A DNA stretch of 44,672 nt from Alphaproteobacteria bacterium (GTDB lineage: Bacteria; Pseudomonadota; Alphaproteobacteria; Rs-D84), in NCBI GenBank assembly GCA_017522445.1, contig JAFWZK010000042.1, forward strand, positions 1 through 44,672. The letters are read 5' to 3'. Of this stretch, positions 1-44,672 are shown in pieces. Position numbers and translations under genes: made by a program. Position 1 is the stretch's first letter. Every line of letters begins with the position of its first letter. A model generated the notes under the pieces. It had not been told where the DNA came from and did no database searches. It saw only the letters and a list, made by a program, of their open reading frames with translations.

Positions 1-52
1 AATCAGATATTTTTATAATCAAAACAGTTTTATTAACCAAGGGGTTTTAATT

Positions 53-622
53 ATGGCATCTTATATTGCAAATGATATGCGTGTGGGTTGGGTTATCTCG
101 CACAATGGTAAACGTTATTCTGTGACATCAATTACCAAAGTTAAACCAGGCAAGGGTGGGGCATTCGTTCAGGCCGACCTGCGTGATATCGATTCTGGAA
201 ACAAAGGTGGTGATCGCTGGCGTGCAGAAGATAAAGTTGAAAAGCTGATGGTCGAAGATTTTGATTGTCAATATCTGTACGCAGATGGTACAGACGCGTT
301 CTTTATGAATCTGTCTGACTATGAACAGTTTACAATGCCGGTTGATTCATTGGGTGAATCAATGAAATTCTTGGCACCGGAAATGGTGGTCAAAGCGAAC
401 TTTGTCGAAGGACAACCTGTATCCATTTCATTGCCCAAAACTGTAATCGCAACAGTCGAAGAAACAGAACCTGCATTAAAGGGACAAACTGTTTCATCCA
501 GTGGCGGTAAACCGGCCATCTTGGACAACGGTGTGCGTGTTCAAGTGCCACTGTTCATTGAACAAGGTGAAAAGATAGTTGTAAATACTGAAACGTTAGA
601 ATACGTTGAACGGGCAAAATAA
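53..622 (+). CDS. efp: Translation elongation factor P
   Basis: 189 aa; VKPGKGGAF loop, KPAILDNG..VQVPLFIEQGEKI..YVER C-terminus; AAGGGG RBS upstream. Confidence 0.97.
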   Translation: MASYIANDMRVGWVISHNGKRYSVTSITKVKPGKGGAFVQADLRDIDSGNKGGDRWRAEDKVEKLMVEDFDCQYLYADGTDAFFMNLSDYEQFTMPVDSLGESMKFLAPEMVVKANFVEGQPVSISLPKTVIATVEETEPALKGQTVSSSGGKPAILDNGVRVQVPLFIEQGEKIVVNTETLEYVERAK

Positions 623-1024
623 AAAAATTAAATATAATAATTCATCTGTGGACGGTTCCGACAACTCATGTAGCGTTTGTACACTACGTTGTCGGAACCG
701 TTTCACATCTAAATCATTCTATTTAATTTTTACGCATCTGACGTGCTGTGTGCGGGTGTGGGCATCTTATGTAGCGTTTGTACACTGCGATGCCCGATTT
801 GGTTTTATCTAAATCATTCTAATTTATTTTACGCATCTGATGTGCTGTGTGTGGGCGACAACTCATGTAGCGTTTTGTACACTACGTTGTCGCCCCCATC
901 CCATATCTAAATCATTCTAATTTATTTTACGCATCTGATGGGCTGTGTGTGGGCAACTCATGTAGCGTTTTGTACACTACGTTGTCGCCCCCATCCCATA
1001 TCTATATCATTATAGTTTATTTTC
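623..1024. repeat. Array 1 of a structured palindromic repeat family (4 units, period 95-101 nt)
   Basis: Core ATGTAGCGTTT(T)GTACACT(A/G)C at 668-687, 769-788, 865-885 and 960-980. Linker ATCTAAATCATTCTA..TTTACGCATCTGA lies between units. Arms flanking each core are inverted repeats: 652-665/688-701, 760-766/789-795, 853-862/886-895. Confidence 0.95.
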
Positions 1025-1954
1025 TGAACCCATTACATTTCGTATTTCATTTATACATATGTCTGTCATGGATGTGCGGGCGGCAGATAAAAAATCACGC
1101 GGATTAAAATTGCCGGGGTTTTCAGTCAAATTTTTGCGAACCGCAGCAGTAAATGCCAGACGAAGGTCGCTGTCTACGTTTACTTTGCAAATGTTCATTT
1201 GGGTCGCACGACGAATCTGGGCGGTTGGTATACCCAATGCACCAGACAGATTGCCACCGTATTCGTTTATTGTGTTCACTAAATCTGCGGGGATGCTGGA
1301 TGCACCATGTAAAACCAATGGAAGATTTGGCATTCGTTCGGCAATTTCCGATAATATATCAAATCGTAATTCCTGGGTCGCGGATGTGCGTTTAAAGGCA
1401 CCATGACTGGTCCCAATCGCAATCGCCAATGAATCTGTGCCCGTTTGTTTTACAAAGCGTTCAACGTCAGACGGATTAGTATAGCACGAGTCTGTACCAT
1501 GTGTGGTTTCGTCTTCGATTCCAGACAATGTCCCCAACTCGGATTCAACACAAACATTGTATTCATGTGCATAATCAACAACCTGTTTGGTCAATTGAAT
1601 ATTATTGTCAAGTGGCAGTTTACTGGCATCTATCATGACAGATGAAAAACCATTCTGGATGGCCTGGCGGCAAATTTCAAATGATGAACCGTGGTCCAAA
1701 TGCAGGCATATTTGCATGTTCTGGGTTATGTTGGCACCCAATATCATGCCCGTTAACATGTCAAAACCCATGTACTTTAGTGCAGATTCAGAAATGCCCA
1801 AAATAACCGGACTGTGTGTCGTGCGGGCGGCAGATAAAACCGCCATCAACGTTTCCATGTTATATATGTTAAATGCAGGTATCGCATATTTGCCCGCAAT
1901 CGCGTCTTGAAACATTTTTCTGGTGTTGACCAGCCCCAGTTCTGTGTATTTCAT
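1010..1954 (-). CDS. fba: Class II fructose-1,6-bisphosphate aldolase
   Basis: AFN start motif, HLDHG, SVMIDAS, GTSHG, VLHGAS and KVNVDSD motifs. Confidence 0.93.
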   Translation of the reverse strand: MKYTELGLVNTRKMFQDAIAGKYAIPAFNIYNMETLMAVLSAARTTHSPVILGISESALKYMGFDMLTGMILGANITQNMQICLHLDHGSSFEICRQAIQNGFSSVMIDASKLPLDNNIQLTKQVVDYAHEYNVCVESELGTLSGIEDETTHGTDSCYTNPSDVERFVKQTGTDSLAIAIGTSHGAFKRTSATQELRFDILSEIAERMPNLPLVLHGASSIPADLVNTINEYGGNLSGALGIPTAQIRRATQMNICKVNVDSDLRLAFTAAVRKNLTENPGNFNPRDFLSAARTSMTDICINEIRNVMGSENKL

Positions 1955-2114
1955 TTATCTGTTCCTTGGGTTGTGTTTGGTCGTATTATAGCATTTTTTT
2001 GTCTGATTTTCAGCCAGTTTTTTACGGATGTTCTTGACATGGGTATAATTTGTGCAACAATTATGGCATGAACTGGGGGCGGACAGAGATTAAATGCTTG
2101 TAAAGGTGTGAAAA

Positions 2115-2450
2115 ATGAAAAAGACTGTATTTGCATTATTTGGTTTGGTTGTTTTGTCTGGCTGTGCGGGATATTATGACTATTACAAGGGTGGGGTGCG
2201 TTATACCCAAGATGGTGAAGATTGTGTTTTCTATGCTGCAGAACGTGGTCGCCGCTATTCAGAAGATATTCGTTCGCTGAATACGGATAAAAAGATTGTG
2301 TATCGCAATACTGCGTGTCGTGATTTATATCTGCGTGATAATATGTGGCAGACACCGCGTACAGAACGTCAGACGTTAACGCCTGTCAATACGTCCGAAT
2401 GTGGTTGTGCAAAAAAATGCGGCAAAAAGAAATACGTGTTCGTAAAATAA
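2115..2450 (+). CDS. Small lipoprotein of unknown function
   Basis: MKK + hydrophobic stretch + lipobox LSGC; Cys cluster CGCAKKC near the C-terminus; terminator follows. Confidence 0.8.
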   Translation: MKKTVFALFGLVVLSGCAGYYDYYKGGVRYTQDGEDCVFYAAERGRRYSEDIRSLNTDKKIVYRNTACRDLYLRDNMWQTPRTERQTLTPVNTSECGCAKKCGKKKYVFVK

Positions 2451-2455
2451 AAAAT

Positions 2456-2478
2456 ATCCCCCAATTCGGGGGATTTTT
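2456..2478 (+). terminator. Intrinsic terminator
   Basis: ATCCCCC-AATTC-GGGGGAT followed by a T run. Confidence 0.8.
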
Positions 2479-2527
2479 ATCACGGATTATTTTATTTCTG
2501 TCCGGATTGTGATATAATGTGCTGGCT

Positions 2528-3712
2528 ATGGCAAAAGATAAGTATATTTCAGTCAGTAATCGCGTCAGTGGATTTTCATTTGCAAATCTGGGATTGTTTA
2601 CAGGTTTTGCAGATGGTATTTATAATGCGGTTTATTCGCTGGTCATATTGGAAATTTTCAGGTCATCTGCAACAGTCGGTGTTTATGTCGCGATTTATTC
2701 TGCGTTCTGTTTTATTGTGGGGTTGTTCGCAAATGAAATATTCAGACGATTTTCCAAGGTGCGGGTGTTCTATTTTGTGTTGATTATGTTGGCGGTGTGC
2801 TATGCAATGATGAGCTTTTCAATCCTGCCGCGTACGTTTATTATTTTAGATTATACCACAGGGATTGCAGCGACATTGGTTGGGATGTTAATCCCACTGT
2901 TTATGTCGGATTTTTCAAAAAATATTGGTATGGCACGTCTGAATGCGCGATATCATTTGTGGATAAATGTCGGGGCTGTGTTCGCACCAACTGTGGCGGT
3001 CGCAATCGCAAATCATTTCGGAAACAGGGCGGCGTTCTTTGCGTCGGCGGTTATATATCTGGCCGCATGGGGGGTGTTTAAGTATTTTAAAGTGGTTCAA
3101 CAGGATAAAAAAATCAGCCCAGTTAACCCCAATAAAACCGTTCGGGCATTGTGGAAAAATGCAATTCAGTTTTTTCGTCTGCATGGTATGGCACGTGCAT
3201 ATTTTGTGAATTTCGGATATTATTTCCTGCGGGCAATGCGGGTGCTGTATGTGCCAATTGTTATAATTGAAAATGGTTTTTCAAAAGATGTGTTGGGGTG
3301 GGTTTTGACACTGGGGATTATTCCATATTTGTTATTAAGTGAAGCTATGGGGCGTGCCGTGCGAAAGTATGGTAAAAGATTGTGGTTGATTCTGGGGTTT
3401 GGGTCGTTTGCAGTGCTGTCTGCAATGGCAACAGTTATGACCGGAATTCCATTGCTGATGATTTTTGTCGCATGGCAGATTTCAGGTGCATTAATGGAAT
3501 CTGTGCATGATTTGCTGTTCTTTGATGGAATAAAAAAAACGCAACAGACCAAGTACTATGGTGTGTTCAGAACCAGTGCAAACCTGCCCAATATTTTTGC
3601 ACCAATTTTTGGGGCCGCGGTTATTACTGTGTTTGGTGCAACACATGCCGTTTGGGCACTGACCACAATTTGTGGAGTGCTGAGTGTGATTGTGTTGGCG
3701 GTTAAAAAGTGA
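2528..3712 (+). CDS. MFS-type transporter
   Basis: About 394 aa with roughly 12 hydrophobic segments in two halves; GRAVRKYGKR loop resembles MFS motif A; start placed at ATG 2528. Confidence 0.8.
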   Translation: MAKDKYISVSNRVSGFSFANLGLFTGFADGIYNAVYSLVILEIFRSSATVGVYVAIYSAFCFIVGLFANEIFRRFSKVRVFYFVLIMLAVCYAMMSFSILPRTFIILDYTTGIAATLVGMLIPLFMSDFSKNIGMARLNARYHLWINVGAVFAPTVAVAIANHFGNRAAFFASAVIYLAAWGVFKYFKVVQQDKKISPVNPNKTVRALWKNAIQFFRLHGMARAYFVNFGYYFLRAMRVLYVPIVIIENGFSKDVLGWVLTLGIIPYLLLSEAMGRAVRKYGKRLWLILGFGSFAVLSAMATVMTGIPLLMIFVAWQISGALMESVHDLLFFDGIKKTQQTKYYGVFRTSANLPNIFAPIFGAAVITVFGATHAVWALTTICGVLSVIVLAVKK

Positions 3713-3715
3713 TAC

Positions 3716-3744
3716 TTGCATTTCTGGGTTTTTCTGTGTATGAT
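3716..3744 (+). promoter_or_regulatory. Putative sigma70 promoter of recA
   Basis: TTGCAT-17 nt-TATGAT, ending 26 nt before the recA ATG. Confidence 0.6.
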
Positions 3745-3769
3745 TTTTACGAAATCAAAGGGGAAAGTT

Positions 3770-4849
3770 ATGGCAAAGAAAGATACAGCCAAAGAAGTTG
3801 CAACAGGTGGAAAAAATCCTGCACTGGAATCTGCATTGGCACAAATTCAAAAGCAATTCGGTAAAGAAGCAATTATGAAAATGGGCGATGGGTCCCAACA
3901 AACAATCGAGGCAATCTCGTCAGGGTCGCTGGGGCTGGATATCGCGTTGGGAATCGGCGGATACCCAAAGGGACGTATCGTTGAAATCTATGGACCAGAA
4001 AGTTCAGGTAAAACAACATTGGCACTGCATGCGGTTGCAGAATCACAAAAGAAAGGTGGTACATGTGCATATATCGATGCAGAAAATGCGTTGGACCCGT
4101 ACTATGCAAAAAAACTGGGGGTCGATGTTGCAAATCTGATTATTTCACAACCGGATTCTGGGGAACAGGCACTGGAAATCGCAGACACACTGATTAAGTC
4201 TGGGGCGGTTGACGTTGTTGTTATAGATTCTGTGGCAGCACTGGTGCCCAAGGCAGAACTGGAAGGTAATATTGGGGATTCCTTTGTCGGGACAACCGCA
4301 CGGTTGATGAGTCAATCTTTGAAAAAACTGGCGGGGTCGGTTTCACGCAGTAATACATTGCTTATCTTTATCAACCAGATTCGTATGAAGATTGGTGTTA
4401 TGTTTGGAAATCCAGAAACAACATCGGGTGGTAATGCGTTAAAGTTCTATGCGTCTGTGCGTTTGGATGTCAGACGGACAGGGTCGATTAAGGATAAAGA
4501 AGAAGTACTGGGGAATGAGACACGTGTCAAGGTTGTGAAAAACAAGGTTGCACCGCCATTTCGTACAGTGGACTTTAAGATTATGTACGGCGAAGGTATT
4601 TCACGGGTCAGTGAAATCCTGGATATGGGGGTAAAATATGACCTGATTGAAAAAGCCGGCAGTTTTTATTCCTATAACAGTGAACGTATGGGCCAGGGCG
4701 AAAATAATGCACGCCAATGGTTAAAAGACAGGCCAAATGTACAACAGGAACTGTTGGATAAAATCATGGCACGTGCCGCAGGTATTGCAGAAGAAATGAC
4801 AACCGGGCCAGGCGATGATGATGACGATAATGTGGCGGTCGAAGAATAA
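3770..4849 (+). CDS. recA: Recombinase RecA
   Basis: GPESSGKTT Walker [43 protein letters not shown]; start at ATG 3770 after AAGGGG. Confidence 0.99.
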
Positions 4850-4910
4850 TTGTGTCCCAGTCAAATGTTGTTTTGGCTGGGTATGTTTATAAAAATAAAA
4901 CAGGGGTGTT

Positions 4911-5810
4911 ATGATGAATCTGAAACGTACGTGGGCAATGACAAAAATTGTTGTGCAGGGGCATATTTTGAACTGGTTCTGGCGGGACAGAAAACACAGA
5001 CGTATGGTACGCAGTGCGGTTATCGAACGTGAAATACCAAAATATTTTGAACGATATTTGCCCGCCGCGGCCGCCGTCAAAGAACGTAAAGTTATTAATA
5101 ATGATGCAAATGATAAAATCTTTTCGCTGTGGTTGCAGGGTGAAGAAAATGCACCAGAACTGGTCAAGGCATGTTTTCGCAGTGTCAGACGCCACTGTAA
5201 ACAGGAACTGATTGTGCTGGATGAAAAGACAGTGTTTGACTATATTACACTGCCAGAAGAAATTATGAAAAAAAGAAAGCAGGGTAAAATATCACATGCA
5301 CACTTTGCAGATATTTGCCGGGTGGAACTGCTGTATAATCATGGTGGGTACTGGTTGGATTCAACAGGTTTTGTAACCCAGGCAATTCCAGACTGGATTG
5401 AAAATGAAGATTTCTTTGTCTATATGGCGGGACAAAATGTCGGCAGTCCGTACAGTTATATGCAAAACTGCTTTATCCGTTCACGCAAGGGGGCATATTT
5501 GCTGGATGCCTGGCGGGCGATGATTTTGGATTACTGGATGCATGAAAACAGATGCTTTGATTACTTTATGCATCAGTTGTTGTTCAAGACAATGGTGACA
5601 CATGACCCACGTGCGAAAAAGTACTTTGCAAAAATGCCGCATGTTGACCAAGACCCAACACATGCACTGTGGTGGGCGTATCATGACAAGCCATATAACA
5701 AAGAAGAGTTTGAACGTGTGACATCGGGTGCATTCTTTCAAAAGACAACATATCACCAGGCCAAAAATCCAAAACCAGGAACAGTGGCGGCAGAAATGCT
5801 GAAGATGTAA
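4911..5810 (+). CDS. Capsular polysaccharide synthesis protein (Caps_synth / GT32-like)
   Basis: KIFSLWLQGEENAPELVKAC, HFADICRVELLYNHGGYWLDS and DYF motifs. Confidence 0.85.
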   Translation: MMNLKRTWAMTKIVVQGHILNWFWRDRKHRRMVRSAVIEREIPKYFERYLPAAAAVKERKVINNDANDKIFSLWLQGEENAPELVKACFRSVRRHCKQELIVLDEKTVFDYITLPEEIMKKRKQGKISHAHFADICRVELLYNHGGYWLDSTGFVTQAIPDWIENEDFFVYMAGQNVGSPYSYMQNCFIRSRKGAYLLDAWRAMILDYWMHENRCFDYFMHQLLFKTMVTHDPRAKKYFAKMPHVDQDPTHALWWAYHDKPYNKEEFERVTSGAFFQKTTYHQAKNPKPGTVAAEMLKM

Positions 5811-5825
5811 AGAAAGGGGACGGTT

Positions 5826-6599
5826 ATGCCAGTGGTATCGGTTATTATTCCTGTGTACAAGGTTGAAAAATATCTGAAACGTTGTTTGGACTGTCTGCTG
5901 GCACAAACCATGGGCGATTGGCAGGCAATTTGTGTCGATGATGGCAGCCCAGACAAGTCGCCTGCAATACTGGATGAATATGCCGTACGGGATAGTCGAT
6001 TTGTGATTGTTCATAAGCAAAATGCAGGTGTGTCCGCAGCCAGAAATGATGGGATTAAATTGGCAACTGGAAAATATATTCAGTTTCTGGATGCCGATGA
6101 TTGGATGGATTCTGGGTATTTGGAACAAATGGTCAGAATTGCAGAACAGTATCAATCTGATATGGTGGTGTCTGGATTTGTTAGTGATAATAAATATACT
6201 AAATCCATTATTTATCACAAGGAACGAGTGGGAAGAACAATCAGGGAAAAATTAAGATACTCGTTCGCATTGACTGACTCGTACGTGTGGCGGTATCTGT
6301 TCAATGCGGACTTTGTTCGGAAAAATAATCTGGAATTTAATACCAATTTGATTGCCCAGGAAGATACTTTGTTTGTCTTGGGGGCAATCGCTGTGGCAAA
6401 TATGGTTGTGACTGTGCCAGGGGTAAGTTATCACTATATGTTTAATGAAAATTCAGCATTAAACTCGCGCGAGGCGGAACACAGGGCCAAGGTTAAAATG
6501 CAATATCAAATCGGTAAAAAGTACAGACGTGACTTTGCAAAAAAACATGGGGTTATGACTTTGTGGCGAATGCGAAAGATTATTAATCTGTTCAGATAA
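5826..6599 (+). CDS. Glycosyltransferase family 2
   Basis: VSVIIPVYKVEKYL, VDDGSPD, GVSAARN, FLDADD, QED. Confidence 0.95.
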   Translation: MPVVSVIIPVYKVEKYLKRCLDCLLAQTMGDWQAICVDDGSPDKSPAILDEYAVRDSRFVIVHKQNAGVSAARNDGIKLATGKYIQFLDADDWMDSGYLEQMVRIAEQYQSDMVVSGFVSDNKYTKSIIYHKERVGRTIREKLRYSFALTDSYVWRYLFNADFVRKNNLEFNTNLIAQEDTLFVLGAIAVANMVVTVPGVSYHYMFNENSALNSREAEHRAKVKMQYQIGKKYRRDFAKKHGVMTLWRMRKIINLFR

Positions 6600-6622
6600 T
6601 AAAACCAAGGGGGGGTAATACA

Positions 6623-7651
6623 ATGCCGGCGATTTCAGTTATTATACCAATTTATAATGTTGAAAAATTCCTGAGAAAATGTTTGGAAAGTGTGCAAAAA
6701 CAGACCTTTCAAAACTGGGAGGCAATCTGTGTAAATGATGGAAGCCCAGATAACAGCGTCGAAATAGTAAAAGAGTTTGCACAAAAAGATAAACGATTTA
6801 AATTGGTAACCAAGGAAAATGGCGGATTGTCCGATGCCAGAAATGTCGGTATGCAGCATGCAACCGGCGAATATGTCTTGTACCTGGACAGTGATGATTT
6901 TATTCATCCACAGACCATGGCAATAACATATAATCTGGCAAAACGTGACGGAACCGATATTGTCGCGTTTACATACGACAGGATATACAGACCACAGTTA
7001 ATGGTGCGACATTTCCTGAAAATGGATACAGATAATGTTATTCCAAAACGTATAAATAAAAAATATAACCTGGATAAAATACCAACACTGATTACAGATG
7101 ATATATATGCATTCGCAACAGAGCGTATGGTTAATGTGCCGCGGAATAAAAAGAAGTGGATGATTAAGCACTGTCAGGTGTGGAAAAATCTTTATAAAAA
7201 ATCGCTGATAGAAGATATTCCATATATCAAGGGAATTTTATTCGAGGATTTCCCATGGTGGAGTATGGTTATGTTGCGTAATCCACGGGTTACAATCGCA
7301 AACCTGCCGTTGTATTTCTATGTGCCTAACTTTGGTGGAATAGTTTTAAGTGCAAAACAGTTAAAGATTATGAAAAGTTTGTGTGTGGGATTGGATTGTG
7401 CGTACAAGGCATACCAAGAACAGGCCACACCATATCAAATGAAAATGTGGTCCGAAAACTTTCAATGGTATTTTATCGAAAAAGCGTTCAGTAAAATCAA
7501 GTATCTGGACGGAGATGATGAAGTCGCAGTGGCGTGCCAGTGTTTTCGTGAACTGGAACGTAATGGGGTGCTGGACAGGCCACCGTATAAGTGGGCAGCA
7601 AAATTGCGAAATGATATTTGCTGTTTGATAAAACAGTGCAGATGTGAATAA
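6623..7651 (+). CDS. Glycosyltransferase family 2
   Basis: ISVIIPIYNVEKFL, VNDGSPD, GLSDARN, YLDSDD, FED. Confidence 0.95.
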   Translation: MPAISVIIPIYNVEKFLRKCLESVQKQTFQNWEAICVNDGSPDNSVEIVKEFAQKDKRFKLVTKENGGLSDARNVGMQHATGEYVLYLDSDDFIHPQTMAITYNLAKRDGTDIVAFTYDRIYRPQLMVRHFLKMDTDNVIPKRINKKYNLDKIPTLITDDIYAFATERMVNVPRNKKKWMIKHCQVWKNLYKKSLIEDIPYIKGILFEDFPWWSMVMLRNPRVTIANLPLYFYVPNFGGIVLSAKQLKIMKSLCVGLDCAYKAYQEQATPYQMKMWSENFQWYFIEKAFSKIKYLDGDDEVAVACQCFRELERNGVLDRPPYKWAAKLRNDICCLIKQCRCE

Positions 7652-7677
7652 AAATCCCCCGATTGGGGGATGTTTTT
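7650..7677. terminator. Bidirectional intrinsic terminator between the convergent glycan operons
   Basis: A run-ATCCCCC-GATT-GGGGGAT-G-T run. Confidence 0.8.
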
Positions 7678-8689
7678 ATTTTTCGAATGAACTTTTGTTT
7701 GGAAAGCGTTCCTGCATAAAGCGGGCGTTGTTTTCCAAAATTTTATCGCTGGTATCGGCAGAATCGTTTATACAGAATATCGGGGCACGTAATATCGCAT
7801 CGCGACCTGATACCGTATCCATGCAATAAACAGGAGAGTTCTTTATCTGAAATGCAAACAGGGTATTATAGATGGCGTCTGTGAATTTGTGACGTGTGAA
7901 CTTGCGGGCACGCGAATGTATAAAACGGGCACGACCATGTATCAAATCGTACAGATTAAATATCCAACGTTGAACCTCGGTATTGGTGCGGAACTTGTTA
8001 TATATTTGCGAGTCTATTTGTGGGGCAATTTTGGGATGGGTGCGACATTCAATCCAAGATGACTTTATGTATGGGTCGATACCATGTGAGGGACGATACT
8101 TATATACGTTGCGACCAAATACACGATGGATGAATTCCGCAGATAAAATCAGTGTTTGATTGTATTCATCAACACGCGATTTCCATTGTTCTATGTCTTT
8201 GGTGCGTCCCGAATGATTGCTGAAACGGACAAGGGCACGACCATGACGGTCAAAGAAAAAGTTGGGACTTAACGGACGGTTAAAAAATAAATCGTCATTC
8301 ATCAGTAAAAAGTGTTCTGATAAACCGGGAATGTTTGGTATGCACATCTCAATCGCTGTGGCATTAAAAGTTGGCAAAGCGTCAGATGGAAATATCTGTT
8401 CGTGCGGAACAATCGTAATTTTTGGATGGTTGATGTTCAGCCACTTTGGTACCTGACCAAAACCAGTGATAATATAGATGTGATTCACCCAGGGGACAAA
8501 TTGTTCAACACTGCGAAGCGAATAGCGCAACTCGCCATTGTCACGCCAGCGGGCCTCGACCGCGGCATCGCGATAGACGGGTTTTTGACCCTTGATTATT
8601 TCCAGCCATTTATCTTTCTGGGCACGCCATGATTTGTCACTACCGTCAACCCATAAATAGACCAAGTCAATTTTCATATCTTGCTTCAT
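7676..8689 (-). CDS. Stealth-family hexose-1-phosphate transferase
   Basis: CR1 IDLVYLWVDGSD; CR2 ELRYSLRS...FLLMNDD; CR4 FCIND...FPNKSSFEK. Confidence 0.93.
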   Translation of the reverse strand: MKQDMKIDLVYLWVDGSDKSWRAQKDKWLEIIKGQKPVYRDAAVEARWRDNGELRYSLRSVEQFVPWVNHIYIITGFGQVPKWLNINHPKITIVPHEQIFPSDALPTFNATAIEMCIPNIPGLSEHFLLMNDDLFFNRPLSPNFFFDRHGRALVRFSNHSGRTKDIEQWKSRVDEYNQTLILSAEFIHRVFGRNVYKYRPSHGIDPYIKSSWIECRTHPKIAPQIDSQIYNKFRTNTEVQRWIFNLYDLIHGRARFIHSRARKFTRHKFTDAIYNTLFAFQIKNSPVYCMDTVSGRDAILRAPIFCINDSADTSDKILENNARFMQERFPNKSSFEK

Positions 8690-8694
8690 GTTTG

Positions 8695-9528
8695 TTATAC
8701 CCCCGATTTTATAAAACGTTTTGGTATTTTTACAACGCGTTTAATGCCAAACATGCCGGGTTTATCCCATGCGTATATCGGACGAAATATGCGTTGCATA
8801 ATGCGTGCAATTTTCAGCCATCTTTCACCGTGGGCACGGCGATTTGTGACGTCGTTTATCGTGCCATTACCACGACGACGCAGGTGGTTTACCCAGTCGG
8901 GACCACGAGATTCGGCCTTGGCCACCAGCATGTCCATATCGACCGCACCAAAATGCAACAGATATAAATTGGGGTCAATGTGAAAGTTGTGTCCGCGTAT
9001 GCTGTGAAAACCACTGCCCCAGGAAACGGGCCGGTTTATAACAACCGGTTTCGTATACCGGGTCGATAACAGTGCATAGCTGCGCTGGGATAAAAAGGGC
9101 TTGGATGTGTCCAATGGGGCTTCGTGTGTCATGTGTTGACCAACGTCCAGCCCCAGCCCAGACAGTGTGGTTTTTATGTCCCGAGATGACAGATATTCTG
9201 ATAAAGATGTATTCACGACAGGGTCAATAATTAAAAACTCGTCACAATCGCAGCCAATCACAATGTCATAACCGTCATCAAATAATTTTTTTGCCAGGTC
9301 GGATAGTAAATTGATTCTGTATTTGTCCCCCGTGGAACGGCCCATGTCGGTGTGGGGCAGTTTGGTTATTTTAGCGTTGCCAGCGTTTTCTGGAATAGTT
9401 TGGTCCGTGCCGTCCAGATAGATATACAGGTTTTCTGTGCCAATTTGGTCGCCGTAATACTTAATCCAGCGGGATAGAAAGAATTCATCGTTACGGGCCA
9501 TAGTTATTGCTGCAATACGTTTTTTCAT
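8695..9528 (-). CDS. Glycosyltransferase (GT2-like, Glyco_tranf_2_4 type)
   Basis: ITMARNDEFFLSRWIKYY, DCDEF, YTKP, WGSGFH and LLHF motifs. Confidence 0.8.
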   Translation of the reverse strand: MKKRIAAITMARNDEFFLSRWIKYYGDQIGTENLYIYLDGTDQTIPENAGNAKITKLPHTDMGRSTGDKYRINLLSDLAKKLFDDGYDIVIGCDCDEFLIIDPVVNTSLSEYLSSRDIKTTLSGLGLDVGQHMTHEAPLDTSKPFLSQRSYALLSTRYTKPVVINRPVSWGSGFHSIRGHNFHIDPNLYLLHFGAVDMDMLVAKAESRGPDWVNHLRRRGNGTINDVTNRRAHGERWLKIARIMQRIFRPIYAWDKPGMFGIKRVVKIPKRFIKSGV

Positions 9529-9530
9529 GT

Positions 9531-10379
9531 TCAGATTCCTTTGATAAAAAATTTATACAAGGCATAACGAATGTGACGAAAACCAGAACGAAGTGGATTT
9601 TTTGTTAATAACCAATCAAGATGCTGGGGGCCGTATTGAGCAGCGGCAGATTCCAAAATTATTTTACGTAAATCTGGTGATAACTTGTTCAAAACGTATG
9701 AAATCTGGCGTCCCAAGGCACCATAATGACGATTAAAAGCAACCTTTTTCATAAAGGGCATGCGGGCGTTGTACAGATGCTTAATCCTGTTATAAACACC
9801 GCGATTGTGGACAGAATACATACATTTCCATCGCAAACCATGAGAGGTTATCATTTTTGAAAAGCCCAATTCATAAACACGGGTAATGGTGCCTTTGCTT
9901 TTTTGCCTGGTTATACCACGCATGAATTCATCGTACCATGGGGACAAGAATACACTGGGGTGCATGCCTATGTACCAAGATTGAATGTGTGCCTTGGTGC
10001 GGTGGCGTTTTTGCACCATCCCAAATGCGTCAACGTGATAGGATTCTGTTTCGCGAAAATATGGCGCCAAATCATAAAAAGGACCGTACACAGAATCGTT
10101 GACCATGTATACAAAATCATAGTCTGATAATTTCAAATTTTCTGTTGCCCATATGTATGCCCGCTTGTAAGAGCCAAAATCATATTCGCCATGACGAACC
10201 CCAGATGCGTACAGGCAATAGGGGCGAATCCGGGATAATTCAGATTCAGAACAGTCAGAATCCATAACCAAAACAATGTCCCCAAATTCAGATAACGAAC
10301 GTATGTAGTACAATAATGCAGAATCTGTAACCCCAGATGCGTTATAGCCCGCAAATAAAAATAAACGCTTTGCTGTCAT
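9531..10379 (-). CDS. RgpF-like rhamnan synthesis protein
   Basis: RLFLFAGY N-terminus, YDFGSYKR, VNDSVYGP, HIQSWY, PFMKK. Confidence 0.75.
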   Translation of the reverse strand: MTAKRLFLFAGYNASGVTDSALLYYIRSLSEFGDIVLVMDSDCSESELSRIRPYCLYASGVRHGEYDFGSYKRAYIWATENLKLSDYDFVYMVNDSVYGPFYDLAPYFRETESYHVDAFGMVQKRHRTKAHIQSWYIGMHPSVFLSPWYDEFMRGITRQKSKGTITRVYELGFSKMITSHGLRWKCMYSVHNRGVYNRIKHLYNARMPFMKKVAFNRHYGALGRQISYVLNKLSPDLRKIILESAAAQYGPQHLDWLLTKNPLRSGFRHIRYALYKFFIKGI

Positions 10380-10435
10380 ATCCTATAATGTATACATTTT
10401 TATGGGAATTTGCAACTGTTTGATTCATAGTAAAT

Positions 10436-10458
10436 AAAAACACCCCATCATGGGGTGC
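10436..10458 (-). terminator. Intrinsic terminator of typA
   Basis: CACCCCA-TCA-TGGGGTG stem with an A run on its left, i.e. a U run on the minus strand. Confidence 0.7.
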
Positions 10459-10464
10459 AGGTTT

Positions 10465-12297
10465 TTATTCTTCGATGTGTTTTTTTAACTTTTTGCGAGT
10501 GTTGCTGTCCAGTTCGCGTTTGCGAAGCCGAATAGTGTCAGGTGTTATTTCAACCAATTCATCATCCAGGATATAGGACAGGGCCTCCTCCAAAGAAATG
10601 CGACGCGGTGGTGCCAAGAATAATTTTTCGTCCGCTGTTACTGAACGCATGTTGGTTAATTCTTTGCCCTTAATCGGGTTTACTTCCAGGTCGTTTTCTT
10701 TGCTGTGTTCACCAATAATCATGCCCGAATAAACTTCGGTTTGTGGGTCGATGAATAATGTGCCACGTGGCTGCAAATTAAACAGGGCATATGTGGCGGC
10801 CGACCCCTTTTCCATAGATACCAAAACACCGGGACGATATTGCATAATTGGGCCACGGTATGTGTCGTATTTATCAAAAACACGGTTCATAATACCTGTG
10901 CCACGCGTATCGGTGCGGAATTCTGATAAATATCCAATCAAACCGCGTGATGGGGCAGAAAATACAATGCGGGTTTTGCCACCGCCAGATGATTTCATTT
11001 CGGTAATTGTTGCACGGCGTTTGGTCATTTTTTCAATAACAACACCAGAAAATTCGTCGTCTACGTCAATAACAACGTCTTCGATTGGTTCCAGGCGATT
11101 GCCGTTTTCGTCTGTGTGCATGACAACGCGTGGACGTGATACGGACAGCTCGAATCCTTCGCGGCGCATGGTTTCAATCAATATCCCCAGTTGCAATTCG
11201 CCACGACCTGATACTTCAAAGGCCTCGTTATTTTCGCTTTGTTCAACACGCAGTGCGATGTTGGTTTCGGCCTCTTTGAACAGGCGTTCGCCAATCATAC
11301 GTGATGTTAATTTTTTACCACTTTTACCAGCCAATGGGGATGTGTTCACAAAAAATGTCATCGTCAGGGTTGGTGGATCAATTGGCATGGCTGGAATTGG
11401 TTCGGTTACAGATGTATCACACAGGGTATCTGCAACAGTTGCCTTGGAAAAACCAGCCACCACGACAATGTCGCCGGCGGATGCAGAATCGCGGGAAATC
11501 TTTTCAATGCCACGATGTTCTATAATCTTGGTAATTTTGGCGTTTTCAATAAACTCGCCGTTGCGATTAATTGCCTTGACCGATTGACCAACGCGTACCG
11601 TGCCAGATTCAATTTTGCCGGTTAAAATGCGACCGACGTATGGGTCTGCCTCTAGCGTGGTGGCCAACATTTTGAACGGTGCGTCCAGCTGACAACGTTC
11701 CCCGTTACAGTCAGGGGCAGGTACGTGGTCAATAATTAACTGGAACAATGGGGTTAAATCGCGGTGTTCGTCATTTAAATCGCGTACCGCCCAACCGTCA
11801 CGACCAACAGAATACAAATACGGGAAATCCAGTTGCGAATCTGTGGCACCCAATTTGTCAAACAGGTCAAATGTTTCGGTCAGGACTTCGTCTGGACGGG
11901 CATCTGCACGATCAACCTTGTTAATGCAAACAATTGGCCGCAGCCCCAGTTTTAATGCCTTGGATAATACAAACTTGGTTTGGGGCAGGGGGCCTTCGGC
12001 ACTGTCAACCAATAGTACAACGCCGTCAACCATTGATAAAATACGTTCGACTTCGCCACCAAAGTCTGCATGGCCGGGTGTGTCAACAATGTTTATCTTG
12101 TATTCGCCCCATAAAATAGATGTAGGTTTGGCAGAAATTGTAATGCCGCGTTCGCGTTCAATGTCGCCACTGTCCATGACGCGTTCATCAACGTGTTCGT
12201 TTTCGCGGAATGTGCCCGCCTGTTTTAACATGTTGTCGACCAGTGTCGTTTTGCCGTGGTCTACGTGTGCGATAATTGCAATATTACGAATTTTCAT
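10465..12297 (-). CDS. typA: Translational GTPase TypA/BipA
   Basis: IAHVDHGKTT, ERGITI, DTPGHADFGGEVER, NKVD, VSGRGELQL, DELVEITP..IRLRK. Confidence 0.98.
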   Translation of the reverse strand: MKIRNIAIIAHVDHGKTTLVDNMLKQAGTFRENEHVDERVMDSGDIERERGITISAKPTSILWGEYKINIVDTPGHADFGGEVERILSMVDGVVLLVDSAEGPLPQTKFVLSKALKLGLRPIVCINKVDRADARPDEVLTETFDLFDKLGATDSQLDFPYLYSVGRDGWAVRDLNDEHRDLTPLFQLIIDHVPAPDCNGERCQLDAPFKMLATTLEADPYVGRILTGKIESGTVRVGQSVKAINRNGEFIENAKITKIIEHRGIEKISRDSASAGDIVVVAGFSKATVADTLCDTSVTEPIPAMPIDPPTLTMTFFVNTSPLAGKSGKKLTSRMIGERLFKEAETNIALRVEQSENNEAFEVSGRGELQLGILIETMRREGFELSVSRPRVVMHTDENGNRLEPIEDVVIDVDDEFSGVVIEKMTKRRATITEMKSSGGGKTRIVFSAPSRGLIGYLSEFRTDTRGTGIMNRVFDKYDTYRGPIMQYRPGVLVSMEKGSAATYALFNLQPRGTLFIDPQTEVYSGMIIGEHSKENDLEVNPIKGKELTNMRSVTADEKLFLAPPRRISLEEALSYILDDELVEITPDTIRLRKRELDSNTRKKLKKHIEE

Positions 12298-12454
12298 CTG
12301 GTTTTGCCCCGTTTTTTTATTTAATCGGGTACAGGGTATACTTAAACTTTTGACTTTTCAACAAAATATGTATGTTTTTTTATAAAAAATTTGACTTTTG
12401 CACATTTTTGTCTATATTGTTGTGGGCAGACTAATCAAAATATCAGGATGAAAA

Positions 12455-13000
12455 ATGCAAAAACAATTTGAAGATACAGTTGTAAGAAATGCAATTAAAA
12501 CCGGACTGGAAAGTTTTGTGTTGCTGGCAAAAGACAATCTTAGAAAAAGGTGGACGATATTAAAACGTGAAGATAAATATGCCGCTGCACGTGCGTTGGT
12601 GTTCATGAATGAACTGGCCAGAAATCCAGAACTGCACTTTGCACGCGAGAATACACAAAAAGCATGGGTAGAGCGTGCTGAAAAATATGCACTGGATAAA
12701 AAATTGAAAAAAACAGAAGAGGCGTACTATATCGTTGAATCGCCCCAGGTAATGGTTGTGGCAAAGGCACAAGGGGCATTAACAGGAAACCTGTATACAG
12801 CGTTCTTTGCATTCTGTACAGATATTCAGCAGTGGGAATATGACAGAACGTCACCTAATAAAAATAACAGGTATTTGGCACCTGTATCAGCAGAGATTTT
12901 GGTCGAAAAATCCGAAAAATTACATGCCAGTGCACAGATGACAATCAAGCATCCGGTCGTAAAATATCTGCAAAAAAAATGGCGGATGCTGACCAAATAA
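12455..13000 (+). CDS. Hypothetical protein
   Basis: 181-aa ORF with AGGA RBS, promoter-like TTGACT-16-TATATT (12391-12418) and a downstream terminator; no family recognised. Confidence 0.7.
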   Translation: MQKQFEDTVVRNAIKTGLESFVLLAKDNLRKRWTILKREDKYAAARALVFMNELARNPELHFARENTQKAWVERAEKYALDKKLKKTEEAYYIVESPQVMVVAKAQGALTGNLYTAFFAFCTDIQQWEYDRTSPNKNNRYLAPVSAEILVEKSEKLHASAQMTIKHPVVKYLQKKWRMLTK

Positions 13001-13001
13001 T

Positions 13002-13030
13002 AAAAACGCCCGTTTGGGCGTTCTTTTTTT
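13002..13030. terminator. Bidirectional intrinsic terminator
   Basis: AACGCCC-GTTT-GGGCGTT flanked by A and T runs, between convergent genes. Confidence 0.8.
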
Positions 13031-13931
13031 ATGACTGTTTGTTCAAATATGCAATTGCATCCATGCCCGCAGTACAGCCCGTGCCAACGGCCGTTGCAAT
13101 TTGCATCTTGATATCGCTGTGGACGTCGCCCGCAACAAAAACACCATCGGGCAGGTCAGATGGTGCCAGACGCCCCAGTGAATCGCGTTTTATCTTTTCG
13201 CACAGATAATCTGTGTTTGCCTCGTGTCCGATGGCAACAAATACACCGTCAACCGTTATTTCTGTGCCGTCTGTGGTGGTGACGATTAATTCGCCGTCCG
13301 CAGAATCAGGTTTTTCTGCGATTTTTACCAAGTCTGTGTTAAACAGGCATTCAATATTGTCGCGTTCTGCAACACGTTGACGCAAAATATCCTCGGCACG
13401 GGAGAATTCTGATTTGCGATATACAATTTTTACCGTCTTGGCCAAATCTGCCAAATACAATGCGTCGTTTAATGCACTGTTGCCACCGCCCAATACAATT
13501 ACAGTTTTGCCACTGAAGAAAAATCCATCGCATGTCGCACAATATGATACGCCGCGACCCATTAATTCACGAGCACCCGCAATTTCCAGTTTTCGTGGCG
13601 ATGCACCCGTTGCAATAATTACACATTTGCCAGTATATTCAGTGCCGTTGTCGCAACTTATTATAAAACCGTTTACAGAATCACCACAGACATTGGTCGC
13701 GGATGTAAATTCAATAGTCGCACCAAAGTGTTCGCACTGATTCTTCATAAATTGTGCCAGGTCATAACCACTGCCCGACCAGCCAGGATAATTTTCCAAT
13801 ACGGCTATGCCAGCCATCTGACCGCCCAGGCGGTTGCCACCCAAGACCAATGTTTTCTTGTTCGCACGGGCCGCGTATAATGCCGCGGTTAATCCCGCAG
13901 GCCCAGAACCCAATATAATAATATCATACAT
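13029..13931 (-). CDS. trxB: Thioredoxin-disulfide reductase
   Basis: GSGPAG, ENYPG, IATGA, GVSYCATCDG, GGGNSA, GVFVAGD; start at MYDIII (13931). Confidence 0.92.
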   Translation of the reverse strand: MYDIIILGSGPAGLTAALYAARANKKTLVLGGNRLGGQMAGIAVLENYPGWSGSGYDLAQFMKNQCEHFGATIEFTSATNVCGDSVNGFIISCDNGTEYTGKCVIIATGASPRKLEIAGARELMGRGVSYCATCDGFFFSGKTVIVLGGGNSALNDALYLADLAKTVKIVYRKSEFSRAEDILRQRVAERDNIECLFNTDLVKIAEKPDSADGELIVTTTDGTEITVDGVFVAIGHEANTDYLCEKIKRDSLGRLAPSDLPDGVFVAGDVHSDIKMQIATAVGTGCTAGMDAIAYLNKQS

Positions 13932-14014
13932 TATTTTTACCTTTCCCTGTCTATGTGCCTCAGCATAACATATGCCGCAATATTTATGCAAATGAAATAA
14001 TTCAATATAAAATC

Positions 14015-14043
14015 TTGCACTGGGAGAGAATTAAAGCTATAAT
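14015..14043 (+). promoter_or_regulatory. Putative sigma70 promoter of serS
   Basis: TTGCAC-17 nt-TATAAT. Confidence 0.75.
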
Positions 14044-14053
14044 AAATGTCGTT

Positions 14054-14107
14054 ATGATTATGAGTTTTCTGTTTTTTTATTTGTCTTCATCCCCTTTGGG
14101 GGAATAG
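14054..14107 (+). CDS. Putative serS leader peptide MIMSFLFFYLSSSPLGE
   Basis: 17-codon ORF between the promoter and serS; tandem Ser codons TCT-TCA-TCC overlap a TCCCC-TTTG-GGGGA hairpin. Confidence 0.55.
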   Translation: MIMSFLFFYLSSSPLGE

Positions 14108-14176
14108 TTTGTCGTGTATTTTAATTTAAAAATAGTACAGTGTATTTTTGATAAATAAAATAAAGAGGTAAGTGTT

Positions 14177-15454
14177 ATGTTGGATATGAAATTCATTCGT
14201 GAAAATCCACAAATTGTAAAAAAAGCATGCGAATTAAAAGGTGTGACAGATTATGTTGATGAAATTCTGGCACTGGATGTGCGTGTGCGTGAACTGAAAA
14301 CAATAACCCAGGCAAAAACTGCAGAAAAAAATAAAATTACACGCGAAATACCGACCGCTGTGGATAAAGCAACACTGATTGCACGCAGCAAAGAAATCGG
14401 AATGGAAATCGCAAATGATTTGGCAGAATTGGCGGCAGGGGAAGAAAAACTGGCCGATTTGTTGCGGCGGGTGCCACAAATCCCGGCGGCAGATGCACCA
14501 GTCGGCAAAGACGATACCGAAAATATAGAAGTAAGACGCGTTGGTGTGCCACGTGCATTTGACTTTACACCACGGGCACAATGGGATTTGCTGGAAATGA
14601 ACGGTTGGTGGAAACCTGAAAAAATCGCAGGAATCTGCGGTACACGTACGTATGCTTTGTTTGGCGAGGCCGCAGAACTGGAACTGGCCATTCAGACGTA
14701 TGTTATTCAGAAATTAATCAGCAAGGGGTTTGTGTTCGTAAACTGTCCGTCAATCACAAAACCACAGACTATTTTTAATGCTGGGCATTTTATGGGGACG
14801 GATTTGGCAGTGATGAATAATGATGTGTTTATGCTGACGGATACTGACAGATGTCTGGCGGGGACGGCGGAAATTGTGCTGAATTCGCTGCATGCTGATG
14901 AAGTCTTGAACGAAAAAGATTTGCCAATTAAATATGCAGGATATTCACCATGTTTCAGAAAAGAGGCGGGGGCCGCAGGTCGTGATACCCGCGGAATCGT
15001 GCGTATACATCAATTTAACAAAGTGGAACAATATGTATATTGTACACCAGAACAATCAGATGAAATGCATGAACATTTGCTGAACAATCTGTGCGAAGTT
15101 ATGCAGGATTTGGAATTGCCATACCGTGTGGTGGCGGCCTGTACGGGCGACATGGGCTTTAACAAGGTTAAAATGCATGATGTCGAAGCATGGTTCCCCA
15201 GTGAAAATACATATCGCGAGCTGGGGTCGTGTTCGTCAATTGGACAGTTTCAGGCACGTAGAACAAATACCAGATATCGTGCAACAGATGGTTCGATGCA
15301 GTTCTGTGCGACTTTAAATAACACAGGAATTGCGTTGCCACGTGCAATTGTACCAGTGATTGAAAATCATCAAAATCCAGATGGTTCGGTAAATATTCCA
15401 AAAAAACTGCAACCACTGATGGGGGGACGTACAAAAATTGGTGGAAAACATTAA
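14177..15454 (+). CDS. serS: Serine--tRNA ligase
   Basis: MLDMKFIREN, GTAE, CFRKEAGAAGRDTRGIVRIHQFNKVE, ELGSCS, TLNNTG, ENHQ. Confidence 0.97.
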   Translation: MLDMKFIRENPQIVKKACELKGVTDYVDEILALDVRVRELKTITQAKTAEKNKITREIPTAVDKATLIARSKEIGMEIANDLAELAAGEEKLADLLRRVPQIPAADAPVGKDDTENIEVRRVGVPRAFDFTPRAQWDLLEMNGWWKPEKIAGICGTRTYALFGEAAELELAIQTYVIQKLISKGFVFVNCPSITKPQTIFNAGHFMGTDLAVMNNDVFMLTDTDRCLAGTAEIVLNSLHADEVLNEKDLPIKYAGYSPCFRKEAGAAGRDTRGIVRIHQFNKVEQYVYCTPEQSDEMHEHLLNNLCEVMQDLELPYRVVAACTGDMGFNKVKMHDVEAWFPSENTYRELGSCSSIGQFQARRTNTRYRATDGSMQFCATLNNTGIALPRAIVPVIENHQNPDGSVNIPKKLQPLMGGRTKIGGKH

Positions 15455-15456
15455 AT

Positions 15457-15481
15457 AAAACGCCCAAATCGGGCGTTTTTT
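15457..15481. terminator. Bidirectional intrinsic terminator
   Basis: AAAACGCCC-AAATC-GGGCGTTTT between convergent genes. Confidence 0.85.
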
Positions 15482-15486
15482 GTTCG

Positions 15487-15990
15487 TTATTTCTTGCCAA
15501 AGTGTTTTTTGAGTATGTCGTATGCGGCGGAAATTTTAGAAAACTCGACCGCTGCATTTTTTTTGTCTGTGGCGGTATCGGGGTGATATTTTTTCGCCAG
15601 GGTGCGATATTTTATACCAACATCACGCCATGATGCACTGATGCCCAGGTCAAATACACGCAGGGCAGAGGTTACATTGGTTGGTAATTTTGATGGCTGG
15701 GGCATTTTGTCAAATTGACTGCGACCTGTTAAAAAGTCGTTTATGAATTTGGCGTAATCCGTACCAGATGTTTTGCTGGGCCTGCCAGATTTTAACGGTG
15801 AACCAAATACGGATGTTTCCCAATCGTCTTCAATTTCTTCGTCTGTCATGCCAGCGTAATAATTCCAATTTTTATTGTATTCGGCCGCATGTTCTGGACA
15901 AAACATCCAGTATTCTTGCAGTGTTCGGTCCTTGGGGGCACGGCATGTACCTGCCTTGGTACAGCCGGGGTGGTCACATTTTCGTATCAT
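15487..15990 (-). CDS. J-domain protein, alphaproteobacterial type with an N-terminal Cys/His motif
   Basis: CDHPGC...CRAPK...FCPEH..EYNKNWNYY N-terminus; C-terminal J domain with KKYHPD. Confidence 0.88.
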   Translation of the reverse strand: MIRKCDHPGCTKAGTCRAPKDRTLQEYWMFCPEHAAEYNKNWNYYAGMTDEEIEDDWETSVFGSPLKSGRPSKTSGTDYAKFINDFLTGRSQFDKMPQPSKLPTNVTSALRVFDLGISASWRDVGIKYRTLAKKYHPDTATDKKNAAVEFSKISAAYDILKKHFGKK

Positions 15991-16850
15991 TTATCAGTAT
16001 CCTTGGGGGTTGCAAGTGGGTGATGCGATACCGTTTCAAGTAATTTGTCCGGCATCACGTGAGTGTAAATTTGGGTCGTAGAAATATCTTCGTGTCCCAG
16101 CATGGTTTGTATCGCACGCAGGTTCGCACCGCCCGCCAACAGATGCGATGCAAACGAATGACGCAGAACATGGGGGCTGACCCGGTCGGGGGATATGCCA
16201 GATAAAATGGCACACTTTTTTAATATCTTGAAAAATCCATCGCGGGTTATGTGACCCATTTTGCTGTTTGATGGAAATACATATTTCGATGTGTCATTGT
16301 CCCGTATGGATAACCATTTGTTTAATGCACTGATTGCTGTGTTGTGCATGGGAACCATACGTTCTTTGGAACCTTTGCCGTGTATCAGTAATTTGTTGCC
16401 CAAAACGCCGGTCATTGGTAATTCGCATAATTCTGATACGCGCAGCCCAGATGCATACAGTAATTCTATCATTGCGCGCAGACGCGTCGAATTGCGGGTG
16501 TCGCCAGCACTGGATATCAATAGTTCTATTTCTTGTACCGATAAGAACTTTGGCAGCGGGCGATTGCGTTTCGGTAATTCCAAATTCGTTGTGGGATTTG
16601 ATGATATCATCTTTTCCAACATTAAAAATTTATAAAAGCCACGCAGGGCAGATGCCTTGCGGGAAATAGATGATGGTTTGTCTGGCAGGCCAGATAAATA
16701 GGTCTGAAGTGCGTGTGTGTCCGCATTCAGTAAACCACCCGGTATGGATGCGTCCGCCAATCGCAAGTCGGATTCATAACTGGCCAGGGTTTTTTCACTG
16801 CGACCGTGTTCGGCAGATAGGGCCTCGAGAAAAATTTCTATGTAGTTCAT
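15987..16850 (-). CDS. xerD: Site-specific tyrosine recombinase, XerD type
   Basis: LYASGLRVSEL, GKGSKER, SPHVLRHSFASHLL, LGHEDISTTQIYTHV; start at MNYIE (16850). Confidence 0.88.
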   Translation of the reverse strand: MNYIEIFLEALSAEHGRSEKTLASYESDLRLADASIPGGLLNADTHALQTYLSGLPDKPSSISRKASALRGFYKFLMLEKMISSNPTTNLELPKRNRPLPKFLSVQEIELLISSAGDTRNSTRLRAMIELLYASGLRVSELCELPMTGVLGNKLLIHGKGSKERMVPMHNTAISALNKWLSIRDNDTSKYVFPSNSKMGHITRDGFFKILKKCAILSGISPDRVSPHVLRHSFASHLLAGGANLRAIQTMLGHEDISTTQIYTHVMPDKLLETVSHHPLATPKDTDK

Positions 16851-16981
16851 GGATATACTATTACCTCGGTCATGTGAAGGGGGGATGAAAATGATATTAT
16901 CATCAGTATAATCAGTGCCGCAATCAGCAGCCATATCAGAACTTTTAATATTTTATTATGTGTTTTCTTTTTCTTTGGCAT
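16847..16981 (-). CDS. Small single-pass membrane protein (44 aa), not in the ORF track
   Basis: MPKKKKTHNKILKVLIWLLIAALIILMIISFSSPLHMTEVIVYP; GGGGGA RBS; its TGA overlaps the xerD ATG (ATGA). Confidence 0.75.
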   Translation of the reverse strand: MPKKKKTHNKILKVLIWLLIAALIILMIISFSSPLHMTEVIVYP

Positions 16982-17000
16982 TGCGATAATCCCCCAGGGC

Positions 17001-18059
17001 TTAGATTGTGTCAAAACTGGTTATAAATATGCCCGAAGCCGCAATGATAATCAAAGGGGGGGCAATGATGGATAATACAGGTGGCAATGTGCCTGTGGAC
17101 CCCAGCGCATTAAACATGTTTATCAGAAAATATACCGCAAAGCATGTGATTATGCCCAAGCTGAACTTTATACCAAAACTGTAATTGCGACGTTGTTTTG
17201 TCTGGGAAAATGCAATGCCCAATGTGGCCATGGATATCATGGTTAATGGTAAAAACAACAATGTCCACAATTGTACACGATGTCCGCGAACAGGCGCACC
17301 AATGGATTCCATGCGGTGTATGAAATCAGGTAACTGCCAAAATGAAATCTGGTCCGGTTGTAGATAACGGTCCAATACCGTCTGGGTGGTCAGTAATGTA
17401 GGTGTTTGCCATGTGCCAAATGTCGTCGTGCCGTCTGCATGCCAAATTGTCGCGTTGTTCGCATATAAACCCGCGTCAGACAAGGTTATAGTGTCTGCAT
17501 TTATCCGGTTGGTTAATCTGAACGATGGGGTCTGGGTATAGACCGTGGCCGTTTCGAAAATCAGTATGTTGCCCGCCTTGTGCATGTTTCTGGCGTGCAT
17601 AGTAATATAGCCGTTTTCAGATTCTTCACGCAGCCATATTTGGTTGTCAACCAGCTGTAAATGGTCGTGGGTGATGTTGTCTGAACTGATTCTGACCGAA
17701 TATGGATTTATCACAGTTGTCGCAAAGACGCCAATCAAAAAGGCCCCAATCAAAAATGGACGACTGGATTGATATGGTGACAGACCTGCACTGGATACAA
17801 TAATGCTTTCACTGGATTTGGTCAGATTGTATGCTGTAAACAGGGTGCCCATAAATACCGCCAATGGTAAAAATAATGGCACATATTCCAACAGACGTAC
17901 CCACGATTCATATAAAGCAGCCATGGCAGTCGGATTAGATGGCAGACGTTCTACAAATGTGACCGCCAATATAATGCCACATACAACCAACATAACAAGA
18001 CCAACACCAGAAAAAAATCGGCGAAGTAAAAATTTGGTTAAGATATTTATCCTGAACAT
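17001..18059 (-). CDS. LptF/LptG-family LPS export permease (LptG-like)
   Basis: Three TM segments + periplasmic region + three TM segments; LPLAVFMG, SESIIVSSAGLS, IWLRE; start uncertain (18059 or 18089). Confidence 0.8.
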   Translation of the reverse strand: MFRINILTKFLLRRFFSGVGLVMLVVCGIILAVTFVERLPSNPTAMAALYESWVRLLEYVPLFLPLAVFMGTLFTAYNLTKSSESIIVSSAGLSPYQSSRPFLIGAFLIGVFATTVINPYSVRISSDNITHDHLQLVDNQIWLREESENGYITMHARNMHKAGNILIFETATVYTQTPSFRLTNRINADTITLSDAGLYANNATIWHADGTTTFGTWQTPTLLTTQTVLDRYLQPDQISFWQLPDFIHRMESIGAPVRGHRVQLWTLLFLPLTMISMATLGIAFSQTKQRRNYSFGIKFSLGIITCFAVYFLINMFNALGSTGTLPPVLSIIAPPLIIIAASGIFITSFDTI

Positions 18060-18150
18060 ATTATGTATACTATACATTGTTAATTTCATAATTGCAAAAT
18101 TAAAATGAATGCGTATAATTTGCCCATCAGACCAACAGCAGGATAATAAT

Positions 18151-18621
18151 ATGGAAAAAAAACCAATTTCACGTGCAGGATTTGAAAATCTGCAAAAAGA
18201 ACTGAGGGATTTACAGGAAAATCAAAGACCGGAAATATTGAAAACTGTCCAGTGGGCCAGATCACTGGGGGATTTGTCGGAAAATGCTGATTACAGTGCA
18301 GCAAAAGAACAGCAAAGAAAAATTGATAACAGAATCAGATTTATCGAAGATTTAATCCAAAATGCAAATGTTATAGATGTTGACAGTCTGACAGGAAACA
18401 GGGTGGTGTTCGGGGCACGTGTTATCGCCGAAGATGAAGATGGTAATAAAATGCAATGCCGTATTTTGTCCGATATTGAGTCTGATGGACGGACGGTAAT
18501 TTCATGCACTTCGCCAGTTGGACGGGCCATGATTGGCAAGTGTGTCGGGGATACCTGTATCGTTCGGTTGCCAGGTGGTGAAAAAGAATATGAAATTTTG
18601 GAAGTAAAATTTAAAGAATAG
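18151..18621 (+). CDS. greA: Transcription elongation factor GreA/GreB
   Basis: ARSLGDLSENADYSAAKE, VVFGA, ISCTSPVGRAMIGK; promoter-like TTGCAA-16-TATAAT at 18092-18119. Confidence 0.9.
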   Translation: MEKKPISRAGFENLQKELRDLQENQRPEILKTVQWARSLGDLSENADYSAAKEQQRKIDNRIRFIEDLIQNANVIDVDSLTGNRVVFGARVIAEDEDGNKMQCRILSDIESDGRTVISCTSPVGRAMIGKCVGDTCIVRLPGGEKEYEILEVKFKE

Positions 18622-18630
18622 GACAAATGT

Positions 18631-20385
18631 ATGTCTGTACGCATTCTGCCAGATTTCTTGATTAACCAAATTGCCGCAGGAGAAGTGGTCGAAAGACCTG
18701 CCAGTGTGGTCAAAGAACTGCTGGAAAATGCACTGGATGCGGGGGCAGACCAAATTATGATTGATGTGATTGATGGGGGACGTACGCAGATTACAATCAC
18801 AGATAATGGCTCGGGGATGAGTCGTGATGATTTATGCCGGGCAATTACACGTCATGCAACATCAAAACTGCCCGATGATGATTTGCTGAATATAAACTTT
18901 ATGGGGTTTCGTGGCGAAGCGTTGCCGTCAATTGCGTCTGTGTCCGATATGACAATTGATACATGTAATGGAATTGATGAAAATGGATGGCAAATAGATG
19001 CAACAACCGGTGTCGTGCGGCCGTCTGATTGGGAAAGTGGTACCAGAATTCGGGTGCAGAACCTGTTTGCAAAAACACCCGCAAGATTAAAGTTTTTGCG
19101 TGGCGACAGGGCAGAAATGATGTCCGTGTTAGATGTGGTAAAGCGGTTGGCTATGGCACGGGCAGATGTTGGATTTACACTGAATAATAAATGGCGATTC
19201 CCAAAAAATCAGGATTTGCTGGACAGAATTGTCGCGGTTATGGGCGATGATGTTTTGGGACGTATGCTGGAAATAGATGCTGTGTCAAACAGTTCAAATA
19301 TGAAATTGACCGGATTTATATCTGAACCTACATTGCGGCGGGCGTCCAGTATAGATCAATTCTTGTTTGTAAACGGACGGCCAGTAAAAGACAAGGTGTT
19401 GGTCGGGGCGTTGCGGGCCGCGTATATGGATGTTATGCATGCGCGCGAATTCCCACTGTGTGCGTTATACCTGACGTTGCCGACAAATGCCGTGGATGTT
19501 AATGTGTCACCCGCCAAGACGGATGTGCATTTCCTGGAACCTAATCATGTGCGGTCTTTTATTATCAAGACCCTGCGAGATAGATTGTCACAAACAATGA
19601 TGCCGCAAGTCTATGAACGTAATGAATCAGCCAATGTGCCGGAAATAAATAATCATGGATGTTCAACATTTCGTATGGGGCCAAAAGCCGCCCCAGTTAA
19701 GTTTGATTTTGGTGTAAAAACTGATTTGCAAACTGTGCGTGATGTTTTGTTTCCTTTTATGCCTGAACATCGTGTGGAAATAAACGAAAATCCCGTTCTG
19801 GACAATGCGATTGTTGTGGATTTGCCGCTGGGGCGGGTCATCGGACAGGTGGGAAATAAATATATCATCGCACAAAAAGATGACAATATGGTGATAATTG
19901 ATCAACATGCCGCCCATGAACGTATCACGTATGAAAAATTAAGAAATAATAAGATTAAAACTCAGCCATTATTGACACCGATTGTTGTGAACTTGCGCGA
20001 GGAAGAAGTTAATGCAATTGTCTCAATCGCAGATGAAATGAAACAGTCTGGATTGGTGCTGGACGCGTTCGGTGAAAATGCAATCGCAATTTTTGAAAAA
20101 CCAGCCGATTGGGATTTAGACTGGGAAAAATTATTGAAATCGGTCGCAGATGAAGTGCGTGCAAATGGACACTCGGCACAGTTGGGGGAAAAATTGCACC
20201 TGAAACTGGCAAACTGGGCATGCCATCATTCCGTGCGGGCAGGGCAAAAACTGGACATGATGCAGATGGATGCACTGCTGCGGGATATCGAACAGACAGA
20301 ACGGGGTGGACAATGTAATCATGGACGGCCGGTTTATAAATTTATCCCTATGACAGAAATTGATACCTGGTTCGAAAGATTGTAA
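18631..20385 (+). CDS. mutL: DNA mismatch repair endonuclease MutL
   Basis: IAAGEVVERPASVVKELLEN, GFRGEAL, DQHAAHER, ACH and CNHGRP motifs. Confidence 0.98.
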   Translation: MSVRILPDFLINQIAAGEVVERPASVVKELLENALDAGADQIMIDVIDGGRTQITITDNGSGMSRDDLCRAITRHATSKLPDDDLLNINFMGFRGEALPSIASVSDMTIDTCNGIDENGWQIDATTGVVRPSDWESGTRIRVQNLFAKTPARLKFLRGDRAEMMSVLDVVKRLAMARADVGFTLNNKWRFPKNQDLLDRIVAVMGDDVLGRMLEIDAVSNSSNMKLTGFISEPTLRRASSIDQFLFVNGRPVKDKVLVGALRAAYMDVMHAREFPLCALYLTLPTNAVDVNVSPAKTDVHFLEPNHVRSFIIKTLRDRLSQTMMPQVYERNESANVPEINNHGCSTFRMGPKAAPVKFDFGVKTDLQTVRDVLFPFMPEHRVEINENPVLDNAIVVDLPLGRVIGQVGNKYIIAQKDDNMVIIDQHAAHERITYEKLRNNKIKTQPLLTPIVVNLREEEVNAIVSIADEMKQSGLVLDAFGENAIAIFEKPADWDLDWEKLLKSVADEVRANGHSAQLGEKLHLKLANWACHHSVRAGQKLDMMQMDALLRDIEQTERGGQCNHGRPVYKFIPMTEIDTWFERL

Positions 20386-20457
20386 TTTGTTGTATTTCCG
20401 CTTTACTTTGTTGGGTTTATTTACTAATGTTTGGGTATTAAAGTAAGGAGATTCATA

Positions 20458-20769
20458 ATGGAACAGACAGCAGATGTTGTTAATGTCGCCACACAAAATG
20501 TGCAGGCCGCCCCACAAAATGGGTTCTGGGGATTGGTAATGTACTGTGCTGTGGTGTTTGGAATTATTTACCTGTTTATGGTCAGACCAAATAAAAAGCG
20601 TATGGCGGAATATCAGAAAATGCTGGATTCACTGCAGGTTGGTAATCGCGTTATGGCCGCAGGTATTTATGGAACTGTTAAAAAAATCAACGAAAAATCA
20701 TTGGAAGTCGAAATTGCAAAAGGCGTTGTTATCGAAGTTAATAAAAACGCAGTCGCAATTGCAGAGTAA
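20458..20769 (+). CDS. yajC: Preprotein translocase subunit YajC
   Basis: YLFMVRPNKKR, LQVGNRV..AGIYGTV, VEIAKGV; AGGAG RBS; directly precedes secD. Confidence 0.93.
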   Translation: MEQTADVVNVATQNVQAAPQNGFWGLVMYCAVVFGIIYLFMVRPNKKRMAEYQKMLDSLQVGNRVMAAGIYGTVKKINEKSLEVEIAKGVVIEVNKNAVAIAE

Positions 20770-20788
20770 TAAAAGAAAGGGTTAGGTT

Positions 20789-22351
20789 ATGTTTAAAAAA
20801 CTGGCGATTGTATTTGTGTCGGTGTTTTGTGTGATGTTGTCAATTCCGACAATCGCACCAAGTCTGTCAAAGTTTTTCCCATCATGGATTCAACCAGTGC
20901 CGTTGGGACTGGATTTGAAAGGGGGGGCACAGTTGTTGCTAGAGGTTGATACCGCAACCATGTTAAAAGAAAAGTCAGAGCAACTGTATGAAGAAACACG
21001 CAGTGCTATGATTGACCGAAACAAGGGGGTTATTCGATTCTCGAATCTGAGAAATCACGATGGGGTTGTGTCACTGGTGGTCAGGGATGAAAATCAGGTA
21101 TCCGATGCAAAAGGACGTCTGAAAAGTGTGTTCGCAAATACCGTGGATATCACATCTGATGGAAAAACAATCGAACTGAAGTATTCTGATAAACAAAAAG
21201 AAGAAATGGTGCAAGATGCGCTGGCACGCAGTATAGAAATTGTGCGTCGTCGTATTGATGCGTTGGGAACCAAAGACCCTTCAATTCAAAGCCAGGGCGG
21301 TAAGTATATCTTGATTCAGTTGCCTGGTGTCGATAACCCAGAACGTATCAAAGAATTAATTGGTCAAACCGCAAAAATGACATTCCATTTGGTTAATGAA
21401 TCTGTGTCAATGGAACAGCTGCAGTCAGGGCGTGCACCAAATGGAACTGAGTTTATGCCTTATATGGATATGCCAGAACAAATGGTGCCGGTCTATACCA
21501 GGGTAGAGGTGTCAGGGGATTCGTTAAAGGATTCTCAGGCGGATTTTGATCAGAATAATATGCCGGTTGTGACGACTGTGTTTGATGCCAGTGGTGCACG
21601 TAAGTTTGCAAAACTGACAACAGAACATGTTAATGAACGCTTTGCAATTGTGCTGGACGGCAAAGTTTTATCTGCACCAACAATTCGTGAACCTATCCCA
21701 GGTGGACGTGGGCAGATTTCAGGGGGATTTTCATTACAAGGTGCCAAGGATTTGGCCGTGCTGCTGAGAAGTGGTGCGTTGCCCGCCCCATTGCAGGTTA
21801 TCGAAGAACGTACGGTCGGGGCCGGACTGGGGGCAGATACGATTGAACAGGGAAAGGTTGGTGCAATCGCAGGTGTAATATTTATCTTTATATTCCTGTT
21901 TATGGTATATCGTGGCTTTGGTGTTATTGCAGGTATCGCGTTGATGGTTAACCTGGGGATGATTGTTGGGGTGACCGCTTTGTTCGGGGCGACACTGACG
22001 TTGCCGGGTATTGCAGGTATCGTGTTGACGTTGGGTATGGCGGTGGACGCAAACGTATTGCCGTTTGAACGTGTTCGTGACGAGGTGCGTAGTGGTGTAC
22101 CGACCCTGCGTGCCGTGAATATGGGATTTGATAGGGCGATGAAAACCGTCTTGGATGGAAACTTGACCACACTGATTTGTGCGTTGGTGCTGTTCCAATT
22201 CGGTGCGGGACCAATTCGTGGATTTGCCGTAACACTGTCAATCGGTATTTTGACAACACTGTTTACATGCGTATGTCTGACCAGGGTTCTGGTTGATTGG
22301 TATATGAACGGTAAAAACAAAAAAATTGGCTTTATCGGTGGTAAAAAATAA
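20789..22351 (+). CDS. secD: Protein translocase subunit SecD
   Basis: LGLDLKGG, RRRIDALG, AIVLDG, LRSGALP, TLPGIAG, GMAVDANV. Confidence 0.97.
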   Translation: MFKKLAIVFVSVFCVMLSIPTIAPSLSKFFPSWIQPVPLGLDLKGGAQLLLEVDTATMLKEKSEQLYEETRSAMIDRNKGVIRFSNLRNHDGVVSLVVRDENQVSDAKGRLKSVFANTVDITSDGKTIELKYSDKQKEEMVQDALARSIEIVRRRIDALGTKDPSIQSQGGKYILIQLPGVDNPERIKELIGQTAKMTFHLVNESVSMEQLQSGRAPNGTEFMPYMDMPEQMVPVYTRVEVSGDSLKDSQADFDQNNMPVVTTVFDASGARKFAKLTTEHVNERFAIVLDGKVLSAPTIREPIPGGRGQISGGFSLQGAKDLAVLLRSGALPAPLQVIEERTVGAGLGADTIEQGKVGAIAGVIFIFIFLFMVYRGFGVIAGIALMVNLGMIVGVTALFGATLTLPGIAGIVLTLGMAVDANVLPFERVRDEVRSGVPTLRAVNMGFDRAMKTVLDGNLTTLICALVLFQFGAGPIRGFAVTLSIGILTTLFTCVCLTRVLVDWYMNGKNKKIGFIGGKK

Positions 22352-22374
22352 GAATGCAAAAAGGGGTAAGGATT

Positions 22375-23241
22375 ATGAAACTGCATTTTATGAAATATCG
22401 TAAGTTGGCGTATATTATTTCGGGGGCTTTGATTTTGCTGTCGGTGGTGTCGCTGATGTTCCGTGGATTGAATTATGGAATTGACTTCTCTGGTGGTATC
22501 TCGATGGAGGTAAAACCAGTGGTTGAAAATTATGGCGTAGAGAATATGCGTGTCGCACTGCAGGAATTTAGCCCAGAACTGCAAGAGGTTGATGGGGATG
22601 CGATTTTGATACGTTTGGGACTGCCCAAGGGGGCAACCGATACAGAACAAAATGAACGTGTGGCACAGATAAAAAATATTCTGGGCGACAAGGTTCAGTA
22701 TGAACAGGTTCAGGTTGTTGGGCCAAAAATCGGGGGCGAGTTGGTTCGGGGTGGTATCTTGGCCATACTGTTCGCGTTCGTTATGATGGCGATTTATGTT
22801 TGGATTCGATACAAAGGCGGGTATGCAATCGGGGCGTTTTGTTCGTTGTTCCTGGACTTTGTGTTGATGTTTGGATTCTTTTCAGTCGTTGGGTTGGAAA
22901 TTAATCAGACAGCAATTGCTGTTATTTTGACAGGTATTGGTTATTCCATTAATGACAAGATTGTTAACTATGACAGAATTGACGAAAATGTGAAAAAATA
23001 TCACAAAATGCCTATGACCGATTTGATTGACCTGTCGGTGAATGAAATGCTGCGGCGTACAATGCTGACCAGTGTTTCAACACTGTTGGCGATGATTGGA
23101 TTGCTGATATTCGGTGGTCAGGTGTTGCGTGATTTCTCAATCGCTATGATTTTCAGTGTTATTATGGGAACGTTTACCAGTATCTATATATCCAATATGA
23201 TACTGTATAACTTTAACCTGCGTGATACAGACGAAAAATAA
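22375..23241 (+). CDS. secF: Protein translocase subunit SecF
   Basis: GLNYGIDFSGG, VGPKIG, IGYSIND, RTMLTS, GTFTSIYI; alternative start at 22354. Confidence 0.96.
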   Translation: MKLHFMKYRKLAYIISGALILLSVVSLMFRGLNYGIDFSGGISMEVKPVVENYGVENMRVALQEFSPELQEVDGDAILIRLGLPKGATDTEQNERVAQIKNILGDKVQYEQVQVVGPKIGGELVRGGILAILFAFVMMAIYVWIRYKGGYAIGAFCSLFLDFVLMFGFFSVVGLEINQTAIAVILTGIGYSINDKIVNYDRIDENVKKYHKMPMTDLIDLSVNEMLRRTMLTSVSTLLAMIGLLIFGGQVLRDFSIAMIFSVIMGTFTSIYISNMILYNFNLRDTDEK

Positions 23242-23278
23242 TCGGGTACAGGCCGCAACCAAGAGGAGGGATAAAACA

Positions 23279-24784
23279 ATGGGAATAAAAAAATTCTGTG
23301 TTTGGATTATGTTTGTCTTGGGGGCGGTGGTGCCGTGTTTGGCAGAAGGGTTGTTCTTTGAAGATGAACCTGTGCAAGATGGATTGCCGGTTTTTGAAAT
23401 GTCAGAAACCTTTGCCGAGATTTATCAGAAATTAGATGATGTAAACTGGGCGGGTAAGGGGCTGAATATTGCAATCGAAAGTCTGGAAAATCTGAATAAA
23501 TCTGCACATGTTGCCGCCACAGATGAACGGGTGGTGCTGGTTTGGGGGGACAGTATTATCGCAAATTATCCAAGACCAGATGAAAATGACTGGTACGGGT
23601 TCGGCGAAATTACAACTGCTTTGATATTAAAAATGCGTGCAAATGACCCATACCTGCGTAATATGAGTGAAAGTGAAACATATCAGGCGGTTGTTGATAC
23701 ACTGATACGCGGTGTTGATGAAAATGGACGCTATATCTTTTCAAAAGCGGCAGAAATCGCCGATGACAGCAGAATACTGACCAGTGTCGGTGTCGAAGGA
23801 ATGCGGGATGAACGTGGAAACTGGCGGGTAAGCGGTGTGTATAAAGGTGGGCCTGCCGATAATGCGGGAATTCATGCGGGGGATTTAATCGTACAGATAA
23901 ATGGTGCGAATGTTCGTGATATGACAGATGCTGATTTGGCCGCAGTGATAAGTGGTTTTAACTCTGGTACCGCCAAGATTAAGCTGTTGACACCAACAGG
24001 TGAAAAAGACGTTGTCCTGAGGCGGGCAACAATCGTCCTGACTGATGCGGATGTTATTTATCGTGACGATAAATCTGGTGGAATCCTGGAAATTGTAGTG
24101 CATAGGGTTTCGGATAATGCCGCCGCCGTCGTAAACGAGGCCTTGGCACGATATCAAGATGTTGCAGGGATTATTCTGGATTTGCGGGTGGCAACCGGTG
24201 ATGACGAGCGGGCAGCAGCAAAATTGGGCGGATTGTTTGTTGGCCAGATGCCTGTTATGCGAATTGTAGAAACCGCCAAGGAAGAAGTAGAAGTTGTCCC
24301 AGGTGCTGATGCGGTAACAGATGTGCCTGTTGTGGTATTGATGTCTGATTATACACGTGGTACGGCCGAGGCACTGGTTGCGGTATTCTATGAAAATGGC
24401 CGTGGGGTGTTGGTTGGAACGCCAACCGCAGGAACTGCACGAATTGCGTCACGCATAGATTTAAATAATGGGGGTGCATTAGAACTGCTGAACAAGTCTG
24501 TTAAAACTGGTCAGGGGGGCATAATAGATGGACGTGGACTGTTTCCAATTGTATGCCTGTCCAATATCAGAACAAATCAACAGCAAAATGCATTTTTCTT
24601 GAACGTGATAAATAATCAATTTAATGCTGTGGACTTTAATAAACAGTTGGATATAAAGGCCGATGATATTCGTGCAGCGTGCCCGGTTATTGTCAGTGGA
24701 ACAGATGAAGACAAGGTGGCCGTGGCTGTGGCTGTGCAAATCTTGACCGATAAAAAGGTTTATAACAGGTTATTGGCCGAGTAA
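23279..24784 (+). CDS. Exported PDZ + S41 (CtpA/Prc-like) protein, catalytic residues apparently lost
   Basis: Signal peptide; PDZ motif GPADNAGIHAGDLIVQING; GIILDLR, PVVVL, TRGTAE and GTPTAG align with S41 motifs; GAGGAGG RBS. Confidence 0.75.
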   Translation: MGIKKFCVWIMFVLGAVVPCLAEGLFFEDEPVQDGLPVFEMSETFAEIYQKLDDVNWAGKGLNIAIESLENLNKSAHVAATDERVVLVWGDSIIANYPRPDENDWYGFGEITTALILKMRANDPYLRNMSESETYQAVVDTLIRGVDENGRYIFSKAAEIADDSRILTSVGVEGMRDERGNWRVSGVYKGGPADNAGIHAGDLIVQINGANVRDMTDADLAAVISGFNSGTAKIKLLTPTGEKDVVLRRATIVLTDADVIYRDDKSGGILEIVVHRVSDNAAAVVNEALARYQDVAGIILDLRVATGDDERAAAKLGGLFVGQMPVMRIVETAKEEVEVVPGADAVTDVPVVVLMSDYTRGTAEALVAVFYENGRGVLVGTPTAGTARIASRIDLNNGGALELLNKSVKTGQGGIIDGRGLFPIVCLSNIRTNQQQNAFFLNVINNQFNAVDFNKQLDIKADDIRAACPVIVSGTDEDKVAVAVAVQILTDKKVYNRLLAE

Positions 24785-24804
24785 TTTTGATAAGGGGTGT
24801 GAAT

Positions 24805-25485
24805 ATGTTTTTAACAAAAGATAATCAAATTAAATGGAATAAAATTATATCGGGGGCGGGTATTGTTGCCGTTCTGATGTTTTTCGGTATCGTATGGTTT
24901 GATAAACCACTGTTTGTGTGGTTGCGTGATTTTGATTGTCGGATGTGGTGGTTTTTTGATCAGATTTTTTCAGCAAAAAATTGGATTTTTGTGGCAGCAG
25001 TTGCCGCGGTGTTCTTTTGTGTGAAAAAATGCGTAAAAACAGATTGCAGTTTCTTGAAATGTGCAAACAAGGTTAAGATAAAGGTTTTTTTGCGGGATTT
25101 TTTCGTAAAAACAAAGACAAGTAATGCGTTTTTAATACTTTACAGCGTATTAGGGGCCAGCTTGGTGGTTGCTGTGTTAAAGGTTCTGATTGGGCGGGCC
25201 AGACCAATATTTTACGAGGCCTTGGGAATGACGGGTTTTTTCCCGCCGTCAACAGAATGGGCATTTAATTCTATGCCGTCTGGTCATACGGCGGTCAGTT
25301 TTGCAGGACTGGTTATGATTGGGATGTTGGCACCACGATTTAAGCCGCTGACGTGGATGCTGGCGATTTTAATTGGTTTTTCGCGGGTGGCATATGGGGC
25401 ACATTGGCCAACAGATGTTATTTTTGGGGCGTTTATCGGTATGGTTGTGGCCGATATTGTCAAAGGTATGTTAAGAAGGTCTTGA
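24805..25485 (+). CDS. PAP2-family membrane phosphatase (LpxE/PgpB-like)
   Basis: KVLIGRARP, PSGH and SRVAYGAHWPTD motifs. Confidence 0.9.
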   Translation: MFLTKDNQIKWNKIISGAGIVAVLMFFGIVWFDKPLFVWLRDFDCRMWWFFDQIFSAKNWIFVAAVAAVFFCVKKCVKTDCSFLKCANKVKIKVFLRDFFVKTKTSNAFLILYSVLGASLVVAVLKVLIGRARPIFYEALGMTGFFPPSTEWAFNSMPSGHTAVSFAGLVMIGMLAPRFKPLTWMLAILIGFSRVAYGAHWPTDVIFGAFIGMVVADIVKGMLRRS

Positions 25486-25488
25486 ATT

Positions 25489-25512
25489 ATCCCCAGCTTG
25501 GGGATTTTTTTT
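25489..25512 (+). terminator. Intrinsic terminator
   Basis: ATCCCCA-GCT-TGGGGAT followed by a T run. Confidence 0.8.
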
Positions 25513-25573
25513 GTTAAATATTGTTCTGGGACGTTTGTGTTTTTGTGAATTTTATGATAAAATACATGCTGAT

Positions 25574-27859
25574 ATGGCAGGAAAATCAAATTTTTTACCA
25601 AAAAGTATAGCAGAATCTTTGCGATGGCTGATGGGCCGTGTGTTTGGTGCCGCTGTTTGTGGGGTGGGACTGTGGGCCGTGTTTACATTGTTGTTTTTTG
25701 ATTCGAAATTGGCGGGTTTTGGCGTGGCCAGTACCTTTGGAGAACATTCGGTGATGGGGTATTTGGTTGCTATGTTGAAGTATGCAATTGGATGGGTTCC
25801 AGGATTTTTTGTTTTATTGTGTATTGTGCGGTGGGGTTTTTTGAAACTGATTGGATTTAATGCCGATGTGGCACCAGAATATAATTTGTTGCGCGGATTT
25901 ATCGCAGTGTGTCTGGGAACCGTTGGGTTTGGCGTTGTTTCAACCAGTTCTGCCTTTGGTGGTATGTTTGGTGCAATTGCAGTGGCTGATTTGGAAAACG
26001 TGTTTGGCGATTTGGTATTGGTTTTTGGAATTGCATGTATGTTGGGCTTTTTTGTGATGGCGGGTATGCTGTTGCATATTAAATGGTCGCATGTGCGTGG
26101 GGCAATGCGTATATTTGTGCGTTGTTTGCGGTGGGTAGGGTCCGCATTTCATTTGGTGGGCGCACCAACCGAGGTGTGTGACGCTGGAAACAAAGTGGCC
26201 AGTGATGATGATAAGGCCGAGCAAGCCAAAATATCGACAGAATCTGAGTCCGGGGTACAAAAAAAACGGGGCGGATTGTTGGGACGACGTAAAAAACAGG
26301 CGGCGACACCTGTGGCCGCGGTGGTGGCCAATACCACAATGCCAAATACAGCACAGGCATATTCTGTCTATCGATTGCCCGATACCAGTCTGTTGGAATA
26401 TTCCAAGGCGGCAAAGTATGCCGTCACGCCCGAATTGATGCAAAATGCACGTTCAATAGAAACCCATTTTGCAGAATATGGGGTTTTTGGCAAGGTCGTG
26501 GGTATTAAACCAGGCCCAGTTGTTACGTTGTACGAGTTCGAGCCAGAGCCAGGACAACGTATCGCAGATATCAGTAAAACAGGCAAAGATATGACACGTG
26601 CAATGGCGGTGGAAAACTTCCGTATCGCACTGATGCCAAAGTCAAATTATCTGGGTGTGGAAATGGCAAATATCAAGCGTCAGGTCGTGCGATATCGCGG
26701 CCTGATGGAAGACGAGATGTTTGTCCAGTCTAAATATAAAATCCCACTGGCTTTGGGGGTAAATATTGGTGGACATCCTATGTATTTTGACCTGGCGAAA
26801 ATGCCACATATGATGATTGCAGGGCGTACAGGGTCCGGTAAGTCTGTGTTCGTGCAATCTATTATCACATCAATCGTTTATCATTTTACACCAGATAAAT
26901 GTAAACTGATGATTATTGACCCAAAAGGGGTGGACTTTGGGTTCTGGGACAATATCCCGCACCTGATTACACCAATCGTTAAACTGGAACCCCAGCCGGC
27001 AATTAATGCACTGAAATGGGCCGTGCGGGAAATGGAAGAACGTTATAAACGACTGGGGCAATTGAACGCACGTAATATCGAAAGTTATAATGAAATTATG
27101 GCACAAAAACGTGACAGCGGGGAAAGATTAACCAAACAGGTCGCTGTGGGAACAGACCCAGAAACGGGTGAACTGATGTTCGAAACCCAGCAAGTTGATA
27201 TGTCTGATATGCCATATCTGGTAATCATTATTGACGAGGTGGCCGACCTGATGGCGGTCGCAAAAAAAGAAGTGGAACTGTGTGTGCAACGTATCGCACA
27301 AAAGGCACGTGCCGCAGGTATTCACTTAATCATGGCAACCCAGCGACCAGACGCAACAATTATCACAGGTGTTATCAAGGCAAACTTTCCAACACGCGTA
27401 TCGTTCCAGGCCGCCAGCCGTTTCGACAGTATGACATCCCTGGGGGCAGGTGGGGCAGAACAACTGTTGGCAATGGGCGATATGTTGTTCAGCGAAGGTG
27501 GGCATGCCGCTGTGCGTATACATGGGGCCTTTATCAGTGATGATGAATTAACAAAAATTGGGGACTTTCTGCGTTCACAAGGCGAACCAGAATATACCGA
27601 AGGGGTTACCGCAGGTGAAGACGATGGTGGTTCTGTAATCCCAGGTTTGCCCGGTGCAATTGGTGGCGGTGGTGCCAAAGATGACCTGTACGAGCAGGCC
27701 AAGGAAATCGTCATTCGTGATAAAAAACCAACAATTTCATATCTGCAACGCCGTCTGGGGGTTGGTTATAACAGGGCCGCTGGATTTATCGAACGCATGG
27801 AACAAGATGGAATCCTGTCGGGACCTGATGCAAAAAATAAACGCCAAATACTGGTTTAA
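25574..27859 (+). CDS. ftsK: DNA translocase FtsK
   Basis: N-terminal TM region, GPVVTLYE, AGRTGSGKS, IIIDEVADLM, ARAAGIHLIMATQRP, gamma domain SYLQRRLGVGYNRA. Confidence 0.98.
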   Translation: MAGKSNFLPKSIAESLRWLMGRVFGAAVCGVGLWAVFTLLFFDSKLAGFGVASTFGEHSVMGYLVAMLKYAIGWVPGFFVLLCIVRWGFLKLIGFNADVAPEYNLLRGFIAVCLGTVGFGVVSTSSAFGGMFGAIAVADLENVFGDLVLVFGIACMLGFFVMAGMLLHIKWSHVRGAMRIFVRCLRWVGSAFHLVGAPTEVCDAGNKVASDDDKAEQAKISTESESGVQKKRGGLLGRRKKQAATPVAAVVANTTMPNTAQAYSVYRLPDTSLLEYSKAAKYAVTPELMQNARSIETHFAEYGVFGKVVGIKPGPVVTLYEFEPEPGQRIADISKTGKDMTRAMAVENFRIALMPKSNYLGVEMANIKRQVVRYRGLMEDEMFVQSKYKIPLALGVNIGGHPMYFDLAKMPHMMIAGRTGSGKSVFVQSIITSIVYHFTPDKCKLMIIDPKGVDFGFWDNIPHLITPIVKLEPQPAINALKWAVREMEERYKRLGQLNARNIESYNEIMAQKRDSGERLTKQVAVGTDPETGELMFETQQVDMSDMPYLVIIIDEVADLMAVAKKEVELCVQRIAQKARAAGIHLIMATQRPDATIITGVIKANFPTRVSFQAASRFDSMTSLGAGGAEQLLAMGDMLFSEGGHAAVRIHGAFISDDELTKIGDFLRSQGEPEYTEGVTAGEDDGGSVIPGLPGAIGGGGAKDDLYEQAKEIVIRDKKPTISYLQRRLGVGYNRAAGFIERMEQDGILSGPDAKNKRQILV

Positions 27860-28168
27860 ATTAAATCTAATGGCATATCTGCAAGTGAACCCGCCAGTTT
27901 ATGTAGCGTCTGTACACCGCACTGGCGGGTTCATCTTGCATCTGTGCCATTATCTTTAATTTAACGCATCTGATGGGCAGGGGGGTATGTAGCGTTATGT
28001 ACACTACGATGTCGCCCCCATCCCGTATCTATACCATTATCTTTAATTTAATGCATCTGACGGGCATGGGGGCTTATGTAGCGTTATGTACACTGCACTG
28101 GCGGGTTCATCTTGCATCTATACCATTATCTTTAATTTAACGCATCCGATGGGTGGGGGTGTTTTTTT
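27856..28168. repeat. Array 2 of the same structured palindromic repeat family (3 units plus a partial fourth, period 86-89 nt)
   Basis: Cores at 27901-27920, 27987-28007 and 28076-28096; linker CCATTATCTTTAATTTAA(C/T)GCATC(T/C)GA occurs three times; 109-nt hairpin at 27856-27964. Confidence 0.95.
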
Positions 28169-28217
28169 ACTTTTATATGCTCTGATTTTGTGATAAAATT
28201 ATCTTGATAGAGAGAAT

Positions 28218-30200
28218 ATGAAAATATTTAAGCATATTTTTGCAATGCTGATTTGTGCCATGCCGTTTGTTGCATCGGCCCAGGTCGCAACCACTGCGGG
28301 CAATAATCTGACCGCGTGGAATGGTAATTCAGGGGCGACAAATAATAATAACTGGAATCAGATGATGAACAGTCGAACCATGGCGGCCGGTGGTGCAGGG
28401 GCAACCGCAGACTTTGGAAATTGTAATTCACTGATTTTGCGATGTGCACAGCCAAAGTGTTCAGGGTGTTCAACAATTGATATAGCGCGACCTATTGTTC
28501 AGGGGTGTGTAAATTCTAATGATTCCTGTAAAAAATACGGTGATGATTTAATTGAATATATTTCTGCCCAGTTGGTGTCAAATGCCAATACCAAGGCACA
28601 GCAACAACAGTTGGCCGCACAACAGGCCGCATCAGTCGCTGCCCAACAGCAAAGTGCAATGCAAATGCAACAAATGCAGCAACAAATGGCACAAATGCAG
28701 CAACAAATGCAACAGCAAAATGAACAGCAGATTGCACAGATGCAGGCCGCACTGGATGAACAAAAACAACTGACCGCCGCCGCCATGCAAGAGGCCGCCG
28801 CCCAGCAACAACAAAAGCAACAGATTTCAACACCATCGGGAAATGCCATGCTGACCGATGCCCAGGTTGCCGCCGCACAGAACGGTGTTTCCGCAGATGT
28901 TCTGGCACGTGAACAAATTGCAGGACAGATTATGTCTAAAATCGAAAGTGCCGAGGTCGCATTAAAAACACTGAATGCGACAATGCAAAATGCGTTTGTT
29001 TATGCCGGATGTGATACCCGTGGAAATAACTGTTCGGGGCCAAAACGTGTCAAAACATTTAAACAAAAGGCAATGGCGTTCTTTGAACCATATGATGCAA
29101 TCGTAGACGAGGCATACGAAGGACTGGAAATGGCATTGGCCGTTGGGGTGGATGTGTCGGATGTTATTATGATGTTAAGTGGTGCATGTAATCAATGGGG
29201 AAAATTCCTGTGTGTGGGCGAAGGAACAGAACATAAGCCAACAACATATGATGATAAAAATTGTCCAAACGGTCGGTCAGTAAAAGGGGGCTATATCAAA
29301 GGCGGTATGGAGTGCACATCAGGTATGGCGGTGCCACCCCAGGATGATGCACGCTGTACATTGACCAGTTTAATTGGTACTAATGGCGATAACGAAGATG
29401 TTTATCGTGAATGGTTGGACGAAAACTATGAAGGTGACCGTCTGGTGCGTGTGGGGTGTGCAACGTCTGCGTTGGATTCGATTTCAATATTTGGTCGCAG
29501 AAACAGTAAACGTGGAACGTCACTGGATTTGGATACGTTGGAAAGAATATTGTTACAGGATTCGCCGGAATATATCGGAAATAACAGATATATGCGGGGC
29601 AGTTCTGATCCTTTTACAGAACGTATGAAGTACTGTGCGTTAACACCAAATGGATATCAGACATTATTAAATGCCGTGCACAGTAAAAAATTGCCCAAGA
29701 AAATTTGTGTGGATAATGACACACTGACCAATAATTTTAAGTTTGGTGGTGTGATTGCGGCCAATGCATTCGGCGGAACGGGGTTGGACAGCAAGATTGT
29801 ATCGTCTGCATATGATAGTCGGTCGTGTGCTGCATGGAACAATATGGCCCCAGATGGATGTGGCACCAAATGGGATGATGCGGGGGTGCGTTGTATTGTG
29901 ACGGGGGATTGTAAGTTTACAGGGGATGATATTAAGACGATGTCGCGAATAGCCAAGGAACAAAAGCAAGCCGTAATAGACAAACAAGAAGCATCGTTGA
30001 ATGCTGCGGCAAAGGCGATGATTGGTACTGCTGTTTGTGTTGTTGATTGTGGTGGGGGGGAAAAAAATCCGAGGGCACAGTCAGAAAGCGAATGTTGTTT
30101 GTGTTCGGGGCAATCATATAATCCCACTTTAAAAGAATGTGTGGATGGAGAGTTAAAGACTAAGAGATTCAAATCAATTACACTTGGGTTGAAAAAATGA
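28218..30200 (+). CDS. Exported Cys-rich protein with a Gln/Ala/Met-rich segment, function unknown
   Basis: Signal peptide ending ASA; QQQMAQMQQQMQQQ tract; many cysteines. Confidence 0.8.
   Translation: MKIFKHIFAMLICAMPFVASAQVATTAGNNLTAWNGNSGATNNNNWNQMMNSRTMAAGGAGATADFGNCNSLILRCAQPKCSGCSTIDIARPIVQGCVNSNDSCKKYGDDLIEYISAQLVSNANTKAQQQQLAAQQAASVAAQQQSAMQMQQMQQQMAQMQQQMQQQNEQQIAQMQAALDEQKQLTAAAMQEAAAQQQQKQQISTPSGNAMLTDAQVAAAQNGVSADVLAREQIAGQIMSKIESAEVALKTLNATMQNAFVYAGCDTRGNNCSGPKRVKTFKQKAMAFFEPYDAIVDEAYEGLEMALAVGVDVSDVIMMLSGACNQWGKFLCVGEGTEHKPTTYDDKNCPNGRSVKGGYIKGGMECTSGMAVPPQDDARCTLTSLIGTNGDNEDVYREWLDENYEGDRLVRVGCATSALDSISIFGRRNSKRGTSLDLDTLERILLQDSPEYIGNNRYMRGSSDPFTERMKYCALTPNGYQTLLNAVHSKKLPKKICVDNDTLTNNFKFGGVIAANAFGGTGLDSKIVSSAYDSRSCAAWNNMAPDGCGTKWDDAGVRCIVTGDCKFTGDDIKTMSRIAKEQKQAVIDKQEASLNAAAKAMIGTAVCVVDCGGGEKNPRAQSESECCLCSGQSYNPTLKECVDGELKTKRFKSITLGLKK
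28599..28822 (+). repeat. Coding low-complexity repeat (CAACAAATG/CAG units; Gln-rich, coiled-coil-like)
   Basis: Imperfect tandem (CAA)CAAATGCAG units encoding QQMQ. Confidence 0.7.
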
Positions 30201-30934
30201 AGTGGATAAGTAAGTTTTTTTGTTCTGTATTGATTGCGGTGTGTTTTGCCATGCCGGCGGTGGCGGCGGATAACGGCTGTGAAGACGAAGATAATGATAT
30301 GATTGTCGCAGAATTGGCACTGTGTTCAACGCATGCTTATAATATCGGTGCACAGACAAATCCAACCGGGGCAGACCGTGACTTAATGCGGGATGTTATT
30401 GCAATGAAAACAACACTGATTACACAACAGATGTACAAACAGTACCAGGAAATGGAATCTTTGTTGCGGCGGTTGAAAACACAACTGGAAAAGGCAGTGC
30501 TGACCACAGGATTGCAGGCCAAGGGGGCCGATGCGGGTGGGTCTTCGTCCAGTGGCGGTGCGTCTTTTAAGTCGGATGACAGAAATATCTTTATGGCAGG
30601 GGTCAAGAATTGTAACAATGAGTTATTACCGATTGATGTGATGACTTGTTTAAACGGTAATATGAATACAATTTCAAATATGTCGGGAAATGGTAGCGAA
30701 GTTAATGCTGAGTTGGCAAAACAGTTGGCGAATGATTTTAGTTTGTTGAATTTAACAAGTGTTAGTGGAGCCTCGTGTACAACAATATCTAAAACGAATA
30801 ATAAAGACTGTTTGAAGGATAAGGAAATTCGAAAGAAAAAAGATTTTCAGGAGTGTTTTGATAATATGCGTGCATGTTTAAGAAGCAAGAGTTATGAATT
30901 GTCAAAACCTGCATCGCAACAAGACAGAAAATAA
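30197..30934 (+). CDS. Exported protein of unknown function
   Basis: Signal peptide ending PAVA; ATGA overlap with the upstream gene; several Cys. Confidence 0.8.
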   Translation: MKWISKFFCSVLIAVCFAMPAVAADNGCEDEDNDMIVAELALCSTHAYNIGAQTNPTGADRDLMRDVIAMKTTLITQQMYKQYQEMESLLRRLKTQLEKAVLTTGLQAKGADAGGSSSSGGASFKSDDRNIFMAGVKNCNNELLPIDVMTCLNGNMNTISNMSGNGSEVNAELAKQLANDFSLLNLTSVSGASCTTISKTNNKDCLKDKEIRKKKDFQECFDNMRACLRSKSYELSKPASQQDRK

Positions 30935-30942
30935 TAATTTTT

Positions 30943-30968
30943 ACACCCGCAGATGCGGGTGTTTTTTT
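30943..30968 (+). terminator. Intrinsic terminator
   Basis: ACACCCGC-AGAT-GCGGGTGT followed by a T run. Confidence 0.85.
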
Positions 30969-31023
30969 ATCCTTTTATATTATCACGGGTTGTGGTATAA
31001 TTTACCAAAAGGAGTTTTGTATC

Positions 31024-32316
31024 ATGAAAAAAATTGGATCTTTATTTGTTGGGGCGCTGGTCGCAATGGGCGCAGTTAATGCAGATGCCGCAACCAACTG
31101 GGGGACACGTGCAGGGTCCAGTGCAGACCTGACAGGGGCACCCGCAACACGTACACGGGAAAATGTTAACTATGAAAAATATAAAACACGTACGTTAACA
31201 AAAACATACGAGGCAAAAGATGCAGCGGATTTGTACTATGCAAAACCTGCAAATCGCAGTGCGTTGTATAAACAATACCAGGGGGCAAATTCGTCCGCAG
31301 CAACCGCAACAAAAACAACCACGCGTACAACACGGGCGGAAACACTGGTCAGTAAAATGAAACGCAAATATTATCTGGCACATCCATTCTTTCAGCCGCT
31401 GGGGGGGAAATTTGGTTCGATTACAGATGTTGCATATAGTATGCACTCGTATGACTTTACAATAAATCAGACCCTGCCTGTGTGGAATAATAAAACGTCT
31501 GCGTATGAAAATGTGATGGACGGATTGGGGGGAAAATGGGATATGAATCGTATCGCCATCAAAGAAGACTTTAGTTACGGTATCACTGACCGTATCGCAA
31601 TTCTGGGTATGGCACAGTTCGAAATGAACGAATATAAATTCGAATGGGACGATAATTCCCCAACGGATAAAATGGATGATAATGATTTGAATCTGTTCGG
31701 TCTGGGGGCACAGTGGCGGTTTGTCGACAGCCCAAAGTGGATTGGTATGGCTTCGGCATATTTCCAGCATCAAAAAGATGTTTCAAATAACTTCTTGATG
31801 GAATTAAAGGCAGGGTACAAGGTTGCACGCTCTACAATATATGGGCTGGCACGCGGTTGGTACCTGGACCTGGATGGTAATTCGTATGGCAATGGGCTCG
31901 ATGGCAAGGATTCCAATGGAAATTCGGCGTTGATGTATATCCCATATCAGGTCGGTGACACCAGTGCAATCTATGTCGAAGGTGGTGTTGGTGTGTTCAG
32001 TGTGCTGGATGAAGATTGGACACTGAATGTCGAGGCAATCTTTGGAAATTATGACTGGCATAACCAGGGTAATGTCAAGGCCGCAATCGGTTGGCAACCA
32101 AATGATTGGTTCGCACTGAACCTGTATGCAAAGACCGCATTTTGGGATAGTGCCGATGGAAAGACGTTAGACCTGTACTGGATGGAACCAGGTATTAAGG
32201 CACAAGCACCAGGGGGGACCGAATTCGAATTAAATCAATTAACCAAGATTGGTACCGTTGATTTGGAAAACTTTGCCGAAACGTCAATCGGTTTGCAGGC
32301 CATTTTCCAGTTCTGA
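31024..32316 (+). CDS. Putative outer-membrane beta-barrel protein with an N-terminal Thr/Arg/Lys-rich extension
   Basis: Signal peptide ending ADA; alternating amphipathic strands rich in aromatic residues; C-terminal IGLQAIFQF; AGGAG RBS. Confidence 0.75.
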   Translation: MKKIGSLFVGALVAMGAVNADAATNWGTRAGSSADLTGAPATRTRENVNYEKYKTRTLTKTYEAKDAADLYYAKPANRSALYKQYQGANSSAATATKTTTRTTRAETLVSKMKRKYYLAHPFFQPLGGKFGSITDVAYSMHSYDFTINQTLPVWNNKTSAYENVMDGLGGKWDMNRIAIKEDFSYGITDRIAILGMAQFEMNEYKFEWDDNSPTDKMDDNDLNLFGLGAQWRFVDSPKWIGMASAYFQHQKDVSNNFLMELKAGYKVARSTIYGLARGWYLDLDGNSYGNGLDGKDSNGNSALMYIPYQVGDTSAIYVEGGVGVFSVLDEDWTLNVEAIFGNYDWHNQGNVKAAIGWQPNDWFALNLYAKTAFWDSADGKTLDLYWMEPGIKAQAPGGTEFELNQLTKIGTVDLENFAETSIGLQAIFQF

Positions 32317-32335
32317 TTCTTGTAAAGGTTAAAAT

Positions 32336-32361
32336 TGCCCCCATGGGTTAGGGGGCATTTT
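32336..32361 (+). terminator. Probable intrinsic terminator or stability hairpin
   Basis: TGCCCCC-8 nt-GGGGGCA followed by TTTT. Confidence 0.6.
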
Positions 32362-32386
32362 GTTGATAATAAAAAGGAGAGAGTTT

Positions 32387-33115
32387 ATGCGTAAGATTAT
32401 CTTGGGAATCTTTGCCATTATGATGCCAATGTGTGTACAGGCGAATGTGTTGGAAAACGATACGTCTGATCCCCTGTTCCTGCAAAAGGCAGAAGATGTT
32501 TTTACACAGTCTTCGGTCGCGTACTGGGATCATATTCTGCGGGTGGGTCAGTCTGTTTCATATGGTATGAATAATCGGTTCAGTTTGGGGGCCAATGTAC
32601 ATTATCAACATGACTTTAATGGTGATGAAGACGGTTTTTCCGCCATGGATATAGGGGGCGTATACCGCGTCGCAAATGCAGGTGATAATGAATCTGATAT
32701 TATTTCAGATGTTTTGTTCGGATTTAAATTTGGGGGCAGTTCCCAGGTGCGTACGCCGGACTATGCCGATTCAACCTATTATGTGGGACTGCGGTTCGGA
32801 CGGCAATGGGCGGGGGTGACACTGGCCGCAACGGTTAAATCAACGTGGGTGTTTGATGATGAACGCGGGGTCGCATTTTTGGACTTTTCGCCCGAGGCAT
32901 ACTTTCGTGCCGCACCAGATTGGCGGTTCGGAACAGGGCTGACCATACGCAAGGCAACACACAAAGATCCAATTTATCATACCGATTATGACCAAGAATG
33001 GCTGCATTTGAAATTGGTTCGTCAATACGGACGCACCCAGTATATCGGGCATGTGGACTATGAATTCGAATCTGATGATGCACAGGTGGGGGGACGTATA
33101 AATATCTTGTTCTGA
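32387..33115 (+). CDS. Putative outer-membrane beta-barrel protein
   Basis: Signal peptide ending VQA; amphipathic strands; C-terminal VGGRINILF; AGGAG RBS. Confidence 0.72.
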   Translation: MRKIILGIFAIMMPMCVQANVLENDTSDPLFLQKAEDVFTQSSVAYWDHILRVGQSVSYGMNNRFSLGANVHYQHDFNGDEDGFSAMDIGGVYRVANAGDNESDIISDVLFGFKFGGSSQVRTPDYADSTYYVGLRFGRQWAGVTLAATVKSTWVFDDERGVAFLDFSPEAYFRAAPDWRFGTGLTIRKATHKDPIYHTDYDQEWLHLKLVRQYGRTQYIGHVDYEFESDDAQVGGRINILF

Positions 33116-33127
33116 TGCGACGGTCAA

Positions 33128-34966
33128 ATGCCAAGGTGTATAAAGCTGTTTTTTGCTGTTTGGATGTTGGCTTGGACAAGCTGGGGGTGGGCGGATGATG
33201 CCACTTTCCTGGGGGTTGGTGGTTATGCCTGGGACGAAGTGGATAGCCGTAAACCTGCGGAATGGGACGATTATCCCCAGGTGGTCCGGGTCGAAGAAGT
33301 CAGTATATTATACGGTGAAGAGCAAGTGTCTGGAACCTGTACAGGGGCATTCGTCGCAGCCAATGTTGTCGCAACCGCCAGACATTGTTTCCTGTGGAGC
33401 TATGATGAGAAAGGAAAATGTTACGATCAGAGTGCGAATAACGAAAACATTTTCTTGCGCGTGGTTCTTAATGATGGCAGTACAATGCGGGCAAATGTAA
33501 AATATTGCCCAGGAAGAAATGTAGCAGCTGACTGGGCGTTGCTGCAGACCGAAAAGGTTTGGCCACATTATTATAATTTTGTGCCAAGTGATAAACTGGG
33601 GGTAAAAGACGCTAAAAAGGAGGTAAAAAATAAACTGGGAGTACCATATTATGAATATGTGCCAGGACATTCAGATCCAATTGATATTACGAATCTGGGG
33701 TTCGGCAGTATGAAAATATTAGAACCCAGTGAAATAGAAAAAGTGCGTGATTTGTTGCAAAAGTTTGCCAAAAGTCAAAATAATAACACCAATAACTATA
33801 AAGAAGTAATTAGTTTCCTGCAAAATACTGGACTGACAAATGACCACGATAAACTGAAGGTCTCGGAAAAGTGCGAGGCAATGTGGTTGCAACAAATGTT
33901 TTGGACAAACTGTGATGGTTGGACCGGTAATTCAGGTGGACCGGTTTTGAATTATGGTACAAAAAATTTGTTCGCGGTTGCGTCTGCTGTTAATAGAGAT
34001 GTGAGCAGTGGTGTTGGAATGACAAATTTAATCGCGGTGGCAGTTCGGAACCCGCCTGGGGCTAAATCGCTGTTGGACGAAGCCCGCGATGCAGAAGAAA
34101 ATCGAAAAAATAACCTGATTGAAAAGATGCAAGACTTTCAATCCATGTCGCCTTTGGTCGAGGTGCCGCAACTTGAACCAGAACAAGTCGCAGAAACAGA
34201 TGGAATTAATTTAATGCCTGTATCTTATGTGAATTATGATAACTGGTTCGAACAGACAGAACATGAACTGAAAGAAAAAAAAGAATGGTTAAATAATTCT
34301 TGGGCAAGAATTGATGAACTGACAGATAAAGAAATTGTGTTGTTGCTGGATGCAATTGTCGGATATAACCAATTGCAGGAAAGATATGAACAGGCGTTGG
34401 AAAAAGAACGTTCGTTTGGTAATCGTATGTTGGGAAGCGTCGCAATGGGGGCAGGTGGTATCGGTACAATGATGGCGGCGACGGCAATAGCAGAACAAAA
34501 TGCAGATGCACAGGCAGAACAAGATATGCGACAATATCTGGCAACATTCGTATGCAAGTATGACGATGGGGTGAATGTGCCGGGGGGAACGTATGATGTG
34601 GAACTGCCCGGTGGAAATCAGCTGATAAATCTGTATGGGGAATATGTGAATCTGGCCAACGATGTCAAGACAAGAAAAAATGCACTGGGATTAAAACCTG
34701 GAATAGAATCGGAACCTATATTAGATGCTGCGGCGTCTGGACTGTATGATAATGTGGGCCAAGATAGTATTGTGGGGGCTTATGTTTCGCTGTCGCGGGC
34801 TTTGCAGAACCCAGATGGCGAAGATGCACAAAAATGGGTCCAACAACAGGAAAAAAGTACGCAAAAAATGAAAACAGGTGGAATCGTCGGCCTGGGGGGG
34901 GTTGGCGTTGGGGCCGTTGGAAATCTGATATTTAATCAAGATGAAGAATCAGATGAAAAAGACTAG
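33128..34966 (+). CDS. Exported trypsin-like (S1) serine protease fused to an unrecognised C-terminal domain
   Basis: CTG...VATARHC (His), DWALL (Asp) and GNSGGP (Ser); C-terminal 200 aa contains two Gly-rich hydrophobic segments. Confidence 0.85.
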   Translation: MPRCIKLFFAVWMLAWTSWGWADDATFLGVGGYAWDEVDSRKPAEWDDYPQVVRVEEVSILYGEEQVSGTCTGAFVAANVVATARHCFLWSYDEKGKCYDQSANNENIFLRVVLNDGSTMRANVKYCPGRNVAADWALLQTEKVWPHYYNFVPSDKLGVKDAKKEVKNKLGVPYYEYVPGHSDPIDITNLGFGSMKILEPSEIEKVRDLLQKFAKSQNNNTNNYKEVISFLQNTGLTNDHDKLKVSEKCEAMWLQQMFWTNCDGWTGNSGGPVLNYGTKNLFAVASAVNRDVSSGVGMTNLIAVAVRNPPGAKSLLDEARDAEENRKNNLIEKMQDFQSMSPLVEVPQLEPEQVAETDGINLMPVSYVNYDNWFEQTEHELKEKKEWLNNSWARIDELTDKEIVLLLDAIVGYNQLQERYEQALEKERSFGNRMLGSVAMGAGGIGTMMAATAIAEQNADAQAEQDMRQYLATFVCKYDDGVNVPGGTYDVELPGGNQLINLYGEYVNLANDVKTRKNALGLKPGIESEPILDAAASGLYDNVGQDSIVGAYVSLSRALQNPDGEDAQKWVQQQEKSTQKMKTGGIVGLGGVGVGAVGNLIFNQDEESDEKD

Positions 34967-36234
34967 TCCTGTTGTTGTATCTTTTCACGCAAACTGTCCC
35001 AGTATTCCAGACGTTTCTTGATTTCACGTTCAAAACCACGTTCGACAGGTTGATAGAATTTCTGTCGACCCATCGATTCAGGAAAACAGTTCTGGCCAGA
35101 AAAGCCAGTGGCTGTGTCCGGGTCATAGATATAGCCCGCATTATAGCCCAGATTCTTCATCATTTTTGTTGGGGCATTTAATATGTTCTTGGGGGGCATT
35201 AAACTGCCTGTTTCGCGGGCGGCGGCATAGGCCGCCTTTTGTGCACGATAGTTGCCAATACTTTTTGGGGCCGTTCCCAGGTATATAACCAGTTGGGTCA
35301 GGGCCAAATCCCCTTCGGGACTGCCCAATCTTTCGTATGCAGACCAGGCCGCAATCGCAATTTGCAATGCGTTCGGGTCCGCCAGGCCGATATCTTCGAC
35401 CGCAAAACGTGTTAAACGCCGAAATATGTACATGGGATCCTGACCAGATGTCATCATGCGGGCCGTCCAATATAATGCCGCATCGGTATCACTGGCACGC
35501 AGTGATTTATGTACCGCAGATATTAAATTATAGTGTTCGTCCCCGGATTTGTCAGATAATGGTGGACGCCGCTGTACGGCAGAAACCAACGTATCCGGTG
35601 TCAGAGGGGATGAAAAATTTGCGTTAAATAAATATTCAACTGTGTTTAATAAAAATCGGGCATCGCCATCGGCCATCTGGGCCATGTGAATACGGGCCGC
35701 ATCATCCAAAGGTAATTTCTTGCCCGTGAATTCTTCGGCACGTGTCATCAATGTTAATAAATCTTCGCTGGCCAACGGTGATAGTACCCCAACGTGGCAT
35801 CGTGATAGTAATGCGTTGTTCAAATTAAAACTGGGGTTTTCGGTTGTGGCGCCAATAAACACAACTGTCCCGTCTTCTAGATAAGGCAGCAGGGTGTCCT
35901 GTTGTGTTTTGTTAAAACGGTGAATTTCATCAATGAACAGCAATGTGCCACGGCCAATATCACGATTCATGCGGGCGGCATCCATTGCCTTTTTAATGTC
36001 TGATGTGCCAGAAAATACCGCAGACATCGGTACAAAGTCCATGTCAACACTGTTCGCCAAGGCACGTGCAATGGTCGTCTTGCCACAGCCGGGGGGACCC
36101 CATAAAATTAAATTCGATAATTTCTGATTGTCAACCATACGCCGTACCAGACCGTTTTCACCCAACAATGTTGTTTGCCCAACAACATCGTCAATCGTAT
36201 TTGGACGCATTAAATCAGCAAGTGGACGTGTCAT
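34963..36234 (-). CDS. rarA: Replication-associated recombination protein A (MgsA/RarA)
   Basis: PLADLMRP, WGPPGCGKTT, FIDEIHRFNKTQQD, GATTENPSF, EDIGLADP. Confidence 0.97.
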   Translation of the reverse strand: MTRPLADLMRPNTIDDVVGQTTLLGENGLVRRMVDNQKLSNLILWGPPGCGKTTIARALANSVDMDFVPMSAVFSGTSDIKKAMDAARMNRDIGRGTLLFIDEIHRFNKTQQDTLLPYLEDGTVVFIGATTENPSFNLNNALLSRCHVGVLSPLASEDLLTLMTRAEEFTGKKLPLDDAARIHMAQMADGDARFLLNTVEYLFNANFSSPLTPDTLVSAVQRRPPLSDKSGDEHYNLISAVHKSLRASDTDAALYWTARMMTSGQDPMYIFRRLTRFAVEDIGLADPNALQIAIAAWSAYERLGSPEGDLALTQLVIYLGTAPKSIGNYRAQKAAYAAARETGSLMPPKNILNAPTKMMKNLGYNAGYIYDPDTATGFSGQNCFPESMGRQKFYQPVERGFEREIKKRLEYWDSLREKIQQQD

Positions 36235-36309
36235 GATTATTTACTTAACTTTTATTTGATGTTTATTTGTGATATAATAACTGTATTAAATTATAAAGGA
36301 TTTAGCAAG

Positions 36310-36666
36310 GTGGTAAATAAAAATTCTGATTTTACGTTGGCGGTGGCAAATCTGGCGGCGGCGGCAATAAATGCAAATCCAGAACTGACCATGGAAATGG
36401 CGGTGCAGCGGGCACGTGAAATACTGCGGGGAACATCAATCACACCGCAACAAATCGAAGATTCTGTGCAGCCAGATAAAATCCAATGTCTGGAAGATGG
36501 TACATGGCATGTTATGCTGCGTCGATATATAAAACGCAGATTTAATATGACCCCAGAACAATATCGGGCAAAGTGGGGGTTGCCAGATGACTATCCCTTT
36601 GTGGCGCCGGCATACGCACGCAAACGTTCGAAAATTGCAAAAAAATCGGGATTGGGACGGAAATAA
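36310..36666 (+). CDS. mucR: MucR/Ros-family nucleoid-associated regulator
   Basis: IQCLEDG, MLRRYI, MTPEQYRAKWGLPDDYPFVAPAYARKRS..AKKSGLGRK; probable GTG start at 36310. Confidence 0.88.
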   Translation: MVNKNSDFTLAVANLAAAAINANPELTMEMAVQRAREILRGTSITPQQIEDSVQPDKIQCLEDGTWHVMLRRYIKRRFNMTPEQYRAKWGLPDDYPFVAPAYARKRSKIAKKSGLGRK

Positions 36667-36691
36667 ATCTTGTAAATAAAACGGGAAAAAT

Positions 36692-38686
36692 ATGAAAGTA
36701 TTTGTTGATGTGCATGATAAGCGCTGGAACAAGGTTAATGTCGATTTCGAAAAAATCGCAGCTGTCGTTGCAGGGGCAAAATATAAAAATGCAGAAGTGT
36801 CAATTATCCTGACCGATGATTCAGAAATTCATCAGATAAATAAACAATATCGCAATGTTGATAAGCCAACAAATGTTCTGTCGTTTGAATTGGGGGATGA
36901 TGTGTTGCTGGGGGATATTTATATATCATATGACACGGTCAAAAAAGAAGCACGTGAACAAGAAATTTCTTTTCATGACCATGTGGCACATATGGTGGTG
37001 CATGGGGTGCTGCATCTGATGGGGTACGACCATATCACGGATGATGAAGCACAAATTATGGAGTTCAAGGAAATAAAGGTGTTGCAAAAAATGGGAATAA
37101 ATAATCCATATGCAGATGAGGTGCGTTGTGTAAATGGTGATTGCTGTCCGGGGGCACGATTTGTTGCGTGGAAAAATAAATTGAAAATTCGTGAAAATGG
37201 TCTGGTGCAATATTTGCTGTACGCACTGTTTGGTGCGGTTGCCAGTTTTGGGTTCGCACCGTTCTATCAATGGTGGTGGACAATAATTGGTATTGGTGGG
37301 GCATACTGGCTGACCTTCAGAAATAATAATATTGGGGGATTTTGGAAATCGTTGGGACGGGTGGCACCATTTGGGGCAATGTATGCGATTGCTATGTTCT
37401 GGTGGACGTTGCATTCGATATATGTGGCCCCAGAACTGACCCAGCAATTCGCAATTTGGACCGTCCCAGGTGTTGTTGGGTTGGCAGTCGCAGGTGTGTT
37501 TATTTTTTCGTGGCCATTTGTTGCACTGGCCAGGTGCCAGGGTGGGGCGATTAAAAGAGTGGTTGTCTTTGCAACAGTGTGGACGTTGGTGCTGTGGGCC
37601 CGAGAGTGGATGTTCACAGGGTTCCCGTGGAATCCAATTGCAAATATAACAATGCAAATACCAATCTTGGCAAATTCAATGGCACTGTGGGGGGCGTTGG
37701 GGCTGACGCTTGTTATCGTTGGTGGAACGGCCGCAGTGGTTGAATTCTGCAGAAAACCAAAACTGAAATCAACAGGTGCAATCTGCGCGGCATTTGTGGC
37801 GGTGATGATTGTTGGGGCGGTCGCAGGTTGGAAAAATATGCAGTTGGCAGATGTCGGATATGCAGATGAAAATGTTTTAATCCGAATCGTTCAGCCCGCA
37901 ACCAGTCAATCACAAAAGGCAACACATAATCGAGATGCAGCAATCGCACAGGCCGAAGATAATCTGAAAAATTTGTTCCAGTTGGCAATGCAACCGGGAA
38001 ATCCAGAAATTATTATTTTCCCAGAAACAACGTATCCATTTGTGGTGATGGCACATGATAAAATTGAGTTTGTTGCCGCAATAAATAAACCTGTTATCAT
38101 GGGGGCAATGTCAATTGATTCTGGTGGGATGTTCAATTCAATGATTGTGACACAGCCATCGGGTGAAATAGATAAAATTTACAGCAAATCGCACCTGGTT
38201 CCGTTTGGTGAATATAAACCAATGGGAATATTGCCGGCACCTGTTAATCTGACACCGGGGACTGGGCCAGAAATTATCGAGGTCGTGGGATTTAATTTTG
38301 TGCCGGCGGTATGTTACGAGGTGGTTTTTTCCGATTCGCTGATGCCACAGGGAAATACAGAACGGTTAAATGCAATTGTTAATATTACAAATGATAACTG
38401 GTTCGGAAATACACCGGGAACATATCAGCATTTGGATATGGTGCGGCGATATGCAATCGAATCGGGGCTGCCTGTGGTCAGGGCGAACTATTCCGGAATC
38501 AGTGCGTTTGTTGCGTCTGATGGCGAGGTGGTTTCTGCGTTGCCAGTTGGTCAGCCAGGTATCTTGGACGGATTTGTCTGGGGCGAGCATAAAACACCAT
38601 ATCGGATTATCGGACTGAATGGATGGATGATTATTATACTGATTGTCGCTGTGGCGGTTGTGCGTTGGACGGAAAAACAAGAATAA
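36692..38686 (+). CDS. ybeY-lnt: Fusion of rRNA maturation RNase YbeY and apolipoprotein N-acyltransferase Lnt
   Basis: N-terminal YbeY motifs DKPTNVLSF, LGDIYIS, HGVLHLMGYDH; C-terminal Lnt motifs TGFPWN, FPET, KSHLVPFGEY, VCYE, TNDNWFG; one uninterrupted frame. Confidence 0.93.
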   Translation: MKVFVDVHDKRWNKVNVDFEKIAAVVAGAKYKNAEVSIILTDDSEIHQINKQYRNVDKPTNVLSFELGDDVLLGDIYISYDTVKKEAREQEISFHDHVAHMVVHGVLHLMGYDHITDDEAQIMEFKEIKVLQKMGINNPYADEVRCVNGDCCPGARFVAWKNKLKIRENGLVQYLLYALFGAVASFGFAPFYQWWWTIIGIGGAYWLTFRNNNIGGFWKSLGRVAPFGAMYAIAMFWWTLHSIYVAPELTQQFAIWTVPGVVGLAVAGVFIFSWPFVALARCQGGAIKRVVVFATVWTLVLWAREWMFTGFPWNPIANITMQIPILANSMALWGALGLTLVIVGGTAAVVEFCRKPKLKSTGAICAAFVAVMIVGAVAGWKNMQLADVGYADENVLIRIVQPATSQSQKATHNRDAAIAQAEDNLKNLFQLAMQPGNPEIIIFPETTYPFVVMAHDKIEFVAAINKPVIMGAMSIDSGGMFNSMIVTQPSGEIDKIYSKSHLVPFGEYKPMGILPAPVNLTPGTGPEIIEVVGFNFVPAVCYEVVFSDSLMPQGNTERLNAIVNITNDNWFGNTPGTYQHLDMVRRYAIESGLPVVRANYSGISAFVASDGEVVSALPVGQPGILDGFVWGEHKTPYRIIGLNGWMIIILIVAVAVVRWTEKQE

Positions 38687-38698
38687 AATAAAGATTTT

Positions 38699-38868
38699 GT
38701 GTGTTGCATGTTAGCAATATTTTCTGTGCCGGCGATGGCAGATGAACTGTCGGATGCCAGGGAACTGTATAATGTGGCAAAAAATGTTTGTGCAGGTGTG
38801 CCAAAGGAGTGGTGTCAGGCGATGTATCCCTGGCGGATTTTGATGAACAGTGTCAGTTGAAAGATTAA
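38699..38868 (+). pseudogene. Probable remnant of an exported-protein gene
   Basis: 38708-38860 reads MLAIFSVPAMA-DELSDARELYNVAKNVCAG..., a signal-peptide-like start; a second frame reads AKGVVSGDVSLADFDEQCQLKD* to 38868, just before the terminator. Confidence 0.45.
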
Positions 38869-38873
38869 ATCTG

Positions 38874-38902
38874 AATACCGCCAAATTGGCGGTATTTTTT
38901 TT
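38874..38902. terminator. Intrinsic terminator between convergent units
   Basis: AATACCGCCA-AAT-TGGCGGTATT followed by a T run. Confidence 0.85.
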
Positions 38903-39119
38903 AGTGTTCAGATGTGGGTATTGTCATTTGATTCAATATCCAAACACGTACCGCAGATGACAAATTTCTGGTGGCGGGACGCGTGGAATCGATTTCATTT
39001 ATTATCGATGCAACAGATTTGCCCATGTTGTGGGCCAGGGTACGCAATGCATCGATAAATTCAGGTTCCAGTTTTATACTGGTCTGATGACCCGATAAAG
39101 AAATAGATATCTTTTTCAT
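38901..39119 (-). CDS. Ribbon-helix-helix protein (RHH_4 type)
   Basis: KISISLSGHQTSIKLEPEFIDAL...NLSSAVRVWIL. Confidence 0.88.
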   Translation of the reverse strand: MKKISISLSGHQTSIKLEPEFIDALRTLAHNMGKSVASIINEIDSTRPATRNLSSAVRVWILNQMTIPTSEH

Positions 39120-39130
39120 TTTTTGTCTTT

Positions 39131-39565
39131 TTATATTTTGCCAACGATTAAACAGTCCAATAATGCCCGGTATGGGTCGTCATATTTGCGTATGGGCGTC
39201 AATGTTAAATTGTCCAGCATATAGCATTGACCAAATGCATCAAACGAAAACCAAAATAAATCATTGCGACCCAGTATCGTATACCCCAGTGTCTGGGGCA
39301 GGTTTGTTAATTGGTCGTTTATCTGCAAAATGGACGGTATCGGATAGCGGGAATCACGTATCATTTCGTTCGGTCCAAAAATATAACCACTGCCCAGATT
39401 AATGCCACCGCAAACCTGGTACAGTTCTGTCAGGAATTTCGGCAACATTGCACGGCGACGTTGCTGAAGCGATGTGTTGGTTAATGTTATGTCTGCAACT
39501 GATGCCGCAGGTAACAGCACCCCCCCACGAGAACGTATGGTTGATAAAAATTCGGAACATGTCAT
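39131..39565 (-). CDS. SMI1/KNR4 (SUKH)-like protein
   Basis: ASVADI...LPKFLTELYQVCGG resembles the SUKH signature; AAGGGGG RBS before MTCSEF (39565). Confidence 0.55.
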   Translation of the reverse strand: MTCSEFLSTIRSRGGVLLPAASVADITLTNTSLQQRRRAMLPKFLTELYQVCGGINLGSGYIFGPNEMIRDSRYPIPSILQINDQLTNLPQTLGYTILGRNDLFWFSFDAFGQCYMLDNLTLTPIRKYDDPYRALLDCLIVGKI

Positions 39566-39581
39566 AAATCTTGCCCCCTTT

Positions 39582-40085
39582 TTATATGTCGCGATCCGCC
39601 GCAATTTGTGCAGATATTTGTGCCAGACGATCTTCGGTCGCGTTGCCACCATCACCACCAGATGCCGTGTGTGCTGGCAGATATATTTTCTGGGCCGGAT
39701 TCGGTAACCATACGATTTCATTGCCAGATTGTTCAATTATAAATCTGTCCAGATTATGGCTGTGCGGAAATGTCCAACACATGAACATGTTATCCAGTTC
39801 CAATTTGCCACCCCATACCAATGGTACACGCAACCGAAATGACATGTTTTCAGGAACAGACCGCCCCATAATCAAATTCATAAATTCGTCCTGGGATAAA
39901 TTCATAAATGCCAATGTTTCAACCGTATCAGTCAAAGATGTCATAAACTGACGACATAATTGTTTATACTTTGGATACCAGTCGGGAGATACCGATGTGC
40001 GTTTTGGACGAAAAACGGTCAGTGGCATATCGGACATGCCCATATCTGAAAGTATTTTTTCTGCATTACTTGACGTCAGATACAT
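39582..40085 (-). CDS. HNH-toxin-like protein with a degenerate active site
   Basis: GRSVPENMSFRLRVPLVWGGKLELDNMFMCWTFPHSH resembles GxVPxxxxVHHxxPLxxGGxNxxxNLxLxxxxPxH with the HH pair replaced. Confidence 0.55.
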   Translation of the reverse strand: MYLTSSNAEKILSDMGMSDMPLTVFRPKRTSVSPDWYPKYKQLCRQFMTSLTDTVETLAFMNLSQDEFMNLIMGRSVPENMSFRLRVPLVWGGKLELDNMFMCWTFPHSHNLDRFIIEQSGNEIVWLPNPAQKIYLPAHTASGGDGGNATEDRLAQISAQIAADRDI

Positions 40086-41035
40086 TATATTTTATCCAGG
40101 TATTCTATCACAGTTGATATGTATGATGAAAACGCATCAAAATTGCCATCGTCGTCAGATGGTATCGGTGGATTTTCATGTTCATGCATATATTTATCCA
40201 AAGATGACGGTGTGTCAAATGTTAATATGTCCGGCGATTCGGGATTGTCTATGTCAAGGGGCGAAAGCACAAAGCCGTTTACATTTATTGTTATATCCTC
40301 TAGGGTATCTGCAAATATCTGGTTTATAATGTCCAAGGCCGATTGCAAGGTCGAAGTTTTGATACCAACCGCACCAATCCATATCGTTTCGTTTGTGCCA
40401 ATTGCAAACAGCGATGTTTGAACGCCACCGATTCGGGGCGTTGGCTTTATAACATAGCCAGCAGATTCAAATATTTGACGTAATTGGGGCCAATCATCGG
40501 TTTCTGTTTTTTGTTGAACTGGTGGTGTGGGGGTGGTGGTGGGGACTGGTTGTGCGACCGGTGTTGGGTGCAGTGTTGGTGTAACCGACAGATTCAGTCG
40601 CGGTGGCCGCGTCAGATTTATTTCTGGTATTTGATTGGGGGATGGTGTCGATTCTGTTTTAGGTTGCTGGGGCATACTGGCCACAGGTGTCGACTGTGCC
40701 ATGGGGGGTGTGTTTGCCACAGGATTTGTTGGTTTTGATGACGCGTTTTGGTGGGGTGAATGCGATGTATAGCGGTGCGGAATAGGAATTTTCCGTACGT
40801 GTGGTCTTAATAATAAATATAAAACATAGATAATTGAAAATACAGCAATTATCATCGATATATAAAATGTTGAATTGACCGGAATTTGTGCCGCCTGCAT
40901 ATAGCCCAGATATTTCCAATGGGATGCAGAAAATATGTTAAATCCAAATTGGTTGTTGAACCAAAAACATAACCCAAGGGACGCAACCGTCAGCCACAAG
41001 GTGCCCAGTAAAATATTGTTTATTTTGTCTCTCAT
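40085..41035 (-). CDS. Membrane protein: two TM segments, Pro/Thr-rich linker, acidic C-terminal alpha/beta domain
   Basis: Two N-terminal hydrophobic helices and a PTPVAQPVPTTTPTPP linker; start at MRDKIN (41035). Confidence 0.75.
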   Translation of the reverse strand: MRDKINNILLGTLWLTVASLGLCFWFNNQFGFNIFSASHWKYLGYMQAAQIPVNSTFYISMIIAVFSIIYVLYLLLRPHVRKIPIPHRYTSHSPHQNASSKPTNPVANTPPMAQSTPVASMPQQPKTESTPSPNQIPEINLTRPPRLNLSVTPTLHPTPVAQPVPTTTPTPPVQQKTETDDWPQLRQIFESAGYVIKPTPRIGGVQTSLFAIGTNETIWIGAVGIKTSTLQSALDIINQIFADTLEDITINVNGFVLSPLDIDNPESPDILTFDTPSSLDKYMHEHENPPIPSDDDGNFDAFSSYISTVIEYLDKI

Positions 41036-41079
41036 TGCGATTTTAATTGTATCATATTTGTGATAAAGTAAAAAGTACA

Positions 41080-41754
41080 ATGATAGATAACAATATTATT
41101 TTTGATGATTTTTCGCAAAATACTGCACTGTGGTGTGGCGGCGATATGGAACCTGGGGAACTGGCACGAGCCGTAGAGTATGTGCTGGAAAATAAAATGC
41201 GTATGTTGTCTGTGCCGCCAGATGTGGTAAAAACTGTCTGGCCATGGTTAGAGCGGACAGATGTTAAAATTGTGTCACGATTTTATTTAACAGGTAATAA
41301 AATTAATGAAAAACAAATCTCGGACGCGACAATAAATATAAATAATGTATTAAAACAGGGGGCAAATGGGGCACAGATTTTTCTGAAAAGTGCGGGACTG
41401 GGGGAACTGGTCGAACAGGTGCATGTTATTCGTGATGATTTGTTCTTTGATAAAGATTTGATAATCGGACTGGATATCGCGGATGTAGAACCGTGCGATT
41501 GGAAAACTGTTTATGAAAAATTGCGTAAAATAAATGCCAGTGCATTGATGCTGGTGCTGACACGTGATATGGGACTGGGGTCTGATTTCCCGGGAAGATT
41601 CTTTGGTGCAATGAATGCATGGGATACCGATAATAATTTCGATTTACATTTTATGCTGGGGAATAATCCAATGCGAATCGAACAAGTGATGCGTATAACG
41701 AAACTGATACAACCACAAATGTTGGAAAATATGCGATTCTTTGTTAATCACTGA
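41080..41754 (+). CDS. DeoC-like TIM-barrel protein, divergent
   Basis: LSVPPDVVKTVWPWLERTDVKIV and VLKQGANGAQI resemble DeoC segments; no FVKTSTG motif. Confidence 0.5.
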   Translation: MIDNNIIFDDFSQNTALWCGGDMEPGELARAVEYVLENKMRMLSVPPDVVKTVWPWLERTDVKIVSRFYLTGNKINEKQISDATININNVLKQGANGAQIFLKSAGLGELVEQVHVIRDDLFFDKDLIIGLDIADVEPCDWKTVYEKLRKINASALMLVLTRDMGLGSDFPGRFFGAMNAWDTDNNFDLHFMLGNNPMRIEQVMRITKLIQPQMLENMRFFVNH

Positions 41755-42371
41755 TTTCGTAAAATTAAATAGCGGGGCGATTCGGTGCCGGCTTTGTTTT
41801 TGTGCTGATAACGTGTTTGAATAATTTCCATGTCTGGGATTGTGGCAGACAGTGATGTGGATTTTGTCTGTTCCAAAATCCAATCAAAATATTCCCAGTG
41901 GTCGGTGCCAATAATAATTTCTCCGCTGTCGGTCAAGTATTTTGATAATGTGTTCAAGAAATCCGCAGACAGCAGGCGGCGTTTTTCATGGCGGCTTTTC
42001 GGCCAGGGGTCAGGGTGCAGTACCCAGATTTGTTCAAATTTCGAATCTGTATCCCGCAGAAAATCACGCACGTCATCCGCCCAAATACGAATACCAATAT
42101 ATTCGTCCATAACCCGATTCGTTTTTTCATCTGTTATGGCGGACAGCAGACTGGCCACGCCATTAATAAATGGTTCTGCACCAATAATGATTTTGCCAGG
42201 ATTGGCACGTGCCAGGTCGCGTACGTGTTCGCCCGCACCAAAGCCAATTTCCAAAATATCGCCATGCGTGGGTTTCAGGGTGGGCAACAGGTTGTTAATC
42301 AGTGCTGATTGACGTGCAGATAATTTTTTGCCGTGACGACGACCAAATGTTCTTATTTCTTGTTTTTCCAT
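41748..42371 (-). CDS. trmB: tRNA (guanine-N7)-methyltransferase
   Basis: RTFGRR, LEIGFGAGEH, AEPFING, HPDPWPKSRHEKRRL, GTD, TRY. Confidence 0.95.
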   Translation of the reverse strand: MEKQEIRTFGRRHGKKLSARQSALINNLLPTLKPTHGDILEIGFGAGEHVRDLARANPGKIIIGAEPFINGVASLLSAITDEKTNRVMDEYIGIRIWADDVRDFLRDTDSKFEQIWVLHPDPWPKSRHEKRRLLSADFLNTLSKYLTDSGEIIIGTDHWEYFDWILEQTKSTSLSATIPDMEIIQTRYQHKNKAGTESPRYLILRNQ

Positions 42372-42417
42372 GTTTTTAGTATAGAATTGAGTTAGCTAAA
42401 ACACAAGGAATATATAG

Positions 42418-42972
42418 ATGATGGAATTTCCAAGACGAATTGATTGTGGTGATTTTGAAATGCGTAAACCTGATGCGACTTTTCAGTTGGCGACAGAGTT
42501 GTTTCGTATGGTTGATAAAAATCGCACTTTTTTAGAGCCGTGGTTGGGTTGGGTGGATTTTGTAAAAAGTCCCGAGGATGAATTTAGTGTTGTGCAATCT
42601 GTGGCAAAAAAGGATACAGGAAAATATTTTATTTTTGTAAATGGTGCACTGCACGGTATGATTGGCTTTGTTCAAGAGCATAAATCAAAACAGACTGTTG
42701 AAATTGGGTATTGGTTGGATAATGCAGTGAATGGTCGTGGGATTATGAGCCGCGCAGTAGATAAATTAACAGCATTGGCGTTTGATGTGTGGGGCGCAAA
42801 TCGTGTCGAAATTCAAGCCGCGGTTGAAAATAAAAAATCACGTGCAATTCCGGAAAGACTTGGGTTTAATCAAGATGGAATTTTGCGTCAGCGTGAAATT
42901 GTTCGGCCAGGTGTAATTCAGAATGTTGTAATTTATTCAAAATTAAAGTCAGAACGGGGAAAAGGAAAATAA
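42418..42972 (+). CDS. GNAT acetyltransferase, RimJ/RimL/YdaF type
   Basis: FLEPWLGW, EIGYWL..GRGIM, ENKKSRAIPERLGF. Confidence 0.9.
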   Translation: MMEFPRRIDCGDFEMRKPDATFQLATELFRMVDKNRTFLEPWLGWVDFVKSPEDEFSVVQSVAKKDTGKYFIFVNGALHGMIGFVQEHKSKQTVEIGYWLDNAVNGRGIMSRAVDKLTALAFDVWGANRVEIQAAVENKKSRAIPERLGFNQDGILRQREIVRPGVIQNVVIYSKLKSERGKGK

Positions 42973-42974
42973 AA

Positions 42975-44564
42975 ATGAGAAATGGTTTGTCAAAAGATTT
43001 AATTGCACGGGTTTTGGGCGGGGTGCCAAAGTATACAATCGCAGAACTGGAAGAAAAATTCCCAGCACGCAATTTGGCAGAGGGTGCGATGGTGACGCGT
43101 GTCGCCCCCAGTCCAACGGGATTTATGCATCTGGGAACGTTGTATCAAATGATGATTGCAAAAAAATTAGCCCAGCAATCGAACGGGGTCTTTATGTTGC
43201 GAATCGAAGATACAGATACAAAACGTGAAGTCCAGGGGGCGGTTGATGTTATCTTGAAATGTGCAGATGCGTTTGGTTTGCACCCAGACGAAGGACCAAC
43301 GTATGGTGGCGATTATGGTTCGTACTATCAATCAGAACGCAAAGAGATTTATCACAGTGTTGTGGCAGAATTGCTGGAACGTGGGTTGGCGTATCCGTGC
43401 TTTTTATCTGCCGAAGAAATGGAAGAGATTCGAAACCGCCAAAAGGCCGCAGGTTGGGCAACGGGCATCTATGGTGAATGGGCCCGGGATCGGGATTTGA
43501 CCGAATCGGAAATCACAGAACGTTTGGATTCGGGATTGGTGCCTTCGATTCGTTTGTATTCAATGGGAAATAAAGATAATAAGGTTTTCTATAACGATAA
43601 AGTGCGTGGGCGATTGGCATTGCCGGAAAATGAAGAAGATATCGTTCTAATCAAATCAAATGATGGTTTGCCAACATATCATTTCGCACATTTGTGTGAT
43701 GACCATTTTATGCGGACGACATTGGTACAACGTGGTGAAGAATGGTTGTCTTCGTTAAATCTGCATTTGCAATTGTTCCGTATGATGGGATGGCAAAATC
43801 CTGAATATATTCACGTTGCAACAATTAACAAGTTAGACGAACAAACGGGAAATTCACGCAAACTGTCAAAACGTACAGACCCCGAAGCAAATACAATGCA
43901 TTATTTAACAGCAGGTTGGCCGATTGAGGCAGTGTTAAACTATCTGTATAATATTGTGGCATCTGGGTTCGAAGAAGAAAAAAATAAAAAGCCAGATACA
44001 ACAATTTGGAACTATCCATTACGGGTGAAAAAAATCCCAACCAGCAGTGCACTGTTTAATACGGATAAACTGGAATGGTGGGCCAAAGAGTTCATTGGTT
44101 CGTTGCCAGTGCCAGAATTGGTTTCGCGCGTTGTCAAATGGGCAAATGAATATGGAACGGAAACGAATCGGATGCAGGTCGCAGATGTAGATTATCTGAC
44201 AGGTGTTCTGGGAATTGAACGCGATAATCCAAAACGTGTACGCAAAGACTTTATCACATGGTCCCAGACGTTGGACAATGTTGCGTTTTTCTGGGATGAA
44301 TTGTTTGTGCCAAGTGCTGAATATGAATTTAACAAGGATGCTTTGTGTGCGTTCTTGGAAACATATAACGAATCGGATGATAAGGACACCTGGTGGGCAA
44401 AAATTGTTGCGGTTGCCGAATCGCTGGGGGTTAAAAATGGTGATGTTGCAATGAATCTGCGTGTGGCTTTGTCGGGTCGCACAAATACACCAGACCTGTA
44501 TTCAATTATGTCGGTTATGGGCGGTGAACGCGTGATTAAACGAATCGAAAAGGTGATAAAATGA
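42975..44564 (+). CDS. gltX: Glutamate--tRNA ligase
   Basis: TRVAPSPTGFMHLG, LRIEDTD, YQSER, PTYHFAH, RGEEW, KLSKR. Confidence 0.93.
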   Translation: MRNGLSKDLIARVLGGVPKYTIAELEEKFPARNLAEGAMVTRVAPSPTGFMHLGTLYQMMIAKKLAQQSNGVFMLRIEDTDTKREVQGAVDVILKCADAFGLHPDEGPTYGGDYGSYYQSERKEIYHSVVAELLERGLAYPCFLSAEEMEEIRNRQKAAGWATGIYGEWARDRDLTESEITERLDSGLVPSIRLYSMGNKDNKVFYNDKVRGRLALPENEEDIVLIKSNDGLPTYHFAHLCDDHFMRTTLVQRGEEWLSSLNLHLQLFRMMGWQNPEYIHVATINKLDEQTGNSRKLSKRTDPEANTMHYLTAGWPIEAVLNYLYNIVASGFEEEKNKKPDTTIWNYPLRVKKIPTSSALFNTDKLEWWAKEFIGSLPVPELVSRVVKWANEYGTETNRMQVADVDYLTGVLGIERDNPKRVRKDFITWSQTLDNVAFFWDELFVPSAEYEFNKDALCAFLETYNESDDKDTWWAKIVAVAESLGVKNGDVAMNLRVALSGRTNTPDLYSIMSVMGGERVIKRIEKVIK

Positions 44565-44672
44565 CCAAGGAAAAACGGGCCAGAATTCGGGCGGTTAAAA
44601 AAGATGAACATGGTTCAAGATTATTAAAAGTTCTGCGGGCAACGGGGTTGTTTCGCTGGGAAAAGCCCAGTA
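44561..44672 (+). CDS. Partial CDS running off the window end
   Basis: ATG overlaps the gltX TGA (ATGA); open reading MTKEKRARIRAVKKDEHGSRLLKVLRATGLFRWEKPS to the end. Confidence 0.55.
   Translation, partial: MTKEKRARIRAVKKDEHGSRLLKVLRATGLFRWEKPS

Follow-up and report, generated by a model that had tools for sequence, protein, structure and literature searches.

Two tandem arrays in the window

The window, that is, the whole stretch of 44,672 nucleotides analysed, contains two tandem arrays of a hairpin-forming repeat, with four and three units, whose first units are those at 623-731 and 27856-27964. Both arrays lie on the plus strand behind co-oriented genes, an elongation factor P-like open reading frame (ORF) for array 1 and an FtsK-like ORF for array 2. 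Their features are the following:

53-622, plus strand: host gene of array 1, ORF resembling elongation factor P with the C-terminus ...ETLEYVERAK and the stop codon TAA at 620-622; named from the C-terminal peptide and matches of 93-97%
623-731, plus strand: array 1 unit 1, full 109-nt palindrome; CM 123.9 bits, E 7e-27
Left side of this unit, plus strand: outer arm 623-644, ATCT 644-647, variable arm 647-665, bulge TC(A) 666-668
Right side of this unit, plus strand: core 668-687, variable arm 688-707, ATCT 707-710, outer arm 710-731
732-833, plus strand: array 1 unit 2, lacking the left outer arm; linker ACGCATCTGACGTGCTGTGTGCGGGTGT, stem GGGCATC/GATGCCC, core 770-785, right outer arm; CM match 725-833, 62 bits
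834-931, plus strand: array 1 unit 3; linker, stem GGGCGACAAC/GTTGTCGCCC, core 866-882, right outer arm; CM match 845-931, 66 bits
932-1026, plus strand: array 1 unit 4; core 961-977, CM match 943-1026
25475-27859, plus strand: host gene of array 2, FtsK-like ORF ending in ...DAKNKRQILV, stop codon TAA; named from the C-terminal peptide only
27856-27964, plus strand: array 2 unit 1, full 109-nt palindrome; stem GAACCCGCCAGT/ACTGGCGGGTTC, core 27902-27917; CM 103 bits
27965-28053, plus strand: array 2 unit 2, lacking the left outer arm; shortened G-rich left arm, core 27988-28004, right arm GATGTCGCCCCCATCCCGT
28054-28142, plus strand: array 2 unit 3, chimeric; left arm of the GGGGGC type, right arm of the ACTGGCGGGTTC type, core 28077-28093
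28141-28170, plus strand: array 2 end module; ACGCATCCGATGGGTGGGGGTG and then seven T in a row, the start of a left arm with no core

The left outer arm of array 1 begins at the base directly after the stop codon of the efp-like gene, and the right outer arm of its unit 4 extends over the stop codon (1010-1012) and final codons of a convergent ORF on the minus strand (1010-1954). The left outer arm of array 2 overlaps the stop codon of the FtsK-like ORF, and the type-2 outer arms of its unit 1 contain another ATCT/ATCT mismatch 8 nt farther from the core. A terminator consensus scan returned no site in array 1 and, in array 2, a site in the end module only (28143-28155); this module looks like a terminator. 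Related mini-hairpins, either G-rich with a T-run or with a GCAA loop, trail the arrays in many species.

Structure of the repeat unit

Direct reading of the two 109-mers bore out the geometry given in the original prediction (22 + TC + 19 + 2 + 20 + 20 + TC + 22 nt), together with the cores ATGTAGCGTTTGTACACTAC and ATGTAGCGTCTGTACACCGC, the inner stems ACGGTTCCGACAAC/GTTGTCGGAACCGT at 623-731 and TGAACCCGCCAGT/ACTGGCGGGTTCA at 27856-27964, and the stems GGGCATC/GATGCCC and GGGCGACAAC/GTTGTCGCCC of units 2 and 3. The TC dinucleotides described there as spacers are indeed present, but they are more than spacers, being the middle of a conserved ATCT found on both arms. Since the two ATCT motifs face each other, they form a conserved 2x2 pyrimidine mismatch, TC opposite TC, which is unpaired in 93-94 of 94 copies. 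From 5' to 3', the unit consists of an AT-rich outer arm, ATCT, an 18-nt variable arm, TCA, the core, TAC, the complementary arm, ATCT and the second outer arm. It measures 103-106 nt, or 109 nt with the flanks included in the earlier delimitation, and its conserved core is TGTAGCG-N2-3-TGTACAC. Tandem units are direct repeats with a period of 90-100 nt.

Whether taken as DNA or RNA, and on whichever strand, each 109-mer forms a single hairpin over its full length (z-scores -9.1 to -12.9; none of 200 shuffles folded as well). Covariation was assessed over a 47-pair structure in 95 non-identical copies drawn from this window and from 93 loci in other genomes; since copies of related genomes are not independent, the counts overstate the statistics. 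In this set 85.3% of the cells were paired, compared with 69.0% in shuffles (0 of 500 reached 85.3%), and sliding the partner arm lowered pairing to 35-44%. Compensatory changes on both sides were found in 33 of the 47 pairs, and all 12 pairs of the inner helix covaried; RNAalifold alone gave compensatory changes in 17 of 24 pairs. The spacing was similarly constrained. Thus, among 97 well-paired units, the left arm measured 18 nt from ATCT to the core bulge in 82, and the right arm 18 nt in 69 and 19 nt in 25. Covariation and spacing counts thus back the earlier claim that pairing is selected for or maintained while the stem sequence is free, the apical loop conserved and the geometry fixed. 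Complementarity and a fixed geometry also recurred in the additional genomic copies.

The outer arms occur in types paired like with like (52 units 1/1, 40 units 2/2 and 3 mixed), and they also keep specific A.C and T.C mismatches in nearly all copies. The idea that one arm templates the other is insufficient as a full account, because specific mismatches (TC/TC, A.C and T.C) are conserved in nearly all copies.

As a side observation, the core contains an ATG-TAG start-stop and the arms contain -10-like hexamers (TATAAT, TAGAAT and GATAAT); a promoter scan gave nothing above shuffles.

Distribution, position and turnover of the repeat

The core pattern TGTAGCGT-N1-3-TGTACAC matched the window seven times, always on the plus strand (0.00 expected from 100 shuffles). 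The genome search suggested in the original prediction gave 19 matches with this pattern in the source genome (0.99 Mb), where about 23 repeat units occupy 10 places. In an order-level sample of 120 genomes, matches were found in 91, all of one family, and the 29 genomes from five other families had none. At the genus level, 88 of 106 genomes contained from 1 to 25 or more matches and 18 contained none, units per genome among Candidatus Enterousia MAGs reaching 25 or more. Phages, plasmids and viral contigs yielded no match.

The repeat constitutes a previously undescribed hairpin-forming family, of about 105 bases per unit, in the MAGs of these tiny-genome gut bacteria. Its description as new in the original prediction held: the core sequence is absent from the literature searched, it has no Rfam family, and the Rfam scan proposed at the time returned 0 matches in the window at the gathering score. 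In E-value mode, positions 560-1060 gave only chance matches to miRNA precursors, the best being MIR6140 (19.6 bits against a threshold of 140, E 0.44). In a term search of PMC12306168, where MAGs of Enterousia (order Rs-D84) are given as <1 Mb, the strings "repeat", "palindrom" and "terminator" each have 0 occurrences.

The strand bearing the core was G-rich in its flanks, as expected of the leading strand, in 93 of 93 arrays, and taking the opposite-strand genes within the flanks as a test, 77 of 78 loci fitted the leading strand. Only 66% of the genes lie on that strand. This strict polarity may reflect action on one replication template strand. In genome G044 all 19 units were on the G-rich strand, 18 of them inside 14-221 kb of contig C2, near the skew switch and dnaA, and contig C1 (489 kb, including a strongly skewed 200 kb) had none.

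Approximately 90 of 92 arrays adjoin the stop codon of a co-oriented gene or overlap it, the 13 seeming exceptions being almost all artefacts. In 75 arrays the co-oriented upstream ORF ends at most 10 nt from the array start or overlaps it, with TAA as the stop codon in 70, and the palindrome often merges into the native ...AAA TAA of the host gene. The hosts include efp, ftsK, rpsM, rpsK and rpoA, in conserved synteny, and some 26 of them recur across species, which also fits vertical inheritance of a functional element.

The same positions carry terminators in genomes devoid of the repeat. Thus, five element-free congeners have small terminators on the 3' side of efp, and the orthologous sites of G004 showed a hairpin plus T-run in 12 of 16 cases, as judged by eye on the printed sequences. 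The terminators at orthologous sites of element-free genomes comprise an A-tract, a GC hairpin and a T-tract. For its part, the right outer arm of the repeat ends in TTTATTTT, and TTTT follows some stems. No RNA run was listed for positions 1-2400 of the window, only two sequencing runs of unspecified kind from one study, with shares of 0.22-0.24.

Occupancy of orthologous sites varied among species, through gain or loss, and copies decay or leave footprints. G044 and G000 have only about six occupied sites in common, the remaining sites being ordinary terminators in the other genome, and a footprint-like remnant and a decayed copy were found behind rpoA. Stem identity of at least 90% was reached by 17% of 78 same-genome pairs from different loci and by 12% of 83 orthologous pairs, compared with 2% of 2540 other pairs. 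A two-unit tandem duplication was found in C3, and chimeric units are also present. Comparison by eye of filled and empty orthologous sites revealed no direct repeat (target-site duplication). Stop-codon adjacency, strict leading-strand polarity, the terminator position and the turnover among species all go beyond the original prediction.

Partner search, known systems and competing explanations

A trans-acting protein had been predicted to recognise the repeat, and none was identified among the families and ORFs searched. A RAYT/IS200 partner was ruled out, Y1_Tnp (PF01797) having 0 matches in G000 (94.6% complete) and occurring in only 2 of 150 genus genomes; the control search matched 6 of 14 reference genomes. 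DDE_Tnp_1 and IS110 were each found in 0 of 5 genomes. None of the three families searched (Y1/HUH, DDE_Tnp_1 and IS110) accompanies the repeat in this lineage of 0.9-Mb genomes. Tyrosine recombinases, counted as a class, were rejected as well, being equally present in element-free G004 and in carrier genomes. The Mtd_N protein and reverse transcriptase of G000 suggested a reverse transcriptase/DGR link. Reverse transcriptase is present in 54 of 150 genus genomes and does not track copy number; the link was dropped because the high-copy genomes G044 (19 units), G054, G077, G148 and G051 are without the enzyme and G086 has it with zero copies.

Subtractive proteomics identified 63 of 911 G044 ORFs as common to G000 and missing in G004. 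Of these, 29 were compared with Pfam and 9 of the 29, including 7 without a Pfam match, with NCBIfam, the remaining 34 being mostly <130 aa or of low identity. The 29 scanned ORFs included no recombinase or nuclease family, and 7 had no family match at all; the types encountered were efflux, sugar-nucleotide, OMP, Fic/HTH and PHP/HisJ-like. As for other candidate identities, a scan for the 11-nt XerD-arm motif of dif/Xer sites, with 1 mismatch allowed, gave only noise, the resemblance of the core to 16S rRNA (common TTGTACAC) was judged to be chance, and a group II intron remnant was discarded, there being no Rfam match.

REP/BIME elements of enterobacteria and REPINs of Pseudomonas, which go with RAYT (Y1 HUH) transposases, are intergenic palindromic repeats located at 3' ends or between operon genes, in mosaic clusters, and are probably recognised as hairpins. 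The present repeat is likewise an intergenic, transcribed-side palindrome in multi-module clusters of variable copy number, and, as in REP, GTAG stands on the 5' flank of its apical stem (within the core, GTAG...CTAC). However, it is ~105 nt long rather than 20-40 nt, has its units in direct tandem instead of inverted pairs, conserves the loop and varies the stem where REP conserves the stem, and reaches ~20 copies rather than hundreds, with no RAYT, strict leading-strand polarity and stop-codon adjacency. By such defining features it is not REP, attC or CRISPR, as had been stated earlier.

Other likenesses are also partial. ERIC (IRU) and the MITE-like Correia elements of Neisseria (100-160 bp) have a similar size and are long imperfect palindromes in transcribed intergenic DNA, with patchy occupancy of orthologous sites in related species and a transposase that is unknown or long went unidentified; Correia transcripts fold into hairpins that RNase III processes. 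Nevertheless, the present repeat has no sequence similarity to them (no match in Rfam, phages or plasmids), no target-site duplication was seen by eye, it lies in one orientation only, and it is built as a variable self-complementary inner stem round an invariant loop. As in MITEs, terminal inverted repeats are present, the 19-22-nt outer arms being complementary except for fixed mismatches, but no parent IS or transposase with matching ends was found (DDE_Tnp_1 and IS110 in 0 of 5 genomes; no match in phages, plasmids or viral contigs).

The attC sites of integrons, which form ORF-plus-attC cassette arrays next to an IntI integrase and attI, follow immediately on the stop codon of the preceding ORF, in a single, replication-tied orientation, and carry the boxes R''/L'' and L'/R' (RYYYAAC ... 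GTTRRRY) with a variable terminal structure. The repeat shares with them the position, the single orientation, the conserved structure with free sequence and the conserved unpaired positions that mark one strand. In contrast, its hosts are housekeeping genes and not cassettes, its units follow in series without ORFs, its terminal loop is invariant, ATCT stands on both arms with no GTTRRRY-type R/L boxes, and tyrosine recombinase counts are alike with and without it. With intrinsic (bidirectional) terminators it shares the position that these occupy in congeners, and several stem types resemble a terminator with the core inserted (AAAACCAAATCGGGCATC ... GATGCCCGATTTGGTTTT); however, it is set apart by an invariant loop of 16-20 nt, a stem of 45 bp and conserved mismatches, as well as by the identity among its many copies and by its arrays, and a simple terminator scan does not call it. 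In IS200/IS605 PATE elements a Y1 transposase acts in trans on separate subterminal hairpins with tetranucleotide cleavage sites, and a replication-linked orientation bias of IS200/IS605 was reportedly described by Ton-Hoang and colleagues in 2010. Hairpin-based recognition and replication-linked orientation bias would be common ground, but the present repeat has no Y1 transposase and consists of a single long palindrome, where IS200/IS605 elements have separate hairpins at their left and right ends.

Our best explanation, to which we give about even credence, is a duplicative folded-DNA repeat akin to REP, ERIC and attC that also acts as a 3' hairpin and is recognised by a putative protein. 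Such lineage-specific intergenic repeats would work like REP/BIME, ERIC or Correia, with a recognition logic like that of attC. The function-bearing parts would be the apical core, the two ATCT/ATCT mismatches held 18 + 3 nt from it and the AT-rich outer arms, and the 18-bp inner stem would need only to pair. Units would be copied among gene 3' ends, build tandem arrays, recombine into chimeras, decay and be deleted, being tolerated solely directly 3' of the stop codons of leading-strand genes. There the hairpin, often with its own small GC hairpin and T-run, would replace the resident intrinsic terminator. The active form may be a folded single strand or cruciform, the protein may bind the loop and measure to the TC/TC loops, and in the transcript the hairpin may serve as a terminator or 3' stabiliser.

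The strongest rival, although rather unlikely, is a cis element acting purely at the RNA level: a set of highly expressed leading-strand genes would have a conserved 3'-UTR module, be it a terminator, a block to 3' exonucleases or a processing site, whose apical loop would be bound by an RNA-binding protein or by RNase III, cutting or measuring at the UC/UC internal loops, and whose similarity between loci would be kept by selection and occasional gene conversion. The sense orientation directly 3' of stop codons, the location where congeners carry terminators, the presence of rpsM, rpsK, rpoA and efp among the hosts and the repeated occupation of the same ~26 genes across species are all consistent with it. 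Furthermore, a small GC hairpin and T-run trail many of the units, so that the palindrome would lie within the transcript, and the stem from the loop to TC/TC spans ~22 bp, as RNase III substrates typically do. However, the inner stems have no excess of G.T (G.U) over A.C on the sense strand or on the other (57 vs 65), which is evidence against a structured RNA of the classical kind and agrees with a palindrome at the DNA level. Similarly, the antisense strand is the better fold in 91 of 105 first units (both strands fold alike in secondary units, 20 vs 21), and the conserved outer-arm mismatches read A.C on the sense strand (131 vs 26 G.T). The repeat is also dispensable, 18 of 106 genus genomes having none, its single copies decay, and stems are shared across loci within a genome as strongly as at orthologous loci. 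Finally, lagging-strand genes (34%) never carry it, which an RNA function does not predict.

It is improbable that there is no dedicated reader at all, the palindromes being spread and homogenised by host recombination, slippage and template switching alone, with the core and arms looking conserved as young copies or as homology anchors for gene conversion. The absence of any transposase or differential recombinase from the searches made, the tandem duplication and chimeras with their breakpoint in the core, and the clustering of G044 copies within 207 kb of one replichore would agree with this. Nevertheless, the 16-nt core and the ATCT mismatches are (nearly) invariant in the 95 copies, from many species with differing synonymous sites, while the stems between them get replaced; arm-to-arm correction would remove the conserved TC/TC, A.C and T.C mismatches, and the fixed 18-nt spacing and strict polarity call for a directional reader or process. 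A host chromosomal site in a replication-linked process (a polar fork, cohesion or loading signal), intergenic by chance, would account for the absolute co-orientation with the leading strand and the regional clustering, in G044, towards the origin side of a single replichore, but is very improbable given that the repeat always adjoins the stop codon of a co-oriented gene, is patchily distributed (missing from 18 of 106 congeners and present in 1 to 25 or more copies elsewhere, with none in G044 contig C1, which is 489 kb long and includes 200 kb of strong skew) and forms tandem arrays with degenerate units.

Within the preferred reading of a duplicative folded-DNA repeat, we tentatively consider a more specific possibility, namely, a new kind of folded-DNA element specific to one replication strand, in which an unknown protein, or a host enzyme in a new use, reads the invariant loop and the two TC/TC mismatches at a ruler-like distance of 21 nt and places copies of the hairpin at leading-strand gene 3' ends, whose terminators are thereby overwritten. 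If true, this would amount either to a novel mechanism of mobilisation or to a terminator cassette that is portable. Most bacterial interspersed repeats are still without a mechanism, and the constraints here are sharp: an invariant loop, free paired stems, symmetric mismatches at a fixed distance, absolute polarity, single-nucleotide stop adjacency and terminator replacement. If the hairpin truly replaces terminators, it would be a natural portable 3'-end module in reduced genomes. A spread driven by single-strand hairpins at replication forks is testable in these genomes. They have only ~900 genes and hundreds of sequenced relatives whose copy numbers span 0 to 25 or more, which makes it tractable to look for the partner by phyletic comparison.

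Architecture and pairing of the hairpin units

The hairpins are members of a new, strongly structured and polar repeat family, which is located at the positions of terminators and undergoes turnover from species to species. The genome of the window (0.99 Mb in 62 contigs, 94.6% complete; the window is contig C41) contains two direct tandem arrays in this contig, whose first units are the stretches 623-731 and 27856-27964. Direct reading of both matched exactly the original prediction of 109-nt hairpins with an identical layout. Seven core matches were observed in the window, against none expected by chance. Whichever strand of the two 109-mers was folded, and whether as DNA or as RNA, a single long hairpin resulted (z-scores, -9 to -13).

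Arrays in the window
Cores at 669, 770, 866 and 961: array 1, four units, 3' of an EF-P-like gene
Cores at 27902, 27988 and 28077: array 2, three units, 3' of an FtsK-like gene

A core search in the genome and its relatives rendered further copies sharing the architecture. The exact 17-nt core was found in at least 117 stretches of a species-representative genome collection, and among the matches listed nearly all came from animal-gut MAGs labelled Alphaproteobacteria or Candidatus Enterousia. Seven loci (L024, L032, L049, L089, L096, L100 and L111) were discarded as chance matches, since none had arms and most lay inside genes of unrelated genomes. About 140 copies showed one common architecture.

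Parts of a unit
Outer arm: AT-rich, of two types; left and right types matched in 52 + 40 units and mixed in 3
ATCT: conserved on both arms, between the outer and the inner arm
Variable arm: 18 nt of free sequence left of the bulge, with a complementary arm on the right
Bulge: TCA or TTA, between the left variable arm and the core
Core: TGTA(G/A)C...TGTACAC, with a middle of 2-5 variable bases
TAC or TGC: between the core and the complementary right arm

In 95 copies, 85.3% of 4446 cells were paired, compared with 69.0% after shuffling, and none of 500 shuffles equalled the observed value, although the shuffle comparison overstates significance because the copies, drawn from related genomes, lack independence. 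The slid-partner control, which is free of this kinship problem, rendered 35 to 44% pairing. In the same copies, changes on both sides were observed in 33 of 47 pairs, including all 12 of the inner helix, with a covariation score of 0.431 versus 0.145. Of 97 units, 82 had a left arm of 18 nt; the right arm was 18 nt long in 69 units and 19 nt long in 25. Thus, the predicted combination of fixed geometry, conserved loop and replaced yet complementary stems held. Since the two ATCT motifs stand opposite each other, their TC dinucleotides form a 2x2 mismatch, unpaired in 93 to 94 of 94 copies. In type-2 arms a second mismatch of this kind lies 8 nt farther from the core; T.C and A.C mismatches are fixed in type-1 arms.

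A second core variant, TGTAACTTCTGTACAC, was present in 14 of 134 units (L002, L009, L020, L030, L043, L052, L095, L098 and G044, a genome of the genus); this and rarer variants were found with both outer-arm types. In the core variants ATGTA... and ...TGTACAC are invariant, and the middle differs in length by 2-5 nt.

A covariance model and HMM trained on 95 non-identical copies detected some 23 units, spread over 10 places, in the genome of the window. The element had no match in Rfam, nor in phage records, plasmid records or viral contigs. Its core sequence was absent from the literature searched, and the passages reached by a term search of a publication on these reduced genomes (PMC12306168) mention no repeats. 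The element works similarly to REP/BIME, ERIC, Correia and attC elements but fails the defining tests of each.

Placement behind genes and strand polarity

The upstream neighbor was a long co-oriented ORF in 87 of the 102 arrays lying away from locus ends, and in 75 of these 87 (including two chance loci, L089 and L100) it overlapped the array or ended no more than 10 nt from its start. The stop codon was TAA in 70 of the 75 adjoining ORFs. Thirteen apparent exceptions to stop adjacency corresponded to short or overlooked ORFs or to variant-core first units, leaving one or two real ones. The stop codon frequently falls within the left outer arm, which in one host gene extends over the last four codons (...YLNKL*). 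About 26 host genes, counted by eye from C-terminal peptides, recurred across species. Those in the genome of the window, named from C-terminal sequences only, include rpsM, rpsK, rpoA, efp and ftsK, together with genes for a secretin-like protein, a large outer-membrane protein and a small SNase-like nuclease. The downstream gene lay on either strand (47 versus 49) at a variable distance.

At 1010-1030 of the window, the last right arm of array 1 overlaps the stop and last codons of the convergent gene downstream of efp. In G004, an element-free genome of the genus, the gene convergent to efp ends in ...NKL* (AAT AAA TTA TAA), resembling the outer-arm consensus; native gene ends and arm sequence are similar to each other.

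The strand carrying TGTAGCG...TGTACAC was the G-rich strand of the 8-kb flanks in all 93 arrays (mean skew, +0.19). Because coding strands are themselves G-rich here (in the window, +0.23 in + strand genes versus +0.03 in opposite-strand genes, read on the + strand), skew was then measured inside opposite-strand genes only. A lagging element strand would give about -0.23 in such genes, as expected from these two values; the mean observed in the array flanks was +0.09, with 77 of 78 loci above -0.10. The G-rich strand accounts for only 66% of genes, yet among the arrays examined no lagging-strand gene carried the element and no array faced a gene start, so both gene and replication direction constrain the element.

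In G044 (3 contigs), all 19 units were on the G-rich strand. Eighteen lay within C2:14-221 kb, which is adjoined by a skew switch near 245 kb and by dnaA at 280 kb, and contig C1 (489 kb) had no units. This genome has a strong GC skew (about 0.2) across C2:0-245 kb and across C1:0-200 kb, falling to near zero in the remaining ~450 kb, with gene-strand bias shifting at the same places; its replichores look very unequal in skew strength.

Distribution, turnover and adjoining modules

Matches were confined to one family of the order (91 of 120 genomes, with 0 of 29 in five other families). Within the genus, 88 of 106 genomes had from 1 to 25 or more matches, with at most 25 candidates scored per genome, and 18 had none. 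Five element-free congeners carry a small terminator (A-tract, hairpin, T-tract) directly 3' of efp. In G004, 12 of 16 sites orthologous to occupied G044 sites, read by eye, showed such a terminator, two of the 16 orthologies being weak (31% and 35% identity); the remainder include one site whose hairpin lacks a T-run, and the spacer between rpsM and rpsK has no terminator. About six occupied sites were common to G044 and the genome of the window, and at the other sites, where just one of the two carried the element, its counterpart had an unrelated terminator of ordinary type. The copy 3' of rpoA in the genome of the window has a mutated core. On its contig C57, an ORF ending in ...AALS is followed only by TAA AAAATCTGATAATTTATTTT, where G044 has a full unit and the orthologue ends in ...FQMQDQITSVLS; here the outer ends of left and right arms are joined, as in a deletion footprint.

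Of 78 same-genome pairs from different loci, 17% had inner stems with 90% identity or more, compared with 12% of 83 pairs of orthologous loci in different genomes and 2% of 2540 unrelated pairs. Arrays also contained one two-unit tandem duplication (C3) and chimeric units with left and right arms from different stem types. Taken together, these data indicate that turnover of the family proceeds through duplication, exchange, decay and deletion.

The intergenic regions combine several repeat modules in mosaic fashion. After many units comes a small GC hairpin (GCAA or GCTA loop) or a G-rich stretch, in either case with a T-run, and this segment also acts as the degenerate left arm of the next array unit. 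In many species (L021, L033, L043, L045, L051, L058, L060, L093, L108 and G044 sites), a mini-hairpin, CCCC(N)GCAAGGGG or CCACCGCAAGGGGTGG with a GCAA/GCTA loop and a T-run, directly follows the right outer arm, and its G-rich half doubles as the next unit's left arm; the window's lineage has ACGCATCTGAYGTGCTGTGTGYGGG at this position. A lenient scan found a terminator-like hairpin within 130 nt after 35 of 127 arrays, some arrays being counted twice through matches on both strands. A second repeated module, ...ACAATGGATACCGGCCGCCGCCGGTATGACGGTGTGGGTG..., with a perfect 8-bp GC hairpin (ATACCGGC/GCCGGTAT), follows three arrays.

Occurrences of the second module
C6 of the genome of the window, after ~1290, - strand
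C54 of the same genome, before ~6000, - strand
C55 of the same genome, before ~14800, - strand
Also locus L081

Level of action and candidate partner proteins

The inner stems contained 57 G.T and 65 A.C oppositions, and thus neither strand was favored. Among 105 first units, 91 folded better as the antisense strand, owing to A.C oppositions on the sense strand at the fixed outer-arm mismatches and at one core-stem position; on the other hand, the TAC-to-TGC variant, seen in 16 of 100 units, forms a wobble pair solely on the sense strand. A purely RNA-level 3'-UTR element, the main rival, is favored by the position of the repeats and the recurrence of host genes, but disfavored by the lack of wobble bias, the dispensability of the repeat, the stems common to different loci within one genome and the exclusion of lagging-strand genes. 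From the strand comparisons, we infer a DNA-level palindrome that is also transcribed. A protein that recognizes the loop together with the TC/TC mismatches, set at a fixed distance, may read its folded form; copying would act on one replication template strand, and the hairpin would take over the function of the terminator.

The original prediction proposed recognition by a trans-acting protein; no partner emerged among the candidates searched. Y1_Tnp was absent from the genome of the window and present in 2 of 150 genomes of the genus, and DDE_Tnp_1 and IS110 were found in 0 of 5 genomes. Tyrosine recombinases were rejected, with 3 to 5 per genome, element-free G004 included, as was reverse transcriptase, present in 54 of 150 genomes and unrelated to copy number. 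Sixty-three ORFs were common to G044 and the genome of the window and missing in G004; the 29 scanned included no nucleic-acid enzyme, and 7 had no family match.

A XerC/XerD-like tyrosine recombinase gene lies between the two arrays of the window (16053-16550, - strand; 151 bits to Phage_integrase), with orthologues in all five genomes checked, the element-free one included. The reverse transcriptase (~350 aa) is encoded at C24:4474-5025 in the genome of the window and in 53 others of the genus, and both this genome and G044 encode an Mtd_N (major tropism determinant N-terminal) protein, which suggests diversity-generating retroelements in these 0.9-Mb genomes. A small region at C1:331-335 kb of G044 and on C25 of the genome of the window is 95 to 100% identical, compared with 50 to 95% for other genes of the two species. 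It encodes a Fic-domain protein, two HTH proteins and a tyrosine recombinase (C1:333235-333735 and C25:1750-2250, respectively), and looks like a recently transferred mobile island.
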